Shown here: positions 1 to 64,000 of the stretch, piece by piece
How the letters are laid out: every line of letters starts with the position of its first letter
Position numbering within the stretch: position 1 is the first letter of the stretch
DNA from: Porticoccaceae bacterium
GTDB lineage: Bacteria; Pseudomonadota; Gammaproteobacteria; Pseudomonadales; Porticoccaceae
Direction of reading: 5' to 3'
Length of the DNA: 64,000 nt
NCBI GenBank assembly: GCA_029212965.1
Contig: JARGOV010000002.1
Location: 1,638 to 65,637, forward strand
The notes under the pieces: generated by a model
Told to the model about the DNA's origin: nothing
The model's input: the letters and a program-made list of their open reading frames with translations, nothing else
Database searches by the model: none
Position numbers and translations under genes: made by a program

Positions 1-92
1 CGCAGCTTATGCCGGGCTAAAGTATAGTTTTTAACCCCAGCTTTTTAAGTCACGCTTTTAAGTCGTTAATTCACGTAAAACGAGAGCAGCCG

Positions 93-704
93 ATGGTCGA
101 GCCGCAAGATCAGCAAGCGCGCCACAAGCGTAAAATGGCGAAGCAAAAAAGCCAGGTTGACCACGGTATTGCCGCCGCGCAACAAGAGCGCGGCGTGCTG
201 GTTCTACTCACCGGAGAGGGCAAAGGCAAAAGTAGTTCCGCCTTTGGCATGGTCATGCGCAGCCTTGGCTATGGCCACAAGGTGGGGGTGGTGCAGTTTA
301 TTAAGGGCGTGCAGTTATCGGGTGAAGAAATTTTTATCCGCGAACGTCACCCCGAGGTTGAACTCTACCAAATGGGCACCGGCTTTACCTGGGAAACTCA
401 GGATAGAGCCGCCGACATTGCTGCTGCCCAAACGACCTGGGCAGTAGCCGAACGCATGCTTGGCGATGCGAGTTTAAATCTGGTGGTGCTCGACGAGCTG
501 ACCTACATGTTGGGCTTTAAATATCTGGATGAAAGCCGAGTGCTAGATGTGCTTGTCCAGCGTCCGGCGGAGCAATCGGTAGTTATTACGGGTCGAGGCG
601 GGGGTAGTGCCTTGCAGACCCTGGCCGATACGGTGGCAGAAATAAAAGATATTAAGCATGCCTATAAAAACGGCATCAAGGCGCGTCTGGGTGTCGATTT
701 TTAA
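93..704 (+). CDS. cobO: Cob(I)yrinic acid a,c-diamide (corrinoid) adenosyltransferase, CobO/BtuR family
   Basis: 203-aa ORF with the P-loop-like GEGKGKSSSAFG and the VVQFIKG and LVVLDELTY blocks typical of CobA/CobO/BtuR. It is followed by a B12-type ABC importer. Confidence 0.85.
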   Translation: MVEPQDQQARHKRKMAKQKSQVDHGIAAAQQERGVLVLLTGEGKGKSSSAFGMVMRSLGYGHKVGVVQFIKGVQLSGEEIFIRERHPEVELYQMGTGFTWETQDRAADIAAAQTTWAVAERMLGDASLNLVVLDELTYMLGFKYLDESRVLDVLVQRPAEQSVVITGRGGGSALQTLADTVAEIKDIKHAYKNGIKARLGVDF

Positions 705-745
705 CGCGCGCTTTTTAGCAATCTTGTTGAGCAGGTTGTAGTCAC

Positions 746-1813
746 TTGTCGCGTATTAATCCCCGTACTTTTTTGTGGCTGGCCGCCCTGGCGCTTGTTC
801 CCGCCATGTTGTTCGGCTTGCTGCTTGGCCCCATTACCATCCCCTTCAGCGCAATTACCGATAGTCTTTTACAGCCTGGGTTACGGACTGAGCTGAACGG
901 CGAGTTGCAGAGTCAGTTTTTGATCCTTTCGCAAATCAGGTTGCCGCGTATGTTGCTGGCGGCCCTGGTGGGTGCTGGCCTGGCCATTTGCGGAGCTGCC
1001 ATGCAGGGCCTGTTTCGTAACCCCCTGGCAGACCCTTCGCTGATTGGCGTATCGGCTGGGGCCTCCGCGGGGGCCAGTTTTGTGATTGTCTTTGCCGGTG
1101 GCTGGCTGCAGGCGGGCCATGGTAATGAAACCCTGGGTTTGTCGTTAATGGCAGCGGGTGCTTTTAGCGGCGGTTTTATTGCTGTGCTGGTGGTGTATCG
1201 CCTGGCGACCTCGGCCAGCGGGCCACTCAACAGGGGAACGTCGGTGGCGACGATGCTGCTGGCAGGTATTGCCATCAGTGCACTGGCGGGTGCCTGTAAT
1301 AGCGCGTTGAGCTTTGTCGCCGATAACGACATGCTGCGTCGTATTAGTCTCTGGCAAATGGGGCGGCTAGACGGTGCCAATTGGTTGCGCGTGATTATGG
1401 CTGGACTGGCTTTGGTTTTAACCGTGGTTGGATTATTGGGGCAGAGCAAAGCCTTGAATGCCTTGTTGCTCGGCGAGTCTGAGGCCTGCTTTCTTGGCAT
1501 TGATGTCGAGCAGCTCAAGCGCCGGGTGGTGCTACTAACAGCACTCTGCATTGGCGTTTCGGTTGCGGTGGCGGGGGCTATTGCCTTCGTCGGTCTTGTT
1601 GTGCCGCATATTGTACGTTTGTTGATTGGTCCCGATCATCGCTTTCTATTACCTAGCTCGGCCCTTCTCGGTGCATTGTTGTTAGTGTTTGCCGATACAC
1701 TGTCACGGGTTATTGTGGCACCGGCGGAATTACCGGTGGGTATTGTCACTGCCTTGCTTGGCGTACCTTTCTTTTTTTCCTTGCTTGTTCGTCAGCGCAC
1801 TCGGGTGGCTTGA
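746..1813 (+). CDS. btuC: FecCD-family ABC transporter permease (vitamin B12/siderophore type, BtuC-like)
   Basis: 355-aa polytopic membrane ORF with a typical FecCD/BtuC C-terminus (ELPVGIVTALLGVPFFFSLL). Its stop overlaps the next ORF. The B12 assignment is inferred from cobO and BtuF-like neighbours. Confidence 0.7.
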   Translation: MSRINPRTFLWLAALALVPAMLFGLLLGPITIPFSAITDSLLQPGLRTELNGELQSQFLILSQIRLPRMLLAALVGAGLAICGAAMQGLFRNPLADPSLIGVSAGASAGASFVIVFAGGWLQAGHGNETLGLSLMAAGAFSGGFIAVLVVYRLATSASGPLNRGTSVATMLLAGIAISALAGACNSALSFVADNDMLRRISLWQMGRLDGANWLRVIMAGLALVLTVVGLLGQSKALNALLLGESEACFLGIDVEQLKRRVVLLTALCIGVSVAVAGAIAFVGLVVPHIVRLLIGPDHRFLLPSSALLGALLLVFADTLSRVIVAPAELPVGIVTALLGVPFFFSLLVRQRTRVA

Positions 1814-2589
1814 GGATGGCTCTGTGTGCAGAGGGCGCGAGCCTGACCATTCAGCATAAAACGCTGTTGCAGGCGACGGATGTACAGCTTGTGGCTGGAG
1901 AAATCACCGCAATATGTGGCCCGAATGGGGCCGGTAAAACGAGCCTGCTGCGAGTGCTGGCAGGAGATGCCAGTCTGAGTAGCGGGCGAGTTTGTTTAAA
2001 TGACCAACCTTTAGCTCATTGGGTGGCAACCGATAGGGCGCAGACACTGGCGGTACTGCCTCAGCACTCGAGCCTCGAGTTCGCTTTCGCAGTGGAAGAT
2101 GTTGTAGCCCTGGGTCGCACACCCCACAACAGTGGCTACCAGTATGACCGGCAAGTTGTGAGTGCGGCTCTGGCTGCCATTGATGGCGAGCAATTACGCC
2201 AGCGCAATTACATGGCGTTATCCGGTGGCGAGCAACAGCGGGTACAGCTCGCCCGTGTGCTGGCCCAGCTGTGGGAACCCTCGCCTCACGGTGAACGCCA
2301 CTTGTTACTGGATGAGCCGACGGCTTCTCTTGATCTTGCGCACCAGGTCTTGCTGCTTAACGTGCTAAAGAATTTTGCGGCGCAGGGTGTGGGTATTTGT
2401 GTCGTCGTGCACGATTTAAATTTGGCGGCACGTATGGCCGATCGCCTGCTCATTATGCAAAACGGGAGCATTGTGGCCAGCGGTTCGCCTGTCGAGGTAC
2501 TGCAGGCCGAATTGATTGCGCATGTCTTTGGGGTGCACGTTGAATTGGTTGCCCACCCCAAACACGAAATCCCGCTGGTGGTTTTGTAG
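1810..2589 (+). CDS. btuD: ABC transporter ATP-binding protein (BtuD/FecE-like)
   Basis: Walker A GPNGAGKTS, signature LSGGEQQRV, Walker B LLLDEPT. Translationally coupled on both sides (4-nt and 1-nt overlaps). Confidence 0.75.
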   Translation: MRMALCAEGASLTIQHKTLLQATDVQLVAGEITAICGPNGAGKTSLLRVLAGDASLSSGRVCLNDQPLAHWVATDRAQTLAVLPQHSSLEFAFAVEDVVALGRTPHNSGYQYDRQVVSAALAAIDGEQLRQRNYMALSGGEQQRVQLARVLAQLWEPSPHGERHLLLDEPTASLDLAHQVLLLNVLKNFAAQGVGICVVVHDLNLAARMADRLLIMQNGSIVASGSPVEVLQAELIAHVFGVHVELVAHPKHEIPLVVL

Positions 2590-3530
2590 TGCGCATTATT
2601 GTTCGATTGAAAGCGTGTCTAGCGTTGCTGGTTTCACTTTGTTTTGTGGGGCCGGTAACGGCAGAAATTAACGTTGTTGACAGCACCGGGGCGACTCTCA
2701 CTCTTGGCCAGCCCGCGCAACGTATTGTTAGTTTAGCGCCCCATCTTACTGAACTGTTGTTTGCCGCAGGCGCCGGCGAGCAACTGGTTGGTACGGTGGA
2801 TTACAGTGATTACCCCGCGGCGGCGCTAAAAATCCCTCGAATAGGGGCTTATAATTCCATCTCTGATGAGGCTATCGTCAATTTATCACCCGACCTGGTA
2901 CTGGCCTGGCAGAGTGGTAATGGCGGCGAAATGGTTGCCCGTTTAAGGGCTTTGGGCTTGTCGGTGTATGTCGACGAGCCTGATTCACTAGCGGCGATTG
3001 GCGAAAGCCTTGGTAAGCTTGGGCAACTGGCGGGAACGGAGCTTGAGGCCAGGCGAGTGATGATGGCGTATCAACAGAAGCTGCTGGAATTACGCCGCCT
3101 CTACAGCCTGCAACGACCCTTATCCGTCTTTTATCAGATTTGGGATGACCCTTTGCTCACCATTAATGGCGAACACTTGATTTCAAAAGTCATCGAATTG
3201 TGTGGCGGACGTAATGTCTTTGCCAGTGCGGTGCCGTTGGTGCCGAAGCTGAGTGTTGAATCGGTGCTCGCGCTTAACCCGCAGGTCATTCTCGCCAGCG
3301 GTGAAGAAGAGCAGCGCCGAGAGTGGCTCAAGGACTGGCAAGCGTGGCCCATGTTGGATGCCGTGAAATCGGGTCGTCTTTATTTTGTGCCCGCCAGCCT
3401 TTTACAGCGTCATACGCCACGTTTATTAGAGGGGGCAGAGTTACTGTGTCGGCAACTCGATGTGGCGCGCCAGCAGTTACCAGCGGCCGACATCCAGCAA
3501 AATGCCACAAATAGTGTATTGCGTTTATAG
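2589..3530 (+). CDS. btuF: Periplasmic cobalamin/iron-siderophore binding protein (BtuF-like, class III SBP)
   Basis: 313-aa ORF with a signal peptide (LALLVSLCFVGPVTA) and the layout of a BtuF-type binding protein. Last gene of the cobO-ABC operon. Confidence 0.65.
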   Translation: MRIIVRLKACLALLVSLCFVGPVTAEINVVDSTGATLTLGQPAQRIVSLAPHLTELLFAAGAGEQLVGTVDYSDYPAAALKIPRIGAYNSISDEAIVNLSPDLVLAWQSGNGGEMVARLRALGLSVYVDEPDSLAAIGESLGKLGQLAGTELEARRVMMAYQQKLLELRRLYSLQRPLSVFYQIWDDPLLTINGEHLISKVIELCGGRNVFASAVPLVPKLSVESVLALNPQVILASGEEEQRREWLKDWQAWPMLDAVKSGRLYFVPASLLQRHTPRLLEGAELLCRQLDVARQQLPAADIQQNATNSVLRL

Positions 3531-4835
3531 GTCGTAGCCACGCTCATCGTGCAGAGCGATATCCAGTCCTTCGGTTTCTTCATCACTGGTGACTCGCAGC
3601 CCCATTAGCGCGTCGAGCACTTTGAGTAAGATATAGGTGATAACCGCCGTGTAAATAAAGGTAGCGGCTACGCCAATGGCCTGCACGCCCAGTTGTGAGC
3701 CCATGCTCATACCCTCGGCATAACCCTGGCCGCTAAAGGCGCCGAGCTGGTCGGAGGCAAAAAAACCGGCCAGCAAGGTGCCGATAATGCCGCCGACGCC
3801 GTGCACGGGGAAGACATCTAGCGAATCATCAATTTTAAACTTCTGTTTTATGGCCTGAGTGGCGAAGTAGCAAACAATGCCGGCGCCAAAGCCGATAAGC
3901 AGGGCGCCGCCTGGCCCAACAAAACCCGAGGCGGGGGTGATGGTGCCGAGTCCGGCAACCATGCCGGTGACGATACCCAGTACTGATGGTTTGCCGTGGC
4001 GAATCCACTCCATCATCATCCACGAGAGTGAGCCGGCTGCCGCTGAGATGTGCGTCACTAGCATGGCCATGCCGGCGTCACCGTTGGCCGCTAGTGCCGA
4101 GCCACCGTTAAAGCCAAACCAGCCGACCCAGAGCATGCCCGCACCCATCACGGTCATGGTCATATTGTGGGGTGGCATGGCCTGTGAGCCAAAGCCTTTG
4201 CGGTTGCCAATAACCATGGCGGCAACCAGTGCCGCGACCCCGGCGGTGATGTGTACCACTGTTCCACCGGCAAAATCGAGCAGCCCCATTTGGCCGAGCC
4301 AGCCACCGCCCCACACCCAATGGGTGACGGGCACATACACGAGCACTAGCCAGAGCATGCTGAACACCATCATGGTGGAAAAGCGTGCCCGCTCGGCGAA
4401 GGCGCCAACAATCAGCGCTGGGGTAATAATGGCAAAGGTCATCTGGAACAGAGCGAAGACGCTTTCGGGGATGTCGCCACTTAAGGTTGATTCACCCATA
4501 TTAGCAAACAGAGCGTTGTCGAAATTGCCTATCCAGTTATTCAGGCTGCCACCATCGCCAAAGGCGAGGCTGTAGCCAAAAGTCAGCCAGACAACGGAGG
4601 CTCCGCAGGTAATGGCAAAACACTGCATCAGCACCGACAGGACATTTTTACTGCGCACCAATCCGCCGTAAAACAGTGACAGGCCGGGGATCGTCATAAA
4701 CAATACCAGTGCAGTGGAGGTCATAATCCACGCTGTATTGGCGCTGTGCATTTCGTCGGCGAAACCGGTAACCGGAGACACTAGAAGGGCTAGTAGACAC
4801 GCGCTGGGCAGGAGTTTGTTAAGAGATGGGAGCAT
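3525..4835 (-). CDS. amtB: Ammonium transporter (Amt family)
   Basis: 436-aa, roughly 11-TM ORF with Amt signatures (DFAGGTVVHITAG, VHGVGGIIGTLLAG). Its 3' end overlaps the btuF-like gene convergently by 6 nt. Confidence 0.9.
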   Translation of the reverse strand: MLPSLNKLLPSACLLALLVSPVTGFADEMHSANTAWIMTSTALVLFMTIPGLSLFYGGLVRSKNVLSVLMQCFAITCGASVVWLTFGYSLAFGDGGSLNNWIGNFDNALFANMGESTLSGDIPESVFALFQMTFAIITPALIVGAFAERARFSTMMVFSMLWLVLVYVPVTHWVWGGGWLGQMGLLDFAGGTVVHITAGVAALVAAMVIGNRKGFGSQAMPPHNMTMTVMGAGMLWVGWFGFNGGSALAANGDAGMAMLVTHISAAAGSLSWMMMEWIRHGKPSVLGIVTGMVAGLGTITPASGFVGPGGALLIGFGAGIVCYFATQAIKQKFKIDDSLDVFPVHGVGGIIGTLLAGFFASDQLGAFSGQGYAEGMSMGSQLGVQAIGVAATFIYTAVITYILLKVLDALMGLRVTSDEETEGLDIALHDERGYDL

Positions 4836-5165
4836 GGATATCGCCTGTTATAAGGTTAGTTTTGTGCCGGTGATTATCAAATACAGGTGGTCAGCCAGTA
4901 TAAAGACTGCCCTATTATTGGCCGCAGGAAAAATACTGTGTGCAATTTTAGTGAAAAAAGGGGAGATATCTAGCTTTTTTGTCGGAATGAGTAATATTTT
5001 GGTGCGCTACTTAGTGGTTTATTGGTGCGTGCTATGTTGTTCTTTGGCTATCAATTGTCGTTGTGGTTTTCTAGGTTGATTGCATTTGCCCTGTATTTCG
5101 GTGCAGGCTGTGGTCGAGGGTTATACTCAAAACTTAGGGCAGCTTTATAAAGAGAGGATTCGCTG

Positions 5166-5435
5166 ATGTCAGAAAAAAACTTACTTGAGCAGGCGCAAAC
5201 CCTGCGCGCAGAGTTAGAAAAGGCACGAGATATTGACGAGGCAAAGAGTTATCTAATGGGTGACCTGTTAAGCGAAATCATTGAGCATGTGACCAGTAAC
5301 GAAGAGAGTGATATGCCCACCCAAAAGTACAGTGATAGCTTGCGTGGTGAGGTCGCCCACTTCGAGGCAGAGCACCCTAAAATTGCCGGTATGTTAGAAA
5401 GATTAGCGACGATGTTGTCAAGCTTGGGTATTTAA
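5166..5435 (+). CDS. Small helical protein, DUF4404-like
   Basis: 89-aa acidic ORF ending in FEAEHPKIAGMLERLATMLSSLGI, as I recall for DUF4404 proteins. RBS-like GAGAGGA lies upstream. Confidence 0.5.
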   Translation: MSEKNLLEQAQTLRAELEKARDIDEAKSYLMGDLLSEIIEHVTSNEESDMPTQKYSDSLRGEVAHFEAEHPKIAGMLERLATMLSSLGI

Positions 5436-5459
5436 TGACCGGCTAATGACCTTGGGAGC

Positions 5460-6455
5460 TTATAAGCCCGTAGCAGGTGAGCTCGTCGTCAATAGGCCTA
5501 CAGTAAATCGTGCGCTGATATACCAGGTCGCTCCAGAGCCGACGAGTAGAAAGACGAGACTCCAACCAATAGCCCGCCAGCGGTAGCGAACACTGAGAAT
5601 GTTCTGCTCATCGCAGCCAATTAAAAAAGGTAGCCCGGGGGCTGTGGGTTTAGTCATGACGTGTTCTTTATCGAGTTGCGAGTTTATACGCTGCTGTCTT
5701 AGGGCTTCTTTTTTTGCCGCCTGCTGCACGTCTTTCCACTCGGCAATATCCAGCTCGCCGTCGTTATTGGTATCGTATTTTTCCAGTAAGTTAGTAAAAC
5801 TTCCTTTCCAGGAACGTAGAATATTCCCTGTCATCTTTTCGATGGAAAGGCTTCGCCGACCAGAGCTGTCGGTGCTGAAATGGCCGAGTATATACAGTGG
5901 ATCGTTCTCTTTAATCAGGCGCTCGGTATAACGATAGCGTTTGCCAATGCCAATGTTAGTGTTCAATAAACGGCCCAATGTGTTGGTCGATTTACCGCCA
6001 GGTCCACCCAATGGGTGTCGTAATCGTCCTTGCCATTTCTTAGTGTGTCGCGTCATCAAATCCGCGCCTTCGGGCTTTACCAGGCACAACCCACTGGTGT
6101 CATCGATGTGAAAAGGTTGTTCACTGGTGCCACTTTCAAGTGTTACCCAACGGTTCGACTTCCCTGAGCTTTTGTACTGTTCAATGGAGTAATACCACCA
6201 TAAACAAGGAGTGGCGCTTAGAGGGGCGCTCAGGTGTTTACCGTGGGGTTTACCGATGCCGATTAACTCGGTAAAACCCTGACTTGCAGAGCGAATCCGG
6301 GAAGTGGGCATGTCTTCGATCAAACGGGATTTTTTGAAGCTACGATAGGCGAGGTACACGGCATAACCCGAAGCGACTAATAACAAAGCAGCCCAAAGAA
6401 TAAATTGTGCTGTCGGTTCGGCGGCGATGCAGGGGCGACAGAAGAAGTGGTTCAT
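5460..6455 (-). CDS. GIDE-domain membrane protein with an embedded EF-hand loop
   Basis: 331-aa ORF with N- and C-terminal TM segments and a layout typical of bacterial GIDE (PF12483-like) proteins that pair with LemA. Canonical EF-hand loop DTNNDGELDIAE is at 5739-5774. Confidence 0.6.
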   Translation of the reverse strand: MNHFFCRPCIAAEPTAQFILWAALLLVASGYAVYLAYRSFKKSRLIEDMPTSRIRSASQGFTELIGIGKPHGKHLSAPLSATPCLWWYYSIEQYKSSGKSNRWVTLESGTSEQPFHIDDTSGLCLVKPEGADLMTRHTKKWQGRLRHPLGGPGGKSTNTLGRLLNTNIGIGKRYRYTERLIKENDPLYILGHFSTDSSGRRSLSIEKMTGNILRSWKGSFTNLLEKYDTNNDGELDIAEWKDVQQAAKKEALRQQRINSQLDKEHVMTKPTAPGLPFLIGCDEQNILSVRYRWRAIGWSLVFLLVGSGATWYISARFTVGLLTTSSPATGL

Positions 6456-6483
6456 GGCGATCTAGAAATTGCTTGATCGTTCA

Positions 6484-7059
6484 CTAAGAATTAAATAAAG
6501 CGTTAACATTCACGTCGCTAAGCTCGGCCTCTGCAAACTCCAAGAGTTCGTGGGCTTTAAAGTTAAAGCGGCTTGCGATCAGTACATCGGGAAACTGTTC
6601 AATGCGAGTATTATTGATGTTAACAGCATCATTATAAAGTTCCCGGCGGTCGGCAATGCTGTTCTCGAGATCGGTGATTCGTCCTTGCAGATGCTGAAAG
6701 GAGTCGTTGGCTTTGAGCTCAGGATAGTCTTCTGCTAACGCAAATAGCTTACCAAGGCCGCTGCGCAATTCGGTCTCAGCGGCACCGAGGGCGTTCATGT
6801 TCTGGCTTTCTCGGGCATTGGCGACAGAGTTGCGCGCTGAAACTACCTTTTCCAGGGTGTCCTGCTCGTAACCCATATATTGCTTACAGGTTGCAACTAA
6901 CTTGGGCAGTTCGTCGTGACGTTGTTTTAGTAGCACGTCGATATTGGACCAACTCTTGGTAACACGATGCTTAATGGCAACCAGGTTGTTGTAGATAACG
7001 ACAAGGTAACCAGCGATAAGCAATAGCGAAGCAAGGATGATAAATAAAGTGATGCTCAT
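6484..7059 (-). CDS. lemA: LemA family protein
   Basis: 191-aa ORF with an N-terminal TM and YNNLV...VLLKQRHDELPKLV...YPELKAN...RRELYNDAV motifs characteristic of LemA. Confidence 0.85.
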   Translation of the reverse strand: MSITLFIILASLLLIAGYLVVIYNNLVAIKHRVTKSWSNIDVLLKQRHDELPKLVATCKQYMGYEQDTLEKVVSARNSVANARESQNMNALGAAETELRSGLGKLFALAEDYPELKANDSFQHLQGRITDLENSIADRRELYNDAVNINNTRIEQFPDVLIASRFNFKAHELLEFAEAELSDVNVNALFNS

Positions 7060-7448
7060 AGTCGTTCTCTTTGCATTCTTCGTGTGTAGATGTGTCTGTG
7101 CGTGGGAAAGAAAAGGATTAAAGCTTAGGTTTTTTACGAGGGGCGGGCAACGGGCTAAATGCTAGGTACATCATAAAACGACAGGTTGCTAACGTGCTAA
7201 TTCAATTTTTGAGCTATGAGAGTCACTGAACCGGGAAACGGCTTGGACACAGGCAGGCGATAGTTTTTTACAGACGTCGATTTCGTGAGATTTCAGAAAT
7301 ATATAAAAATTAGTGGTTGGGTGGAAAGGTCGTGCGAATAAGGCCGATCGAAATATTCGATCATTACGATCAATATGTATGATTTTAATGATTGTGGCTT
7401 GGAGGATATAATGCGCTCGCAATTCAAACAAATGCTATGGAGTAGTAC

Positions 7449-8021
7449 ATGAGTGAAGTTAAAGAAGTCCCTGACGTTACTTTTAAAACCCGTGTTCGTG
7501 ATGAGTCTATTGATGGCGCAAACCCTTATCGTTGGGAAGATACAACCACTAAGGATCTTTTCGCCGGTAAGAAAGTGGTGGTTTTTTCACTGCCTGGAGC
7601 ATTCACTCCAACCTGCTCGTCAAACCACTTGCCTCGCTACGATGAGCTTTTTGAAGAGTTTAAAGCACAGGGTGTCGATGCAATAATCTGTGTTTCTGTG
7701 AACGACGCATTTGTCATGTTCAAATGGGGCAAGGAATTAGGGAATAAAAATATCACCCTGCTGCCCGATGGTAATGGTGAATTCACGGAAAAAATGGGCA
7801 TGTTAGTCGAAAAATCAAATCTGGGTTTTGGTAAACGCTCCTGGCGGTATTCTATGCTGGTTAACGACGGCAAGATTGAAAAGCTATTTTCAGAAGCTGG
7901 CTTTTCTAACAACTGCGAGACTGACCCCTTTGAAGTCTCGGATGCCGACACCATGCTGGCTTATCTGAAAGGTGAACAGGCAGCGGGCGTGTCTGCACCA
8001 CGCAAAGCCTTCGAGGGCTAG
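7449..8021 (+). CDS. Peroxiredoxin (Prx5-like, thiol peroxidase)
   Basis: 190-aa ORF with the peroxidatic motif [16 protein letters not shown] is 7 nt upstream, and a TATAAT lies at about 7407. Confidence 0.85.
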
Positions 8022-8094
8022 TCTTGGTCGTTGCCCGCGAAGCGTGACGAGAACAGTTGCAACTGATCAGTTGAAGCTGATAACTCGTTGATAC

Positions 8095-8134
8095 AAACGC
8101 CTATAGAGTTGTGCTCTATAGGCGTTTTACTTTG
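8095..8134 (+). terminator. Rho-independent terminator of the peroxiredoxin gene
   Basis: Perfect 14-bp stem AAACGCCTATAGAG / CTCTATAGGCGTTT with a 5-nt loop, running into a T tract. Confidence 0.8.
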
Positions 8135-8248
8135 TTGAGTGAAATACAGTAAAGCAATTCCGAGTGACGGCCTTTAGTCGCTTGTGCCCAATTTTATCGG
8201 GCGTTTTCAAGAAAAGCCTGACGATCGAAATTGATTAAGCCGTGTCCC

Positions 8249-9913
8249 TCAATGTTTTAGCGCTTTGTGTTTGACGCGTTTGGGCTGGGCATCCTGGCCC
8301 TTACGGGCGACCAAATCGTCGTGATATTCGCTGTAATTACCTTCGAAAAACACCACCTCGCTGTCGCCCTCAAAGGCGATGATATGGGTGGCGATGCGGT
8401 CGAGAAACCAGCGATCGTGAGAGATAACCAGTACACAGCCGGGAAAGGCCAGAGTAGCTTCTTCAAGCGCACGCAGGGTTTCCACATCGAGATCATTGGA
8501 CGGCTCATCGAGCAGCAATACATTGGCCGCTTGTTTTAAGGTGTTCGCTAAATGCAGACGACCGCGTTCACCACCGGATAAGTCGCCGACCCGTTTTTGC
8601 TGGTCCGAGCCTTTGAAGTTAAAGCGCCCGGCATAGGCGCGAGAATTCACTTCGTAGTCGCCGATGTGAAGAATATCTTGGCCATCGGAAATGGCCTCCC
8701 AAACCGATTGATCGTCGTCGAGGTTTTCGCGACCTTGTTCGACCACGGCTAACTTGACTGTTTCACCGAGGGTGATTGAACCGCTGTCGGGTTGTTCGAC
8801 ACCGTCGATCATGCGGAACAGAGTAGACTTGCCCGCGCCGTTGCCGCCAACAATGCCGACAATGGCGCCCTTGGGAATACTTAACGACAAGTCATCGATC
8901 AATAGGGAGTCGCCGAAACTTTTATTGAGGTGTTCAATTTCAATCACCTTATCGCCGAGGCGGGGTCCGGGTGGGATATAAATCTCGTTAGTTTCATTGC
9001 GGGTTTGGAATTCACGGCTGTTCATTTCTTCAAAGCGTTGTAGTCGTGCTTTATTTTTAGCTTGCCGTGCCTTGGGGTTTTTACGCACCCAGTCGAGTTC
9101 TTGCTTGATAGCCTTGTAGTGGGCGGCCTCGCCCTTTTTCTCTTGCTCAAGGCGAGCTTCTTTTGTTTCGAGCCAGGTGGTGTAGTTGCCCTCATAGGGG
9201 ATGCCGTGGCCCCGGTCGAGCTCAAGTATCCAGCCCGCGACATTGTCGAGGAAGTAGCGGTCGTGGGTTACGGCGACGACAGTGCCCTCAAAATTGTGTA
9301 GAAACTGCTCAAGCCAGTGTACAGATTCCGCATCTAGGTGGTTAGTCGGCTCATCGAGCAAGAGCATGTCGGGGCGAGATAATAAGAGGCGGCACAGCGC
9401 AACGCGGCGTTTTTCACCACCGGATAATTTACTGACGTCAGCCTCCCACGGCGGCAGGCGCAGAGCATCAGCCGCAACATCGAGCTTGTGGTCGAGGTTG
9501 TGGGCATCCCAGGTTTGAATAATGTCTTCCAGCTCACCCTGGCGTTTGGCCAGTTTGTCGAAGTCGGCATCGGGCTCGGCATAAGCAGCAAACACCCCGT
9601 CGAGTTCTTTTAAAGCATCGACGGCCTCGCGCACGCCATCTTCGACATTGCCGCGCACATCTTTTTCCAGGTCGAGGGCGGGCTCCTGAGCCAGATAACC
9701 AATTTTAATATCGGCCATGGGGCGCGCTTCGCCAATAATGTCGGTATCGAGTCCCGCCATGATTTTTAAAAGGGTCGACTTACCCGAACCGTTGAGGCCG
9801 AGCACGCCAATTTTGGCGCCGGGGAAAAAAGACAGAGAAATATCTTTAAGAATTTGTCGCTTGGGCGGGACAATTTTCCCCACCCGGTTCATGGAATAAA
9901 CGTACTGGGCCAT
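8249..9913 (-). CDS. ettA: Energy-dependent translational throttle protein EttA (ABC-F ATPase)
   Basis: Two ABC cassettes (GLNGSGKST, LSGGEKRRV; GGNGAGKST, LSGGERGRL). The N-terminus MAQYVYSMNRVGKIVPPKR matches EttA, so I use the ATG at 9913 rather than the 9931 start in the ORF track. Confidence 0.9.
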   Translation of the reverse strand: MAQYVYSMNRVGKIVPPKRQILKDISLSFFPGAKIGVLGLNGSGKSTLLKIMAGLDTDIIGEARPMADIKIGYLAQEPALDLEKDVRGNVEDGVREAVDALKELDGVFAAYAEPDADFDKLAKRQGELEDIIQTWDAHNLDHKLDVAADALRLPPWEADVSKLSGGEKRRVALCRLLLSRPDMLLLDEPTNHLDAESVHWLEQFLHNFEGTVVAVTHDRYFLDNVAGWILELDRGHGIPYEGNYTTWLETKEARLEQEKKGEAAHYKAIKQELDWVRKNPKARQAKNKARLQRFEEMNSREFQTRNETNEIYIPPGPRLGDKVIEIEHLNKSFGDSLLIDDLSLSIPKGAIVGIVGGNGAGKSTLFRMIDGVEQPDSGSITLGETVKLAVVEQGRENLDDDQSVWEAISDGQDILHIGDYEVNSRAYAGRFNFKGSDQQKRVGDLSGGERGRLHLANTLKQAANVLLLDEPSNDLDVETLRALEEATLAFPGCVLVISHDRWFLDRIATHIIAFEGDSEVVFFEGNYSEYHDDLVARKGQDAQPKRVKHKALKH

Positions 9914-10257
9914 TGTGTCACCATCGTGCAATTGGAGAAGCCCGCCATTGTAGCGAAATTAGTGGCCTACCGCTGTACAGACGCGTGTACAAACCATAGC
10001 TAGTTTAGGTGCTGACTATGGCTTATGATGACCAAGGCGCCCGGTAATTAGACCGGCACAACCCCTGGGTAATCACACGGCTTCATACTATTGTAATTAT
10101 TGCTCTTCACGCTTAGTTGAGGAGTGATAGGTGCAATGAACTTGTAAAAAATGCAGTGTCTAATCAAGCGAGCAGTTCGGCACCTAGTCATTACGACGAA
10201 TTCTTATACCGAGCTGTATTTCATTATGCCCCTTCATTATTAACAATAGGCATCATC

Positions 10258-11064
10258 ATGCAAAACCTCACTGAAACCGGTCAAAATCTTGTTAACGATA
10301 TTGCTCGCCGTTACAACCTGAGCGTCGATGCTGTCGTTCATATGCTAGTCGCCGTGAACAATGGCAATGGCAGTATGGCTCAATTTAACTGCCCTGAACT
10401 GGGCGGAGGTGGTCAATGGATGCGTGGTGGTATGACCATGGTGGGCGACATGTTCAACAATGGTTTAAAAAACACGGTCGATAATTTGTGTAACGAGTTA
10501 GCGGGTATATTGGCTAACAATCAAATTTTTCCTGTTATTCCAGCGGGCACGCCGGGCAGTAACCAGTGGTGGCCAGCGGATCTCGGTAGTCCATCTAGCA
10601 GTGGAGCACAAAACAATATTCGTTACGCTGTTTTCCCCAATCGCCTAGCCGTTGAGTTGCAAGGCCAGGTAACGGTGTATGACACTCTAGATCACAATAT
10701 TAGTGGCGTGAGCCAGCAGCAGGGTGGCGATACTTCATTAACCTTTAGTAGCCAATATGGCACCGTGGCGGTTTCAAGTTTACCAATCGTCCATGGGCAG
10801 GGTTTGCCTAAACCCGTGCAAACCAATTTCGCGGAGCCTGCGCCGTATAATCCACCGGCGAATAGTTCTTCCGATCAAGTACTGAGTGAGTCAGCTTATA
10901 CATCTAATCCATCGGCTCAGAGCCAAAACACAACTCCTGTTAATCATGAGTCAGCCAGTGAAACCATGAAATTACTTGAGCAGCTCGACCAGCTACGCAG
11001 TGCTGGAGTATTAACCGATGAAGAATTTAAGGCGAAAAAGCAAGATTTGTTAAGTCGCATCTAA
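10258..11064 (+). CDS. SHOCT-domain protein of unknown function
   Basis: C-terminal LRSAGVLTDEEFKAKKQDLLSRI is a SHOCT-type short oligomerisation motif. The N-terminal Gly/Asn-rich domain (GGGGQWMRGGMTMVGDMFNNGLK) is uncharacterised. I chose the ATG at 10258 over the upstream TTG at 10117. Confidence 0.55.
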   Translation: MQNLTETGQNLVNDIARRYNLSVDAVVHMLVAVNNGNGSMAQFNCPELGGGGQWMRGGMTMVGDMFNNGLKNTVDNLCNELAGILANNQIFPVIPAGTPGSNQWWPADLGSPSSSGAQNNIRYAVFPNRLAVELQGQVTVYDTLDHNISGVSQQQGGDTSLTFSSQYGTVAVSSLPIVHGQGLPKPVQTNFAEPAPYNPPANSSSDQVLSESAYTSNPSAQSQNTTPVNHESASETMKLLEQLDQLRSAGVLTDEEFKAKKQDLLSRI

Positions 11065-11099
11065 CCCACAGCTAAGGGTCGTTTGGGGTGGCCGGAGGT

Positions 11100-11232
11100 T
11101 GTTCCTGCCGCTTTCAAAGCCGTGGGCGAAAACCGTCGCACCCTTCTCGGCGAGGCCTTTGGCGATAATCTCCCCGGTGCCGCGATAACTGCCGGTGACC
11201 AGCACTATTTTGCCTGCTCAGCCGAGTTGCAT
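11100..11232 (-). pseudogene. Decayed 5' fragment of an SDR gene paralogous to the intact SDR at 12270-13061
   Basis: The reverse strand reads MQLG*AGKIVLVTGSYRGTGEIIAKGLAEKGATVFAHGFE, against MELGLTGKVALVTGSYRGTGEIIAKQLANEGATVIAHGFE in the intact gene. It has an in-frame TGA at codon 5 and is truncated after about 45 codons. Confidence 0.8.
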
Positions 11233-11300
11233 TTTCCCTCTCCCATTAATTATGAATACATCGTGTCTCAGAGCTTAGCGCGAGCGCAAGTTTTTTACGT

Positions 11301-11395
11301 TTATGTGGCTTTGTTGCGTCGGTACTCTGTGGGTCAAATACCGATCACCTGTTTAAACAGTCAGGAGAGGTAATAGGCATCTTAGTAGTCGGTGT
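11301..11395 (-). pseudogene. Decayed 3' fragment of an AraC-family gene paralogous to 13131-14012
   Basis: The reverse strand reads DAYYLS*LFKQVIGI*PTEYRRNKAT*, against DAYYFSRLFKQVIGISPSEYRRNKAA* in the intact gene. Two internal stops, and only about the last 30 codons remain. Confidence 0.8.
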
Positions 11396-11419
11396 TTTGC
11401 TGTCGGTGCATAAGGCATA

Positions 11420-11439
11420 AAAAGGGTTGCGTCCCCTTT
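11420..11439. repeat. Hairpin repeat, left copy (also a terminator-like element for the HEPN-like ORF)
   Basis: AAAAGGGTTGCGTCCCCTTT has a 6-bp stem AAAGGG/CCCTTT and a TTGCGTC loop. By my count an 18/20 inverted copy lies at 12187-12207. On the minus strand the stem is followed by TTTTAT. Confidence 0.6.
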
Positions 11440-11481
11440 AATGCAATATCAATTACTCTGACCCCTTTGATTTTCCAATTG

Positions 11482-12084
11482 TTAGCTCTGAAATTCCGGT
11501 GCCAGACCAGTCCATGAATGTAGCGCCCCCGGAATATCTGCTTTTTTTATACCTCTTAACCGAAACAATTCTGCTAAAAACTCTTCGGCTGTTTTTAGAG
11601 ACTGAATAGCAGAATGCTCCCCCAATGAATCAAAAGCACTCGTATCAGCCAGACCATGAATTGTAGCACCCGGCACGTCTATAGTTTCCCATGTGTTTGA
11701 AAAGTGTACTAATCCATTTCGCAAATTCTTTAGTTCCATAAACCTCTGACCAGCCCCTGAGCCATAATCAATTTTATTTCCGAAAACTACTTCAGGCCAT
11801 TCCTTCAACTTTCTATCCAGAGGCGCTTGCCTTTTCAGGTCGTTTTGAATTCTTTCTTCAGCGTGCTTATAAGGCTTCTCGGATATCAGTATTCTGAAAT
11901 AAACATTAAGAAATACTTCTACAACCGTTACCGCAGTAATTACACATAATGCAGCATCCTCTTTTTTATACCCATCAGAACTGCGTTCTTCAACCCGGTA
12001 ACACATACGCCGAAGAGCGCTAAAATAGGACCAAACCATTTTGTTTGGGCTAGATAGAACTTTATTTGCATTCTGACTTTTCAT
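11482..12084 (-). CDS. Orphan HEPN-like protein (putative RNase-type toxin/defence component)
   Basis: 200-aa, apparently all-helical ORF. The motif ELKNLRNGLVHF (R-x4-H at 11704-11721) sits at the position expected for helix 4 of a HEPN domain. Sampled lines are about 32-40% G+C, against more than 50% in neighbouring genes. No convincing SD. Confidence 0.45.
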   Translation of the reverse strand: MKSQNANKVLSSPNKMVWSYFSALRRMCYRVEERSSDGYKKEDAALCVITAVTVVEVFLNVYFRILISEKPYKHAEERIQNDLKRQAPLDRKLKEWPEVVFGNKIDYGSGAGQRFMELKNLRNGLVHFSNTWETIDVPGATIHGLADTSAFDSLGEHSAIQSLKTAEEFLAELFRLRGIKKADIPGALHSWTGLAPEFQS

Positions 12085-12116
12085 AAGGGGCTAACAGTGT
12101 ACTTAAGCGGAATTCA

Positions 12117-12157
12117 TTTTCCGCGTATTATGATATTAACGCGGAAAACACGGAAAA
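12117..12157 (-). promoter_or_regulatory. Inverted repeat / candidate operator-promoter upstream of the HEPN-like ORF
   Basis: Perfect 9-bp arms TTTTCCGCG (12117-12125) and CGCGGAAAA (12140-12148) surround a 14-nt AT-only spacer containing a minus-strand CATAAT. A third half-site CGGAAAA is at 12151-12157. The element lies 33-73 nt upstream of the ATG at 12084. Confidence 0.4.
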
Positions 12158-12186
12158 TTCCCCGTCTTGCACGCGCACAGCAAGGT

Positions 12187-12207
12187 AAAAAGGGACGCAA
12201 TCCTTTT
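12187..12207. repeat. Hairpin repeat, right (inverted) copy
   Basis: The reverse complement of AAAAAGGGACGCAATCCTTTT, AAAAGGATTGCGTCCCTTTTT, matches 11420-11439 including the loop TTGCGTC. It lies just downstream of the SDR stop on the minus strand. Confidence 0.6.
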
Positions 12208-12269
12208 ACCCAAAGTCATCACGGGATCGGGTCTTGCAATCAAACATTCTGAGCCCAAACCCCACCTAT

Positions 12270-13061
12270 TCAATGAACAATATCCAACGCCCCACCATCA
12301 ATACGCAGGTTTTGCCCGTTAATAAAAGCCGCTCGTTCACTGGCGATAAAGCACACTAAGTCGGCCACTTCTTCTCGGGTGGCGATACGTCCGGTGGGGT
12401 TGGGGAAGCGCTTGGCGACAATGCGTCGCTCAATGGTTTCCCAATCGTCTTCCCAGCCTTCGCGTTTAGCCTTGGCCCGAAAGGAGGCCTCTATTTCGGG
12501 GGTGCGAATATAGCCGGGTGAAATGGTGTTGACGGTAATGCCTGTGCCGGCAAGCTCTTTGGCCAGGCCAACGGCAATATTGGCCAGCGCGCCCTTTGAG
12601 GCGTAATAGGCGGGGCGTAGATGGTTGGGCTGGGTCGAGCCAACAGTGCCCAATTGAATAATGCGGCCAACGCCGAGTTCACGCATTTGCGGAGTTAAAA
12701 GGCGAATCATGCGCGCTGCCGAGAGGACGTTTTTTTGGTACATGTCGAGCCAGTCGTCACTGTCGGCATCAGCCCAGCGCTTTTCGACGGCGGTGCCGTA
12801 ATTGTTGACTAAAATATCGATGTGGCCGGTGCTAGCAAGGGATTGTTCTGCGATCTGGGCGCAACCTGCTTCGGTGCATAGATCACCCCAAACGGCGAAT
12901 TTTACAGCGCTGTCAGCGGTGACATGGTCGGCACTACCGCGTTCAAAGCCATGGGCAATAACAGTGGCGCCCTCATTAGCGAGCTGTTTGGCGATTATTT
13001 CACCGGTGCCGCGATAGCTGCCGGTGACCAGTGCTACTTTACCTGTTAAGCCGAGTTCCAT
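12270..13061 (-). CDS. SDR-family oxidoreductase
   Basis: 263-aa ORF with the cofactor motif TGSYRGTGEI, NNYG, and the catalytic YxxxK (YYASKGAL). Confidence 0.85.
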   Translation of the reverse strand: MELGLTGKVALVTGSYRGTGEIIAKQLANEGATVIAHGFERGSADHVTADSAVKFAVWGDLCTEAGCAQIAEQSLASTGHIDILVNNYGTAVEKRWADADSDDWLDMYQKNVLSAARMIRLLTPQMRELGVGRIIQLGTVGSTQPNHLRPAYYASKGALANIAVGLAKELAGTGITVNTISPGYIRTPEIEASFRAKAKREGWEDDWETIERRIVAKRFPNPTGRIATREEVADLVCFIASERAAFINGQNLRIDGGALDIVH

Positions 13062-13130
13062 TTTTTCTCTCCGATAATTTTATGGGTACATCCTGCGACA
13101 GTGCTTGGCTGGGGTGCAAGTTTTTTGCGT

Positions 13131-14012
13131 TTATGCCGCTTTGTTGCGCCGGTATTCGCTGGGCGAAATACCAATTACCTGTTTAAACAGCCGGGAAAAG
13201 TAGTAGGCGTCCTTGTAGCCGCTCTCGATGGCAATTTGTTTAACAGAGTGCGCGGTGCTGTCGAGTAGTTGGCAGGCGTGCTGCATTTTTAGGTGAATAA
13301 AATGTTGGATGGGGGAGTGCCCCGTGATTTGCTTAAATTTACGGGTGAAGTGGTATTTCGATAAGTTGGCGTCGTCGGCAAGAGCTTGCAGGTTTAAACT
13401 GCCGCACAGATTCAAGTGCATTAACTCTTCGATCTTCGCCAGATCGATGGCCTGTCCGGGCTGTTGTTGGTGGCGTTGGGCGCTGTAGGCGATAAAACTG
13501 AGCATTTGTTTGAGCCGACAAGCACTGTGAATATAGGCGTCGATGGAGTAACCGCCACGGCGCAGGGAGAATAGCGCCTCGAAGTCAGCAATCAGCCGTG
13601 GCTGTAGGCCAATTTGTGCAAAGGGTTCGTTGCCAATGCGCTGGCTATACTCGCGGGCTAGTGTGCCGCTGTAGTGGGCCCAGTAAATAGTCCAGGGTTG
13701 TTTGGCGTCAGCGCGATAGCTGTGAGCTAACCCTTCGGGCAGAGAAATAATGTCCCCGGCTTTAATTGACCACTCATGCTTACCGGCTTTGAGACGTCCC
13801 TGGCCTTCAGTACAATAAATTAACAGGTAGTTGGCGTTTTGCTGCCGGCGCATGCGGTGGTGACGGGCCTGGGGATAGAAACCTGTGGCCAGTGGGTAAA
13901 GGTCTTCACAAAGTGGGTCGGCGGCCATTGCATCAACTAAAAACTTAGGTGATAAAAGGCGAATACCTTTAGGTGGCAAGGGCCAGTCTGAGGTGATGTC
14001 TGTTTTTTTCAT
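13131..14012 (-). CDS. AraC/XylS-family transcriptional regulator (MmsR-like), divergent from mmsA
   Basis: N-terminal cupin-like domain plus a C-terminal double HTH (KYHFTRKFKQITG...DAYYFSRLFKQVIGISPSEYR). The divergent position next to the mmsA operon parallels Pseudomonas MmsR. The start is uncertain: ATG at 14012, or GTG/ATG at 14084/14081. Confidence 0.75.
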   Translation of the reverse strand: MKKTDITSDWPLPPKGIRLLSPKFLVDAMAADPLCEDLYPLATGFYPQARHHRMRRQQNANYLLIYCTEGQGRLKAGKHEWSIKAGDIISLPEGLAHSYRADAKQPWTIYWAHYSGTLAREYSQRIGNEPFAQIGLQPRLIADFEALFSLRRGGYSIDAYIHSACRLKQMLSFIAYSAQRHQQQPGQAIDLAKIEELMHLNLCGSLNLQALADDANLSKYHFTRKFKQITGHSPIQHFIHLKMQHACQLLDSTAHSVKQIAIESGYKDAYYFSRLFKQVIGISPSEYRRNKAA

Positions 14013-14066
14013 AATAAAAACATCAACATAATAAAGAGGTGTCTTATTTACTTGATGAGATTGTAA

Positions 14067-14098
14067 GGCAATATAGTCCATCACCTGGGCAATATAGT
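14067..14098. promoter_or_regulatory. Direct repeat pair, candidate AraC/MmsR binding site
   Basis: A perfect 11-mer GGCAATATAGT occurs at 14067-14077 and again at 14088-14098. The 21-bp phasing equals two helical turns. It lies in the mmsR-mmsA divergent region. Confidence 0.4.
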
Positions 14099-14210
14099 GA
14101 ATTTTTATTGTTATCTGTTTATGCTTATATATGCATCAGCTTGTACCCCTATATTGACATAGACCGCGCTTGGCACCTTTGCTAGGCGGCACGACTAACT
14201 GAGGTTGACC

Positions 14211-15710
14211 ATGGCATTTCCAAAAACTGTACCCTTATTCATCGAAGGCGAGTGGATTCAAAGCGAAAGCACTCAGCGCACTCAGGTGCTCAACCCGGCC
14301 ACGCAAGAGCTGCTGACCGAGGTGCCTGCTGCGACTGACGCAGAAATGGAGCGTGCCATTGCCTCGGCCAAGAGCACGTTTCAAACCTGGAAAGAAGTAC
14401 CGACACCCCAGCGTGCGCGCATTATGCTCAACTACCAGCACCTACTGAAAAAGCACCACGATGAAATTGCCGAAATCATCAGTCAGGAGCTCGGCAAGAC
14501 CTTTGAAGATGCCAAGGGCGATGTCTGGCGCGGTATTGAAGTGGTTGAGCATGCCGCCAATGTCGCCAGCTTGATGATGGGGGAAACCGTTGAGAACGTG
14601 GCCGGTAGCATCGACACCTATTCGTTCGTGCAGCCCATTGGCGTGTGCATGGGTATTACGCCCTTTAATTTTCCGGCGATGATTCCGCTGTGGATGTTTC
14701 CCTTGGCCATCGCCTGCGGTAACACCTTTATTCTTAAGCCTTCCGAGCGCGATCCGCTAACGCCCACCCGCCTGGCTGAACTGTTTGAAGAAGCGGGTGC
14801 CCCCAAAGGCGTACTGCAAATTATTCACGGTGGTGCTCATCAAGTGGACTACCTGCTCGAGCACCAAGATATTTGCGCGGGTTCTTTTGTCGGCTCGGTG
14901 CCGGTGGGTAAGCACATTTACCAAAAAGGTACTGCTAATCTCAAGCGTATGCAGTGCATGACTGGCGCTAACAATCACATGGTGGTGGTGCCCGATGCCA
15001 ACAGAAGTCAGGTGGTAAATAATATTATCGGTTCGGCCTTTGGTGCGGCAGGGCAGCGTTGCATGGCGATTCCCAATGTGATTTTGGTCGGTGCTGCTAA
15101 AGAATGGGCCGGTGATATCGCCGCCGCTGCGGAGAAAATTCGCCCCGGTGTTTGGTCCGATAAAGGTGCTGCCTATGGCCCTCAAACCAATACCGCTGCG
15201 AAAGAGAAAATCACCGCTGCTATCGCCAAGGCCAAGGAAGAGGGTGCGACTTGCCTGCTCGATGGTTCTGATTGTGTCGTCGAAGGCTACCCCGACGGTA
15301 ACTGGATTGGCCCAACGATTTTCACCGATGTCAGCCGCGATATGAGTGTCTATAAAGACGAGGTCTTTGGCCCCGTCTTGTGCCTGCTCACCGTCGACAC
15401 TCTCGATGAGGCGATCGCCGCGATCAATGAAGACTTCCGTGGTAATGGCACGTCTATATTCACGTCCTCTGGTGGTGCAGCGCGTAAATACCAGCATGAA
15501 ATTTTGGTCGGCCAGGTGGGTATTAATGTCCCTATTCCCGTGCCCCTGCCGTTCTTCTCGTTCACGGGTTGGAGAGGGTCCTTCCACGGTGACCTACACG
15601 CCTATGGTAAGCAGGCAGTACGCTTTTATACGGAAACGAAAACCATCACGGCGCGCTGGTTTGATGACGAAGTGGCCGGTGGGCCGAATATGTCCATTAA
15701 CTTAAAATAA
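14211..15710 (+). CDS. mmsA: Methylmalonate-semialdehyde dehydrogenase (CoA-acylating)
   Basis: About 499-aa aldehyde dehydrogenase with the typical MmsA N-terminus (VPLFIEGEW) and a catalytic Cys context (GQRCMA). First gene of a valine-catabolism cluster. The ATG at 14211 is preceded by GAGG. Confidence 0.9.
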
Positions 15711-15761
15711 AGTGCTTTGAAATGATGGCCGGTGTTTTTATGACCGTGAAGGGGGCTGGTA

Positions 15762-16928
15762 ATGGATTTTAATCTCAGCGAGGAACAACGCGCCTTTCAG
15801 GATGCGGCCCGCGCCTTTGCCGAGGGCGAAATGGCCCCCCATGCGGCGCAGTGGGACGAGGAAAAAATCTTTCCTCGCGACATCATTGCGGCGGCGGGTG
15901 CGATGGGCTTTTGCGGCATGTATAGCCCGCAAGCACAGGGCGGTATGGGCATGTCCCGCCTCGATGCCACTATTGTGCTCGAAGAATTGGCGGCGGCTTG
16001 TGCCTCCACTGCTGCGTTTATCTCCATCCATAATATGGCCACCTGGATGGCTTGCACCTGGGGCACCGAGGTCGTCCATACTGATTTCTGTGAGCAATTA
16101 GTACTGGGCGAAAAGCTTGCCTCCTATTGTTTGACCGAGCCTAATGCGGGTAGTGATGCCGCCTCTATCACGACTAAAGCGGTGCGCGAGGGCGATGACT
16201 ACATCCTCAATGGTGGCAAGAGTTTTATCAGCGGTGCCGGTAGTACCGATGTACTGGTGTTGATCACCCGTACTGGGGCGAAAGATTCAGGGGCAACGGG
16301 TATTACGGCCTTTGCGGTGCCAGCTGATCTGCCCGGTATTAGTTACGGCAAAAACGAAAGTAAAATGGGTTGGAACAGCCAGCCCACACGCACCATTACC
16401 TTTGAAGATGTTCGAGTACCTGCGAGCTATCGCCTGGGTGACGAGGGCGAGGGCTTTAAAATTGCCATGAAGGGCCTCGACGGTGGGCGCATTAATATTG
16501 CCAGCTGTTCCATTGGTGCCGCCCAGGCCACGCTCAATCATGCCCAGCAGTATATTCAAGAGCGCAAGCAATTTGGCAAGCCTCTGGCGGCCTTTCAGGC
16601 GCTACAATTTAAACTCGCCGACATGGTCACCGAGCTGGTGGCGGCGCGGCAAATGGTGAGGTTGGCGGCGGGTAAATTAGATCAAAACGATGCCGATAAA
16701 ACGACCTATTGCGCCATGGCCAAGCGTTTTGCCACGGATATCGGCTTTCAGGTGTGTAATGAAGCCCTGCAATTACATGGGGGTTACGGCTATTTAAAAG
16801 AGTACCCGATAGAGCGTTTTTTACGCGATGCCCGAGTGCACCAAATATTAGAGGGCACCAACGAAATCATGCGCGTCATTGTCGCGCGCCGAATGCTGGA
16901 AGAGGGCGCAATTGAGAGTATCCGCTAA
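15762..16928 (+). CDS. Acyl-CoA dehydrogenase (isobutyryl-CoA dehydrogenase-like)
   Basis: 388-aa ACAD fold (YCLTEPNAGSDA, QLHGGYGYLKEYPIERFLRDARVHQILEGTNEI). Substrate is inferred from the cluster context. Confidence 0.85.
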   Translation: MDFNLSEEQRAFQDAARAFAEGEMAPHAAQWDEEKIFPRDIIAAAGAMGFCGMYSPQAQGGMGMSRLDATIVLEELAAACASTAAFISIHNMATWMACTWGTEVVHTDFCEQLVLGEKLASYCLTEPNAGSDAASITTKAVREGDDYILNGGKSFISGAGSTDVLVLITRTGAKDSGATGITAFAVPADLPGISYGKNESKMGWNSQPTRTITFEDVRVPASYRLGDEGEGFKIAMKGLDGGRINIASCSIGAAQATLNHAQQYIQERKQFGKPLAAFQALQFKLADMVTELVAARQMVRLAAGKLDQNDADKTTYCAMAKRFATDIGFQVCNEALQLHGGYGYLKEYPIERFLRDARVHQILEGTNEIMRVIVARRMLEEGAIESIR

Positions 16929-16984
16929 CCAGGATAACCACTCACATTTTAACAAGTAGGCGAAATCAGTAGGAGTTAAGTGAA

Positions 16985-17761
16985 ATGAGCGAACTATTAA
17001 AAGTAGAAAAACGCGGTCGCACCGCAATTTTGACCATGAACAACCCCCCGGCCAACACCTGGACGCCGGAGAGTTTGGCCTATTTAGAGCAGGTGATTGG
17101 CGAGCTGAATGCCGACAAAGAAAACTACGCGCTAATTTTGACCAGCGAAAGTGAAAAATTCTTTAGCGCCGGTGCCGATTTAACGCGCTTTAACCACGAC
17201 AACACCGGTGACGCCTTCGATTTTATTAAAGCCTTTGGTGTCGCTTTTGAAGCGCTGGCCAGTTACGAGGGTGTCTCCATTGCGGCTATTACTGGCTTCG
17301 CCATGGGCGGTGGGCTTGAGTGCGCGCTGGCTTGCGATATTCGCATTGCCGAAGAGCAGGCGCAAATGGCGCTGCCCGAGTGCACCGTTGGCTTGTTGCC
17401 CGGAGGTTTGGGAACACAGCACCTGCCCTGGCTGATCGGTGAAGGCTGGGCCAAGCGTATGATTTTGCTGGGTGAGCGGGTTAAAGCAGAAAAGGCGGAA
17501 CAAATTGGTTTGATTCAGGAAGTGGTGCCCACGGGTACTGCCCTGGAAAAAGCGCTGGAATTAACCGCCAAAGTTGAAAAGCAAAGTCCAACGTCTGTGC
17601 GCCTCTGTAAAGAGTTGACCATGTCTTCTCGCGAGCGTGGTTTGAGCAGTGGCTTTAAGTTTGAGCGCGATGCTTTTATGGACTTATGGGGCAGCGAAGA
17701 CCAAAAAGAAGGCGTTGCAGCTTTCGTCGAAAAGCGTAGCCCCGAATGGAAGAATGGCTAA
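16985..17761 (+). CDS. Enoyl-CoA hydratase (crotonase family)
   Basis: 258-aa crotonase ORF (FSAGADL, GFAMGGGLECALACDIRIA). Confidence 0.85.
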   Translation: MSELLKVEKRGRTAILTMNNPPANTWTPESLAYLEQVIGELNADKENYALILTSESEKFFSAGADLTRFNHDNTGDAFDFIKAFGVAFEALASYEGVSIAAITGFAMGGGLECALACDIRIAEEQAQMALPECTVGLLPGGLGTQHLPWLIGEGWAKRMILLGERVKAEKAEQIGLIQEVVPTGTALEKALELTAKVEKQSPTSVRLCKELTMSSRERGLSSGFKFERDAFMDLWGSEDQKEGVAAFVEKRSPEWKNG

Positions 17762-17796
17762 GGCCGGTATTTAGCGAGAATTTTGTGGAGAAGTGC

Positions 17797-18918
17797 GTGT
17801 CAGAACAGCCCGTCTTATTTAGTGAAAAAGCCTGTGCGAATGGTAAAAAAATAGCCATCGCCACCCTCAATGCTGAAAAGGCCTTGAACTCACTGAGCCT
17901 GGAAATGGTCGATATGATTGCCGCCCAGAGCGCACAGTGGGAGGCCGACGATAGCGTTGTCTGCATCTTGCTCGATAGTGCCGGCGACCGTGCCTTTGCC
18001 GCCGGTGGCGATATTCGCATGCTCTATGAGTCCATGGTGGAATGTGGTGAAAACTACAATGCCTATGCCACCGATTTTTTCTCGCGCGAATACCGCCTTA
18101 ATCATCGTCTGCATAATTTCCCCAAGCCGATTGTTGCCTGGGGTAATGGCTTTGTCATGGGCGGTGGTATGGGGCTATTTGAGGGTGCCGACTTCCGCGT
18201 GGTTACCGAAAGCACACGCATCGCGATGCCAGAAGTCACTATAGGTTTATTGCCCGATGTCGGTGGCACCTGGTTTTTGAATCAAACCCGTGGCAATAGT
18301 GGTTTGTTTTTGGCCTTGACGGGTGCACAGATTAACGCCACTGATGCGATGTACACCGGTCTTGCCGATGTATTTATTCCCCACGCTGAAAAAGCCGCAA
18401 TGCTCGACAAACTGGCTGCGCTATCCTGGACTGCTGATGCGGATGAAGACCGTGGACAGATGGCAGTCGTACTGGATGCCCTGCAAGAGCAGCATTGCGG
18501 ATTGCTCCCGGCCGCCCAGCTCGAACCACACATGGGCTGGATAGATGACGTGACTTCCGGCGCTAATTTGGAGGCGGTGGTTGGGGCAATAACCGCCTAT
18601 GATGGCGATGATAAATGGTTGAGCCGAGCGGTTGGCACCTTAAAAAGAGGCTGCCCCGTGTCGATTTTTCTCGCTTATGAGTTGAATCAGCGTGGCCGTG
18701 AACTACCCTTGAATGAGTGTTTGAAGCTCGAGCTGATCGGCACGGTCAATTGCGCAAAATACGGTGTTTTCCGCGAGGGCATTCGCGCGCAAATTATCGA
18801 GAAAGACAATAAACCCAATTTTAAACCGGCGACGCTTGCTGAGTTCTCGAGTGAGATGCGCCAGCAATACCTCAGCTGGCCCTGGGCTGACACACCGAAC
18901 CCCCTGGCCAATTTATAA
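17797..18918 (+). CDS. 3-hydroxyisobutyryl-CoA hydrolase (crotonase superfamily)
   Basis: About 370-aa crotonase-like ORF with a long C-terminal domain typical of HIBCH (AFAAGGDIR, GFVMGGGMGL). The start is uncertain: GTG at 17797 or 17785, versus an ATG at 17746 that overlaps the previous gene. Confidence 0.8.
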   Translation: MSEQPVLFSEKACANGKKIAIATLNAEKALNSLSLEMVDMIAAQSAQWEADDSVVCILLDSAGDRAFAAGGDIRMLYESMVECGENYNAYATDFFSREYRLNHRLHNFPKPIVAWGNGFVMGGGMGLFEGADFRVVTESTRIAMPEVTIGLLPDVGGTWFLNQTRGNSGLFLALTGAQINATDAMYTGLADVFIPHAEKAAMLDKLAALSWTADADEDRGQMAVVLDALQEQHCGLLPAAQLEPHMGWIDDVTSGANLEAVVGAITAYDGDDKWLSRAVGTLKRGCPVSIFLAYELNQRGRELPLNECLKLELIGTVNCAKYGVFREGIRAQIIEKDNKPNFKPATLAEFSSEMRQQYLSWPWADTPNPLANL

Positions 18919-18965
18919 AGTGAACCGGTACCTACCCCTTTAAGCTATCTATTAAGGATTGAATC

Positions 18966-19862
18966 ATGGCAAAGAAAATTGCATTTTTTGGTTTGGGAAA
19001 TATGGGTGGCCCCATGGCCGCGAATTTGGTCAAGGCCGGGTTTGAGGTTTGTGCCTTTGATTTGCAAGCTGCTTCGGTGGCGAAGGCAGTTGAGGATGGT
19101 TGTAGCGCGGCCAGTTCAGAAAAAGACGCGGTGACTCGCGCTGACTTCGTTATCTCGATGTTGCCCAACGGGGCTATTGCCGAAAACCTTTATATTGATG
19201 GCGCCGGCTTGCTCGACCTCGTTGAACCCACTGCACTGCTGATTGATTGCTCTACTGTTGCTGCTTCCAGTTCCCGGCGCATTGGGGAAGAGGCAAAGAA
19301 ACGCAATATTCGCGCAATCGATGCTCCGGTTTCCGGCGGAGTGGCGGGTGCTGAGGCGGGCACACTGGCCTTTATGTGTGGTGGCGAAGCGGCTGACGTC
19401 GAAGCGGCACGAGAAGTGCTGGTGCATATTGGTGCCAATATTTTCCACGCCGGTGCTAGTGGCGCCGGGCAAATTGCCAAAATTTGCAACAATATGTTAC
19501 TTGCCGTGCACATGATTGGCACCGCAGAATCGCTACAGCTAGGGGTTGATAATGGCCTCGACCCGGCGGTGTTGTCAGAAATTATGCTGAAAAGTTCCGG
19601 TTGTAACTGGTCGCTGGAAAAATACAACCCCTATCCCGGTGTTATGGAGGGTGTGCCAGCTAGTCGTGATTACGCCGGTGGTTTTATGGTCAAGTTGATG
19701 CAAAAAGACTTAGGACTGGCGATGGAAGCTGCCCTAGCCAGTCATTCCAGTACACCGATGGGCGCGCTGGCGAAGAATCTTTATGGCCTGCACGAAAATA
19801 CCGGTGGCGAGCAGCAGGCAGACCTCGATTTTTCCAGTATCCAGCAGATGTTTGCTCAATAA
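18966..19862 (+). CDS. mmsB: 3-hydroxyisobutyrate dehydrogenase
   Basis: 298-aa ORF with the Rossmann motif IAFFGLGNMGGPMA and the DAPVSGG block. Last gene of the valine cluster. Confidence 0.9.
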   Translation: MAKKIAFFGLGNMGGPMAANLVKAGFEVCAFDLQAASVAKAVEDGCSAASSEKDAVTRADFVISMLPNGAIAENLYIDGAGLLDLVEPTALLIDCSTVAASSSRRIGEEAKKRNIRAIDAPVSGGVAGAEAGTLAFMCGGEAADVEAAREVLVHIGANIFHAGASGAGQIAKICNNMLLAVHMIGTAESLQLGVDNGLDPAVLSEIMLKSSGCNWSLEKYNPYPGVMEGVPASRDYAGGFMVKLMQKDLGLAMEAALASHSSTPMGALAKNLYGLHENTGGEQQADLDFSSIQQMFAQ

Positions 19863-20053
19863 TTGGGGTAATAGGGCCTTGAAAATGACTTGCTGCACCA
19901 CCTGGTAGCCGGTTGTCAGCAAAATACGGTACTGGTCCACGAACGTTAGCTTTGGCATTAAATTTTTTGCCCCTTCGCGTATGATTCGCCAATGAACTAG
20001 CTCGTGACCCTCTTTGTGCTGGGTTAATGACTTGCCGTGAATGGAATTAAAGA

Positions 20054-21865
20054 ATGGATAACAGGGAAGACCAGCTCCTCCTTTTGCAAAAACAAATTCT
20101 CGAGAGAGTTGCACTGGGCGCTGATTTTCAGGAAATGCTTGATGAGTTGTGCCTTGCCTCTGAGCTACTTGTATCGGAGTCCGTTTGCTCAATCATGGTT
20201 TTCAATCAATCGAGACAACATCTAAATGTGGTTTCTGGTCCGAGGCTGCAGAGTGCTTTAGCAGATCAACTTAAGGGCACGTTACCGGCCAGGCACTCGG
20301 GTTCTTCTGCTCGAGCGGTATTACAAAATACGCCAGTCTATGTCAGCAATACTCAGGAAGATGAATCTTGGTCAGATGTTCGCCACTTAGCGCGAGAATT
20401 TAATATCAATGCCTGTTGGTCCCACCCCATTAGGAATACTGAGGGTGATGTGGTTGGAGCCTTCGCGATATCGAGCTTTGAGGAAAGAAAGCCAAGTTCT
20501 TTTCAGCAACAGTTACTGACTGAATCGGCCAATATTGCCGGTATCATTATTGAGCGCCATGATCGTGAAAAAGACCTTTGGGATAAAGCACACTTAGATA
20601 AGTTAACCGGCTTGTGTAACCGTCACATGTTTGACATGACCTTAAGTCACGCTATTTCCAGTGCTAGACGCCACGAGGCTCAGCTGGCGGTTTTATTTGT
20701 CGATCTCGATAACTTCAAAGTTATCAATGACACCTACGGCCATAAAGCGGGTGATGACGTTCTGCAAGAAATTGCCTCACGTCTGAAACGTTGCCAACGC
20801 AGTAGTGATACCTTGGCTCGCTATGGCGGCGATGAGTTTACGTTGCTGCTGGAAAATATTGATGACATCAATAGTGTGACTCAGGTGGCTCAGCGTATTA
20901 TTGATGAATGCGCGATTCCTATTGTTTCCGATGGTTGGAGCGCATCGGTGTCGGCCAGTGTTGGTATCAGTCTTTTCCCTAACGATGCACTGGAACTACG
21001 AGAATTGCTCAGCTTTGCCGACCGGGCAATGTATAAAGCAAAGTCTAAAGGTCGCAACGGGTTTTATTTTTACGAAGAGGGTTTAACAAGGGTTGTCGAA
21101 GCGAAAAAAAGATTGAGTATAGAGTTACGTAGCGCTCTAGAAAACAATGAATTTGTATTGTTCTATCAGCCTGTTTTTCAATCTAGTGGGCCCATGTCGC
21201 GGTCATTGGAGGCATTGGTTCGCTGGAATCATCCAACTCGAGGTTTATTGACCACGGGTGATTTTTTACCGATGGTCGAGGAGGAGGGCCTGATGGATGA
21301 GCTCAGTGAGTGGGTGCTACACGCCGCTTGCACTCAGGCAAAGAGCTGGTTGGATTCAGGTTTTTCACTGGCTAAAATAGCTATCAATTTTTCCCTATTT
21401 AGCGAGCAAATAGATTTTTGTGAGATGGTTGGACGGGTGCTCGATGAAACACAGCTGCCCCCAACTTATCTAGAGCTAGATATTTCTGAGAGTCTACTGG
21501 CCTGTGACAATGATGAGCTTATTGATGAGTTAGAGCAGTTACGTAAGCGCGGTATCGATGTGGCTCTCGATAACTTTGGTACAGGTGGTGTCTCTCTTGC
21601 CCTTCTCGCTCGCTTGCCCATTGATCTGCTAAAAATGGATAGAGATTTTGTCGATAATTTGACCCCGGGTAATGCTGACCCTCGCCTCATAAAAACGATT
21701 GTCGCCATGGCATCTAATCTCGGTCTGCCAGTGTTGGCCAAGCGCGTGGAAACCGAATTACAGCGTGAAGTTCTATCCCGTGAGGGCTGTGACTTATTGC
21801 AGGGCTACTTATTTTCTGCTCCGCTATCAGTCAGCGATATTGAAAACCTGTTGTACCGCGCTTAA
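20054..21865 (+). CDS. GAF-GGDEF-EAL signalling protein (c-di-GMP turnover)
   Basis: 603-aa ORF with an N-terminal GAF-like region, an intact GGDEF (RYGGDEFTLL) and EAL motifs (LEALVRW, DNFGTG). Confidence 0.85.
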   Translation: MDNREDQLLLLQKQILERVALGADFQEMLDELCLASELLVSESVCSIMVFNQSRQHLNVVSGPRLQSALADQLKGTLPARHSGSSARAVLQNTPVYVSNTQEDESWSDVRHLAREFNINACWSHPIRNTEGDVVGAFAISSFEERKPSSFQQQLLTESANIAGIIIERHDREKDLWDKAHLDKLTGLCNRHMFDMTLSHAISSARRHEAQLAVLFVDLDNFKVINDTYGHKAGDDVLQEIASRLKRCQRSSDTLARYGGDEFTLLLENIDDINSVTQVAQRIIDECAIPIVSDGWSASVSASVGISLFPNDALELRELLSFADRAMYKAKSKGRNGFYFYEEGLTRVVEAKKRLSIELRSALENNEFVLFYQPVFQSSGPMSRSLEALVRWNHPTRGLLTTGDFLPMVEEEGLMDELSEWVLHAACTQAKSWLDSGFSLAKIAINFSLFSEQIDFCEMVGRVLDETQLPPTYLELDISESLLACDNDELIDELEQLRKRGIDVALDNFGTGGVSLALLARLPIDLLKMDRDFVDNLTPGNADPRLIKTIVAMASNLGLPVLAKRVETELQREVLSREGCDLLQGYLFSAPLSVSDIENLLYRA

Positions 21866-22004
21866 GGTTTGGGGTAGTGATTCCAGTTCTATTCTGTTTA
21901 GGTTAAATAGTAAAGGTCAGGTTGATTGTACAGCCAATTGTTGTCGGCTTGAATGACTACATGGCACCTTTCTAATCTTTATCGACCTACTATATCGACG
22001 TATT

Positions 22005-22034
22005 ATGTTAGTTCATGTTAGTTCATGTTAGTTC
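22005..22034 (+). repeat. Perfect 10-bp tandem repeat x3 (ATGTTAGTTC)
   Basis: ATGTTAGTTC occurs at 22005, 22015 and 22025, ending 6 nt before the RBS GGAGAGG of the CocE/NonD gene. Confidence 0.9.
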
Positions 22035-22049
22035 CTTGGAGAGGCAGAA

Positions 22050-23777
22050 ATGAAAGTCCTTGTAGACAAAAACATTGATGTACCCATGCGGGATGGTGTG
22101 TTGCTGAGGGCCGATGTTTATCGCCCCGCCGATGAGGGACAATATCCGGTATTGGTACAAAGAACGCCCTATAACAAAGAAATGTGGCTAATTACAGCCT
22201 CAACGCTTGACCCTATTCGCGCTGCCGCGGCGGGTTTCGTGGTGGTGATTCAGGATGTACGCAGTCGCTGGGCCTCGGAGGGTGGTGTTTTTTTCCCCTA
22301 TCGGGATGAAGAACCTGATTGCGCTGACACAGTAGACTGGGCCGCAAAGCAGAGCTGGTCGGCGGGTGTTGTCGGTTGCTACGGCTTGTCCTATATGGGG
22401 GGCAATACCTGGCTGGGCGCGGTGTCGGGTCACGAGGCACTGAGAGCTATTTCACCCACCACGGCGCCGAATAGTTTTTGGCACAATAATTTCTGGCGCG
22501 ATGGGGTCATGCAAGTGGCTACGTTGATAACCTGGGCGCTGCGTATTATTGGCCCTGCCGCCTTGATTCGCTCAGGTAAAGAGCTGCCTGAGTTAATGGC
22601 TCGCCTCACTGAACTTGCCGATGCCAATGATGCTTTTAGCGAACTAGTGCGCGAAGAACCGCTTGATGCATTGAGCGCTGGGCACAAAGAAGATGAAAAC
22701 TTTGTGCCTTTTCTTTATGAAATGTTTAAACACCCGGTACCGGATACGTGGACCGATGGTTTGCTGCTCAATAATCGTCACGAACAAGTTAAAGTGCCAG
22801 CCCTTATTATCGCCGGCTGGTATGACATGTTGCTCGGTGCCGATCTAGAGCATTTTGCCGGTATGAAGGCCAATGGTGGCACTGAGCAGGCGCGCGAGAA
22901 TACCCGCATCATTATTGGCCCCTGGTCCCACGGCATGTTTATGAATATGGTTGGGCAGGTCGATTTTGGTTTTCGAAGCAGCGGTCTGTTTATGGACTTG
23001 AAGGAAGATCTCACCACACTGCAATTGCGCTGGTTTAGCCGTTGGTTAAAGGACGAGCAAAACGGCATTGATAGTGAAGCGCCGGTTAAGGTCTTTGTGC
23101 AAGGTATTAATCGCTGGCGCGATGAACAGGAGTGGCCGCCTGCTCGCGCAGTGGCCACGCCCTGGTATCTTGGCAGCGATGCTAGCTTTGGGCCTGATAA
23201 GCCGCAGTTTGACATGTCGCCCGATAGTTATGTTTACGACCCAGAAGACCCTTGCCCAACCTGTGGTGGCACATTGTTAATGCCGCCTAAATACACCCCT
23301 GGACCTGTCGATCAAGCACCTATTCTCGGCCGTCGTGATGTGCTGGTTTATACCTCAGAGGTGTTGGCAGAAGATTTGGAATTGGCGGGCTCCGTGAGTG
23401 CCGAAATCTATGCCAGCACCTCTGCACTCGATACTGACTGGATGATTAAGCTGTGTGAGGTGCGTGCGGATGGCAAGACTTTTAATGTCTGCGATGGTGT
23501 GCTGCGGGCCTCTTATCAGGTTCATCAAACGGGGCAAGTGTTTGAACCGGGTGATGTAGTGAAATGGAGGATTAATTTGCTGGCGACGGCTATGGTGTTT
23601 AAGGCAGGGCATCGCCTTCGAGTGATGATTACATCGAGTGACTTCCCCCGCTATGATCGCAACCCCAATACTGGAGGTGTGGGGGTTGAAGCAGTGGGTA
23701 GCATGTCAGCTTTGCAGAAGGTTTATCATGATCAGCGTTATGCATCCCATTTGGTGCTGCCTGTCATTAATAGTTAA
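22050..23777 (+). CDS. CocE/NonD-family hydrolase (S15 X-Pro dipeptidyl-peptidase-like)
   Basis: 575-aa ORF. The N-terminus VPMRDGVLLRADVYRP, the nucleophile elbow GLSYMGG and a C-terminal beta-sandwich region are typical of CocE/NonD. Confidence 0.8.
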   Translation: MKVLVDKNIDVPMRDGVLLRADVYRPADEGQYPVLVQRTPYNKEMWLITASTLDPIRAAAAGFVVVIQDVRSRWASEGGVFFPYRDEEPDCADTVDWAAKQSWSAGVVGCYGLSYMGGNTWLGAVSGHEALRAISPTTAPNSFWHNNFWRDGVMQVATLITWALRIIGPAALIRSGKELPELMARLTELADANDAFSELVREEPLDALSAGHKEDENFVPFLYEMFKHPVPDTWTDGLLLNNRHEQVKVPALIIAGWYDMLLGADLEHFAGMKANGGTEQARENTRIIIGPWSHGMFMNMVGQVDFGFRSSGLFMDLKEDLTTLQLRWFSRWLKDEQNGIDSEAPVKVFVQGINRWRDEQEWPPARAVATPWYLGSDASFGPDKPQFDMSPDSYVYDPEDPCPTCGGTLLMPPKYTPGPVDQAPILGRRDVLVYTSEVLAEDLELAGSVSAEIYASTSALDTDWMIKLCEVRADGKTFNVCDGVLRASYQVHQTGQVFEPGDVVKWRINLLATAMVFKAGHRLRVMITSSDFPRYDRNPNTGGVGVEAVGSMSALQKVYHDQRYASHLVLPVINS

Positions 23778-23780
23778 TGG

Positions 23781-23824
23781 CACTCGCTAACAAAAGGGCC
23801 GGTATGGTCTTTTGTTAGCGAGTG
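23781..23824. terminator. Bidirectional hairpin terminator between convergent genes
   Basis: Perfect 16-bp stem CACTCGCTAACAAAAG / CTTTTGTTAGCGAGTG with a 12-nt loop, lying between the CocE/NonD and GNAT 3' ends. Confidence 0.75.
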
Positions 23825-23868
23825 GGAAATGTTTTTAACGCTGAGTTAGCTAGGAGTTTGCTAGCTAA

Positions 23869-24435
23869 CTACAACCCATAGCGATCGCGACGAGCGAGGA
23901 AAGTTTCAACATCGACGGCCATTGATAGTACGTCGTGAACTTTCCCTTCTCTGTCCTTGACTTCATTTTCAAGTACAGCTTCGGGGTGAAAGCCCAGTTC
24001 CTGAAAGAGTTTACGGGCACCCGTTTGGTCTAGGGTCATACGGGCATAGATCTTTTCGATTTTTTTGGTCAGTGCGATACGAAACAGTTCGCGCACAAGA
24101 GCGCGACCGACACCTGTTTCTCGATGATTGGGGCCGACCATGATGCGCAATTCGGCAACGTGGCGGGACCACTCAATCTCCCCTCGACTCAGAGTTCCGT
24201 AGCCAATAATCTCATCATCAATATTGGCGATGACACTGATGTTTTTTCCGTACTCAATTTTTTTTACCCAAGAATCAATGACGCGGGGTTTAAGGATGTC
24301 ACGGCGCAAAAACATTAAATCGTGAGGCGGCAAGGTCTTGGCGAAAGCCAGCATATCCTCCTTGTCCTGCTCAGACATTAAGTGCAGAGAGGCCTGACCA
24401 TTACGTAATTCAATTTGTTTAGGGAATGTTTCCAA
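23869..24435 (-). CDS. GNAT-family N-acetyltransferase
   Basis: 188-aa ORF with the acetyl-CoA-binding motif RETGVGRALV. It lies 53 nt downstream of phaC on the same strand. Confidence 0.75.
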   Translation of the reverse strand: METFPKQIELRNGQASLHLMSEQDKEDMLAFAKTLPPHDLMFLRRDILKPRVIDSWVKKIEYGKNISVIANIDDEIIGYGTLSRGEIEWSRHVAELRIMVGPNHRETGVGRALVRELFRIALTKKIEKIYARMTLDQTGARKLFQELGFHPEAVLENEVKDREGKVHDVLSMAVDVETFLARRDRYGL

Positions 24436-24488
24436 AATTTCTCTCCAGCAGTAAAGTATTTAATAAAATGTGGAAGATAGTTGGTTGT

Positions 24489-25556
24489 CTAAAAGGATCT
24501 TTCTTCTAACCACTTAGCGACTTGGGGCCAGAGCCGAAATACAGCATTACCACCAGCTATTAAACTGACGTGACCGCCTTTGAGGACAATTTCAGACTTA
24601 TCGTCACTGCCTATCAACTGTATCAAAGCTTCGGATGCAGCGGTGGGCACGATGTGATCGTGAAGTGCTGCAATGTGTAAAAAGGGCGCAACAATATTTC
24701 CCAAGTTGGCATTTTTGCCCTTAATTTCCATCTGCCCTTTATAGACCTTGTTGTCTTGTAAAAAATCTTGAAAGAGTTGCCGAGCAGCTTCACCGGCAAT
24801 TGGCACTTGATCTGCTGTCCAGCGCTCAAAGCGATAGTGTGCTTCAAGAAATTTGTCATCGCCTGCATTGTCGAGCAGTTGCATTCGCCCGGCAGTTTTT
24901 TGCAAGGGCCGCAAGGCTTGCAGCATGGTGTCGACCATGCCGCCGGGTATGTTGCCCAGTTGTGTGACAATTTGGTCAATATCAAAGGTTTCATTATCGG
25001 CCCAACTCTTATACAAGGGCATGCCTTCAGTGTTGACTGGGGTAGCAATGTCGACCAAATTTTTGATATTTTTTTCCGGGTGAAGGGCTGTATAAAGAGA
25101 GGCGATTACACCACCTAGGCAGTAGCCAATTAAGGAGACTTCATCTTCTCCACAGTCATCGGCCACTTTTTCAAGACAGTCCGGAAGAAAGTCATCGACG
25201 TAGGTATCAAAACAAAAATGTTGATGCTCTTTTCTCGGTAAACCCCAGTCAATGAGATAGACATCAAAGCCTTGTGCCACCAAGTATTCGACGAAGCTTT
25301 GTCCGGGTGCTAGGTCTACGATGTAATAGCGGTTGATCAAAGACATGACGAGAACGATTGGCACGCGATAAATTTCATCGCAGACCGGGTGGTAGTGATA
25401 AAGCTTCATGGGGCCGCGAGAATAGATAATATCTTTTGGCGTAACGCCTAGATCGAGAGCAAGGCCGTCGAGGTGCTTTAGGCCATCAATATTCCGTGAA
25501 AGTACTTTTTTAACAGCATCCTTAATTTTATCGTCTACTTCATTTTCACTGCTCAT
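24489..25556 (-). CDS. phaC: Poly(3-hydroxyalkanoate) synthase catalytic subunit PhaC (class III/IV type)
   Basis: 355 aa, the size typical of two-subunit synthases. Cys lipase box GYCLGG, the YLIDWG block, and downstream Asp/His candidates (HDHIVP, GGHVSL). Confidence 0.85.
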   Translation of the reverse strand: MSSENEVDDKIKDAVKKVLSRNIDGLKHLDGLALDLGVTPKDIIYSRGPMKLYHYHPVCDEIYRVPIVLVMSLINRYYIVDLAPGQSFVEYLVAQGFDVYLIDWGLPRKEHQHFCFDTYVDDFLPDCLEKVADDCGEDEVSLIGYCLGGVIASLYTALHPEKNIKNLVDIATPVNTEGMPLYKSWADNETFDIDQIVTQLGNIPGGMVDTMLQALRPLQKTAGRMQLLDNAGDDKFLEAHYRFERWTADQVPIAGEAARQLFQDFLQDNKVYKGQMEIKGKNANLGNIVAPFLHIAALHDHIVPTAASEALIQLIGSDDKSEIVLKGGHVSLIAGGNAVFRLWPQVAKWLEERSF

Positions 25557-25566
25557 TTGGCCCCAC

Positions 25567-25992
25567 CTATTTGTCGTCAGTTGTGGTGTTCTTGTCTGGG
25601 CTTGCTGGTTTTGTTGGTGGCTTACGTGTTCTCCGAGGTTTTGTGGTTGACGAAGTGGGCTCTTGGCCTGTTGAGGCGAGTTGTTTTTTCAGCAAGTGTA
25701 TTTCGGCGGTAAGTGTTGAAAGTGCATCTTCAACACCGCTGAGCCTGTCCTCCACACCGAGCACATCGGCGCGGGAGGGCAAATTAAGTGCCGCCAGCTG
25801 TTGCCCCACCATTTCAGTGAACATGTTCTGGGCGTGGAGCCATTCCTGGAAATAGTGGCCTAACATTTTGCTCGACTTCTCGTCGGCCATGATGTCTGTG
25901 AGGGCGCCACTCCATTGCTTCTCTGATTTTTGAACCCACTCGCGCCACATTCTCATGGGTTCCAGGAAATGCTTGTCTTTATCTTGGCTCAT
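25567..25992 (-). CDS. Small PHA synthase subunit (PhaE/PhaR-like) with a basic Pro/Lys/Thr tail
   Basis: 141-aa ORF 10 nt upstream of phaC. The W-rich N-terminus and the LNLPSRADVLGVEDRLSGVEDAL coiled-coil segment resemble PhaE/PhaR subunits as I recall them. Tail: TKPRRTRKPPTKPASPDK. Confidence 0.55.
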   Translation of the reverse strand: MSQDKDKHFLEPMRMWREWVQKSEKQWSGALTDIMADEKSSKMLGHYFQEWLHAQNMFTEMVGQQLAALNLPSRADVLGVEDRLSGVEDALSTLTAEIHLLKKQLASTGQEPTSSTTKPRRTRKPPTKPASPDKNTTTDDK

Positions 25993-26034
25993 CTCATATC
26001 TTCCTTATATATTGACGGGGGGTATTGCCCTGGC

Positions 26035-26442
26035 TCAGGGTTTTGGGTCTTTTGCTTTATCGCCAGGGGGTGGTTCAGGGTTTTCGGTCGCCATTTCGGC
26101 GATTTTCACGAAACGGTTGAGCGTCGCTTTATGCATGTCGAGCAAAGTGATCCAGTTGTTGAGAAATAATGAGCCGGTTTTCGTCAGGCTGTAAATTCTC
26201 CTTGCTGGTCCCTCTGAGGATGTATCCCAGAGTGATGAAATTAAACCGGTTTTTTCCATCTGTCGTAAGGTGCGATACAAGGTGCCACTGTTAAAGCCGC
26301 CGTAACCGGCCTCCTCTAATTTTTTTGCCAATTCGTAGCCGTAGCCAGACCAGTTTTTTAGTAAGGCGAGTAGGTGTGCTGTGAGCATTTCGCTGGGCAT
26401 TTTTGTTGATGGAATTTCTTTGTCTTTTGTCATATGTACCAT
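26035..26442 (-). CDS. PadR-family transcriptional regulator (PhaQ-like by context)
   Basis: Winged-helix core WSGYGYELAKKLEEAGYGGFNSGTLYRTLRQMEKTGLISS. Same strand as and upstream of phaE-phaC, divergent from the phasin-like gene. The start at 26442 or 26433 is preferred over 26481. Confidence 0.75.
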   Translation of the reverse strand: MVHMTKDKEIPSTKMPSEMLTAHLLALLKNWSGYGYELAKKLEEAGYGGFNSGTLYRTLRQMEKTGLISSLWDTSSEGPARRIYSLTKTGSLFLNNWITLLDMHKATLNRFVKIAEMATENPEPPPGDKAKDPKP

Positions 26443-26468
26443 TCGTTGATCAGATTGAAATGAGCTAG

Positions 26469-26521
26469 GTGCAATTTGCATTTATTTAATGCTTGACACT
26501 ATATGCAGTTTGCATTTAAAT
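26469..26521 (+). promoter_or_regulatory. Sigma-70-type promoter of the phasin-like gene, overlapped by paired palindromes (candidate PadR operators)
   Basis: TTGACA (26493-26498), 17-nt spacer, TTAAAT (26516-21). The palindromes are GTGCA-ATT-TGCAT (26469-81) and ATGCA-GTT-TGCAT (26503-15); the second fills the promoter spacer. Confidence 0.5.
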
Positions 26522-26614
26522 AGCAAGCATATCTTGTTGTTGCTTATCGACTTCAGGGTAAAGCGCAAGCCACGAGTGCTCGGCGTAATTTGTTAATTTA
26601 TCTGAGGAAGAGCT

Positions 26615-27142
26615 ATGACCGAATCGAAAGCAAGTGCTGCAAAATCTAAGCCATCATCTAAGTCCACAAAGGCGGAGTCAGGCATGTCTTTAGAAGTTCA
26701 GAGCTATATTGATACGCTAATTGAAAATCAGAAAATTGTGAGTGGGGCTTTTAAAAGTGCCCGTGATCGCGGTGTTCGTTTCGGCGATTCTCTTGGCAAG
26801 CGTATTGCCGACAACCAGGCCCAAGCTTTGGGGTTGTCTAAAAAACTCGCTGCTAACCCAAAAGACTATCAGGGCAATATAGGTGCCTTGTTGGAGTCGC
26901 TGACCCAGTCGCAGGCTGAGGCCTTTGAAGTGTTTAAAGCGATGGTCAGTGAGCAGCGAGATATGTCCGACAGCTTTAATAGTACGGCTAAATCGCTTTT
27001 TGAAGGTACTCGTAACTCATCAAAAGCGGCGCTGAGTCTGTACCGTTCTTGGGGGGTGCAAAACCCAATGACTGAGCTTGTGAAAAAATCTGTTGCCAGC
27101 GCAACCGAAGCTGCTGAAAAAATGGCCAAGGCTGTCGCTTAA
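26615..27142 (+). CDS. Phasin-like PHA granule-associated protein (by context and composition)
   Basis: 175-aa Ala/Lys/Ser/Glu-rich helical ORF with no enzymatic motifs, beside the PHA synthase genes. Lys/Ser-rich N-terminus (ASAAKSKPSSKSTKAES). Confidence 0.4.
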   Translation: MTESKASAAKSKPSSKSTKAESGMSLEVQSYIDTLIENQKIVSGAFKSARDRGVRFGDSLGKRIADNQAQALGLSKKLAANPKDYQGNIGALLESLTQSQAEAFEVFKAMVSEQRDMSDSFNSTAKSLFEGTRNSSKAALSLYRSWGVQNPMTELVKKSVASATEAAEKMAKAVA

Positions 27143-27265
27143 CTAGACTCAGGCTAGGGTAGCCTTAAATAAAAGGTTGCCCTAGCTTTTATTTAAGCGT
27201 TTTTGAAGTAGTATGCTGCGTTGTTAAATTAACGGGCTACAGAATTTACGCAACGGGGTTGAGGC

Positions 27266-28090
27266 ATGAGTGAAAGCAATGCAAGTGATGTTATGGAGGA
27301 GCTACTCGAGCATCTAGAAGATGATGATCAAGACGGCCCTTTTGCCCATGACCCCTCTATAGAATCTACGCTGACCCCAATTTGGCGCGAAGCTATTTTT
27401 CCGGCAGAATTTGCGGCGCTGCACTGCCACCCTGTTTTTTGGGGGCGAGGTGTAGCAAGAGGCAAAGGAGAGCCCGTGTTGGTGATTCCTGGTTTCATTG
27501 CCAATGACCTCATTATGCTGCCGATGCGCCAGTGGATGAGGCGTATAGGCTATAAACCCCACGCGGCGAAAATCCATTGGAATACGAATTGTCCTGAGAA
27601 AACGGCGACTAAATTGATCCGCCAAATTGAAGGAATTTACCGTAAGAGTGGAAAAAAAGTGATCTTGGTGGGCCACAGTCTGGGAGGCATGCTGGCGAAA
27701 ACCATTGTACAAAAAATTCCGGAATTGATTAACCGGGTGATCACCGTGGGCTCACCTTTTCGAGATATTGTTGAAGCCCATCCCGCCGTGGTTGGGGTTT
27801 GGGACTATCTGAAAATTGGACAGGGCAAATTGGTGGGCCGAGATTTAGGGGCATCCTGTGGCACCGGCTATTGTATGTGTGATTTTGTGCAAAACATGAT
27901 TGCACCACGCGAGGTTGATGTGCCCCAATTTGCGATTTACTCCCGAAATGATGGCGTTGTTGGTTGGCAAAGCTGCGCTGAAATAGATGAAAGCCTCAAT
28001 ATTGAAGTCAATAAGGCGTCGCACATGGGACTCGCTTTTAATATCGGTTCTTACAAGGCCTTGGCAAAGCGAATGGCACAAGTGGTTTAG
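27266..28090 (+). CDS. Alpha/beta hydrolase (lipase/esterase-like)
   Basis: 274-aa ORF with the nucleophile elbow GHSLGG after VLVIPGF. The acidic N-terminus lacks a signal peptide. Confidence 0.7.
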   Translation: MSESNASDVMEELLEHLEDDDQDGPFAHDPSIESTLTPIWREAIFPAEFAALHCHPVFWGRGVARGKGEPVLVIPGFIANDLIMLPMRQWMRRIGYKPHAAKIHWNTNCPEKTATKLIRQIEGIYRKSGKKVILVGHSLGGMLAKTIVQKIPELINRVITVGSPFRDIVEAHPAVVGVWDYLKIGQGKLVGRDLGASCGTGYCMCDFVQNMIAPREVDVPQFAIYSRNDGVVGWQSCAEIDESLNIEVNKASHMGLAFNIGSYKALAKRMAQVV

Positions 28091-28227
28091 CCAATTACGT
28101 GCAAGATCGCTCCTTTCTCTTTTTTATCCCGGCATAAAAATACGTTTCGTGCGATATCTTTTTTTACGGGATAGGCTGACAGTGCTGGATTGTGTAAAAT
28201 CTCCGCTTTTACTCGAGAGTCCGAATT

Positions 28228-29496
28228 ATGTTTGATAATCAGCAAACCCTGGCCCAGTTCGATCCGGAAATTTGGCAATCGATACAAGACGAAGAACGCC
28301 GCCAAGAAGAGCATATTGAACTGATTGCCTCAGAAAACTACACCAGTCCTCAGGTAATGGTCGCCCAGGGGACGGTGTTAACGAACAAATATGCCGAGGG
28401 CTATCCGGGCAAACGCTATTACGGCGGTTGCGAGTTTGTCGATACCGCTGAAGATTTGGCAATTGAACGTGCCAAAGAGTTGTTCGGTGCTGACTATGCG
28501 AATGTGCAGCCTCACTCAGGTTCGCAGGCAAATGCCGCTGTGTATCAGGCCTTGTGTGAACCAGGTGACACCGTATTGGGGATGAGCCTGGCTGATGGCG
28601 GCCATCTGACCCACGGTGCCAAGCCGAGCTTTTCCGGTAAGACTTACAATGCCATTCAGTACGGCTTGGACGGCGCTACTGGCGAAGTCGATTACGCCCA
28701 GGTTGAGGCACTGGCGTTAGAGCACAAGCCAAAGATGATTATCGCTGGCTTTTCTGCCTATTCGCGCGTAATGGACTGGCAGCGCTTCCGCGATATTGCC
28801 GATAAAGTCAGCGCCTATTTAATGGTCGATATGGCTCACGTTGCAGGTCTGGTTGCGGCGGGTTGCTACCCTAATCCCGTGCCGATCGCCGATGTGGTGA
28901 CTACGACGACCCATAAAACCCTGCGTGGCCCCCGTGGTGGTTTGATTCTCGCTAGAGCCAATGAAGCGCTGGAGAAGAAGCTTAATTCTGCTGTTTTCCC
29001 CGGTGGTCAGGGCGGTCCCCTGATGCACGTTATTGCGGCTAAAGCAGTGAGCTTTAAGGAGGCAATGAGCGATGAATTTAAGACCTATCAGCAACAGGTA
29101 GTTGCTAATGCTCGTGCAATGGCAGCTACTTTTATTGAGCGCGGCATTGATATCGTTTCCGGTGGTACTGACGATCATTTGATGCTGGTTAACCTGATTG
29201 GCAAAGATTACACCGGCAAAGATGCCGATGCGGCGCTGGGGCAGGCCAATATTACCGTCAACAAAAATGCCGTACCCAATGACCCGCGTTCGCCTTTCGT
29301 TACCAGTGGTTTGCGCGTTGGAACACCAGCGATTACTACCCGCGGTTTTGATGAAGCAGATACTGTAGAACTGACCCATTGGATGTGTGATGTTCTAGCC
29401 TCGCTGGAAAATGGCACTTCTGAGCAGGTGATTGGTGAGGTGAAGGCTAGGGTTCTGGCTATTTGTAAGCGTCATCCAGTCTATAAAGAAATCTAA
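28228..29496 (+). CDS. glyA: Serine hydroxymethyltransferase
   Basis: 422-aa ORF with the PLP-lysine context [14 protein letters not shown]. Confidence 0.95.
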
Positions 29497-29564
29497 AACT
29501 CGGCTAAGTTGCTGCAGGTACAGCTGGCATAGCAAAGGCTTCGGTTCCCTGTGCTTGCTTGATA

Positions 29565-29598
29565 TAACACAAAGCCCGAGACAGTGGGCTTTGTGTTA
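29565..29598 (+). terminator. Hairpin downstream of glyA
   Basis: Perfect 13-bp stem TAACACAAAGCCC / GGGCTTTGTGTTA with an 8-nt loop. The T tract is weak, so this is a terminator or attenuator. Confidence 0.55.
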
Positions 29599-29634
29599 GT
29601 ATGCGCGGCTAATTTCTGCCCGACGGACTACCCC

Positions 29635-30114
29635 ATGCATTGCCCCTTTTGTGGCGCTAACGATACCAAGGTGATTGACTCTCGGCTGGTTGCTGAGGGT
29701 GATCAAGTGCGCCGTCGACGTGAGTGCGTGTCTTGCAAAGAGCGCTATACCACTTTTGAAGTGGCTGAGCTGTTGATGCCCCGCGTGATAAAGCAGGATA
29801 AAAGCCGAGAGCCTTTCGACGAAGAAAAGTTGCGGGCAGGGCTGCATCGGGCACTGGAAAAGCGCCCGGTTAGCACCGAGAGAGTGGAGGCAGCGTTCTC
29901 GCAAATTAAGCGCTCGTTACAGAGTGCCGGTGAGCGGGAAATTTCGTCGCGCATGATTGGCGAAAAAGTGATGGAGCAATTGCGCGGGCTCGACGATGTT
30001 GCCTACGTGCGTTTTGCCTCTGTCTATCGCAGCTTTCAAGATTTGAATGAGTTTCGTGCCGAGCTTGATCGCCTTGAAAAAGAAGATGATGGGGCGGACA
30101 AAGCAGGTGTCTAG
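29635..30114 (+). CDS. nrdR: Transcriptional repressor NrdR
   Basis: Starts [17 protein letters not shown] (zinc ribbon) followed by an ATP-cone. The extension in the ORF track (from 29584) runs through the glyA hairpin. Confidence 0.9.
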
Positions 30115-30129
30115 AAAAGGTCTTCGGCA

Positions 30130-31239
30130 ATGACAGCGGCAGCCGATACTGGCTATATGGCTCGTGCTATACAGCTGGCGAAAAAGGGCTGGTACACCGC
30201 TCGACCGAACCCTCGGGTGGGTTGTGTGATCGTGCGGGCGGGAGAGGTGGTTGGCGAGGGCTGGCATCATCGTGCCGGGGGACCCCATGCCGAAGTTGTT
30301 GCCCTGAACGACGCGGGTAGCGATGCGCGAGGTGCCACGGCTTACGTATCCTTGGAACCCTGTAATCACCACGGCCGTACTCCGCCCTGCGCAGACGCTC
30401 TTATAGCGGCGGGCGTTGTACGTGTGGTTTATGGTTTGGCTGACCCGCACCGCATTGCCTCGGGCGGTATTGGCAAACTCGAAATGGCTGGTATCACCGT
30501 TGAGGGTCCCGTACTTGAGAGTGAAGCGCGAGCTCTAAACCTCGGTTTTGTTAAGCGCTGTCAAACCGGCATGCCCCGCGTGACTCTAAAGTTGGCGGCC
30601 AGTATCGATGGGCGCTCGGCCATGGCTAGTGGCGAAAGCCAGTGGATTACTGGCCCTGCAGCGCGTCGCGACGTGCAGCGTTTGCGCGCTGAAAACGCAG
30701 CTATAATTACCGGTATCGGCACGGTACTTGAAGATAATCCCTCTCTCAATGTGCGACAGGCCCAACTCGGTCTAAGCGTCGATGAGCTGGCAGAGATGCA
30801 GCCCCTGCGGGTGATTGTCGATAGTGAGCTGCGCACTACCGAGGGCCTTAACATCCTCGAGCCGCCAGGTGACGTGTTGATAGCAACAGCGCAACGTGAA
30901 AGTGGTGTTAAGGGTGCAGAGGTTTGTTCTTTGCCCAATGAAAATGGCAAGGTGGATTTACAGGCTTTGTTACTCGAACTAGGTCGTCGCGAGTATAGCG
31001 ATGTGTTTGTTGAAGCCGGGGGCAAGTTGGCCGGAGTTTTCCTCGAGCAAGGCTTGGTTGATGAATTGATTATTTATATGGCGCCAAAATTGTTAGGCAG
31101 TGATGCTATGCCTATGGCAGTGCTGCCCTTTAGCGCAATGTCTGAGGCACTCGCGCTTGAAATTACCGATATTCGCGCCGTTGGCAATGACTGGCGTATT
31201 ACTGCAACACCGGGTGGAAAAACATGTTTACAGGCATAA
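30130..31239 (+). CDS. ribD: Bifunctional riboflavin biosynthesis protein RibD (deaminase/reductase)
   Basis: Deaminase zinc motifs HAEV...PCNHHGRTPPC plus a C-terminal reductase domain. Confidence 0.9.
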   Translation: MTAAADTGYMARAIQLAKKGWYTARPNPRVGCVIVRAGEVVGEGWHHRAGGPHAEVVALNDAGSDARGATAYVSLEPCNHHGRTPPCADALIAAGVVRVVYGLADPHRIASGGIGKLEMAGITVEGPVLESEARALNLGFVKRCQTGMPRVTLKLAASIDGRSAMASGESQWITGPAARRDVQRLRAENAAIITGIGTVLEDNPSLNVRQAQLGLSVDELAEMQPLRVIVDSELRTTEGLNILEPPGDVLIATAQRESGVKGAEVCSLPNENGKVDLQALLLELGRREYSDVFVEAGGKLAGVFLEQGLVDELIIYMAPKLLGSDAMPMAVLPFSAMSEALALEITDIRAVGNDWRITATPGGKTCLQA

Positions 31240-31871
31240 TTGAAGCATTGGGCGAAATCGGCGGAACAGAACAACGGGGTGGCGATTTGCGCCTGCATAT
31301 TCGTACTGGCGGTCTTGACTTGGGCGATGTGGGACTGGGTGACAGTATTGCCGTCAATGGAGTTTGCTTGACGGTGGTCGAACTGCCCGGTGATGGTTTT
31401 ATAGCCGATGTGTCGATTGAAACCTTGAACTTCACTACCGCTGGACAGTGGAAAACAGCAACGCCAGTGAATTTAGAGCGAGCTTTGACGCCGAGTACCC
31501 GGCTCGGTGGCCACCTGGTTTCTGGTCATGTGGACGGCGTTGGTGAAGTTGTTGAACGCCATCAGGATGCTCGCTCAGAGCGCTTTCGAATCAAAGCCCC
31601 AGCAGAGCTGGCACGTTATATTGCCCACAAGGGTTCGATATCGGTCGATGGCACCAGCCTCACGGTTAATGCCGTGTCGGGCGATGAGTTCGAATTAAAT
31701 ATCGTGCCTCACACGCTGGAACATACTGTGTTTGGCGCTTATCAAGGGGGGGCAAAAGTGAATTTAGAAGTGGATGTTATCGCCCGTTACCTTGAGCGTT
31801 TGCTGCTCGGTGATAAGGCTGCGAGCCAGGATGTTTCTCTCTCCACGCTGGTTAATAAAATTTTAGATTAA
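31224..31871 (+). CDS. ribE: Riboflavin synthase (alpha chain)
   Basis: Starts MFTGIIE, with an internal duplication (second GHLVSGHVDG block). Symbol follows B. subtilis-style naming. Confidence 0.9.
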   Translation: MFTGIIEALGEIGGTEQRGGDLRLHIRTGGLDLGDVGLGDSIAVNGVCLTVVELPGDGFIADVSIETLNFTTAGQWKTATPVNLERALTPSTRLGGHLVSGHVDGVGEVVERHQDARSERFRIKAPAELARYIAHKGSISVDGTSLTVNAVSGDEFELNIVPHTLEHTVFGAYQGGAKVNLEVDVIARYLERLLLGDKAASQDVSLSTLVNKILD

Positions 31872-31882
31872 AGGGCAATACC

Positions 31883-32992
31883 ATGAACTTGAATACCATC
31901 GAAGAGCTGATTGAAGATATCCGTCAGGGCAAAATGGTCATCCTTATGGATGACGAGGATAGGGAGAACGAGGGGGACCTGGTAATTGCCGCCGAGAAAA
32001 TCCGACCCGACGATATTAACTTTATGGCCATGCACGCCCGGGGGCTGATTTGCATGACTTTGATGGAGCAACGCTGTCAGCAGTTGGCGTTACCTTTAAT
32101 GGTCGATAACAATAACGACGCCCATAGTACTAACTTTACGGTATCTATTGAGGCTGCCGAAGGTGTAACGACAGGCATTTCCGCCGCCGACCGGGCTAGA
32201 ACAGTTCAGGCTGCGGTGGCCGCTGATGCAAAGCCCACAGACATCGTTCAGCCGGGACATATTTTTCCTTTGAAGGCCCAGCCCGGCGGCGTTCTGAGCC
32301 GCGCAGGGCATACCGAAGCGGGCTGTGATCTGGCTGGCCTTGCGGGCCTTGAACCGGCGGCCGTTATTGTTGAGATTATGAATGATGACGGCACCATGGC
32401 GCGGCGCTCAGATCTTGAGGCCTTTGCTGAAAAACACGATCTGAAAATTGGCACTATTGCCGATTTGATTCATCATCGAGTGGTCAACGAGAAAACGGTT
32501 GAGCATATCAATGAACGTAAAATCGAGACCCCCTTTGGCGAGTTTACGCTGCATACTTATTTAGATGGTCCACGAAACCACAAGCACTTTGCTCTTGTCA
32601 AAGGCGAGATAGATTCTGAAACACCAGTACCTGTGCGCGTTCATTTGCCAACCGTGGTGCGAGACGTATTTGGGCTGGAGCGAAAAGGGCCCTACAAAAG
32701 CTGGACAATTCATAAAGCCATGGAGCGCGTTGCCGAAGAGGGCTGCGGCATTATTGTGGTGATTTTGCAAGAAGAAAACCCAGAAACAGTGGAGCGCGAT
32801 CTGGACTTTTTGATGGCCGAGCAGAAGCGGGAAAAAAGTGCCTCTGAGACCGTGTACTTACAGATTGGGGCTGGCTCACAAATCCTCCGCGACCTCGGTG
32901 CCAAGAAAATACGGGTTATGAGTGCACCTTTCCGTTTCACTGCAATTTCCGGTTTTGATCTGGAAGTTGTCGACTATATCGAGTGCCACTAA
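31883..32992 (+). CDS. ribBA: Bifunctional 3,4-dihydroxy-2-butanone-4-phosphate synthase / GTP cyclohydrolase II-like
   Basis: The N-terminal DHBP synthase motifs are clear (DDEDRENEGDL, GHTEA). I did not check the catalytic residues of the C-terminal GCHII-like half. Confidence 0.85.
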   Translation: MNLNTIEELIEDIRQGKMVILMDDEDRENEGDLVIAAEKIRPDDINFMAMHARGLICMTLMEQRCQQLALPLMVDNNNDAHSTNFTVSIEAAEGVTTGISAADRARTVQAAVAADAKPTDIVQPGHIFPLKAQPGGVLSRAGHTEAGCDLAGLAGLEPAAVIVEIMNDDGTMARRSDLEAFAEKHDLKIGTIADLIHHRVVNEKTVEHINERKIETPFGEFTLHTYLDGPRNHKHFALVKGEIDSETPVPVRVHLPTVVRDVFGLERKGPYKSWTIHKAMERVAEEGCGIIVVILQEENPETVERDLDFLMAEQKREKSASETVYLQIGAGSQILRDLGAKKIRVMSAPFRFTAISGFDLEVVDYIECH

Positions 32993-33065
32993 ATAGAATG
33001 TCAGAGGGCTTGAGTGTTCTTAACTTCAAAGCCTCCAAAGCTAACTTGCAAATTAGGATACAAAA

Positions 33066-33542
33066 ATGAGCGAATTCAGACCTGTTGAGGGTGACTTTAA
33101 TGTCGGCGAAGCCCGTTTTGCCATTGTCGTCGCCCGCTGGAACGGCAATATTACCGAGAACCTTTTGAAGGGTGCTCTGAGTGCTCTGGCGCGCCACAAT
33201 GTAGCTGATGAGAAAATTGACGTTATTCGCGTGCCCGGTGCCTTTGAATTACCGGCCACAGCGATGAAAATAGCCGAACAGGGGAATGTTGATGCCGTAA
33301 TTACCCTGGGTTGTGTGATTCGCGGAGGTACCCCACATTTTGACTATGTCTGTGGCGAATGTGCCCGGGGCATCGGCGAAGTGGCACTGGTTACAGGACT
33401 GCCCATAGCTTTCGGGGTGTTGACCACCGACGATTTACAGCAGTCGGAAGATCGTTCTGGCGATAACGATGAGAACAAAGGTGTTGAAGCGGCCTTGACT
33501 GCCCTTGAAATGGTCTCTCTGTTTGCACAGTTAGGAGATTAA
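33066..33542 (+). CDS. ribH: 6,7-dimethyl-8-ribityllumazine synthase
   Basis: 158-aa ORF with VPGAFELP and GTPHFDYV motifs. Confidence 0.9.
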   Translation: MSEFRPVEGDFNVGEARFAIVVARWNGNITENLLKGALSALARHNVADEKIDVIRVPGAFELPATAMKIAEQGNVDAVITLGCVIRGGTPHFDYVCGECARGIGEVALVTGLPIAFGVLTTDDLQQSEDRSGDNDENKGVEAALTALEMVSLFAQLGD

Positions 33543-33546
33543 CTGC

Positions 33547-33993
33547 GTGTCCTCTTCTCTGCCTTCAGCGCGTAAAAAAGCCCGTCACATGCTGGTACAG
33601 GCTTTGTATCAGTGGCAGTTAGCAGGTGACAGTATTGGTGTCATTGAAGCGCAGTACATGGCTGAAAAAGGCATGGCGAAGGCGGACTCTGAGTTTTTTC
33701 GAGAGTTACTGCATGATATACCCGCCAGGCTCGACGAACTCGATGCAGCCTACCGAGAGTTTCTCGATCGTGATCCGGAGGCGTTGGATCCTATCTCTCT
33801 CGCGGTGTTAAGGATCAGTGTTTATGAGTTGCTACATCGAATTGATGTGCCCTATCGTGTGGTGATTAACGAATCGGTCAACCTGGCTAAAACCTTCGGC
33901 CCGACAGACGCTTATAAATATATCAACGGTATTGTTGATCGTGTCGCAGCACGAGCACGACGTGTCGAGATTGCCAGTAATAAAGGCGAGTAG
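33547..33993 (+). CDS. nusB: Transcription antitermination factor NusB
   Basis: 148-aa ORF (ARHMLVQALYQW...) in the conserved position after ribH. GTG start. Confidence 0.9.
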   Translation: MSSSLPSARKKARHMLVQALYQWQLAGDSIGVIEAQYMAEKGMAKADSEFFRELLHDIPARLDELDAAYREFLDRDPEALDPISLAVLRISVYELLHRIDVPYRVVINESVNLAKTFGPTDAYKYINGIVDRVAARARRVEIASNKGE

Positions 33994-34065
33994 TCTGACG
34001 ATAAAAGTAAGCCCTCGCTGTGACCCGGTGACTCTGGGGCGCTCTGAACAAAGGCTCATTAAATA

Positions 34066-35031
34066 ATGGCCACTGATGAATTTAGCCTCATTGCTCAGTA
34101 TTTTTCGGTCTGTGGTACAGCAGGCGCCGACACTTTGTTGGGCGTCGGTGATGATTGCGCGCTACTGGTACCCCCTGACGGAGAGCTTCTGGCGGTAACA
34201 ACGGATACGTTATTAGCTTCTGTTCATTTCCCCCTCGATTCTCCCGCCCGGCTGATTGCTCAGCGAGCGCTGGCTGTCAATCTCAGCGATATGGCGGCAA
34301 TGGGCGCGACGCCGCGCTGGTTTCAATTGGCGCTGACAATGCCCGAAGCTAATCAGCACTGGCTAGCCGAATTTAGTGCGGGCTTAAATGCCATGGCCTG
34401 TCAATTTAATTGCGCTCTGGTCGGTGGTGATACCACGCGTGGCCCACTGACTATCAGTATTACCCTTATGGGCACTGTGCCATCGGGGCAGGCCCTTAAG
34501 CGTAGCGGTGCAAAGCCTGGTGATACGGTTTATGTCACGGGTTGTCTGGGTGATGGTGCTGGAGCACTGGCACTACTTGAGAGTAAATTGTCGCCCCGGG
34601 TGGAAGATGGCGACTATCTTAAAGAACGATTTTGGCGACCTCAGGCCCGTGTTGCCGAGGGCTTGGCAATAAGACATTTTGCCTCCGCAGCCATTGATAT
34701 TTCCGATGGCTTGTTGGCTGATCTTGGGCATATTGTCAAGGCCAGCAAGGTTGGCGCTGTGGTGGGTGTCGATAATCTTCCCCTGTCGCACGCTTTGTGT
34801 TGTAGCGCAGACCCCGAACGGCGGCTCAATTGGGCGTTAAGTGGTGGAGATGATTACGAACTTTGTTTTACCGTTCCCGCAGATAAACTTGCAAAATGTC
34901 AGCGCCTCATTGACGAGGGCGAGTTGACGGCTACCCCGATTGGCCAGATTATCGAAGGGCAAGGTGTGCGCTGTGTCGATAAGCAGGGTATCCCCTTTGA
35001 AATTTGCGATCCCGGGTATCAACACTTTTAA
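34066..35031 (+). CDS. thiL: Thiamine-monophosphate kinase
   Basis: 321-aa AIR-synthase-like fold (GVGDDCALL, TTDTLLASVHF, GGDT). Confidence 0.9.
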   Translation: MATDEFSLIAQYFSVCGTAGADTLLGVGDDCALLVPPDGELLAVTTDTLLASVHFPLDSPARLIAQRALAVNLSDMAAMGATPRWFQLALTMPEANQHWLAEFSAGLNAMACQFNCALVGGDTTRGPLTISITLMGTVPSGQALKRSGAKPGDTVYVTGCLGDGAGALALLESKLSPRVEDGDYLKERFWRPQARVAEGLAIRHFASAAIDISDGLLADLGHIVKASKVGAVVGVDNLPLSHALCCSADPERRLNWALSGGDDYELCFTVPADKLAKCQRLIDEGELTATPIGQIIEGQGVRCVDKQGIPFEICDPGYQHF

Positions 35032-35046
35032 TGAGAGCCTGATTTG

Positions 35047-35544
35047 ATGACACCCCTGTATAAACCGACTTTCTCCACATTGCGTCAAGACCCGATTCTG
35101 TTTTTAGGTTTGGGCTTTGGCAGCGGTTTATCACCTTTTGCACCGGGTACGGCTGGCTCAGTAGTGGCTTTGCTATTCGTGCCTTTGTTGGCGTGGCTAT
35201 CGACTGGTTATTTACTGGCTGTGCTGCTCATTGCCAGTCTGTCGGGGATTTATATTTGCGCTTATTCTGCCAGGAAGCTAGGGGCCAAGGACCCGTCTAG
35301 CATCGTATGGGATGAGTTTGTCGGTTTGTGGATTGCCTTGGCGGGGTTTCCTGTAAGCTCTATATGGTTGCTCAGTGGTTTTTTGGTGTTCCGCTGCTTT
35401 GATATTCTTAAGCCTTGGCCTATCAGGGTGTTTGATAGAAAAGTACCGGGTGGTTTGGGTATTATGTTGGACGATATTGTAGCGGGGATAATGACATGGT
35501 TAGTATTGCGTTTGGCCGCCAGTGTGTTGGGTTTAAACCTATAA
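35047..35544 (+). CDS. pgpA: Phosphatidylglycerophosphatase A
   Basis: About 165-aa membrane ORF (GLGFGSGLSPFAPGTAGS, DEFVG, FRCFDILKPWPI). Confidence 0.85.
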   Translation: MTPLYKPTFSTLRQDPILFLGLGFGSGLSPFAPGTAGSVVALLFVPLLAWLSTGYLLAVLLIASLSGIYICAYSARKLGAKDPSSIVWDEFVGLWIALAGFPVSSIWLLSGFLVFRCFDILKPWPIRVFDRKVPGGLGIMLDDIVAGIMTWLVLRLAASVLGLNL

Positions 35545-36185
35545 AAATAATTGGTCTTTCTACTACGTTACTGCTAGCTGTGTTCAGCATGCAGCTCTTT
35601 GCTGCTCCAGAAGTTATTGCTTCTGGATTATTCAAAGATAAAGCTCTACTGACGATTGATGGCAAACCACGTTTGTTAAAAGTTGGTACAAGTAGCCCTG
35701 AAGGGGTGACCCTACTACGTAGTGATAGCCAGCAGGCGAATATTCTTATTGAGGGACGGACGCTGACTTTGCACTTAACTGAGCGGATATCCACGGCGTT
35801 TAAAAAGCCAAAATTTTCCGAGGTTAAAATTCCCCGCAGTCCCAACGGGCACTATTTTACATCGGGTTCGATTAACGGTCGGTCGGCGAAGTTTATGGTC
35901 GATACAGGTGCCACAGCCATCGCAATGAATATAAATGAGGCCAGCCGGCTTGGTATCGATTTACGCAAGGCTAAAGCGGGAATGTCCTCGACAGCGGGGG
36001 GCATGGTTAAAACCTTTCGCGTGATGCTCGATAAAGTGAGTGTTGGCAATGTCACTCTGCATAGCATTCCCGCCTCAGTGGTGGATGGAGATTTTCCCGA
36101 GCAAATACTGCTCGGTAACAGCTTTTTGAGTAAGGTGGAAATGACAGAACAAGCTGGCGTTTTGGTGTTTCGCAAAAAATATTAA
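35496..36185 (+). CDS. Retropepsin-like (clan AA) aspartic protease, secreted or membrane-anchored
   Basis: Active-site-like motif FMVDTGATAIAMN. N-terminal signal or anchor (LSTTLLLAVFSMQLFA). The ATG at 35496 overlaps the pgpA 3' end by 49 nt. Confidence 0.6.
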   Translation: MVSIAFGRQCVGFKPIKIIGLSTTLLLAVFSMQLFAAPEVIASGLFKDKALLTIDGKPRLLKVGTSSPEGVTLLRSDSQQANILIEGRTLTLHLTERISTAFKKPKFSEVKIPRSPNGHYFTSGSINGRSAKFMVDTGATAIAMNINEASRLGIDLRKAKAGMSSTAGGMVKTFRVMLDKVSVGNVTLHSIPASVVDGDFPEQILLGNSFLSKVEMTEQAGVLVFRKKY

Positions 36186-36264
36186 GGTTTAGGTTTTCTT
36201 CGGCCGGTAACTACGCCACTTGTCGAATCATATTCGCGATTAAATATTAAATTGAGGTTTGCCC

Positions 36265-37041
36265 ATGAGTGCCCTGGCTAAACGCATTATTCCTTGTCTG
36301 GATGTGGAGAATGGACGTGTTGTAAAAGGCGTGAAGTTTGTCGATATTCGTGATGCTGGTGATCCTGTTGAAATTGCTCGCCGCTACGATGATGAGGGTG
36401 CTGATGAAATCACTTTTCTCGATATTACTGCCAGTCATGAGGGACGGGATACAATGTTACACACCGTTGAACGTATGGCCAGTGAGGTTTTTATTCCACT
36501 GACGGTGGGTGGTGGGGTGCGTAAGCTAGAAGATATTCGCGCTCTTCTGCAGGCGGGGGCCGATAAGGTCGGTATTAATTCAGCGGCAGTGAGTAATCCG
36601 GAGTTTGTCCGTCAGGCGGCGGAAAAATTTGGCTCTCAGTGCATTGTTGTTGCTATTGATGCTAAACAAGTGGACGTGTCTCAGGGAGAGCCGCGCTGGG
36701 AGATATTTACCCACGGTGGCCGCAAGCCGACAGGTCGTGATGCCGTGGCGTGGGCAGAGCAGATGGCGCGCTACGGAGCGGGAGAGATCCTGCTTACCAG
36801 TATGGATAGAGACGGCACTAAAAACGGTTTTGACTTAGGTTTAACCCGAGCGGTTAGCGAGGCTGTGAATATTCCAGTTATTGCTTCGGGTGGGGTGGGT
36901 GATTTGCAGCATTTAGCGGATGGTGTGCTAGAGGGTGGTGCCGATGCAGTGCTCGCTGCGAGTATTTTCCACTTTTCCGAATACAGTATTGCAGAGGCCA
37001 AATCTTTTATGGCGAACCAAAATATAGAGGTGCGCTTATAG
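36265..37041 (+). CDS. hisF: Imidazole glycerol phosphate synthase cyclase subunit HisF
   Basis: Starts [14 protein letters not shown], with typical HisF blocks throughout. No hisA or hisH is adjacent. Confidence 0.9.
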
Positions 37042-37138
37042 TAGTAGGTGCAAATGATCGATAGGGCACTAGCCTCTTAGGCGCAAGAAGGTTGTAGCCC
37101 AAGGCGAGACTGGACAGTCTTGGTAAAAGGCACTGGGT

Positions 37139-37378
37139 CTAGTGTGCAGCTAGCAGTTTTAGCATGGCGGGGGGCGCCTGATTAACAAACTGAATATAAT
37201 CTGCCACTGCTTCTTGTGCCTGATCTTGCGAATCGTAGGGGCCAAGTGTCGCACCCTCTCGGGTGATGAAGTACCAATAATCCGAAAGTTTAAAGTAGCG
37301 GTCGCTACGCACTGGAGATGTGGAGGTACTTTTTGAGTCGTTTTCCCGAGTGATATAGACAACATTGTTCATAGTCAC
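37139..37378 (-). CDS. Small conserved-looking hypothetical protein
   Basis: 79-aa ORF whose core RSDRYFKLSDYWYFITREGATLGPYDSQDQAQEAV resembles small proteins seen in Pseudomonas-like genomes. I have no firm family assignment. Confidence 0.4.
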   Translation of the reverse strand: MTMNNVVYITRENDSKSTSTSPVRSDRYFKLSDYWYFITREGATLGPYDSQDQAQEAVADYIQFVNQAPPAMLKLLAAH

Positions 37379-37537
37379 ACCTGTAAAGTGCCAAAGTTAT
37401 TGTATGGCTCCCGGCCACATTTTTATTGTTTCGCTGCCCTTTTCCTGTCACTCACAAAAACGAATGCCCGATAATTCTAACATTTTTAATTTTTATAGGC
37501 TAGTTTGAAAAAATTGTAAAGACCAACCCGTCAATAT

Positions 37538-38830
37538 TTAATTGACGGGTGGTAGTTTCGATAGGATCGCGAGACCTTTTAAGAGATTTAAAGCTTCAAT
37601 GAGTTGATAATCTTTGATTGTTACTTGCGCTTTTGTCGGGCTACCCGCTGTCGTTGAGGTAGTTCCCTGGCTGAGGTGTCTACTGAGATCCGCTTCCTTG
37701 ATGCCGCTTAGTTGCTTGTTTTGGCGATGGATTTCAGCTTGCTCTACCACTATATCGGGGTGTATACCCTCCGCCTGAATGGAACGGCCATTGGGGGTGA
37801 AGTAGCGTGCCGTAGTAAGCTTGATGGCGCGACCATCACTGAGGGGTAGAATATTTTGTACTGAACCTTTGCCAAAGCTGCTGGTACCCATAATGACACC
37901 CCGGCGGTGGTCCTGAATGGCCCCGGCAACAATTTCTGAAGCGGAGGCGCTGCCTGCGTTGATTAAAATAACCAGCGGGGTGTCTTTCAGTAGTTCGCCA
38001 GCTTGGGCAGAAAAGCGCGTGTTGGCAGCAGGGGCTCGGCCCTCTGTGTAAACCACCAAGCCACCATCGAGCAGTGCATCCACTACTTCTACCGAGGCAG
38101 GTAATAGACCGCCAGGGTTGTTGCGCAGATCGAGAACTAGACCTTTGAGGGGGCTTTTATCTCTTTGTAGAGATTGAATACTTCGTCGAAATTCCTCGCC
38201 GGTGTTGGCCTGAAACTGAGCAATACGAATATAACCGAACCCCTCTTCGAGCGTTTGGTGACGCACACTGGCGGTTTTAATAATGTCTCTGATGACGGTG
38301 ATGATTAACGGGGTGGCTTTATTTTCTCGAGCGATGGTCAGTGTCAACGGTGTGCCCTTTTCACCGCGCATCATTTTAAGGGCTTCTTCAAGATTCATTC
38401 CTTGTACGGCATGGTTGTCGAGTTTAATAATCAGGTCACCGCTCTCAATGCCAGCGCGCGACGCAGGGGTATTATCAATGGGTGAAATGATCTTGATAAA
38501 ACCATCCTCCATACCAACCTCGATTCCAATACCCCCGAATTCGCCGCTAGTGTGCTCTTGAAGGTCTTTATAGGAGTCTTCTTTTAAGAAGGCCGAGTGG
38601 GGGTCGAGTTCGCCCAATAGGCCTACGATGGCATTTTCAATCAGGGTTTTGTCGTCAACTTGTTCAACATACGCTGCGCGGATTTGTTCAAACACCTGAG
38701 CAAAAAGTTGTAACTCTTCAAGTGGTAGGCGTGCCTCATCGGGGATACTGTCAGCATTGGCGAGTGGCGTTGACAGCAATGAGAGTAGCAATCCGCTGTG
38801 GGCTAAAAAGCGGGTGAGTCTTTTCATCAT
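37538..38830 (-). CDS. ctpA: Carboxy-terminal processing protease (S41 family)
   Basis: PDZ plus S41 core (GSASASEI, FGKGSVQ). The start MMKRLTRFL at 38830 is preceded by an AGGA RBS. Confidence 0.85.
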   Translation of the reverse strand: MMKRLTRFLAHSGLLLSLLSTPLANADSIPDEARLPLEELQLFAQVFEQIRAAYVEQVDDKTLIENAIVGLLGELDPHSAFLKEDSYKDLQEHTSGEFGGIGIEVGMEDGFIKIISPIDNTPASRAGIESGDLIIKLDNHAVQGMNLEEALKMMRGEKGTPLTLTIARENKATPLIITVIRDIIKTASVRHQTLEEGFGYIRIAQFQANTGEEFRRSIQSLQRDKSPLKGLVLDLRNNPGGLLPASVEVVDALLDGGLVVYTEGRAPAANTRFSAQAGELLKDTPLVILINAGSASASEIVAGAIQDHRRGVIMGTSSFGKGSVQNILPLSDGRAIKLTTARYFTPNGRSIQAEGIHPDIVVEQAEIHRQNKQLSGIKEADLSRHLSQGTTSTTAGSPTKAQVTIKDYQLIEALNLLKGLAILSKLPPVN

Positions 38831-38889
38831 TGTAATCCTGGGGGCTATGCTCTTGGGTGATAAGGGGAGTGTAGCGTAAATTAGTGCCA

Positions 38890-40044
38890 TTAAGCGCGGG
38901 GCTTAAGCCAACGTTTCGGGTCGACCGCTTTACCTTTACGGCGTATTTCGAAATACAGGGCGCTGCGTTCCAGTCCACCTGTGTTGCCGACTTTAGCGAT
39001 CGTTTCTCCAGGGTGAACCCAGTCACCGGTTTCTTTTAAAAGTACTTGATTGTGGGCATAGAGACTGAGGAAGCTATCGCCATGATCGACAATAACCAGT
39101 AGGCCTTGACCGCGTAAATAGTCGGAAAAAACCACCCGGCCATGGTGAATGGCTTTGACCGGACTAGAGTCTCTAGCGTTAAGGAGCCAGCCACGCCATT
39201 TGAGGTGAGAGCCACGGGCAGAACCAAAACTGTGGCCAACGCTACCTTTGACTGGCCAGGGTAATTTGCCGCGCCGTTGGCCAAAGGGCTGATTGTCGGG
39301 AATCTTTAAATTTTGCACGTGCTTTTGCAGGGCTTTGATGATGCTCTCAAGCTGTTTGCGTTCTAGGTTGAGCTTGGTGATACGGCTCGTTTCATTCTTT
39401 AGCTGTTGCTGAGAGCCTTGCAGCAAAACGCTGCGTTGTTTTTTCTCTTCTTGCAGGGTGTGTTGAACAGCCTGTAGTTGTCTCTTTTTTTCGGCCAGAG
39501 CATTTTGCTTATCCAGCAAAGACTGTTCGACAAGGTCGAGCTCGCGAATGGTGCTTTGGTAGTTCTCGAGAATCTGATTGCGAGCCTTAACTACATGCTC
39601 ATAATATTTCAGCATGCGGCCAATCTCTTCTGGGTTTTCCATGTTGAACAGTACTTTGAGGGGTTCTTCACGTCCTAGTCGATAGGCGGCAGAAAGCTCC
39701 ATGGCAACCTGTATTGCCTGTCGCTGTCGCTGACTGTCGAGCTGTTTTTGCTGGCTATATAGCTTGCCCAAATCGTTGCCTAACTGGCGAATGTCCTGGT
39801 CGAGTTTCAGTACGCCGCGGCGGGTTTTGGCAGTTTGTAGCTCGATTTCTCTGAGTCTTGCAGCTGATTTATCGCGCTCGGTTCGAGTCACCCTTAGTTT
39901 CTGTTGTAGCTGCGTTATCTCTTGGTTTAGCGTTTCAAGCTTGGCACTTTCTCCCTGGGCAAAAAGCGGTGCAGGTAAGCAAAGCGCAGTGGCTACTGAC
40001 AGTACTGCCAGCGCAGTGAAGAGTCTTGCTTTGCGCTCTGGCAT
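38890..40044 (-). CDS. envC: Murein hydrolase activator EnvC-like (coiled coil + M23/LytM domain)
   Basis: Long Q/L-rich coiled coil followed by an M23 domain (GLLVIVDHGDSFLSLYAH, GNTGG). The start at 40044 (MPERK) avoids overlapping gpmI. Confidence 0.8.
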   Translation of the reverse strand: MPERKARLFTALAVLSVATALCLPAPLFAQGESAKLETLNQEITQLQQKLRVTRTERDKSAARLREIELQTAKTRRGVLKLDQDIRQLGNDLGKLYSQQKQLDSQRQRQAIQVAMELSAAYRLGREEPLKVLFNMENPEEIGRMLKYYEHVVKARNQILENYQSTIRELDLVEQSLLDKQNALAEKKRQLQAVQHTLQEEKKQRSVLLQGSQQQLKNETSRITKLNLERKQLESIIKALQKHVQNLKIPDNQPFGQRRGKLPWPVKGSVGHSFGSARGSHLKWRGWLLNARDSSPVKAIHHGRVVFSDYLRGQGLLVIVDHGDSFLSLYAHNQVLLKETGDWVHPGETIAKVGNTGGLERSALYFEIRRKGKAVDPKRWLKPRA

Positions 40045-40048
40045 CGTT

Positions 40049-41623
40049 TTATTGGGCTGCGCTAAGGCTCTTGATATCTGCAGTGCAAAGTAAGGAATGG
40101 CCACTCATTTCTGCTGGTTGAGGTAATTTCATCAGCGCCAGAATCGTCGGGGCGATATCGGCGAGGGAGCCACCACCATTAAGTTGTACTTGCTTATTTC
40201 CAACATAAATGAGTGGCACCGGGTCGGTGGTGTGGGAAGTTAATGTCTGCCCAGTCTGAGCATCGATCATGTTCTCAACGTTGCCGTGATCGGCGGTAAT
40301 CAAGCAGTCACCGCCAACTTTATCGAGTGCTTCAAGAATTTTTCCAATGCAGGCATCGAGGGTTTCAACGGCTTTAATCGCAGCATTGAAAACGCCGGTA
40401 TGCCCTACCATATCGCCATTGGCAAAATTGCAAATAATGGCATCGTAATGCCCACTGGTGATGGCGGCAACTAAATTTTCGGTCACCTCGGGGGCACTCA
40501 TTTCAGGTTTTAAGTCGTAGGTGGCGACGTTGGGTGAAGGGATTAATGTGCGCTCTTCACCCGGGTAGCAGTCTTCGCGGCCGCCACTAAAGAAAAAAGT
40601 GACGTGGGCGTATTTTTCGGTTTCGGCAATTCTCAGCTGCGTTTTGCCTTGGGCCGCAAGGTATTCCCCTAGGCTATTAACCAGAGTTTGTGGTGGGAAG
40701 GCGATGTGGGTTTTCAGCTCGGCTGCATATTCAGTGCTGGTGACGAAATCGGCAAGTTTGGGGTGATTGTGACGGGGAAATTCGCTGAAGTCGGAGTCAA
40801 TGAATACCTGTGTTAATTGACGGGCGCGGTCGGGGCGGAAGTTGATAAAAATGATGCTGTCACCGTCATCAATGCTTACAGGGCTTTCGGCTTCGGCGCT
40901 GATCCGTGTTGGGCTGACAAACTCATCGTTTTCATTGCGCGCATAGGCCTGCTCTAGTGCCTCCAATGCGTTGGCGCTGTGATATTCCGCTTTGCCCTCG
41001 GTCAGTAAGCGGTAGACGGGTTCAATGCGATCCCAGCGCTGATCTCTATCCATGGCGTAATAGCGCCCGCTGACAGAGGCAATACGGCCGATGCCTAGGG
41101 CATTGAGCTTGTCGTCTATTTTTTTGAGAGAGTCTTTAGCGCTACGCGGCGGAGTGTCTCGGCCATCGAGAAAAGCGTGTAGGTAAACATTTTTAGCACC
41201 GCGCTGGAAAGCCATATCGAGTAGGGCCAGAGCATGATCTTCGTGGCTATGTACACCACCGGGCGAGAGTAAGCCGAAAATATGCAGTTTTTTATCACCC
41301 ATAACCGCTTTATCAACGGCTGCACAGTAGGCAGAATTGGTAAAAAAACTTCCGTCTTCAATGGCATTATTGATGCGGCTTAAGTTTTGGTAAACAACGC
41401 GTCCAGCGCCGAGAGTCATGTGTCCAACTTCTGAATTGCCCATTTGGCCTGCAGGTAGGCCCACTCGTTCGCCAGAGCAATGTAGCAACGTTTTGGCTTC
41501 GTTCTTCCACAGTCTATCCCAGTTGGGTGATTTAGCGTTGTAAATAGCATTGGCTTCAGTGGCGTCACTATGACCCCAGCCGTCGAGGATAAGGAGTAGG
41601 AGCGGGGCTTTTTGTGTTTCCAT
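40049..41623 (-). CDS. gpmI: 2,3-bisphosphoglycerate-independent phosphoglycerate mutase
   Basis: 524-aa ORF with the N-terminus [14 protein letters not shown], and a C-terminal metal site (ITADHGN). Confidence 0.9.
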
Positions 41624-41878
41624 AATCGATTACTTAAGTTGATTGCCTAGTCTGATAACTGTTGCAGAAGTGGGCACTTACGGGTGCACTTGCGCGAAGG
41701 TTTTTGGTTGCAGCAAATTCTACTCGTTCAGGGGCGTGAAGGCTATTTCATCTCAACGTAAATATCGGCACTTATAAAGCTGGTTTGGCTTTCGAGGCTG
41801 CTGTCGGCGTTCTAATCTAAGTTGTGTATACTACGCCGGAAATTATGAGTCGCTTCCTGTTGAAAAGGTAATTGTAAC

Positions 41879-42289
41879 GTGAGTTTTTTTGTTTTTATCG
41901 GTGAGCAATGGATACTGGTTAGTACCTTGCTGGTGTTGATTTACGTGTTTGCGTTTAGTGAACAGAAAAAAGCCGGCAAACAACTCTCGGTGCATGAGTT
42001 AACTCGCTTGATCAATGGTGATGACGCCATTTTGATTGATTTGCGCGATAGTAAAGAATACACCGCTGGCTGTATTACTGGTGCTATTAATATTCCGAGT
42101 GCAAAACTGGATGGGCGTATTTCCGAGCTGGAAAAGTACCGCGCCAAAAAAATTGTACTCGTTGATAAAATTGGTCAACAATCTGCCCCTGCCGGGCGTA
42201 AATTACGTCAGGCGGGCTATGATGTGCAACGTCTGCGCGGTGGCATGGGTGAGTGGATGCATCAGAGTTTGCCGGTGGTGAACCCGTGA
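41879..42289 (+). CDS. Membrane-anchored rhodanese-domain protein
   Basis: 136-aa ORF with an N-terminal TM followed by a rhodanese fold. GTG start. Its stop overlaps the grxC start (GTGA). Confidence 0.7.
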   Translation: MSFFVFIGEQWILVSTLLVLIYVFAFSEQKKAGKQLSVHELTRLINGDDAILIDLRDSKEYTAGCITGAINIPSAKLDGRISELEKYRAKKIVLVDKIGQQSAPAGRKLRQAGYDVQRLRGGMGEWMHQSLPVVNP

Positions 42290-42564
42290 GTACGCCGGTC
42301 AGTGCATCGTCAAGTCCAGTGAAAATGTACACTACTCGATTTTGTCCCTATTGCATTGCAGCGAGACGGCTTTTAGAGCAGCTGGACATTGACTTTGAGG
42401 ATGAGGCTGTCGACGGTAATGCAGAATTACGGGCTGAAGTTATGCGAGCCAGCGGCCAGCGCACAGTGCCGCAAATTTGGATTGGTGAGCAGCACGTTGG
42501 CGGTTATACCGAACTTGCCGCCTTACATCAGCAGGGTGGTTTATTGCCCTTGCTTGAGGGCTGA
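42286..42564 (+). CDS. grxC: Glutaredoxin 3
   Basis: CPYC active site (TTRFCPYCIAARRLL) and TVPQIWIG. The start is either GTG at 42286 or ATG at 42325. Confidence 0.85.
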   Translation: MSTPVSASSSPVKMYTTRFCPYCIAARRLLEQLDIDFEDEAVDGNAELRAEVMRASGQRTVPQIWIGEQHVGGYTELAALHQQGGLLPLLEG

Positions 42565-42619
42565 CAGCTTAACGGTGCAGCTTGTAATGATTTTTGATGG
42601 TTAATTGACCGAGACGACT

Positions 42620-43132
42620 ATGGCTGAAAATGAAACGACTGGTGCCTCCTTCGGTGATGGCCTTGATACGGGTGCCGGCACACAGTTTGCGTTAAAGCGC
42701 ATTTTCCTTAAAGATTTGTCCTTTGAGTTACCAATGGGTGCTCAGGCTTTTACGCGCCAATGGGCGCCTCAAGTTAATCAGGATATTGGTACTGAGGTCA
42801 AAAAAGTCGATGACGAGCACTATGAAGTGGTGTTGCGCCTGACTATCACTGTTGCCGAGGGTGATGATACGGCCTATCTGATTGAAGTTCAGCAGGCCGG
42901 TATTTTTATGGTTAAGGGTTTTGAGGCGCCGCAGTTAGCTCAGCTTTTAAATACACAATGCCCTGCAGTATTGTTCCCCTATGCACGGGAGCTGGTTGAT
43001 AATGTCTCGGTGCGAGGCAGCTTCCCAGCGTTGATGTTACCGCCGATTAATTTCGACGCGCTGTTTCAGCAAGCAGTCGCAGAGCAAAGAAATAAAGTCC
43101 CTGATAGCCAGCCTGCGAACAAATTGAATTAG
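42620..43132 (+). CDS. secB: Protein-export chaperone SecB
   Basis: FALKRIFLKDLSFELP and PAVLFPYARE blocks. ATG at 42620. Confidence 0.9.
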   Translation: MAENETTGASFGDGLDTGAGTQFALKRIFLKDLSFELPMGAQAFTRQWAPQVNQDIGTEVKKVDDEHYEVVLRLTITVAEGDDTAYLIEVQQAGIFMVKGFEAPQLAQLLNTQCPAVLFPYARELVDNVSVRGSFPALMLPPINFDALFQQAVAEQRNKVPDSQPANKLN

Positions 43133-43154
43133 TCTGGCTTTACTTTCGCAAGAA

Positions 43155-43192
43155 CGCCGCTGTTGATAGCTCTTCAGCGGCGCTTTTGTTTC
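43155..43192 (+). terminator. Rho-independent terminator after secB
   Basis: 8-bp GC-rich stem CGCCGCTG / CAGCGGCG followed by CTTTTGTTT. Confidence 0.65.
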
Positions 43193-43233
43193 TGTCTTGA
43201 GTGTTGGTGAACGTCTACTGTAATAAATCTCCA

Positions 43234-44646
43234 CTATTGCACTTCTATATTGAGCTCGTGCAGTTTGCGAGTCAGGGTATTTCGTCCCCAACCTAGTAGT
43301 TCTGCAGCATCGCGTTTACGCCCAGCGGTGTGCTGTAGAGCCGTTTCAATGACTGTGCGCTCGAAGGAGGGCAGCGCTGTAGCTAAGATATTTTTTTTAC
43401 CCTGGGCTAGCTCCTGTTTTAACCACTGCTGCAAGCCCTGTTCCCAGTTTGCGCTTGAAGGGTTCTTCTCATGGGGCTGATCACGCATTTCCGGCGGCAG
43501 GTCGTCGAGCAGTACTTCCCGTCCGGCAGCCATCACGGTCAACCAGCGGCAGGTGTTTTCCAGCTGTCGCACATTCCCGGGCCAGAGCTGATTACTAAGA
43601 AAAGTCTCGGCTTCTGATGATAGGACCTTGGGTTCGACCTCTAGCTCCTTGGCTGATTCGTGAAAAAAGTGATTGATGAGTCGGGGTATATCTTCGCGTC
43701 GGTCGGCCAACTTGGGTAGATGAACACGAATCACGTTAAGGCGGTGAAAAAGGTCTTCGCGGAAACGGTGCTCCTCGACCAATAGCTCAAGGTCTTGGTG
43801 TGTCGCAGCAATAATACGGACACTGGACTTTATGGGCGTGTGTCCACCAACACGGTAAAACTCGCCGTCTGCCAGTACTCGCAAAAGGCGAGTTTGAGCT
43901 TCCTGGGGCATATCGCCAATTTCATCGAGAAAGAGTGTGCCGCCCTCTGCCTGCTCAAAGCGGCCAACACGCCGTTGGGCCGCACCTGTAAATGCTCCTT
44001 TCTCGTGGCCAAAAAGCTCGGATTCGATGAGGTCGTGGGGAATGGCCGCCATGTTAAGAGCCACAAAGGGAGCCGCTTTACGCGGACTGTGGCGGTGTAG
44101 AGCCTTGGCGACGAGTTCTTTGCCGGTGCCAGATTCGCCATTGATTAAAACAGTAATGTTGGAATGGGACAGACGGCCGATGGCGCGAAAAACCTCTTGC
44201 ATAGCCGGTGCTTCGCCAATAATTTCGGTTTGATCAAGCAGCGGTGGTTCAATGGGTTTATGGGCTTTTTCTAATGCGAAGGCGATAGCTCGGTTGGCGA
44301 CCGATATCAGATCGTCGACGTCGAAGGGTTTGGGCAAATATTCGAAGGCTCCTCCCTGATAGGCGGCAACGGCGCTGTCGAGGTCGGAATGGGCAGTGGT
44401 AATAATAACGGGTAGTTGAGGAAGTTCCGCGTGAATTTTTTCGAGCAGGGCGAGACCGTCGATACCAGGCATGCGAATATCGCTAATAATGGTGTCGGGT
44501 TCTTGGGGTTGCTTGTTGAGGGCGTTGAGCAGTTTGCGGGCGTCCTCAAAGCTGCGAACCGTAAGATTGGCTTTCTCCAGCGCTTTCTCCATAACCCAGC
44601 GAATCGAATTATCATCGTCGACTATCCATATTGTCGGTTTTGTCAT
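43234..44646 (-). CDS. ntrC: Nitrogen regulation protein NR(I), sigma-54-dependent response regulator
   Basis: Receiver domain (DDDNSIRWV...SDIRMPG), AAA+ domain (GESGTGKE, GAFTGA) and a C-terminal Fis-type HTH. Confidence 0.9.
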   Translation of the reverse strand: MTKPTIWIVDDDNSIRWVMEKALEKANLTVRSFEDARKLLNALNKQPQEPDTIISDIRMPGIDGLALLEKIHAELPQLPVIITTAHSDLDSAVAAYQGGAFEYLPKPFDVDDLISVANRAIAFALEKAHKPIEPPLLDQTEIIGEAPAMQEVFRAIGRLSHSNITVLINGESGTGKELVAKALHRHSPRKAAPFVALNMAAIPHDLIESELFGHEKGAFTGAAQRRVGRFEQAEGGTLFLDEIGDMPQEAQTRLLRVLADGEFYRVGGHTPIKSSVRIIAATHQDLELLVEEHRFREDLFHRLNVIRVHLPKLADRREDIPRLINHFFHESAKELEVEPKVLSSEAETFLSNQLWPGNVRQLENTCRWLTVMAAGREVLLDDLPPEMRDQPHEKNPSSANWEQGLQQWLKQELAQGKKNILATALPSFERTVIETALQHTAGRKRDAAELLGWGRNTLTRKLHELNIEVQ

Positions 44647-45734
44647 GCTAGCCTGTCCTCAATGAATTTTAGTGGAAGGAAAATAGAAAAACGTGTGCAA
44701 CTTGGTTCGCTTTCACACTTGATCAGACCCTGGTGTTGATGGATAGCCGATTGGGCGATGGGCAGGCCCAGCCCACTGCCCTTGGCGCGGCCACTAATCA
44801 TTGGATAAAAAATGCGCTCGGCAATATCGGATGCAATGCCCGGCCCGTTATCAACAATCTCGAGCCGGCAGACCATCGGGTGGCGCTTTTTGCCGATAGT
44901 AAAGTGGTTGAGGATGCGAGTACGCAGGATAATTTCACCGCCCTGGCCAATTTTATTGGCGCCATCTAAGGCCTGCATGGCGTTGCGCACCACATTGAGT
45001 ACGGCTTGAATGAGCTTCTCTCTATCGCCAGTAATGTCGGGAATGCTGGGGTCGTAATCTTTTTTGATAATAAGGGAGCCGTGGGTCTCAGCTTGCACGA
45101 GTGTGGCTACATGCTCGGTCACTTCGTGGATATTAAGTTGAGCAAACTGAGTTGGCAGTGGGGAGCCCAGCAGTCGGTCAACCAGTTCACGCAGACGATC
45201 AGTTTCGGCAATGATGACGTCGGTATATTCGACTAGCTCACTTCTATCCAGCTCAAGAGCCAATAATTGAGAAGCACCGCGAATGCCACCGAGCGGATTT
45301 TTAATTTCATGGGCGAGGCCGCGAACCAGATTGCGAGAGGTGTCGTTGGCTGATAGCAAAGCCTCCTCCCGGTCGATGCGTAGGGTTCTATCCACCGGTA
45401 GCATTTCAAGCAGCAATAATGGTTTCTCATCTTGCCTCAGCGGTGTCACAGAGTAATCAACAGTAATTTTTCGTAGGTCGGGTAGTAATATTTTAACTTT
45501 ACGTTCGGTGAATGCCGATTCACTTTTCAGGGCGTTTAGGAAGACTTGGTGCCGTGGTTCTGCATCGGTAAATAATTGAGGTGCGTAACTATTGAGCAGG
45601 CGGTGCGCACTAACCGCGAGAAGACTTTCTGCAGCTGGATTGAGGTAGATAATAGAAAGTTCACTGTCTATTAATAGTACCCCAGTATTGAGGTTGTCCA
45701 GTACGATCTGGTTAGTCAGATTGCTGTTCATCAA
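44643..45734 (-). CDS. ntrB: Nitrogen regulation sensor histidine kinase NR(II)
   Basis: PAS domain, H box (LAHEIKNPLGGIRG) and an HATPase domain. 4-nt overlap with ntrC. Confidence 0.9.
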   Translation of the reverse strand: MMNSNLTNQIVLDNLNTGVLLIDSELSIIYLNPAAESLLAVSAHRLLNSYAPQLFTDAEPRHQVFLNALKSESAFTERKVKILLPDLRKITVDYSVTPLRQDEKPLLLLEMLPVDRTLRIDREEALLSANDTSRNLVRGLAHEIKNPLGGIRGASQLLALELDRSELVEYTDVIIAETDRLRELVDRLLGSPLPTQFAQLNIHEVTEHVATLVQAETHGSLIIKKDYDPSIPDITGDREKLIQAVLNVVRNAMQALDGANKIGQGGEIILRTRILNHFTIGKKRHPMVCRLEIVDNGPGIASDIAERIFYPMISGRAKGSGLGLPIAQSAIHQHQGLIKCESEPSCTRFSIFLPLKFIEDRLA

Positions 45735-45857
45735 TGTTGCGGGTTTAGGGTTTTGCCAAGGTGTGTGAGTTAAAGCAAGTAACAGGCCATCTTTGGAGGC
45801 GGACGGCCTTTAGCTAACAAGTCTTTCAGAGCAAGTGTAGCGGGAAAAATCTCAGAA

Positions 45858-45874
45858 TGCACCATTTTGGTGCG
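45858..45874. promoter_or_regulatory. NtrC-type operator upstream of ntrB
   Basis: TGCACCATTTTGGTGCG matches the TGCACC-N5-GGTGCA consensus at 16 of 17 positions. It lies about 125 nt upstream of the ntrB start. Confidence 0.6.
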
Positions 45875-46242
45875 ATGAAAATGGCTTCTAACAGTATAGA
45901 GGGGCTATCTATCAGCTATATAGTGGTTAAGAGCGTGCTGTTTGATGTGAAAAACCACCGTCTTTTTCTGAGTTTTTCGTTTCTTATCGCCGCAAATTAT
46001 TTTTACGAAGGCGCTATGTTTTCCCCTTTTCAAGTTTGAGATAGAAGGGGTGGTGACAATGGCTTGGCCTTGTGTGCGTCGATGGATCTAGAGGTGTACT
46101 AGATGCCTCCTGTGGAGGGGGTTGTAGGGCTAGTTTAACGATAAACCTCATTTACAAAGAGGTTGGTGCAGGCCAGTAAGGTTAGACTGGAGAGTGTTGC
46201 CGTCAGTTTTTAACAATACGAAAACAAGAGTAATACGCTGCG

Positions 46243-46281
46243 TAGAAAAGAAAAAGCCCGATCTCCATAGAAGATCGGGCT
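46243..46281 (-). terminator. Rho-independent terminator of glnA
   Basis: 10-bp stem AGCCCGATCT / AGATCGGGCT. On the minus strand it is followed by TTTTTCTTTT. Confidence 0.8.
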
Positions 46282-46337
46282 TTTGTGAGTTAGCTCTATT
46301 GAGCTGAGCTACTCGCTAGCGTCAGGCTCTGGCGAGC

Positions 46338-47744
46338 CTAGACACTATAGTACATGTCAAATTCAACGGGGTGAGTCGTCATGTTGAGTTTTTCGACTTC
46401 CTCCTGCTTCAGAGCGATGAAAGCATCGATAACGTCGTTATCCATGACGCCGCCAGTCGTGAGGAACTCGCGGTCATTGTCTAGGGCTTCCAGCGCTTGC
46501 TCCAGTGAAGAGGCAACGGTTGGAATAGCGGCTGCTTCTTCAGGGGGCAGGTCATAAAGATCCTTGTCGGCGGGGTCGCCAGGATGGATCTTGTTTTTGA
46601 TCCCATCGAGACCGGCCATCAACATGGCAGTAAAGGCCAGGTAGGGGTTTGCTGTTGGGTCAGGGAAGCGAACTTCAATGCGACGGGCTTTGGGGTTTGG
46701 CACGTGGGGAATGCGGATGGAAGCAGAGCGGTTGCGCGCAGAGTAAGCGAGCATAACGGGTGCTTCAAAGCCGGGTACCAGGCGCTTGTAGGAGTTAGTT
46801 GAAGCGTTGGCAAAGGCGTTAATGGCCCGTGCGTGCTTGATGATGCCGCCAATGTAGAACAGCGCCGTTTCAGACATGCCCGCGTAGACGTCACCGGTGA
46901 AGATGTTGTTGCCATCCTTAGACAATGATTGGTGGCAGTGCATACCAGAGCCGTTGTCACCAACTAATGGCTTGGGCATAAAAGTGGCTGTTTTGCCATA
47001 GGCGTGAGCGACATTGTGTACGCAGTATTTAAAGGTCTGAATTTCATCAGCTTTTTGTGTCAGTGTGGCGGGGCCAACACCAATTTCACATTGGCCGGCA
47101 GTGCCTACTTCATGGTGATGGACTTCAACTTCGAGGCCCATCTGCGTCATTGCTCCACACATGGCAGCACGCAGGTCGTGCAGAGAATCGACGGGAGGCA
47201 CGGGGAAGTAACCGCCTTTAACGCCGGGACGGTGACCCATGTTGCCATCGGGAAAGTCGTGCTCGGTGGCCCAGGCAGCTTCTTCAGAGGCAATTTTGTA
47301 GAATGCACCACTCATGTTGGCGCCCCATTTTACGTCGTCGAAAACGAAAAACTCGGGCTCTGGGCCAAACAGTACAGTATCGGCAATGCCGGTAGAGCGC
47401 ATGTAATCCTGAGCACGGTCAGCGATGGAGCGTGGATCGCGGCTGTAACCCTGCAAGGTCGCTGGCTCAAGGATACCGCAGCGTAAGATGACAGTTTCTT
47501 CATCGGTAAAGGGGTCTAGCACGGACGTGCTGTCATCGGGCATCAAAATCATGTCCGAATCGTTAATGCCTTTCCAGCCAGCAATAGACGAACCGTCGAA
47601 CATCTTGCCTTCATCAAAGAAGTTCTCATCGACCTCCGTTGAGGGGATGGTGACGTGTTGCTCTTTGCCTTGAGTGTCAGTGAAACGCAGATCTACCCAG
47701 CCGGCTTCACTTTCTTTGATGAGATTTAACGTTTTTTCAGACAT
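46338..47744 (-). CDS. glnA: Glutamine synthetase, type I
   Basis: 468-aa GSI with an adenylylation-site context ([10 protein letters not shown]). Confidence 0.95.
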
Positions 47745-47908
47745 TGATGTCCTCCAGATCTAGATCAGTGTGGTTCTCTTTCACTCACTTCATGTATATA
47801 GACAGGAAAGAGGGCGAATGAGCGTGGAACAAAGTAATGGCAGAATTGTTGGAATGCCATAGTTTCTTTAGCTAGTGTTATTGCGATAAGTCCGCAAGCT
47901 CTAAATTA

Positions 47909-47924
47909 TGCAAAAGTTGCGCCA
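47909..47924 (-). promoter_or_regulatory. Sigma-54 (-24/-12) promoter of glnA
   Basis: The minus strand reads TGGCGC-AACTT-TTGCA, with correct GG-N10-GC spacing and one mismatch to TGGCAC-N5-TTGCA. It lies about 165 nt upstream of the ATG. Confidence 0.7.
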
Positions 47925-48319
47925 CTATCCATATGGTGTGCGGGGATAGCTGTGCAAGGTTTTTTGGTCAAATTGAGAGCGCGAGTTGTCCAAGTTGGTG
48001 CGCAGTATAACCCACAAGCACCAAAAGAGAGCGCTTAAAAACAGGGGGGGTGGTCGCTAGACCCTTTCTGAATATTGATGATAGTGCGGATGGTATTAAT
48101 TGCGATCACTTGAGGGGTGCGTAAGTCGCCACTGAGGAAACCCCTGAATCATCATAATGAATAACAGTTGTTGCATTTGAGGTGGCGTGGCGAATTACAT
48201 CTCTATTTCGATGGCTAAGGATTGTGAGTGTAAATGTCGTGTGTATGATAGGTGCATGAAATAAAGCGTTTGCGATGAATTGCCTGGCAGTAGCAATTAG
48301 TGGAATTCAGAGGTGATCT

Positions 48320-49498
48320 ATGGCTGTAGAATCAAAAGCATCTTCAGGTAAAACTTTATTACCTAAAATATTGCCCACTTGGCTACCTGGAGCAGCGCTC
48401 ATTAATGAGGTCTTTGATTCTCCAGAGGGGACTCCGCGGCCGACAGTCTCACTGCGTTCTGCACTTTTGGTTGGTGCTGACGAGGCACTGCTTGTTGGTC
48501 TGGGTTTGGCCTCGCGGATACGTTTTCCAACCCCTGGCTTTCGTCAGCGTTCGGCCAAGGAAATGGAAGATGCCCTTGAGTATTTTCAAGCAAGTGGTTG
48601 GCTGGATGACCCACGGACTTACCATCAAAAACCTCCCGCTCTCGAAAAGGTGAGTTTCAAAAATTCATCATCTGGGGGCACTAGTTTCGAGCATATGACG
48701 TTTGAAAGTGGCTATGTGCCGCGAATGGGTGAAGCTGGTCGGGCACGCTGGCTCGGTTATGAGAGCAATCATACCAGTCATTGCTGGGTGCTTCGCCATG
48801 CAGGCCCGCCCCGACCTTGGATGATACACATCCATGGCTACCGCATGGGGACACCATACCTGGATTTTAAGGCTTTTAGCACTCAATATATCCACCAAAC
48901 TAAAGGCTTTAATGTTCTCCATTATGTTATTCCCTTGCATGGGCCAAGAAAGATAGGCCCAACCAGTGGTGACGGTTTGTTGTCACCTGGTTATGTCAAT
49001 GCAATACATGCCGAAGCCCAAGCGATGTTTGAATTGCGGCGGATTATTGACTGGTTGCGTCGAGATGGTGCTGAGCAAATAGGTGTTCATGGTATCTCAC
49101 TGGGTGGTTTTACAACGGCTCTGCTGGCGACTCTCGAAGGTAATCTTTCCTGTGTTATTGCTGGCATACCTGCAGTCGAGTTAGTCAAAGCAGCACGTAG
49201 ATTGGGGCGGCGCAACCTGCTGTATTTCTTTGATAACTTAAATATGCCTTGGGATGAAATTGAAAAAATGGCGCAGGTAATATCGCCAACAGCAATGAAG
49301 GTTAAAGTCCCGAAAAAACGGCGTTTTATTTATGCCGGTGTTCTCGACCGCTTGGTTCATCCGGCAGAGCCGCTGGGCTTGTGGGAGCACTGGGATCGTC
49401 CAGCCATAGAATGGTACCAGGGTAATCACATGACATTTGCTCGCGATAAAAATGTTCGCACATTCATTGATAACGCCCTCGATGCATCATTTACTTAA
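48320..49498 (+). CDS. Alpha/beta hydrolase (serine hydrolase, ABHD18-like by recollection)
   Basis: 392-aa ORF with the nucleophile elbow HGISLGG and candidate Asp (GVLDRLV) and His (QGNHMTF). RBS AGAGGTGA is upstream. Confidence 0.7.
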   Translation: MAVESKASSGKTLLPKILPTWLPGAALINEVFDSPEGTPRPTVSLRSALLVGADEALLVGLGLASRIRFPTPGFRQRSAKEMEDALEYFQASGWLDDPRTYHQKPPALEKVSFKNSSSGGTSFEHMTFESGYVPRMGEAGRARWLGYESNHTSHCWVLRHAGPPRPWMIHIHGYRMGTPYLDFKAFSTQYIHQTKGFNVLHYVIPLHGPRKIGPTSGDGLLSPGYVNAIHAEAQAMFELRRIIDWLRRDGAEQIGVHGISLGGFTTALLATLEGNLSCVIAGIPAVELVKAARRLGRRNLLYFFDNLNMPWDEIEKMAQVISPTAMKVKVPKKRRFIYAGVLDRLVHPAEPLGLWEHWDRPAIEWYQGNHMTFARDKNVRTFIDNALDASFT

Positions 49499-49666
49499 AG
49501 TGCCGGGTATTGTCCGATACGCCACGAATGGCTTGCAGGTTTAACATCATAACTGTGAGGAATTTGTATCATGCCTAATGTTTATTATATAAACCTAATT
49601 CGGGTGCGCTGAGCTGACTAGTGCAAGCGCGAAGTATTAGCTTCTTATGGACAATAGGTGGAAATA

Positions 49667-52600
49667 ATGACGGAAAAGGACAGGCCCACTGGTGGTTTTG
49701 AAATTTTAGGTAGTACGTCTCGGCTAGCCGCGGCATTAAAAAATGCATCAGTTTTGGCGCGCTTTGGACGACTCGAGCCGCGCAGGGGTACGCTCTATTC
49801 TGTTCCTCACGAGAGTCCTGTTTATCGCTTGCGTTGTTATGATGTGAAAAATTCTCGGAAAGCTTGTGTGCCCATCATTCTCGTGCCGCCATTAATGATG
49901 AGTGCCGATGTTTTTGACGTTTCAAAAAAAATCAGCGCCGTAGATTATTTGAACGAACAAGGTTTTTCTGTTTGGTTAGTTGATTTTGGTGAGCCTGCTG
50001 ATCAGGAGGGTGGGCTGCATCGAGATATGAGCGACCATGTGGTTGCGGTGAATGATGCTATAGATTTTGTCTATGCTCAGCAGCGTAAGCCAGTGCATTT
50101 GGCGGGATATTGCCAGGGTGGTATTTTCTGCTATCTTGCGGTGGCGTACCGAAAGTCTAAAAACGTAGGCTCGATTGTTTCTTTTGCCGCTCCGGTCAAT
50201 CTTTACAAAAACTTTCTACCTGGGGTGTCTGATGAATTGACCCTCAAGGTTCTAGAGACGATTGGTGAAGCTGTCCCTACAAGTATTTTGCCCTCTTCTA
50301 TTCCAGGCTGGGCGAGCAAAAATCTATTTAGAATGCTGGCCCCAGTCAAACAGCTTCAATCGTGGCTTTCTTTGCTTAAAATGCTCGACGACAAAGATGC
50401 GATACTTAAGGGGGAGGATCAAAGGTCGTTTATGTCTGATGGTTTTGTCGCCTGGCCAGGCCCTGCCATGCTTGAATTTATGCGACAAATGCTGATGGGC
50501 AACCGCATGGTTTCAGGGGGCTGTGTGATTGAAGGGCGAACAGTTTCACTGACAGATATTACCTGCCCAATGCTAGCTGTCATCGGTGGTAATGATTCTA
50601 TAGCCCGTCCTCGTTCGGTTCGCGGTATCGTCGAGGCAGCACCTAACTCAGAGCGTTACCAGCTGTACTTGCCTCAAGCTGGACATCTCGGTGTCTTAGT
50701 TGGCGGGAGTGCGATGAAAAATACTTGGTCTACGGTGAACCATTGGTTGAGTTGGCGGGATGGTAACGCTGATAAACCGGAACGGATTAGCCTACTCGAT
50801 GAGGTGGGTAGCGAAGACAATGCAAGTGCTTCGGAGGAGGGTAATTTAGCGACAGCACTAACCAAGACAATGTTTGGTATGAGCAAGAGCCTTTTGGGTA
50901 CAGCGGGTGATTTACTCGGAAGCACTAAAACATCTCTGCAGACCATGAGCGATAATTTTAGTTCGCAGCTCAGCCATTTGACACGACTACAAAAACTCGA
51001 CTCTGATAGTAAAGTCGGTTTCGCTTTGTCATTGGAAGAGCAAGCAAGAAAATCACCTGACGATACGTATTTTCTCTATGCTGAAAGAGCGCATACCTAT
51101 GCTAATTCTAATCAGCGAGTCGACAATATTGTTCGTGGCTTAATTTCAATTGGGGTTCGTCGAGGCGATCATGTTGGTGTACTTATGCATGCGCGGCCTT
51201 CGGCGTTGGCAACAAATTTGGCGGTTAACCGCTTGGGGGCAGTTGCAGTCCAATTGCGCGACAGGTCCCAGCTCGCCACCGAATTAAAACTTGCTGAAGT
51301 GCAGTACCTTATAGCCGACCCTGAAAATGCACAGGCCGGGGTGACAACCTTTAATGGCCAGACCTATATCCTCGGAGGCTTTGGACGCTCTCGTCGTGAA
51401 TTACCGGAGAGTGTGATTGACATGGAGAAAATTGATCCCTCGCGAGTCGCTTTGCCAGACTGGTATCAACCGTCACCGGGTAAAGCCGATGAAGTGGCAT
51501 TCATTTCCTTTAGTCGCCTAGGGTCTGAAACACATTGCGACAAAATCACTCACCGTCAATGGGCTTTGTATTCTCTGGGTACGGCTTCTGCTACGAGAAT
51601 GGTAAAGGGCGATACGGTTTACTGCTGGACGCCTCTTTATGATCCCACCGGAATGTTAATTGCCGTTAGCGCCTCGTTAGTGGCTGGCGCTCGAATTTGT
51701 CTGGCACGGCAATTTGACACAAATACCTTTTGGCATGAAGTGAGAAGCTATGGTGCGAATATTGTTTTCTATTCTGGCGGTATGTTGCGTGAGTTAGTGG
51801 ATGCTCCCAAACATAAATTGGAGCGTGGTAACAGTATCCGTTTGTTTGCCGGTACCGGTATGCCAGAGGCTTTGAGTCAGCGAGTGGCAGAGCGTTTTGG
51901 TGATGCATCAATAATGGAAATTTACCTGTCTACTCGCCACCATGCCTATTTGGCGAATCTTAAAAATAATAAATCAGGTGCTGTTTTCCAACAACTGCCA
52001 GGTAGTAACGACATTGCTCTAGTTCATTGGGATTACCATACAAATCTACCTTTTTATGATACGGCAGGCTATTTGTGCCCTACCCCGGTTGGAGCGGTAG
52101 GTATGCTACTGGTTAAGGCCGATAATGGAATCAGTTATCGAGATAATACGTATATTTCAGACGTTTTTGAAAAGGGTGATGGTTGGCAAATTTCCGGTGA
52201 CTTGTTCTTGCTAGATAACGATGGGGATTACCACTTTGTTGATCGAGCCAGTAATTTGATCTTGACTAAGGATGATGCAATACCGACGCCGCCTATCGAG
52301 ACTGCGATTAGCACAATAGATGGTATCAGCGTCGCAACTGCTTATGGTGTAACCATAGAAGGTTGCGATTTTCAGGTTCCCGTCGCGTCGGTTGTTCTTA
52401 AAGATAAATTTAAGCTCGTCGCGCTAGATTTAACCACAGCATTGACTGAACAGCTTGATAATAAGAGCTTGCCGCTCGTTGTGATAGTCGCAAATAGTTT
52501 GCCGATGACGCCTAGCTATCAAGTGCAAAAACAAATATTAGCTGATACTGGAATCCCTCAAGGGGGACTCAAAAGGGGGCAGGCATTTTGGTTTAATAAC

Positions 52601-52915
52601 AAATCGGCAAAATATGAATCTCTTACTCAGGCATCATTGTCACGACTCATTCGCGATCTCATTGGCTTGGCCGCTACGGAGTCTGCCACCGCTCGAGCGG
52701 CAACAAAGGGTAGTGCTCTTGAAAAAAAGAGAGTGCCTAAAAAAACGAAAGCTCGTAAGAAGAAAGTCCATACGAAAACGGCCAAAAAAAGAGACCTTTC
52801 TCCGAATATAGTCAAGAAAGAAACTGAACTTAATGGCGGCATGTCGGCGAGTGATATGACTGACGGGGCATCGAGCCTAATTGAAACCACTGGCCAAGAT
52901 GCTCACTTACATTGA
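49667..52915 (+). CDS. Fusion protein: PhaC-like Cys-Asp-His alpha/beta domain + linker + adenylate-forming (FadD/FATP)-like domain + lysine-rich tail
   Basis: The N-terminal ~370 aa parallel the PhaC in this window (QGFSVWLVDFG; GYCQGG with Cys at 50111-13; NDS Asp at 50594-96; AGHLG His at 50684-86). The C-terminal ~500 aa show acyl-CoA synthetase-like blocks (ISGDLFLLDNDGDYHFVDR). The tail is KKRVPKKTKARKKKVHTKTAKKR. The ATG at 49667 follows the SD AGGTGGA. Confidence 0.7.
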   Translation: MTEKDRPTGGFEILGSTSRLAAALKNASVLARFGRLEPRRGTLYSVPHESPVYRLRCYDVKNSRKACVPIILVPPLMMSADVFDVSKKISAVDYLNEQGFSVWLVDFGEPADQEGGLHRDMSDHVVAVNDAIDFVYAQQRKPVHLAGYCQGGIFCYLAVAYRKSKNVGSIVSFAAPVNLYKNFLPGVSDELTLKVLETIGEAVPTSILPSSIPGWASKNLFRMLAPVKQLQSWLSLLKMLDDKDAILKGEDQRSFMSDGFVAWPGPAMLEFMRQMLMGNRMVSGGCVIEGRTVSLTDITCPMLAVIGGNDSIARPRSVRGIVEAAPNSERYQLYLPQAGHLGVLVGGSAMKNTWSTVNHWLSWRDGNADKPERISLLDEVGSEDNASASEEGNLATALTKTMFGMSKSLLGTAGDLLGSTKTSLQTMSDNFSSQLSHLTRLQKLDSDSKVGFALSLEEQARKSPDDTYFLYAERAHTYANSNQRVDNIVRGLISIGVRRGDHVGVLMHARPSALATNLAVNRLGAVAVQLRDRSQLATELKLAEVQYLIADPENAQAGVTTFNGQTYILGGFGRSRRELPESVIDMEKIDPSRVALPDWYQPSPGKADEVAFISFSRLGSETHCDKITHRQWALYSLGTASATRMVKGDTVYCWTPLYDPTGMLIAVSASLVAGARICLARQFDTNTFWHEVRSYGANIVFYSGGMLRELVDAPKHKLERGNSIRLFAGTGMPEALSQRVAERFGDASIMEIYLSTRHHAYLANLKNNKSGAVFQQLPGSNDIALVHWDYHTNLPFYDTAGYLCPTPVGAVGMLLVKADNGISYRDNTYISDVFEKGDGWQISGDLFLLDNDGDYHFVDRASNLILTKDDAIPTPPIETAISTIDGISVATAYGVTIEGCDFQVPVASVVLKDKFKLVALDLTTALTEQLDNKSLPLVVIVANSLPMTPSYQVQKQILADTGIPQGGLKRGQAFWFNNKSAKYESLTQASLSRLIRDLIGLAATESATARAATKGSALEKKRVPKKTKARKKKVHTKTAKKRDLSPNIVKKETELNGGMSASDMTDGASSLIETTGQDAHLH

Positions 52916-53072
52916 GCATCTTGGGAAGCAGGATGAAAGTACACTGCCTCTACGAGTAGTAAAGTGCTTCAGGTGGCAGATAAGTACAGTATTTCTATTT
53001 ATGGGTCGGCCACATAGGCTGGCTTCTTACTTATAGATGGTTTTTGTACTCCAGTACTCAATCAGAAGGCTT

Positions 53073-53103
53073 AGGCATGTATCTGGCGCGCAGATACATG
53101 CCT
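53073..53103. other. Perfect 13-bp stem-loop immediately upstream of thiI
   Basis: AGGCATGTATCTG-GCGCG-CAGATACATGCCT, followed directly by TATAAT (53104-53109) and, 15 nt later, a T6 run. Confidence 0.6.
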
Positions 53104-53147
53104 TATAATGCGCGGTCTTTTTTGTCTTTGGTCTCTGGGTCTTACGC

Positions 53148-54608
53148 ATGCATTTTGTCATTAAATTATTTCCCGAAATTATTATTAAAAGCCCACCTGT
53201 CCGTAAGCGTTTCATTAAACAGTTGCGGGATAACTTACGACGCATGCTCAAGGGACGTTATGCCGGGGTTCAGGTACTTAGCCAGTGGGACAAAATTGAA
53301 GTCGTCGCCGAGGGCGCCGATGCCGAGCGCGATGCGTTTATTAGCCGCTTGCTGGCCAATACCCCGGGAGTGGCCAATTTTTCTCATGTCAGCACTCATC
53401 CTTTGGGCTCTTATGATGAAATGGCTGATTTACTGTGGCCCATGTACGGGGAAAGCCTGAAGGACAGAAGTTTTTGTCTACGCGTAAAGCGCAGCGGTAA
53501 GCATGAATTTAACTCGTCAGAATTTGAGCGCGAGGTTGGCGGGCGCCTGTTTCAGCGTTCTGGTGCAAGTAAGGTACAGCTCAAGGGAGCTGATGTTGAG
53601 ATACGCCTCGATATTCGCGGTCAGGTTCTTTCTGTGCTTGAAAGCACAGTTCAGGGTTTGGGGGGCTTCCCTCTGGGCACACAGGATTCTGTGTTGTCAC
53701 TCATATCCGGCGGGTTCGACTCTACCGTGGCCAGTTATATGGCCATCAAACGGGGTTTGCGTACCCACTATTGTTTTTTCAATCTCGGTGGCCGCGCCCA
53801 CGAGTTGGGCGTTAAAGAGGTCGCCTGGTATTTGTGGGATAAATACGGCGCATCTCATCGGGTGAAGTTTATTACTGTGCCTTTCGAAGACGTTGTAGCA
53901 GAGATTCTCACCAAGGTTGATAACTCCCAAATGGGCGTTGTGCTCAAACGGATGATGTTGAGAGCAGCAACAGAAGTGGCGCAAAGCTGGAAGGTCGAGG
54001 CCATGGTGACGGGCGAGGCTGTGGCTCAAGTCTCCAGCCAGACGCTGACCAACTTGTCAGTGATTGACAGTGTTACCGATATGCTGACGTTACGGCCATT
54101 GGTGACGATGGATAAAAACGCCATTATTGATGTCGCCCGTGCCATTGGCACTGAAGAGTTCGCCGCTAATATGCCGGAATATTGCGGGGTTATTTCGGTC
54201 AAGCCAACCACCCGAGCCAAGCCAGAGAGAATCGAATACGAAGAATCAAAATTTGATTTTGCTGTGCTCGATGCCGCGATTGCCGGGCGCCGTGAAGAAA
54301 ACATCGATCAAATGATGGATGACTGGATCGACCTGCCCAGCGTTGAAGTTTTTTCCGCGCCTCAACCAGGCGCGGTTATTCTCGATATTCGCCATCCCGA
54401 TGAGGTGGAGCGCAAACCCCTCGACGCCGGTGCCACAGATATTGAAAGGGTGCCCTTTTATGCACTGCAAAATAGCTACAAAAAGCTCGACCCCAGCCAG
54501 CACTATTTGCTTTATTGCGATAAGGGCGTGATGAGCCAGTTGCACGCTGAGCTGTTGAAAGATCAAGGCTTTGACAATTTGGCGGTTTATCGCCCGGGTA
54601 CGCCTTAA
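53148..54608 (+). CDS. thiI: tRNA 4-thiouridine(8) synthase ThiI (with C-terminal rhodanese domain)
   Basis: Starts MHFVIKLFPEIIIKS. PP-loop SGGFDS, and a C-terminal rhodanese domain with CDKG. Confidence 0.9.
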   Translation: MHFVIKLFPEIIIKSPPVRKRFIKQLRDNLRRMLKGRYAGVQVLSQWDKIEVVAEGADAERDAFISRLLANTPGVANFSHVSTHPLGSYDEMADLLWPMYGESLKDRSFCLRVKRSGKHEFNSSEFEREVGGRLFQRSGASKVQLKGADVEIRLDIRGQVLSVLESTVQGLGGFPLGTQDSVLSLISGGFDSTVASYMAIKRGLRTHYCFFNLGGRAHELGVKEVAWYLWDKYGASHRVKFITVPFEDVVAEILTKVDNSQMGVVLKRMMLRAATEVAQSWKVEAMVTGEAVAQVSSQTLTNLSVIDSVTDMLTLRPLVTMDKNAIIDVARAIGTEEFAANMPEYCGVISVKPTTRAKPERIEYEESKFDFAVLDAAIAGRREENIDQMMDDWIDLPSVEVFSAPQPGAVILDIRHPDEVERKPLDAGATDIERVPFYALQNSYKKLDPSQHYLLYCDKGVMSQLHAELLKDQGFDNLAVYRPGTP

Positions 54609-54718
54609 GGCGCTTGGCGTGAAACGTAAGCGGGATTTTTATTTGTTAGCGGTACAATGACTTCGGGCGCCTTTTTCACTATAATGCGCCCACTTTTTTC
54701 CCCGCGAAAACCTATCCC

Positions 54719-56533
54719 ATGTCTGATGTCGAAAAACTTCGCAATATTGCGATCATAGCCCATGTTGACCACGGTAAAACCACCCTGGTTGATAAACTTC
54801 TACAGCAGTCCGGCACTCTCGATCGCAAAGATCAGGACTCTGAGCGCATTATGGACTCCAACGATCAGGAAAAAGAGCGGGGTATTACCATTCTGGCCAA
54901 GAATACGGCCGTCGAGTGGAATGACTATCACATCAATATCGTAGACACTCCCGGTCACGCCGACTTTGGTGGCGAGGTGGAACGTGTGCTGTCGATGGTC
55001 GATTCGGTGCTTTTGTTGGTAGATGCGGTCGACGGCCCTATGCCGCAGACGCGCTTTGTAACTGCCAAGGCTTTTGAACAGGGCTTGCATCCAATCGTGG
55101 TGATCAACAAAGTTGACCGCCCCGGTGCGCGTCCAGACTGGGTAATGGATCAAGTCTTTGAGTTGTTTGACCGTCTCGGTGCGACTGATGAGCAGCTCGA
55201 TTTTCCCGTTATTTATGCCTCGGCCCTCAACGGTGTGGCGGGCCTTGAGCACGATAGTCTGGCAGAGGATATGCAGCCGCTATTTGAAATGATCGTCGAC
55301 AAAGTTCCTGTGCCAGATGTCGATCGCGATGGCCCTTTCCAGATGCAGGTGTCCGCCCTTGATTACGACAGCTATATCGGCGTTATTGGCATTGGTCGTA
55401 TTTCTCGCGGCTCTCTGCGTCCCGGTCAGCAAGTGACGATCATCGATAATAAAGGTGTTGAACGCAAAGGTAAGGTTCTCAATGTTAAAGGCTATCTGGG
55501 CCTTGATCGCGTAGATACCGATCTCGCCGAGGCGGGTGATATTGTCACTATCAATGGCATCGAGGGCTTGGGCATTTCCGATACCCTGTGCGATCCCGAG
55601 TGTGTGGAAGCTCGCCCAGCGCTGTCTGTTGATGAGCCGACAGTGAGCATGGTGTTTTTGGTTAACAACTCCCCCTTTGCTGGTCTCGATGGCAAATATG
55701 TGACCTCGCGCAATATTAAAGATCGCTTACAGCAAGAGTTGATTCACAATGTCGCTTTACGGGTTGAAGATGGCGGCAGCCCCGACAAATTTCGCGTCTC
55801 CGGTCGTGGTGAATTACACCTGTCTGTTTTGATTGAAACCATGCGCCGTGAAGGTTACGAGTTGGGTGTTTCGCGTCCTGAAGTGATTCAGCGCGAAGTC
55901 GACGGTGTGGTCCAGGAGCCTTTCGAGCAGGTTGTCATAGATATTGAAGAGCAACACCAGGGTTCGGTGATGGAAGAGTTGGGCCTGCGCAAGGGCGAGC
56001 TGACCAATATGGAGCCCGATGGAAAAGGCCGAGTTAAACTCGAGTTTTTGATTCCATCCAGAGGCTTGATTGGTTTCCGTGGCAGCTTCCTGACCATGAC
56101 CTCTGGCTCGGGCATTATGACCAGTGTTTTTGATCACTACGGTGAGGTGAAGCAGGGTGAGGTGCAGTCCCGCCAAAATGGTGTGTTGGTGTCGATGGTG
56201 AAAGGTAAAACCCTCGGCTATTCACTGTTTAACCTGCAGGAGCGTGGCCGCTTATTTCTTAGCCATGCCGAAGATGTTTATGAAGGCCAGGTCATCGGCA
56301 TTCACTCGCGGAGTAATGATCTTGCCGTGAATCCGACCAAAGGTAAGCAGCTGACCAATGTGCGGGCCTCAGGTACTGACGAAGCGCTGACGCTGGTGCC
56401 GCCGATTATTTTCACCCTTGAGCAGGCCCTGGAGTTTATTGAAGATGATGAATTGGTTGAGGTTACCCCTCAACATATTCGTATTCGCAAAAAGCTACTG
56501 ACCGAAAACGAGCGTAAAAGAGCGGGTCGATAG
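54719..56533 (+). CDS. typA: Translational GTPase TypA/BipA
   Basis: G-domain motifs [14 protein letters not shown] and NKVD. 604 aa. Confidence 0.95.
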
Positions 56534-56581
56534 TCACAGCGTCAGAGTTGTCCGTTAGTTGCCCGTAGAAAAACGGGCGCT

Positions 56582-56619
56582 AAACCCCCAATAGCGTGAT
56601 GTTATTGGGGGTTTTTTTA
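56582..56619 (+). terminator. Rho-independent terminator after typA
   Basis: Stem AAACCCCCAATA / TATTGGGGGTTT followed by a T run. It abuts the convergent tag 3' end. Confidence 0.8.
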
Positions 56620-56635
56620 TTGGTGAAGAGTTCTT

Positions 56636-57256
56636 TTATCGAAGGGGGCAAGGTTTTAGTGCTGAGCACTCGCTGTGGCGAAAGCAGTCTGTCGTGTGAT
56701 CGTTAACCATCCCCATGGCCTGCATATGGGCGTAGCAAATAGTCGAGCCGAAAAAGCGAAAGCCCTTTTTTTTCATATCTTTACTAATGGCGTCAGACAC
56801 TGGCGTGGTGGCTGGGCATTCGTTTACGCTTGCCCAGTGATTTTCAATCGGCTGGCCATCGAGAAAGTCCCACAAATATTGGCTAAAGCTGGTATGACTT
56901 TGTTGAAGATCGAGAAACAATTTGGCGTTGGATATCGCCGCTTCTATCTTCAGACGATTACGCACGATACCGGCATCATTCATCAGGCGTTCTATGCTCC
57001 GGCGATTAAAACGTGCAATTTTTTCCGCGTCAAAATTGGCGAAGGCGCGGCGGTAATTTTCTCGTTTACGCAAAATGGTAATCCAAGACAGACCGGCCTG
57101 CGCCCCCTCTAAAATCAAAAATTCAAAGAGCTTGTGGTCGTCGAAGCAGGGGACACCCCATTCCTCATCATGGTACTGTTCGTAGAGAGCGTCGCCGCTG
57201 GCCCATTCACAGCGCTGGCGTACTTTTGTGGGTGGCGAAGCTTGTGTTGCGGGCAT
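56636..57256 (-). CDS. tag: DNA-3-methyladenine glycosylase I
   Basis: RCEWASGDALYEQYHDEEWGVP and the GLSWITIL block. The start at 57256 (MPATQ) is preferred over the longer version in the ORF track. Confidence 0.85.
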   Translation of the reverse strand: MPATQASPPTKVRQRCEWASGDALYEQYHDEEWGVPCFDDHKLFEFLILEGAQAGLSWITILRKRENYRRAFANFDAEKIARFNRRSIERLMNDAGIVRNRLKIEAAISNAKLFLDLQQSHTSFSQYLWDFLDGQPIENHWASVNECPATTPVSDAISKDMKKKGFRFFGSTICYAHMQAMGMVNDHTTDCFRHSECSALKPCPLR

Positions 57257-57381
57257 TGTGAGTCCCCTTTTAGAGTAAAAATGAATACTGCCATATTGGC
57301 CTCTGTTTGTTTCAGGGGCATTTTGGCACTTTATCAAAATGTTATTACGCCATGCGTTTAGCTTACACGGGAGTGAGTGAC

Positions 57382-58347
57382 ATGCGTTCTTTGTATCCCC
57401 CCATTAAACCTTTCAGAACCGAGCAGCTCGATGTGGGTGACGGCCATCGGCTTTATGTCGAAGAGTGCGGTAATCCACAGGGCCAGCCCGTGATTTTTGT
57501 ACACGGTGGACCTGGGGCGGGTTGCTCGGTGCAAGATCGTTGTTTTTTTGACCCCGAGGTGTACCGCATCGTTCTTTTCGATCAGCGGGGCAGTGGTCGC
57601 TCTACACCCCATGCCAGCCTAGAAAAAAACACCACTCAGGCGTTGGTGACGGATATGGAATTTATTCGTCAATTTTTGGGAATTAAACAGTGGGTGTTAT
57701 TCGGTGGCTCCTGGGGTTCAACGTTGAGTTTGATTTACGCCCAGGCTCACCCTGATAAAGTACAGGGCATGGTCTTACGGGGGATCTTTCTCTGTCGCGA
57801 TGAGGATATTCAGTGGTTTTATCAGCGGGGTGCGAGTTCTATTTTCCCTGATTACTGGCAAGATTTTATTGCACCCATCCCGAGTAGTGAGCGCAGCGAT
57901 ATGGTCGCTGCTTATTACCGCCGCTTAACGGGGCCCAACGAGTTAGAACGTATTCGCGCAGCCAAGGCTTGGTCGATTTGGGAGGCACGCTGCGCAACCC
58001 TCGACCCCAACAAGCATGTCGTTGAGCGCTTGGGTAGCTCCCATGTCGCACTGGCGATGGCGCGGATCGAAGCTCATTACTTTATCAATCAATGCTATAT
58101 GGCGGAGCAGCCGATTTTGGAAAACATGGCCAGACTCATCGATATTCCCGCTGTTGCAGTGCATGGGCGTTACGATATGGTTTGCCCGGTTAAACAGGCT
58201 TTCGACTTACAGGCTGCGTGGCCGGAGCTAGCGCTGGAAATTATTCGCGATGCGGGTCATGCCTCTAGCGAGCCAGGCACTATTGATGCCCTGGTTAAGG
58301 CAACGGATGAAATGGCAAGAATGCTGAGCAGTCGCCATGCAAAATAA
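57382..58347 (+). CDS. pip: Prolyl aminopeptidase (proline iminopeptidase)
   Basis: Starts MRSLYPPIKPF. HGGPG and GGSWGSTL motifs. Confidence 0.9.
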   Translation: MRSLYPPIKPFRTEQLDVGDGHRLYVEECGNPQGQPVIFVHGGPGAGCSVQDRCFFDPEVYRIVLFDQRGSGRSTPHASLEKNTTQALVTDMEFIRQFLGIKQWVLFGGSWGSTLSLIYAQAHPDKVQGMVLRGIFLCRDEDIQWFYQRGASSIFPDYWQDFIAPIPSSERSDMVAAYYRRLTGPNELERIRAAKAWSIWEARCATLDPNKHVVERLGSSHVALAMARIEAHYFINQCYMAEQPILENMARLIDIPAVAVHGRYDMVCPVKQAFDLQAAWPELALEIIRDAGHASSEPGTIDALVKATDEMARMLSSRHAK

Positions 58348-58362
58348 GTGCAGCGGTGTAAA

Positions 58363-58800
58363 ATGCGCGGTTTAATTCAACGGGTAAGCTCCGCAGCGGT
58401 GACTATTGATGGTCAGTGTCATGCCAGCATTGGGCAGGGCATTCTATTGTTACTGGGTATTGAAGCAGTTGACGGCTTTGAGCAAAGCGAAAAATTAATT
58501 AACAAAGTCCTCAACTACCGAATTTTTGCTGACGGGCAAGGGCGTATGAATCGCAGCCTTAAAGATATCAACGGTGAGCTGTTAATCGTGTCGCAATTTA
58601 CCCTGGTGGCCGATACCAAGAAGGGGTTGCGACCGGGCTTTTCAAAGGCCGCAGTGCCCGAAGCAGCTGAAAAATGTTACACGCATTTTGTCAGCCATTT
58701 AAAAACCCAGTACTCAGCAGTTGCCACCGGCGTTTTTGGCGCTGATATGCAGATTTCACTCTGCAACGATGGGCCAGTCACGTTTCTGCTAGAAACGTAA
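58363..58800 (+). CDS. dtd: D-aminoacyl-tRNA deacylase
   Basis: Starts MRGLIQRV. SQFTL and the NDGPVT motif near the C-terminus. Confidence 0.9.
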   Translation: MRGLIQRVSSAAVTIDGQCHASIGQGILLLLGIEAVDGFEQSEKLINKVLNYRIFADGQGRMNRSLKDINGELLIVSQFTLVADTKKGLRPGFSKAAVPEAAEKCYTHFVSHLKTQYSAVATGVFGADMQISLCNDGPVTFLLET

Positions 58801-58875
58801 TGAATCTTTGTGTAACCCCGTTAGTCTTTAGCTGTTCCGAGCTAGGAGCGCGTTACTCCTTATGAGCGCGGACCG

Positions 58876-60138
58876 TTATACCTTAAAAGTGTCCTTTAGC
58901 TTTTTTTCGACCAGTAGATTTTTAGTCCGGGCATACACCGGTACGCCATTTTTATAGGGCGGATAGTCTTCACCCTGAATCAGCGGAGCCAGATAATCGC
59001 GTGCCGTCTCAGTAATGGCAAAGCCATCGCGACTGATAAAAGAGCGCGGCATCATTTTTTCTACATTCGCAATTTTGTCCAGCGGCGCTTCCCCCAAGCG
59101 CCAGCTGTAGCGCTTGCCCTTGCCGCGTTCGATGCTGACCATAACCGCATTTTTGCCAGCTAAAGCAAGCTCAACAGCGGTTTTGCCGACGGCATAGGCT
59201 TGCTCGACGTCGGTGGAGGAGGCGATATGTCGAGCTGAGCGTTGGAGATAATCAGCCAGTGCCCAGTGATATTTTAGGCCCAGTTCGCTTTTAATCATTC
59301 CTGCTAACGTGGGCGCTACGCCGCCAAGTTGTTTGTGGCCAAAGGCATCGGTGTTGCCGGAGTCAGCAATTAAGGTGCCGTTTTTATATTGGGCGCCCTC
59401 AGAGGCAACTATCACGCAATAGCCATTTTTCTTGACGGTTTGGGCTACTTTCTTGAGAAATTTTTCCCGATTAAAGGCGATTTCTGGAAATAAAATAATA
59501 TGGGGTGGGTCGCCGGCCTGGTCAGCGGCAAGGCCGCCGGCAGCGGCGATCCAGCCGGCGTGTCGGCCCATCACCTCGAGAATGAAAACTTTGGTCGAGC
59601 TCGCGCACATCGAGGCGATATCGAGACTGGCTTCTTTGGTTGAAACGGCGACATACTTGGCAACGGAGCCAAAGCCAGGGCAGTTGTCGGTCAGCGGTAA
59701 GTCATTATCGACGGTTTTAGGGATATGGATGGCCTGAATGGGATAGCCCATTTTTTCCGACAGTTGGGATACTTTTAGACAGGTATCGGCGGAGTCACCA
59801 CCGCCATTATAAAAAAAGTAGCCGATGTTATGGGCCTTAAAGACTTCGATTAAACGTTCGTATTCGGCCGGGTTGTCATCGAAACTTTTAAGTTTATGAC
59901 GACAGGAGCCAAAGGCGCCGGAGGGAGTATGTTTGAGAGCCGCTATAGTGCGTGGCGTCTCTTTGCTGGTGTCGATTAGTTCTTCACGCAGGGCACCGAT
60001 AATACCGTTCTTGCCGGCATAGATTTTGCCAATTTTATTGCGGTTGGCCCGAGCCGCTTCGATAACACCGCAGGCGCTGGCATTTATGACGGCCGTTACA
60101 CCACCGGATTGTGCGTAAAAAGCATTTTTCTTGGCCAT
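58876..60138 (-). CDS. 6-phosphofructokinase family protein (long ~420-aa form; ATP or PPi donor not resolved)
   Basis: PFK blocks SGGVTAVINAS, NGGGDS, PKTVDNDL and MGRHAGW. The size matches the PPi-type/group-B forms I recall. Confidence 0.8.
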   Translation of the reverse strand: MAKKNAFYAQSGGVTAVINASACGVIEAARANRNKIGKIYAGKNGIIGALREELIDTSKETPRTIAALKHTPSGAFGSCRHKLKSFDDNPAEYERLIEVFKAHNIGYFFYNGGGDSADTCLKVSQLSEKMGYPIQAIHIPKTVDNDLPLTDNCPGFGSVAKYVAVSTKEASLDIASMCASSTKVFILEVMGRHAGWIAAAGGLAADQAGDPPHIILFPEIAFNREKFLKKVAQTVKKNGYCVIVASEGAQYKNGTLIADSGNTDAFGHKQLGGVAPTLAGMIKSELGLKYHWALADYLQRSARHIASSTDVEQAYAVGKTAVELALAGKNAVMVSIERGKGKRYSWRLGEAPLDKIANVEKMMPRSFISRDGFAITETARDYLAPLIQGEDYPPYKNGVPVYARTKNLLVEKKLKDTFKV

Positions 60139-60263
60139 AAAATCTCTGCAAAAGCGACGTCATAAAAAATGTGCGCATCATACGGTATTAGTCCTCTAAA
60201 TGCATGGCAGTTAGGTAGCGGTGGTGTGATAATCATCACTACTTAGCAGAGAATGATTAATTG

Positions 60264-61691
60264 ATGCATATTCATATCTTAGGTATCTGCGGCACCTTCA
60301 TGGGTAGCTTGGCACAGTTGGCAAAAGCTGACGGGCACCGAGTGTCGGGTTGCGATGACAATGTCTATCCGCCGATGAGCGAGCAGCTTGAGTATGCGGG
60401 CATTGAACTAACTCAGGGCTATGACCCTGCCCAGTTACAACCGGCCCCCGATTTGGTGGTGGTGGGCAATGCTCTGTCGCGAGATAATCCCTGTGTTGAA
60501 TATATGTTGCGCGAGCAATTGCCCTACACCTCCGGGCCCCAGTGGTTGGGGGATCATTTTTTGCAGGGTAAGTGGGTATTGGCGGTTGCCGGTACTCACG
60601 GAAAAACGACCACTTCGAGCATGCTCGCCTGGATACTCGATTATGCGGGATTGGAACCGGGGTTTTTAATCGGCGGTGTGCCGAATAATTTTGACGTCTC
60701 AGCGCGACTGGGTGGCGCGAAATATTTTGTTGTAGAAGCTGATGAGTACGACACAGCCTTTTTCGATAAACGCTCAAAGTTTGTGCATTACCGCCCTCGT
60801 ACGGCGGTGTTGAATAATCTTGAGTTCGACCACGCAGATATCTTTGAAAACCTCCATGATATTCAGTTGCAATTCCACCATTTAGTGAGAACCATTGCCG
60901 ATGATGGTTTGGTGATTCATCCGCAAAGCGATCAAAACATCAGTGATACCCTGTCGGGAAAATTCGACCGACGTTATCGTGCCGATAAAAAGTATGTTTG
61001 GAGCCCGGTACAAACAACCGGTGAAGGTGGGCAGTGGCAAGTTGAACTTGACGCCGCAGACGGTAGTGCTTTCACTGTGGCCAATACTCAGAAAGATCAG
61101 CGCGGTGAGTGTGAAGGTGGCTTTGAAGTGCGTTGGCAGCAGAGCGGTCTACACAATGTCGCTAATGCATTGGCGGCCATTGCCGCCGCAAACCATGTGG
61201 GTGTCAGCTTGTCTCTGGCGTGCCAGGCGCTCAGTGCTTTTGAGGGTGTTAAACGGCGTATGGAGTGTCTCGGTCAGGTTGATGGCATCAGTATTTACGA
61301 TGATTTTGCGCATCACCCCACCGCCATTGCGACAACGCTTGACGGCCTGCGCAATAAAGTTGGCAAAGAAAAAATAATTGCGGTTGTTGAGCCGCGTTCT
61401 AACACGATGAAATTGGGAGTGCACAAAACAGAGCTAATCAAAGCTGTAGCCCAAGCAGATCAAGTGTTCTGGTTTCAAAATGCGGGTATGGCCTGGTCTC
61501 TCGACAAAAGTGTGGAAGGAGATACAAGCAATACAGTCGTCGACGATTTGCAAGATTTGGTTGAGCAAACGGCCTGTGCCGCAACAGCACAAAAGGATGA
61601 GGCTTGTCATATACTGATTATGAGTAATGGCGGTTTTGGAGGTTTTCATCATCGCTTGTTTGAGTATCTACAAGCGACTAAAGACCGTTAA
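60264..61691 (+). CDS. mpl: UDP-N-acetylmuramate:L-alanyl-gamma-D-glutamyl-meso-diaminopimelate ligase
   Basis: Starts MHIHILGICGTFMG. Mur ligase P-loop GTHGKTT. Confidence 0.9.
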   Translation: MHIHILGICGTFMGSLAQLAKADGHRVSGCDDNVYPPMSEQLEYAGIELTQGYDPAQLQPAPDLVVVGNALSRDNPCVEYMLREQLPYTSGPQWLGDHFLQGKWVLAVAGTHGKTTTSSMLAWILDYAGLEPGFLIGGVPNNFDVSARLGGAKYFVVEADEYDTAFFDKRSKFVHYRPRTAVLNNLEFDHADIFENLHDIQLQFHHLVRTIADDGLVIHPQSDQNISDTLSGKFDRRYRADKKYVWSPVQTTGEGGQWQVELDAADGSAFTVANTQKDQRGECEGGFEVRWQQSGLHNVANALAAIAAANHVGVSLSLACQALSAFEGVKRRMECLGQVDGISIYDDFAHHPTAIATTLDGLRNKVGKEKIIAVVEPRSNTMKLGVHKTELIKAVAQADQVFWFQNAGMAWSLDKSVEGDTSNTVVDDLQDLVEQTACAATAQKDEACHILIMSNGGFGGFHHRLFEYLQATKDR

Positions 61692-61716
61692 ATAGCGGTC
61701 CTATGGTTACCATGCA

Positions 61717-62334
61717 ATGGCGAATAAACGGGAGTTACAGTTTTTATTAGTTCTGTTAGCTGGAGTAACAGTTTGGTCTTGGGTTGAGCCCTTTGATCGT
61801 ATAACTTGGTGGCTTGAGTCTTTACCAGTATTTATCGGTTTGCCTGTTCTTTGGCTAAGCCGAAAACCGTTTCCACTGACACGTTTAGTCTATTATTTCC
61901 TCTTTGCCCACGCTGTATTATTACTGGTTGGTGCACACTACACCTATGCAAGGGTGCCGTTGGGTTTTTGGATGCAAGAGTGGTTTGATTTTTATCGCAA
62001 TAATTATGATCGCCTCGGGCACATTGCTCAGGGCTTTGTGCCGGCCTTAGTGGCTCGCGAATTATTTATTCGCCGTGAAATTGTTAAACTTGGGCGCTGG
62101 CTATTTTTCTTAGTGCTGTGTTTCTGTCTGGCTTTTAGCGCATTTTATGAGCTGATTGAATGGTGGGTGGCCGTGTTGGCCGGCGATGGGTCCATTGAGT
62201 TTTTAGGTGTACAGGGCGACATTTGGGATGCACAGTGGGATATGTTACTGGCTTTATTGGGGGCCATAGCCGCGCAATTGTTATTGGCGCGCTGGCAGGA
62301 TGGGCAAATAAAACGCCTAGCCACTAATGGCTAA
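61717..62334 (+). CDS. DUF2238/YjdF-like inner membrane protein
   Basis: 205-aa multi-TM ORF (YDRLGHIAQGFVPA, FYELIEWW). Confidence 0.6.
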   Translation: MANKRELQFLLVLLAGVTVWSWVEPFDRITWWLESLPVFIGLPVLWLSRKPFPLTRLVYYFLFAHAVLLLVGAHYTYARVPLGFWMQEWFDFYRNNYDRLGHIAQGFVPALVARELFIRREIVKLGRWLFFLVLCFCLAFSAFYELIEWWVAVLAGDGSIEFLGVQGDIWDAQWDMLLALLGAIAAQLLLARWQDGQIKRLATNG

Positions 62335-63193
62335 TATATTACTCGTGGGTTGCGGCACTCTGGGTCGCCAATTGGCGGCTCGCTTAATTGCTGCTGAACA
62401 CACAGTCTTTGCGATAAAACGTAGCCCTTTAAAATCACCTGTTACGGGTTTGCAGGTCGTGCTGGCTGATATCACCGTCGCGGAGGACGTAAAAAGGTTA
62501 CCGGCCGATGTAGACATAGTCGTTTTTATACTCTCTCCATCTGAACGCAATGAAGCGGCCTATCAAAAAGTGTATGGGCGGGGTCTTCGTCACGTGCTTA
62601 GTCATTTTAGGTCTGCTGCATTATCGACGTCGGGTGTTATGCCACGTTGTTTGTTAGTTTCGTCGACCAGCGTATATGGGCAAGAAAATGGTCAGTGGGT
62701 GGATGAAGATAGTCCCGCTCAAGCTAGCAGCTTTAACGGTAAAGCTTTATTACAGGCAGAGCAGCAATTGTGGGCACATTGCGCTAACAATATTGTTGTG
62801 CGCTTTAGTGGGATTTATGGTCCAGGTCGAGTAAGTCTTCTGCGCCGGGTGCGAGAGGGTAAACCTATACAGTATTCCCCTCCCTACTATAGCAATCGTA
62901 TTCACGAAGAAGACTGTCTCGGTGTGTTATGTTTTTTAATTGGTAGGATGCTATCCGATAAGCCTTTAAAAAACCTTTATTTGGCGAGTGATAGTGCGCC
63001 TGTGCCGCTGGCAGATGTGGCATTGAGCTTGAGCGAGCTTATGTCTTGCCCGCGACCACCAGCCAAACCTGAGGATTTGACGCTAGCGAAAATGAATAAG
63101 CGTTGTCGCAATGACCGGTTGCTACGGCTTGGTTATGTTTTGCGTTACAGTTCTTATCAAAAGGGTTACGGTAAATTACTTGAATCGACATAG
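62327..63193 (+). CDS. NAD(P)-binding Rossmann-fold protein (atypical SDR/epimerase-like)
   Basis: N-terminal ILLVGCGTLG. Overlaps the previous ORF by 8 nt (ATGGCTAA). Confidence 0.65.
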   Translation: MANILLVGCGTLGRQLAARLIAAEHTVFAIKRSPLKSPVTGLQVVLADITVAEDVKRLPADVDIVVFILSPSERNEAAYQKVYGRGLRHVLSHFRSAALSTSGVMPRCLLVSSTSVYGQENGQWVDEDSPAQASSFNGKALLQAEQQLWAHCANNIVVRFSGIYGPGRVSLLRRVREGKPIQYSPPYYSNRIHEEDCLGVLCFLIGRMLSDKPLKNLYLASDSAPVPLADVALSLSELMSCPRPPAKPEDLTLAKMNKRCRNDRLLRLGYVLRYSSYQKGYGKLLEST

Positions 63194-64000
63194 GGTGAAG
63201 ACTTGAGGACACTGTTTTTTTCTACCCACTCACAACAAGCATCGATAGAAGCAGGTTTTGAAATAAAATACCCCTGACCTAGGTTGCAACCGAGTTGTTC
63301 TAATTTGTTCCAAATCTCTTGGCTTTCTATGCCTTCAGCGACGGAGGTTAATTTCAGCTCTTTGGCTAATAAAATACAGATTTTTACAATAGACAGGGCT
63401 TCGTCATCGTCGAGCATTCGCATGACAAAACTCTGATCGATTTTTAATTCCGTAAAGGGTGCTTGATAGAGTTGTACCAGTGATGAATAACCGGTGCCAA
63501 AGTCGTCGATTGACAGAGAAAAACCTTTCATGCGTAGTCGGTTTAAAATATCGAGAGAGTCAGAGACCGATTTTAATATGGCCGTTTCTGTAAGCTCTAT
63601 AGTAATCGCTTCCGGCGGTATATTTTTTGCCTTGGCTAATTCGTAAAAGCGTTCCGGCATGGATAGGTCGAGTAAATCCTGAGCAGAAATATTGATTGCA
63701 ATTCCAGGGTTTATTCCAGCACTACGAAAGCGCGAGTAATCTTTGGTGGCGAGTCTAAATACCTCGGAGGTCAGCTCAGAAATCAAATTGTTTTGTTCGG
63801 CCATGGCAATAAACTGATCGGGAAAAATAAGACCAAGCTCTGGGTGTTGGAGCCTAACTAGGGCCTCAAACCCGGTGACTTTATTGGTTGTTATGTTGAG
63901 TTTGGGTTGGTAGAAAAGCACGAGTTGGTTTTCATGAATGGCAACTTTCAATTGTTCGAGAGAAAGTTTTCGCGGGGCGCTTGCCGCTTTTTTGTGTGGT
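63166..64000 (-). CDS. EAL-domain protein (c-di-GMP phosphodiesterase-like), 5'-truncated by the window edge
   Basis: EAL-domain motifs FEALVRL, DDFGTGYSS and EGIE. The frame stays open upstream of the annotated TTG to position 64000. The 3' end overlaps the convergent gene by 28 nt. Confidence 0.8.
   Translation of the reverse strand, partial: PHKKAASAPRKLSLEQLKVAIHENQLVLFYQPKLNITTNKVTGFEALVRLQHPELGLIFPDQFIAMAEQNNLISELTSEVFRLATKDYSRFRSAGINPGIAINISAQDLLDLSMPERFYELAKAKNIPPEAITIELTETAILKSVSDSLDILNRLRMKGFSLSIDDFGTGYSSLVQLYQAPFTELKIDQSFVMRMLDDDEALSIVKICILLAKELKLTSVAEGIESQEIWNKLEQLGCNLGQGYFISKPASIDACCEWVEKNSVLKSSPYVDSSNLP

Follow-up and report, generated by a model that had tools for sequence, protein, structure and literature searches.

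The glnA and thiI genes ordinarily lie side by side, and the question raised by the present locus is what two genes lodged between them might do. In a metagenome-assembled genome (MAG) of a marine Porticoccaceae bacterium, the glnA-thiI junction is filled by two same-strand ORFs encoding 392 and 1082-1085 amino acids. The original prediction, made from the 64,000-nucleotide stretch analyzed here (the window), took them for a self-contained accessory unit of storage-lipid or polyester synthesis and remodelling, in which a serine hydrolase accompanies a fusion of a PhaC-like domain with an acyl-activating domain.

The glnA-thiI junction and its insert

Both predicted ORFs exist, at 48320-49498 and 49658-52915. 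The features of the junction are:

46338-47744, minus strand: glnA, left flank
47745-48034, minus strand: glnA control region, outside the insert and forming its left boundary
47909-47924, minus strand: sigma-54 promoter of glnA, sequence match TGGCGCAACTTTTGCA
up to about 48025: NtrC-like repeats in the glnA control region
48035-48319, plus strand: insert-specific upstream spacer, without homology to empty junctions
48222-48249, plus strand: promoter-like site (hexamers) ahead of the esterase
48320-49498, plus strand: esterase gene, 392 amino acids
49667-52915, plus strand: fusion gene, 1082 amino acids from ATG
52916-53147, plus strand: insert-specific downstream spacer; empty junctions are homologous again only from the thiI start codon onward
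53003-53025, plus strand: terminator-like hairpin
53148-54608, plus strand: thiI, right flank

The 290 nucleotides of the glnA control region are 72-77% identical to the glnA-proximal spacer of four empty junctions (L016, L010, L008, and L020), and the insert measures about 5.1 kb (about 48035-53147). A GAGGTG ribosome-binding site precedes the ATG of the esterase. The mechanical ORF of the fusion opens with a GTG at 49658 and encodes 1085 residues. The ATG at 49667, which has an AGGTGG ribosome-binding site ahead of it and is the start annotated at NCBI, is the likelier start. Residue numbers of the fusion refer to the 1085-residue frame unless stated.

The junction was surveyed in 80 metagenome loci that were anchored on ThiI and included upstream sequence. 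As predicted, nearly every one of them has glnA and thiI directly adjacent and divergently transcribed, with about 420 bp in between. Eight close relatives whose ThiI is 88-95% identical (L008, L010-L014, L016, and L020) have an empty junction, as does every more distant relative that still has glnA upstream of thiI; therefore the esterase-fusion unit is accessory, as had been supposed. Filled junctions were found in the window, L001, L002, L004, and L005/L015, and on the thiI tree they are interleaved with empty ones. A relic of a 460-residue esterase remains in the L005 junction.

The insert had also been described as AT-rich. Its lower G+C content is real but modest: the two ORFs have 0.486 and 0.468, respectively, compared to 0.505 +/- 0.035 for the other genes of the window (0.5-1.1 SD low), and their GC3 is 0.42 compared to 0.52 +/- 0.06 (about 1.7 SD low), but their codon-usage distance lies inside the normal range. 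The composition is thus only mildly atypical and gives no more than weak evidence of a foreign origin. No integrase, transposase, att site, or tRNA target was found in the glnA-thiI interval, and the only flank repeat at the insert is a 17/19-nucleotide A-rich match.

A divergent member of the Rv1683 family

The fusion matches the NCBIfam model NF005898 (PRK07868) end to end, with 879.6 bits and E = 2e-264 over model positions 8-985 of 994, and the earlier comparison with mycobacterial Rv1683/BCG1721 was well founded. The score is 45 bits under the curated equivalog cutoff of 925 bits, and no more than 39-41% of residues are identical to those of actinobacterial-type members. By sequence, the fusion appears to represent a divergent clade of this family, which is already catalogued as PRK07868 in NCBIfam, rather than an equivalog. 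It is 100% identical to a Porticoccaceae MAG protein annotated as "AMP-binding protein". In mycobacteria the orthologue is a protein of lipid inclusions, recovered in several inclusion proteomes of actinobacteria, and S150 of BCG1721 is required for TAG lipolysis on overexpression (PMC10699116, PMC11980559). TAG levels also rose when BCG1721 was overexpressed (PMC10699116). Knowledge of the association with lipid inclusions and of the effect on TAG turnover is limited to mycobacteria and rhodococci (PMC10699116, PMC11980559). As anticipated, we found no characterized proteobacterial member of the family in the literature.

A PhaC-like alpha/beta hydrolase, a disordered linker, an ANL (FATP-like) fold, and a histone-H1-like basic tail follow one another along a single chain, all on the plus strand:

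49775-50782, plus strand: PhaC-like alpha/beta-hydrolase domain, residues about 40-375
50111-50113 (TGC), 50594-50596, and 50684-50686, plus strand: hydrolase triad C152, D313, and H343, respectively
50783-51022, plus strand: disordered or helical low-complexity linker, residues 376-455
51023-52657, plus strand: ANL (FATP/FadD6-like) two-lobe fold, complete, without canonical adenylation residues
51509-51535, plus strand: P-loop position, F618-S-R-L-G-S-E-T-H626 (canonical T-S-G-T-T-G-x-P-K; 1 of 9 positions kept)
52520-52522, plus strand: position of the A10 catalytic Lys, Q955
52658-52912, plus strand: histone-H1-like Lys-rich disordered tail, residues 1001-1085

The hydrolase domain and its nucleophile

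The resemblance to the PhaC of the window, originally aligned by eye, was recovered by BLASTP (26% identity over 308 amino acids, E = 5e-28), with GYCQGG placed over GYCLGG. Sequence matches of the domain in the PDB were PHA synthases only, and the triad is in register with theirs (9knj, 5hz2). The class III PhaC model TIGR01836 was matched at E = 1e-33, with 113-117 bits against a curated cutoff of 365.3. Weak matches to PHB-depolymerase families were also seen (PF06850 and TIGR01849; E = 5e-3 and 8e-4, respectively).

The proposed Asp and His partners of the Cys box, D313 and H343, are invariant in 120 of 120 homologs, and the nucleophile is always Ser or Cys. Of the predicted thiol chemistry, the Cys itself is present here but it is not a family trait. 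Most members, including Rv1683 (catalytic S150), use Ser, and Cys is a recurrent variant found in 12 of 12 members of clade A, 5 of 25 of clade B, and 2 of 83 of clade C. The nucleophile has switched at least 4-5 times inside the gammaproteobacterial clades and once outside them. These repeated switches suggest that either residue can act as the nucleophile. The dN/dS of the domain is 0.03-0.06.

The ANL domain, linker, and tail

The Pfam families expected for this part of the fusion were matched. PF00501 gave E = 6e-29 and 101.4 bits (cutoff 29.9), and PF13193 gave 24.9 bits (cutoff 24.5). FATP2 is the best sequence match of residues 460-990 (E = 7e-44), and the model of the domain aligned by Foldseek with PchD, 4CL, and luciferase at a target TM of about 0.8. 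In the AF2 model the C-lobe adopts the adenylate-forming, not the thioester, conformation.

The fold is complete, but the label "acyl-activating" has become doubtful. The P-loop departs from the A3 consensus tested, (T/S)(S/G)G(T/S)(T/E)GxPK. The T-E of A5 is T759-R760, and Glu at this position is present in none of 37 gammaproteobacterial members as compared to 82 of 83 others. The A10 residue is Gln in all 37 gammaproteobacterial members and Arg in all 83 others, and is never Lys. On the other hand, the A7 motif S846-G847-D848 with its ribose-binding Asp is retained, as is the Arg of A8, and many other positions have stayed invariantly Arg, Gly, or Trp. At the Gly of A8 the fusion has Asp. 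The mapping of motifs agreed against two references, FATP2 and feruloyl-CoA synthetase (8wev). The dN/dS of 0.04-0.065, similar to that of the hydrolase domain, indicates strong purifying selection. Because the P-loop, A5 Glu, and A10 Lys are lost, the domain most likely no longer makes an acyl-adenylate; it is probably a pseudo-ligase domain still held by purifying selection, and the fusion is probably not the fat-activating enzyme implied by the annotation. The strong conservation also fits retained catalysis, as unusual ANL enzymes could use other residues.

The low-complexity linker foreseen between the two domains has an AF2 pLDDT below 50 for residues 384-428 (1082-residue numbering) and a raised dN/dS of 0.11-0.16. 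The basic tail, likewise foreseen, carries 18 Lys and Arg in 85 residues, of which 14 fall within a 30-residue core (1021-1050), and its dN/dS is 0.3-0.36. Tails of 70-158 residues, rich in Lys, Pro, Ala, and Thr, are found in both gammaproteobacterial clades, whereas other members of the family have essentially none (median 6 residues).

The upstream esterase

The first gene was read from its HGISLGG motif as a separate serine hydrolase, and the catalytic residues agree. S260, D343, and H370 are invariant across 65 homologs and lie at:

49097-49099, plus strand: S260, in HGISLGG
49346-49348, plus strand: D343
49427-49429, plus strand: H370

Pfam matches were weak and under threshold for PF09752 (ABHD18; 20.5 bits, cutoff 21) and PF00326 (Peptidase_S9; 20.3 bits, cutoff 22.6), and a longer paralog in L001 passes both cutoffs (25.3 and 24.9 bits, respectively). 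The AF2 model has a pLDDT of 88.5, and its top Foldseek matches are CE7 acetyl esterases and S9 catalytic domains. From its sequence and model, the protein is a Ser-Asp-His alpha/beta hydrolase, a carboxylesterase of an uncharacterized ABHD18-like family. Its sole NCBIfam match is to the RcgR-type "quorum lactone hydrolases" (E = 2e-9, far under cutoff). Inspection by eye showed no evident signal peptide in the esterase or the fusion. The esterase gene is linked to a fusion gene in L001-L004, L006-L007, L088, L089, and L091. More distant homologs adjoin a WS/DGAT-family gene, a GPAT-type acyltransferase gene, or a carboxylesterase gene; in L094, no HHxxxDG catalytic motif is present in the WS/DGAT-family neighbour.

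Sister clusters

Next to the esterase-fusion pair, the sister loci L003/L091, L088, and L089 encode a PF05597/TIGR01837 phasin and a TetR regulator. The phasin has a tail of AKKP repeats, with a Pfam HC2 histone-like match in L003 and L088, and scores 77-80 bits on TIGR01837, under the cutoff of 94.7. L088 also encodes an esterase of the hormone-sensitive-lipase family, and its fusion, in the same phasin/TetR context, is of the Ser type. Luciferase-like monooxygenases are encoded nearby in L091. A Cys-type member of clade C (P0079 contig) has a MaoC-type hydratase and a thiolase as neighbours. The larger cluster to which the unit is homologous runs: membrane-anchored esterase, esterase, fusion A, esterase, fusion B, PhaF-type phasin, TetR. 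The 64-kb window itself contains no gene for a phasin, a TetR regulator, or a WS/DGAT enzyme.

Proposed function and alternatives

We lean toward the view that the esterase and the fusion are an acyl-transfer and esterase pair of the storage-inclusion surface, equipped with a non-adenylating ANL module. Its substrates would be ester-linked carbon reserves, and its place of action the surface of either a neutral-lipid droplet or a PHA granule, a location suggested by the homologous clusters in other genomes and by the mycobacterial data. The esterase (gene 1) would act as a Ser-Asp-His carboxylesterase. C152, H343, and D313 of the fusion would bind an acyl group, supplied by acyl-CoA or by stored esters, as a covalent thioester of the enzyme, and the acyl group would then pass to water, CoA, or a hydroxyl acceptor. 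The ANL domain may serve as an acyl-chain/CoA-binding or docking module, and the Lys-rich tail may tether the fusion to the nucleoid or another polyanionic surface, like the tail of PhaF. Rather than the self-contained unit first envisaged, the two genes are the relocated left part of the larger cluster with its extra esterases, second fusion paralog, PhaF-type phasin, and TetR, now being lost piecemeal from the glnA-thiI junction among close Porticoccaceae.

The annotation of Rv1683 implies a canonical bifunctional enzyme, an N-terminal lipase with a C-terminal ATP-dependent long-chain acyl-CoA synthetase, which would immediately activate the fatty acids that the lipase and the partner esterase set free. 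Matches to PF00501 and PF13193 above the Pfam cutoffs, best matches to FATP2, PRK08279, and FadD6, a complete fold modelled in the adenylate-forming conformation, strong purifying selection, the retained A7 SGD and A8 Arg, and the TAG increase with BCG1721 (PMC10699116) speak for it. We nevertheless consider it unlikely, in view of the P-loop with 1 of 9 positions kept, the replacement of A5 Glu by Arg and A10 Lys by Gln in 37 of 37 gammaproteobacterial members, and a family in which no member has Lys at A10; the Rv1683 literature cited here contains no in-vitro acyl-CoA synthetase activity, which is "thought to" exist. The fusion might instead be a new type of PHA synthase, its Cys-Asp-His domain polymerizing hydroxyacyl-CoA bound or delivered by the ANL-like domain, with the esterase as depolymerase (PhaZ analogue) and the tail in place of PhaF. 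GYCQGG fits the G-x-C-x-G-G box of PhaC, the triad lines up with those of solved PhaCs, PHA synthases are the nearest characterized families, the sister cluster mirrors phaC1-phaZ-phaC2-phaD/phaFI down to the PhaF-type phasin, and the hydratase and thiolase beside the Cys-type clade C member would suit such a pathway. This reading is rather improbable given the TIGR01836 score of 113-117 bits against 365, the Ser of most family members (L088 with its phasin/TetR context among them), the action of the mycobacterial orthologue on TAG droplets, the D-S found where PhaC has D-H, and an ANL domain that resembles long-chain FATP/FadD6 enzymes. In PhaC, moreover, Cys-to-Ser mutants show that Ser supports polymerization poorly.

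An ATP-independent thiolytic mobilization carries a similarly small chance. Here the site of the ANL domain that once formed thioesters would bind CoA, and this CoA would resolve the Cys or Ser acyl-enzyme formed from a stored ester, giving acyl-CoA at no cost in ATP. The loss of only the adenylation-specific A3, A5, and A10 residues, with the fold and many Arg, Gly, and Trp positions under strong selection, is consistent with this, as are the weak matches of the hydrolase domain to PhaZ-type families, and it would fit both TAG effects of BCG1721, accumulation and S150-dependent lipolysis. A precedent is given in a review's account of PHB granules with PhaZa1, which yielded 3HB-CoA when CoA was supplied (Uchino 2007, reviewed in PMC7147478). 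The reading is purely inferential; the C-lobe is modelled in the adenylate rather than the thioester conformation, the A8 Gly position is Asp, and the long disordered linker gives no sign of two active sites facing each other. Least probable of all is a non-storage hydrolase pair that would act on exogenous esters or lactones, or on compounds derived from hydrocarbons, in a marine lineage associated with hydrocarbons. The sub-cutoff lactone-hydrolase match and CE7-like fold of the esterase, the monooxygenases of L091, and the dispensability of the unit among close relatives agree with it. Against it, neither protein has a signal peptide evident by eye, phasin, TetR, and lipase genes adjoin the pair in sister clusters, lipid inclusions are the established location of the mycobacterial orthologue, and the hydrolase domain is nearest to PHA synthases among characterized families.

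Comparison with known systems

The cluster phaC1-phaZ-phaC2-phaD/phaFI of Pseudomonas putida (PMC7590123) is paralleled in L091/L003 by fusion-esterase-fusion, TetR, and a divergent PF05597 phasin. The likeness concerns how the genes are ordered and which types of domain they encode, and is not orthology; no source names the sister-cluster TetR PhaD, and the copy in the window differs in being without phasin and TetR genes. The basic tail of the fusion itself resembles the DNA-binding tail of PhaF.

Class III (and class I) PhaC shares with the fusion the alpha/beta fold, the G-x-C-x-G-G box, and the Cys-Asp-His triad. The fusion differs in scoring 117 bits, far under the family cutoff of 365, in its "D-S" for the "D-H" dipeptide, in being joined to an ANL domain, in a family that mostly uses Ser, and in its neighbours, which are the esterase, glnA, and thiI, with no PhaE partner nearby. 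PhaZa1, an alpha/beta enzyme with a Cys nucleophile located on the storage inclusion, offers a possible mechanistic analogy; the PF06850 and TIGR01849 matches of the fusion are marginal and do not make it a family member. With FATP/ACSVL and FadD6-type very-long-chain acyl-CoA synthetases the fusion has the complete two-lobe fold in common, but it has other residues at the P-loop and in place of the A5 Glu and the A10 Lys.

The closest relative is Rv1683/BCG1721, which shares the full-length architecture of N-terminal PhaC-like hydrolase, linker, and ANL domain. Its S150 aligns with C152 of the fusion, the Asp and His of the triad do not vary within the family, and a non-canonical P-loop and an A10 residue other than Lys are family-wide. 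Unlike Rv1683, the fusion has Cys as nucleophile and additionally lacks the A5 Glu and the A10 Arg, and the gammaproteobacterial members add a histone-H1-like tail of 70-160 residues. Of the gammaproteobacterial loci sampled, all but two also have a partner esterase gene, joined by phasin and TetR genes in the sister loci, whereas in L090 and the P0079 contig, the loci sampled from clade C, neither an esterase gene nor a phasin/TetR cluster adjoins the fusion. What is new to this family here is the switching between Cys and Ser, an ANL domain that lacks the adenylation residues yet is constrained, and the origin in a larger phasin/TetR cluster.

Gene organization at the glnA-thiI junction

The original prediction placed two ORFs on one strand between glnA and thiI, and both were located there. 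In protein comparisons, the window matched a Porticoccaceae (Cellvibrionales) MAG with 100% identity. The features of the junction are:

46338-47744, minus strand, glnA (flank, preceded by ntrC-ntrB)
47909-47924, minus strand, sigma-54 promoter of glnA, TGGCGCAACTTTTGCA
about 47934-48025, NtrC-like GGTGC...GCACC repeats, ending where homology to empty junctions stops
48320-49498, plus strand, esterase ORF, 392 aa
49658-52915, plus strand, fusion ORF with its mechanical start, 1085 aa from GTG
53148-54608, plus strand, thiI (flank, with typA on the same side)

For the fusion gene, ATG 49667 (1082 aa) is a likelier start than GTG 49658; an AGGTGG ribosome-binding site precedes it, and the NCBI annotation begins the gene there. 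GTG 49658 itself falls within this ribosome-binding site (window 49658-49669). Residue numbers of the fusion protein follow the 1085-aa frame. The sigma-54 promoter and the NtrC-like repeats point towards glnA, and no convincing sigma-54 site facing the esterase or the module was found when the window junction was tested for nitrogen control. The esterase start lies only ~300 bp from the nitrogen-responsive enhancer of glnA.

Family and hydrolase domain of the fusion protein

The fusion protein matched the NCBIfam model NF005898 (PRK07868, 'acyl-CoA synthetase') end to end (positions 8-985 of 994) with 879.6 bits, just under the equivalog cutoff of 925 bits. We take its family to be that of Rv1683/BCG1721, because the architecture is shared and C152 of the fusion aligns with S150 of BCG1721. 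The S150A mutation of BCG1721 abolishes the additional TAG lipolysis caused by overexpression (PMC10699116). The family contains more than 1000 proteins at 90% clustering and ~150 representatives at 50% clustering, many of which are fragments.

Residues ~40-375 form a PhaC-like α/β hydrolase, which matches TIGR01836 (class III PhaC) with E = 1e-33, far below the cutoff. PHA synthases were the only solved structures that sequence search detected, and the Cys, Asp and His of these enzymes align with C152, D313 and H343. The top 50 Foldseek hits of the full-length model were ANL matches only, and this N-terminal domain was assigned by the sequence-based PDB and NCBIfam matches. D313 and H343 are invariant (120/120 homologs). 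The nucleophile is Cys in 12/12 members of clade A (the window's gammaproteobacterial clade), 5/25 of clade B (its gammaproteobacterial sister) and 2/83 of clade C (the remaining family). Ser occupies this position in most of the family, including every one of the 45 long representatives from 50% clustering. A neighbour-joining tree places at least 4-5 switches of the nucleophile inside the gammaproteobacterial clades and one elsewhere.

The fusion shares 26% identity over 308 aa with the window's own PhaC (E = 5e-28). That PhaC scored 331 bits against 365 with TIGR01836, just under the class III cutoff. No PhaE gene lies beside it, and its downstream neighbour is an N-acetyltransferase. The surrounding features are:

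24489-25556, minus strand, PhaC
25567-25992, minus strand, 141-aa ORF upstream of PhaC, weak PF05597 phasin match (E = 0.009)
26035-26481, minus strand, PadR regulator upstream of PhaC
27266-28090, plus strand, LCAT/PGAP1-like lipase-type hydrolase, following these

ANL domain and tail

Residues ~456-1000 have FATP2 as their best match (E = 7e-44). The ANL domain in the AlphaFold model has a complete two-lobe fold (pLDDT >90, pTM 0.78), with Foldseek target TM of ~0.8 to PchD, 4CL, luciferase and MatB; structures in the adenylate conformation fit best. The adenylation motifs were mapped and checked against FATP2 and feruloyl-CoA synthetase 8wev.

Table. ANL adenylation motifs in the fusion protein
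A3 (P-loop): canonical T-S-G-T-T-G-x-P-K; fusion F618-S-R-L-G-S-E-T-H626
A5: canonical T-E; fusion T759-R760
A7: canonical S-G-D; kept in fusion
A8: canonical Arg; kept in fusion
A10: canonical Lys; fusion Q955

Position A10 is never Lys across the family: all 83 clade C members have Arg, as does Rv1683, and all 37 gammaproteobacterial members have Gln. A canonical P-loop is likewise absent from the whole family, whereas 82/83 clade C members retain the A5 Glu as compared to 0/37 gammaproteobacterial ones. Against relatives, dN/dS was 0.04-0.065 for the ANL domain, 0.03-0.06 for the hydrolase, 0.11-0.16 for the linker and 0.3-0.36 for the tail. The low ANL value, close to that of the hydrolase domain, shows that the ANL domain is not in decay; given the absence of adenylation residues, it is functional, very probably without adenylation. 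We found no literature report of in vitro acyl-CoA synthetase activity or of a biochemical test of the "synthase" half of Rv1683.

A disordered stretch rich in Lys (14 K+R in 1021-1050) makes up the final 85 residues. Tails of 70-158 aa, rich in K/P/A/T and some with clear AKKP/PKKP repeats, are found in both gammaproteobacterial clades; outside these clades there is essentially none (median 6 aa). In composition, the fusion tail matches the tail with which the phasin PhaF binds DNA, which is histone-like (PMC7590123). It is firmly shown that the fusion protein belongs to the Rv1683 family as a divergent gammaproteobacterial member, and that it has a Cys nucleophile, a selected, non-canonical ANL domain and a PhaF-like tail.

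Upstream esterase

We call the upstream ORF an uncharacterised ABHD18-like serine carboxylesterase. Its model has an α/β fold (pLDDT 88.5) with invariant S260, D343 and H370, and its Pfam matches to ABHD18 and Peptidase_S9 are just under threshold. No solved structure of a relative was detectable by sequence search; in fold comparison, CE7 acetyl esterases and S9-type catalytic domains came closest (12-16% identity). Distant homologs (~45% identity) adjoin three different neighbours. In L094 (5691-8416), a myxococcotal locus, a 471-aa homolog has a stop/start overlap with a WS/DGAT-family gene (PF03007 and PF06974). This link was given less weight because the catalytic HHxxxDG motif is missing. 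A patatin-like lipase is also close to the L094 homolog. The neighbour is a GPAT-type acyltransferase in locus L095 and a type-B carboxylesterase in L096.

Variable presence of the module

Because the fusion gene as query would bias the sample to carriers, the metagenome survey was anchored on ThiI, and the upstream regions of 80 loci were classified by tblastn. Where upstream sequence was present, glnA (minus strand) immediately adjoins thiI (plus strand) in almost every locus, ~420 bp apart, which bears out the neighbour order given in the original prediction. The junction is empty, i.e. without the module, in the close relatives L008, L010-L014, L016 and L020 (ThiI 88-95%, GlnA 93-100% identical). 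Only the window, L001 (Ca. Reddybacter), L002, L004 and L005/L015 have a filled junction. Loci of the two kinds intermingle on a neighbour-joining tree of thiI. Thus, the survey of relatives called for by that prediction firmly shows that the module is variably present at the glnA-thiI junction and does not occupy every relative's junction.

The 290 nt beside glnA (47745-48034) are homologous to the spacer at empty junctions, and homology on the right restarts only at the thiI start codon; therefore ~5.1 kb (48035-53147) stands in place of ~140 bp. A precise deletion or insertion scar was not definable, as only thiI coding sequence aligns with empty junctions on the right. No relics of either module gene were found at empty junctions. 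A mobile island with its own mobility genes was rejected, as the search turned up neither an integrase or transposase nor a tRNA, and no flanking repeat that was convincing. One direct repeat of 19 nt, AAAAGAGAGCGCTTAAAAA (17/19 identical), occurs at 48023-48041, exactly at the left insert edge, and at 52725-52743, within the tail-coding part of the fusion gene; this A-rich repeat is probably a chance match. The AT-richness noticed earlier proved real but mild: GC is 0.486 (esterase) and 0.468 (fusion) vs. 0.505 ± 0.035, and GC3 is 0.42 vs. 0.52 ± 0.06, whereas codon-usage distance is normal.

The L001 and L004 inserts hold a third gene, a divergent 460-aa membrane-anchored esterase paralog. 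L005 has kept the fusion and lost both esterase genes, and an N-terminal remnant of the 460-aa esterase survives there:

about 1051-1182 of L005 (587-718 of the 465-1700 gap), minus strand, residues 18-62, 49% identity, E = 4e-5

Most simply, the ancestor had a three-gene insert and piecemeal loss is under way; alternatively, the module may have been re-gained by recombination across conserved flanks.

Gene clusters in other genomes

The esterase and fusion genes are linked in most gammaproteobacterial loci sampled: at glnA-thiI (window, L001, L002 and L004), after a thiCOSGEFD operon (L006/L007 and L088) and within a larger cluster (L089 and L091/L092/L003). The fusion lacks an adjoining esterase gene in L005/L015 and L093. 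The solitary L093 fusion indicates that the pairing is not absolute; nevertheless, fusion and esterase are firmly shown to be a conserved unit. In L093 (8001-11204), the clade A member P0011 (71% identical) stands alone 3' of tamA-tamB. The units of both paralogous clades adjoin thiamine-related genes: clade A at thiI (window 53148-54608), and clade B directly 3' of the thiC-thiO-thiS-thiG-thiE-thiF-thiD operon in two different genomes (L006/L007 1-6287; L088 1-5433). No esterase or phasin neighbour was seen at the clade C fusion loci sampled.

Table. Gene order of the large cluster in L089 (arrows give direction)
Left half: <-carbonic anhydrase, <-465-aa esterase, ->401-aa esterase, ->fusion B
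Right half: <-PF05597 phasin with AKKP tail, ->TetR (PF13972), <-PP2C-kinase, <-MFS

L091 has the same arrangement with a tandem duplicate (esterase-fusion A) inserted upstream. Because the gene order of the glnA-thiI insert (<-460, ->394, ->fusion A) matches the left part of this cluster and L091 fusion A falls in the window's clade, the insert is a relocated copy of that part. Ser-type (L088) and Cys-type (L089, L091) fusions share this context. The phasins scored 77-80 bits with TIGR01837 (PhaF/PhaI type; cutoff 94.7), and the L088 phasin additionally matches histone-H1-like models. L088 also holds a hormone-sensitive-lipase-family esterase. When the cluster TetR was considered as PhaD, homolog search returned generic TetR/AcrR names and NCBIfam no specific match. 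Within the 64-kb window, no phasin, TetR or WS/DGAT gene was found. A fused PP2C phosphatase-Ser/Thr kinase gene and an MFS transporter are kept beside the phasin/TetR side in three genomes (L003 10843-13755; L089 12058-15339; L091 20367-23300), and this neighbour may hint at control by phosphorylation. A scan of genome contigs gave three loci only, with no cultured host among them.

Possible function

We lean, by a modest degree, towards acyl transfer and ester turnover on the surface of storage inclusions, in which the ANL-like domain would bind acyl/CoA or provide docking, and the tail would act as a tether. Turnover could run in either direction, build-up or mobilisation. The storage ester may be either neutral lipid or PHA: the former is favoured by the FATP-like domain, by the orthologue in mycobacteria and by neighbours of the lipase, WS/DGAT-family and GPAT kinds, and the latter by the PF05597 phasin, the PhaC-like box and the pha-like order of the cluster.

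A genuine ATP-dependent synthetase joined to a lipase would suit the complete ANL fold, and the "synthase" annotation of the Rv1683 family says as much. That annotation is questioned by the lack of the A10 Lys and the family-wide non-canonical P-loop, and the further losses in the gammaproteobacterial branch, where the ANL domain is yet strongly selected, add to the doubt; we regard this reading as unlikely. A new PHA synthase, as the Cys nucleophile might suggest and the class III model score does not, appears somewhat less probable still. We give similarly low credence to the idea that the gammaproteobacterial proteins are ATP-independent thiolytic lipases or depolymerases, in which CoA would resolve a Cys/Ser acyl-enzyme formed from stored ester and the ANL domain, having dropped the adenylation half-reaction and kept acyl/CoA handling, would present CoA. 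If true, storage esters would yield acyl-CoA directly without ATP, an energy-saving mobilisation route; the ANL domain would be a repurposed pseudo-ligase, which would bear on the mechanism of Rv1683 at mycobacterial lipid droplets. A role unrelated to storage seems very improbable; Rv1683/BCG1721 is among the conserved core proteins of actinobacterial lipid inclusions (PMC10699116, PMC11980559).

Comparison with known systems

As the family has an existing catalogue entry and its mycobacterial members are partly characterised, it is not a new kind. In the literature we found neither a characterised proteobacterial member nor a report of a PhaC-ANL fusion. As far as we found, the Cys nucleophile with recurrent Ser/Cys switching, the further losses of adenylation motifs, the H1-like tail, the esterase partner, the phasin/TetR super-cluster and the polymorphic glnA-thiI insert are undescribed. 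The Ser/Cys switching in a PhaC-like fold is a natural experiment that could shed light on what distinguishes an ester hydrolase from a thioester-forming acyltransferase or polymerase. Close Porticoccaceae with filled and empty junctions would allow a direct comparison if strains in culture or complete genomes became available. With its divergent phasin, the arrangement fusion-esterase-fusion-TetR resembles phaC1-phaZ-phaC2-phaD/phaFI of P. putida (PMC7590123), an organisational analogy that does not imply orthology. Together, the PhaF-like tail and the phasin/TetR cluster tie PHA-granule biology to a family so far known from neutral-lipid droplets.

Follow-up and report, generated by a model that had tools for sequence, protein, structure and literature searches.

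The locus examined here raises the question of whether the C-terminal half of a PhaC-like/ANL-fold fusion protein is still an adenylate-forming enzyme or serves another role. A first-pass annotation of the window (the entire 64,000-nucleotide stretch of the Porticoccaceae contig) had proposed a pseudo-enzyme or repurposed module rather than a standard acyl-CoA synthetase, and this proposal is supported by the loss of motifs, their fixation among orthologs, a dN/dS of 0.048 and a confidently modeled ANL fold. Overall, we consider it probable that the ANL-fold domain making up the C-terminal half is adenylation-dead and is kept as a conserved functional pseudo-enzyme module that serves the PhaC-like domain.

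Architecture and surroundings of the fusion

The probable start of the fusion is the ATG at 49,667, preceded by AGGTGGA, which yields a protein of 1082 aa and agrees with database protein P0002; residues are numbered here according to the 1085-aa reading from GTG (Table 1). Model NF005898/PRK07868 matches the fusion with 879.6 bits, under its curated equivalog cut-off of 925, and the match is unbroken, extending over residues 16-997 and over positions 8-985 of the 994 in the model, with the full-length hydrolase plus ANL architecture present. By sequence comparison, the fusion belongs, as a divergent member, to the Rv1683/PRK07868 family, within a marine gammaproteobacterial branch. PF00501 and PF13193 score 101.4 bits (cut-off 29.9) and 24.9 bits (cut-off 24.5), respectively, and the AF2 model of the whole chain has a mean pLDDT of 83.1 and a pTM of 0.82.

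Table 1. Coordinates of the fusion gene, its domains and motifs, and the upstream gene
Feature	Coordinates	Strand	Basis
Upstream 392-aa serine alpha/beta-hydrolase (GISLGG), module partner gene	48320..49498	+	ORF; weak Pfam matches ABHD18, Peptidase_S9
Fusion ORF: PhaC-like hydrolase, ANL-fold domain, basic tail	49658..52915	+	1085 aa from GTG
PhaC-like alpha/beta-hydrolase domain, N-terminal (residues ~45-370)	49790..50767	+	PDB/PhaC matches
Nucleophile box GYCQGG (Cys152; 149 from ATG)	50105..50122	+	Aligns with PhaC GYC(I/L)GG box
Catalytic Asp313, PhaC-type triad	50594..50596	+	Aligns with PhaC Asp; invariant in 182/182 family members
Catalytic His343, PhaC-type triad	50684..50686	+	Aligns with PhaC GH(I/V) motif; invariant in 182/182 family members
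Inter-domain linker (371-455), long helices, partly low confidence	50768..51022	+	AF2 pLDDT <50 at 388-432; dN/dS 0.10
ANL N-terminal lobe (456-860)	51023..52237	+	PF00501, FATP2 match, pLDDT mostly >90, dN/dS 0.048
Degenerate A3/P-loop: SFSRLGSETH for (Y/F)TSGTTGxPK	51506..51535	+	FATP2, own-genome and stand-alone-relative alignments
A4: PLYD for PLYH (His662 to Asp)	51632..51643	+	Own-genome and stand-alone-relative alignments
Degenerate A5: YLSTR (756-760) for Y(G/A)xTE, Glu760 to Arg	51923..51937	+	Three alignments
Kept A7: SGD (846-848; Asp848)	52193..52201	+	FATP2 and own-genome alignments
ANL C-terminal lobe (861-1000), opening with kept A8 hinge	52238..52657	+	PF13193; dN/dS 0.098
Degenerate A10: TPSYQ for TGTFK, catalytic Lys955 to Gln	52508..52522	+	Three alignments
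Disordered Lys/Arg-rich C-terminal tail, acidic end (1001-1085)	52658..52912	+	pLDDT <50 from residue 1021; dN/dS 0.30

The N-terminal domain finds PHA synthases only among PDB sequences, and its alignment with the PhaC encoded in the window (24,489-25,556; 26% identity, E = 7e-28) runs from end to end. The class III PhaC model TIGR01836 yields 113.3 bits on the fusion, below its cut-off of 365, and 330.8 bits on the real PhaC of the same genome. Cys152, Asp313 and His343 align with the Cys-Asp-His triad of PhaCs, both those from the PDB and the genome's own. Of the 182 members of the fusion family, 165 have Ser in the nucleophile column and the other 17 have Cys; the fusion has Cys152 in place of the GxSxG serine, in the column of S150, the catalytic serine of BCG1721 (PMC10699116).

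The upstream hydrolase, for which no relative was found in the PDB, adjoins the fusion in L008 and L009 as well as at its second copy, L002, and is missing in L007. The second copy also adjoins a PhaF-like phasin (PF05597) with an H1-like tail. Tails of 83-123 aa with 17-23 Lys plus Arg residues occur in the gammaproteobacterial clades of the fusion, and none in Actinomycetota. A promoter scan of the module gave nothing above shuffled background, and the wax ester/TAG synthase family PF03007 had no match in this genome, an absence that carries no weight because the control genomes gave none either. An obligate link to PHA synthase was considered and rejected, as, in the family sample, a class III-like PhaC is present in 8 of 14 fusion-bearing genomes and in 18 of 87 without the fusion, a link that is weak because kin are not independent and genomes are incomplete.

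Register and loss of the ANL motifs

The best PDB match of the ANL half in a phmmer search is human FATP2 (9vzp; E = 3e-44, ~530 residues aligned), in which YTSGTTGLPK is paired with SFSRLGSETH, YAATE with YLSTR, SGD with SGD, FHDRVGDTFRWKGENV with FVDRASNLILTKDDAI, and TGTFK with TPSYQ. In a MAFFT alignment with three ANL enzymes from the same genome, their TSGTTGRPKG, YG(M/L)TE, TGD, VDR..GGEN and (S/T/N)GK share the motif columns, and in another, with the 13 nearest stand-alone relatives (~600-aa FATP/FadD6-type proteins drawn from a search of 1.84 billion proteins), each relative has canonical A3, A4, A5, A7, A8 and A10 motifs. Regex scans of the whole protein detected no second occurrence of canonical A3, A5 or A10 anywhere in the fusion. 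The three alignments, with their positive controls, agree with one another and with the register initially read by eye, and the scans locate no intact motifs elsewhere, so an error of register is rejected.

The first-pass annotation had described a degenerate P-loop at 51,503-51,544, YLSTR with Glu replaced by Arg at 51,917-51,937, and PMTPSYQVQK with Gln at the Lys position at 52,502-52,531. All three readings are borne out by the FATP2, own-genome and stand-alone-relative alignments, and the coordinates of the last (residues 949-958) are exact, while the first two intervals have correct ends but begin two codons early: the P-loop string FSRLGSETHCDK (residues 618-629) spans 51,509-51,544, and YLSTR begins at 51,923. 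The [ST]GD and hinge region, ISGDLFLLDNDGDYHFVDR (residues 845-863; 52,190-52,246), was said to be retained, and indeed SGD and the A8 hinge VDR (861-863; Asp862, Arg863) are kept, but beyond the hinge A8 has lost its GD..KGE, reading ASNLILTKDD versus xGDTFRWKGE. The P-loop substitutions of Gly620 by Arg and Lys626 by His are kept across clade A, and Arg760 at A5 is present in 100% of the ortholog clade. The replacement of the A4 His by Asp is an additional loss that had been overlooked.

Two candidate replacements for the lost residues were considered and rejected. Lys958 is not a displaced catalytic Lys, pairing with the ordinary basic residue three positions after A10 (HRK in FATP2, GK(V/I)(K/M)K in the own-genome enzymes), and a new catalytic constellation in the old P-loop (E-T-H-C) is at odds with the variation of its His and Cys in the paralog clade. 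It is established for ANL enzymes that the beta/gamma-phosphates are bound by A3, that the Thr-Glu pair of A5 binds phosphate and Mg2+, and that adenylation, as a half-reaction, cannot do without the A10 Lys. The loss of consensus residues in the ANL half predicts its inactivity, short of proof.

Selection and descent

The ANL domain is under strong purifying selection, and the gene is not decaying. Comparison of the fusion in the window with that in L008, at dS of 0.8-1.06, gave dN/dS values of 0.044 for the hydrolase, 0.048 for the ANL N-lobe, 0.098 for the C-lobe and 0.295 for the tail. Conservation of the motif substitutions across orthologs had been left by the first-pass annotation as a point to check, and they are the same in 12 out of 12 (71-89% identity, independent assemblies); within the ortholog clade, the ex-motif regions are better conserved than the domain as a whole (entropy 0.20-0.38 versus a mean of 0.49). 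In the AF2 model, the ANL domain is mostly above pLDDT 90, its lobes are arranged in an adenylation-like rather than thioester-like manner, and Foldseek aligns it with 4CL, PchD, MatB and luciferase at TM 0.76-0.82.

None of the 182 fusion-family sequences examined has a canonical P-loop, and none has the A10 Lys (Arg in 141, Gln in 38, a gap in 3), so that Rv1683-type proteins do not constitute an intact comparator; Rv1683 itself was represented by named members from Actinomycetota that score over the cut-off of the family. The A10 Gln is found in all 38 gammaproteobacterial rows, the A4 His is present in 144/182 members, with Asp or Asn confined to gammaproteobacterial clades, and the A7 Asp in 166/182. 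With NF005898, the gammaproteobacterial paralog scores 874.6 bits, and members from Actinomadura, Paraconexibacter and Binatia score 1007-1291. The extra losses are common to both gammaproteobacterial paralog clades, on a branch of 0.66, and the clades differ from each other in A5 (STR versus ARG) and in the P-loop (RLGSETH versus KRNDETH). In the marine gammaproteobacterial branch the nucleophile has often changed from Ser to Cys, the basic tail was gained, and the fusion was duplicated.

Judging from these alignments, much of the motif loss is common to the whole Rv1683/PRK07868 family, and the lineage studied here went further. The ANL half is shown by alignment to descend from a FATP/FadD6-type acyl-CoA synthetase, its nearest free-standing relatives being fully canonical. 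The P-loop is shown to have degenerated, and the A10 Lys to have given way to Arg, where the fusion family originates. The other ATP-phosphate and Mg2+ residues were lost on the long gammaproteobacterial branch, with replacement of the A3 Gly by Arg or Lys, of the Arg that had taken the place of the A3 Lys by His, of the A4 His by Asp, of the A5 Glu by Arg or Gly, and of the A10 Arg by Gln.

Functional readings and known systems

Since the ANL fold is kept, the ATP-handling residues are absent, and this state is preserved by selection, the name “acyl-CoA synthetase” is probably wrong. In the pseudo-enzyme reading that we favor, the chemistry would sit in the N-terminal domain, as acyl transfer or hydrolysis via an acyl-Cys152 intermediate, with a storage polyester or lipid as the substrate. 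The ANL-fold half would be unable to form acyl-adenylate and may support the N-domain as a lobe docked rigidly to it, for scaffolding or for ligand binding; the most plausible ligand would be an acyl chain, an adenosine-containing compound (CoA or acyl-CoA, for example), or both. The basic tail might serve as an anchor to a granule or the nucleoid. In ANL enzymes, ribose is contacted by the A7 Asp and the A8 Arg. Their retention, together with the strong constraint and the conserved ex-active-site loops, would also fit ligand-dependent or unusual catalysis. Counting against our preferred reading, reviews state that overexpression of Rv1683/BCG1721 promotes both TAG and TAG lipolysis, and name the protein synthase/lipase (PMC10699116).

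Among the alternatives, it is conceivable, if unlikely, that an ANL half devoid of adenylation keeps the thioester side and presents CoA, or accepts acyl-CoA, for the acyl-Cys/Ser intermediate of the PhaC-like domain. The fusion would then need no ATP to interconvert acyl-CoA and storage ester, with thiolysis running one way and acyl transfer the opposite way. PhaC-type enzymes take acyl-CoA on a Cys nucleophile, and the N-domain, with Cys152, Asp313 and His343, is homologous to PhaC over its full length; in both gammaproteobacterial clades, 100% of the sequences have Asp862, the A8 hinge residue on which the C-lobe of ANL enzymes pivots to adopt the thioester conformation. Two further points in favor are that ANL enzymes can carry out the thioester half-reaction without the A10 Lys, and that PhaZa1, a depolymerase with a Cys nucleophile, performs CoA-dependent thiolysis of PHB. 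Likewise, the reported increase in TAG synthesis and TAG lipolysis upon BCG1721 overexpression, with lipolysis being S150-dependent (PMC10699116), would be in line with two-way operation. However, the C-lobe is less constrained than the N-lobe (0.098 versus 0.048), A8 residues past the hinge vary across the family, and AF2 returns the adenylation-like lobe arrangement. The complete proposal, in which the dead ANL domain acts as a lobe presenting CoA/acyl-CoA and together with the PhaC-like Cys/Ser domain makes up an ATP-independent, reversible storage-ester/acyl-CoA transacylase, seems rather improbable; if true, PHA, TAG or wax would be mobilized by thiolysis straight to acyl-CoA, and the reverse, and a new explanation would be at hand for the dual phenotype, “synthase and lipase”, of the mycobacterial protein Rv1683/BCG1721.

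We regard as quite doubtful an active non-canonical acyl-AMP/acyl-CoA ligase with substitute residues binding ATP, which is what the database name implies. The strong purifying selection on the domain, the high conservation of ex-motif loops in the ortholog clade, the kept A7 Asp and A8 Arg, and the intact fold would all be expected of such an enzyme, but all three phosphate-handling elements are lost together, with the Mg2+-binding Glu changed to Arg, and Lys958 is an ordinary second basic residue. Moreover, the substituted residues differ between the paralog clades, which argues against a new shared catalytic constellation, and the genome encodes three or more other ANL enzymes, including two (L005, L006) that are fully canonical and one (L004) that keeps the A3 and A10 lysines. 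Finally, a decaying remnant, assembly artifact or misaligned register, favored by motif absence only, with decay being exemplified by an extra copy visibly broken by stop codons in a relative's genome (G011), has virtually no chance of being correct, being already refuted by the uninterrupted 1085-codon frame, a dN/dS of 0.05, identical substitutions in 12 orthologs from independent assemblies, three agreeing alignments with positive controls, and the confident AF2 model.

Comparison of the fusion with known systems shows that its N-terminal half aligns end to end with class III/IV PhaC and has the GxCxGG Cys box, Asp and His in common with it; unlike PhaC, the fusion carries an ANL-fold domain, and most members of its family have Ser in place of the Cys. 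To our knowledge, no polymerase activity has been described for the fusion family. The Lys-rich disordered C-terminal tail resembles the histone-H1-like tails of PhaF/PhaM-type phasins, in composition only; there is no phasin domain within the fusion. Among FATP/very-long-chain acyl-CoA synthetases and FadD6-type ligases, FATP2 is the closest solved relative of the ANL half, which is also matched by the PRK08279 and FadD6 models; proteins of this type have intact YTSGTTGLPK, PLYH, Y(A/G)xTE, TGD, DRxGDTFRWKGENV and TGTFK, whereas the ANL half of the fusion keeps SGD and the hinge DR only.

The Rv1683/BCG1721 family shares the two-domain architecture over its full length, the non-canonical P-loop and the lack of the A10 Lys (182 members examined), as well as the invariant Asp and His, with Cys152 occupying the column of the catalytic S150. 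In contrast to that family, the fusion scores below the cut-off on a long separate branch, has Cys instead of Ser as the nucleophile, has also lost the A3 Gly, A4 His and A5 Glu and changed the A10 Arg to Gln, and has an added basic tail of ~85 aa, a conserved hydrolase gene upstream as its partner, and a second copy beside a phasin. The mycobacterial Rv1683-type protein resides on lipid droplets, affects TAG build-up and breakdown (PMC10699116, PMC11980559), and is tied to benzoxaborole resistance in M. tuberculosis (PMC5571309). The NCBI equivalog model gives the name “acyl-CoA synthetase” to the whole family, and Rv1683 figures in the TB literature as a bifunctional “acyl-CoA synthase/lipase”, while the marine branch appears to be left without any ATP-handling residue and is still strongly selected. 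A conserved pseudo-ANL domain fused to a PhaC-like acyl-enzyme domain would offer a clean model for the re-use of adenylate-forming folds without adenylation, and may point to an unrecognized step in storage-lipid or PHA turnover.

The fusion gene and the motifs of its ANL half

The N-terminal part of the fusion is an alpha/beta-hydrolase akin to class III PHA synthase (TIGR01836, 113 bits vs a cut-off of 365), and its C-terminal part is an AMP-binding (ANL) domain (Pfam PF00501, 101 bits; PF13193, 24.9 bits). Over its full length it scores 879.6 bits against the Rv1683-type model NF005898/PRK07868, slightly below the 925-bit cut-off. The module of hydrolase and fusion is flanked by glnA and thiI. 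The GTG start of the fusion falls within a Shine-Dalgarno-like AGGTGGA (window 49656-49669); this motif precedes an in-frame ATG at 49667, which is probably the true start and yields the 1082-aa reading adopted by public gene callers for P0002, a 100% identical database protein. Residues are numbered here on the 1085-aa reading.

Coordinates of the fusion, its neighbors and related loci in the window and elsewhere in the same genome
Feature	Location	Strand	Remarks
Fusion ORF	window 49658..52915	+	1085 codons counted from GTG
Serine hydrolase gene, 392 aa	window 48320..49498		directly upstream of fusion
PHA locus	window 23869-28090	both	
L002 hydrolase, 413 aa	contig C55 4693-5934	-	own genome
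L002 fusion, 1079 aa, Ser nucleophile GYSQGG	contig C55 1264-4503	-	own genome
L002 phasin PF05597, histone-H1-like Lys/Ala/Pro tail	contig C55 299-1036	+	adjoins module

The first-pass annotation had proposed that the ANL half lost its catalytic motifs. All four strings quoted there are present in the fusion, although two of their starts had been misplaced by two codons, and their assignment to ANL core motifs is upheld by three independent alignments. Human FATP2 is the top match of the fusion among PDB sequences (phmmer, E 3e-44), with the FATP2/fusion pairs YTSGTTGLPK/SFSRLGSETH, YAATE/YLSTR, SGD/SGD, FHDRVGDTFRWKGENV/FVDRASNLILTKDDAI and TGTFK/TPSYQ, and three ANL enzymes from the same genome share the fusion's motif columns with TSGTTGRPKG, YGxTE, TGD, VDR..GGEN and ..GK. 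When the ANL half was used as a query against 1.84 billion representative proteins, fusions ranked first, followed under ~160 bits by free-standing FATP/FadD6-type proteins of ~600 aa, and all 13 such relatives retrieved were canonical at A3, A4, A5, A7, A8 and A10. Intact motifs elsewhere in the fusion would speak against the proposed loss; regex scans of the whole protein gave no canonical A3, A5 or A10. A further loss, missing from the original list, is the replacement of the A4 His by Asp (PLYD). In ANL enzymes, A3 handles the beta- and gamma-phosphates, the Thr-Glu of A5 handles Mg2+ and the alpha-phosphate, the A10 Lys serves the adenylation transition state, and the A7 Asp binds ribose. 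The fusion has the ANL fold, yet of the five motif tests for catalytically competent ANL enzymes three are negative.

Motif loss across the family and in the marine lineage

The family alignment comprised 182 non-redundant sequences, drawn from 120 database homologues and 80 genome loci with organism names. A canonical P-loop occurs in none of them, and the A10 position is occupied by Arg (141), Gln (38) or a gap (3), and never by Lys. Named members from Actinomadura, Paraconexibacter and Binatia are bona fide, scoring 1007-1291 bits on NF005898; in these, the P-loop is replaced by F(T/S)GxGxxTR and TGTFK by TTW(F/Y)R or TAGYR, the A4 His, A5 STE and A7 TGD are retained, and the A8 Arg is mostly missing. 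Since the canonical P-loop and the A10 Lys are absent throughout, bona fide members included, a non-canonical ANL half characterizes the entire Rv1683-type family, and is not peculiar to the gene in the window. In the N-domain, Asp313 and His343 are each present in 182/182 sequences, and the nucleophile is Ser in 165 and Cys in 17. Two myxobacterial members (L053 and L085, from Polyangiaceae and Sandaracinaceae loci) have less degenerate P-loops, FTSGRYSKPR and FTAGRAEEPR, with the Pro kept and Arg at the Lys position, and may represent an intermediate stage in motif loss.

The 38 rows of marine gammaproteobacterial sequences group in a single clade, which has a long branch (0.66), lies within Binatia-like sequences and divides into two paralogous sub-clades (FastTree only, with midpoint rooting for drawing). 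Common to both are the changes of A3 Gly620 to Arg/Lys, of the Arg occupying the Lys column of the P-loop to His, of A4 His662 to Asp and, in 100% of sequences, of the A10 Arg to Gln. The A5 Glu is gone from both, leaving STR in the window's sub-clade and ARG in the paralogous one, and only the former keeps the A8 Arg. All 12 orthologues have a Cys nucleophile, as do some members of the paralogue clade, and both sub-clades have gained Lys/Arg-rich tails of 83-123 aa, which Actinomycetota lack.

The source genome (2.76 Mb, 94% complete) carries a second hydrolase and fusion pair on another contig (locus L002; 874.6 bits). In two genomes (L002 and L009) the gene after the paralogue encodes a PF05597 phasin whose tail is histone-H1-like, and the hydrolase-fusion-phasin order of the first recurs in the second. 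The orthologue lies between glnA and thiI with an upstream hydrolase in L008, the closest orthologue locus, and with none in L007 (464-1461, ‘Gammaproteobacteria bacterium 53_120_T64’), so that in the latter genome the partner hydrolase is either dispensable or located elsewhere. In a relative's genome (G011:C4:196876-198159), a fragmentary extra copy (349 bits, model positions 223-648) with one TGA and one TAA stop is a decayed paralogue, unlike the intact copies. Overall, the fusion is present in 14/101 genomes of the window's family, restricted to 2/20 genera, and this distribution, together with the one broken copy, marks it as an accessory module, probably horizontally acquired; its confinement to two genera and the long branch among Binatia-like sequences suggest horizontal acquisition followed by duplication.

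A class III-like PhaC is found in 8/14 fusion-bearing genomes vs 18/87 without the fusion, a co-occurrence that is only partial. On one strand, the PHA locus in the window encodes a GNAT protein, a 355-aa class III/IV-like PhaC (GYCLGG; TIGR01836 330.8 bits, slightly below the 365 cut-off), a 141-aa ORF that weakly resembles phasin/PhaE and has a basic tail, and a PadR regulator. A phasin-like ORF that matches no Pfam family and a lipase-like hydrolase with GHSLGG (PGAP1/LCAT-like) run divergently from this group.

Selection, predicted structure and possible function

Between the window and L008, from a Porticoccaceae MAG (87% identity, dS 0.8-1.06), dN/dS is 0.044 for the hydrolase half, 0.048 for the ANL N-lobe, 0.098 for the ANL C-lobe and 0.295 for the tail. 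Across the 12 members of the orthologue clade, entropy is 0.20-0.38 in the former motif regions vs 0.49 for the domain on average, which makes these regions the better conserved. An AlphaFold2 model (106-sequence alignment) has a mean pLDDT of 83 and a pTM of 0.82, with the ANL domain mostly above 90 and disorder limited to the N-terminus, part of the linker and the tail; the whole-chain pTM suggests that the predicted inter-domain arrangement is fixed. In Foldseek, the model matches ANL enzymes at TM 0.76-0.82, with adenylate-conformation entries fitting best (rmsd 3.4-4.6 Å) and thioester-conformation entries poorly (rmsd about 11 Å).

The earlier view that this is not a standard acyl-CoA synthetase is borne out by the motif losses, the strong purifying selection and the retained fold, and the ANL half is probably a functional module that is dead for adenylation. 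It descends from a canonical FATP/FadD6-type ligase through stepwise loss of all residues for the beta/gamma-phosphates, Mg2+/alpha-phosphate and the adenylation transition state, and keeps, under strong purifying selection, its fold, its hinge and the A7 Asp that binds ribose. It is joined to an N-domain with an invariant PhaC-type catalytic Asp and His, where Cys152/Asp313/His343 may act on a storage ester, either hydrolysing it or transferring its acyl group; the ANL half, probably unable to adenylate, could be a docked lobe that binds a ligand or provides a scaffold. Charge swaps (A4 His to Asp, A5 Glu/Thr to Arg, A3 Gly to Arg/Lys, A10 Arg to Gln) suggest, at the level of sequence, that internal salt bridges occupy the old phosphate site, and by analogy with PhaF/PhaM the basic tail plausibly anchors the fusion to granules or nucleoid. 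A more specific version of the dead-module reading, in which this lobe presents CoA or acyl-CoA for ATP-independent thiolysis or transacylation, is rather unlikely; that the half is a non-canonical ligase, still active, has the retained fold in its favor and the motif losses against it, and is less likely still. A decaying remnant or artefact has a negligible chance, decay being ruled out by dN/dS and the conserved ex-motif regions.

Comparison with known systems

The reviews consulted call the synthase role of mycobacterial Rv1683/BCG1721 putative, and the data they report are limited to phenotypes of overexpression and to a mutant of the lipase box, S150A. Two of them (PMC10699116, PMC11980559) disagree on its layout, one placing the acyl-CoA synthase domain N-terminally and the lipase C-terminally and the other the reverse; in our alignments of the family fusions it is the N-terminal half that contains the hydrolase box (S150 column). 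A literature search found no published description of the ANL half of the Rv1683-type family as non-canonical. The present analysis is of value chiefly because it corrects, in a way that can be tested, an annotation that has spread widely, and because the fusion is a clean case of a pseudo-ANL domain that has been conserved. The N-domain of the fusion shares the triad of PhaC, but not the PhaC family score, and the fusion as a whole falls outside the strict Rv1683-type equivalog, given its curated score below cut-off and its Cys in place of the Ser nucleophile. It is a divergent relative that works like the lipid-droplet fusion Rv1683/BCG1721, a likeness drawn through other members of the family.
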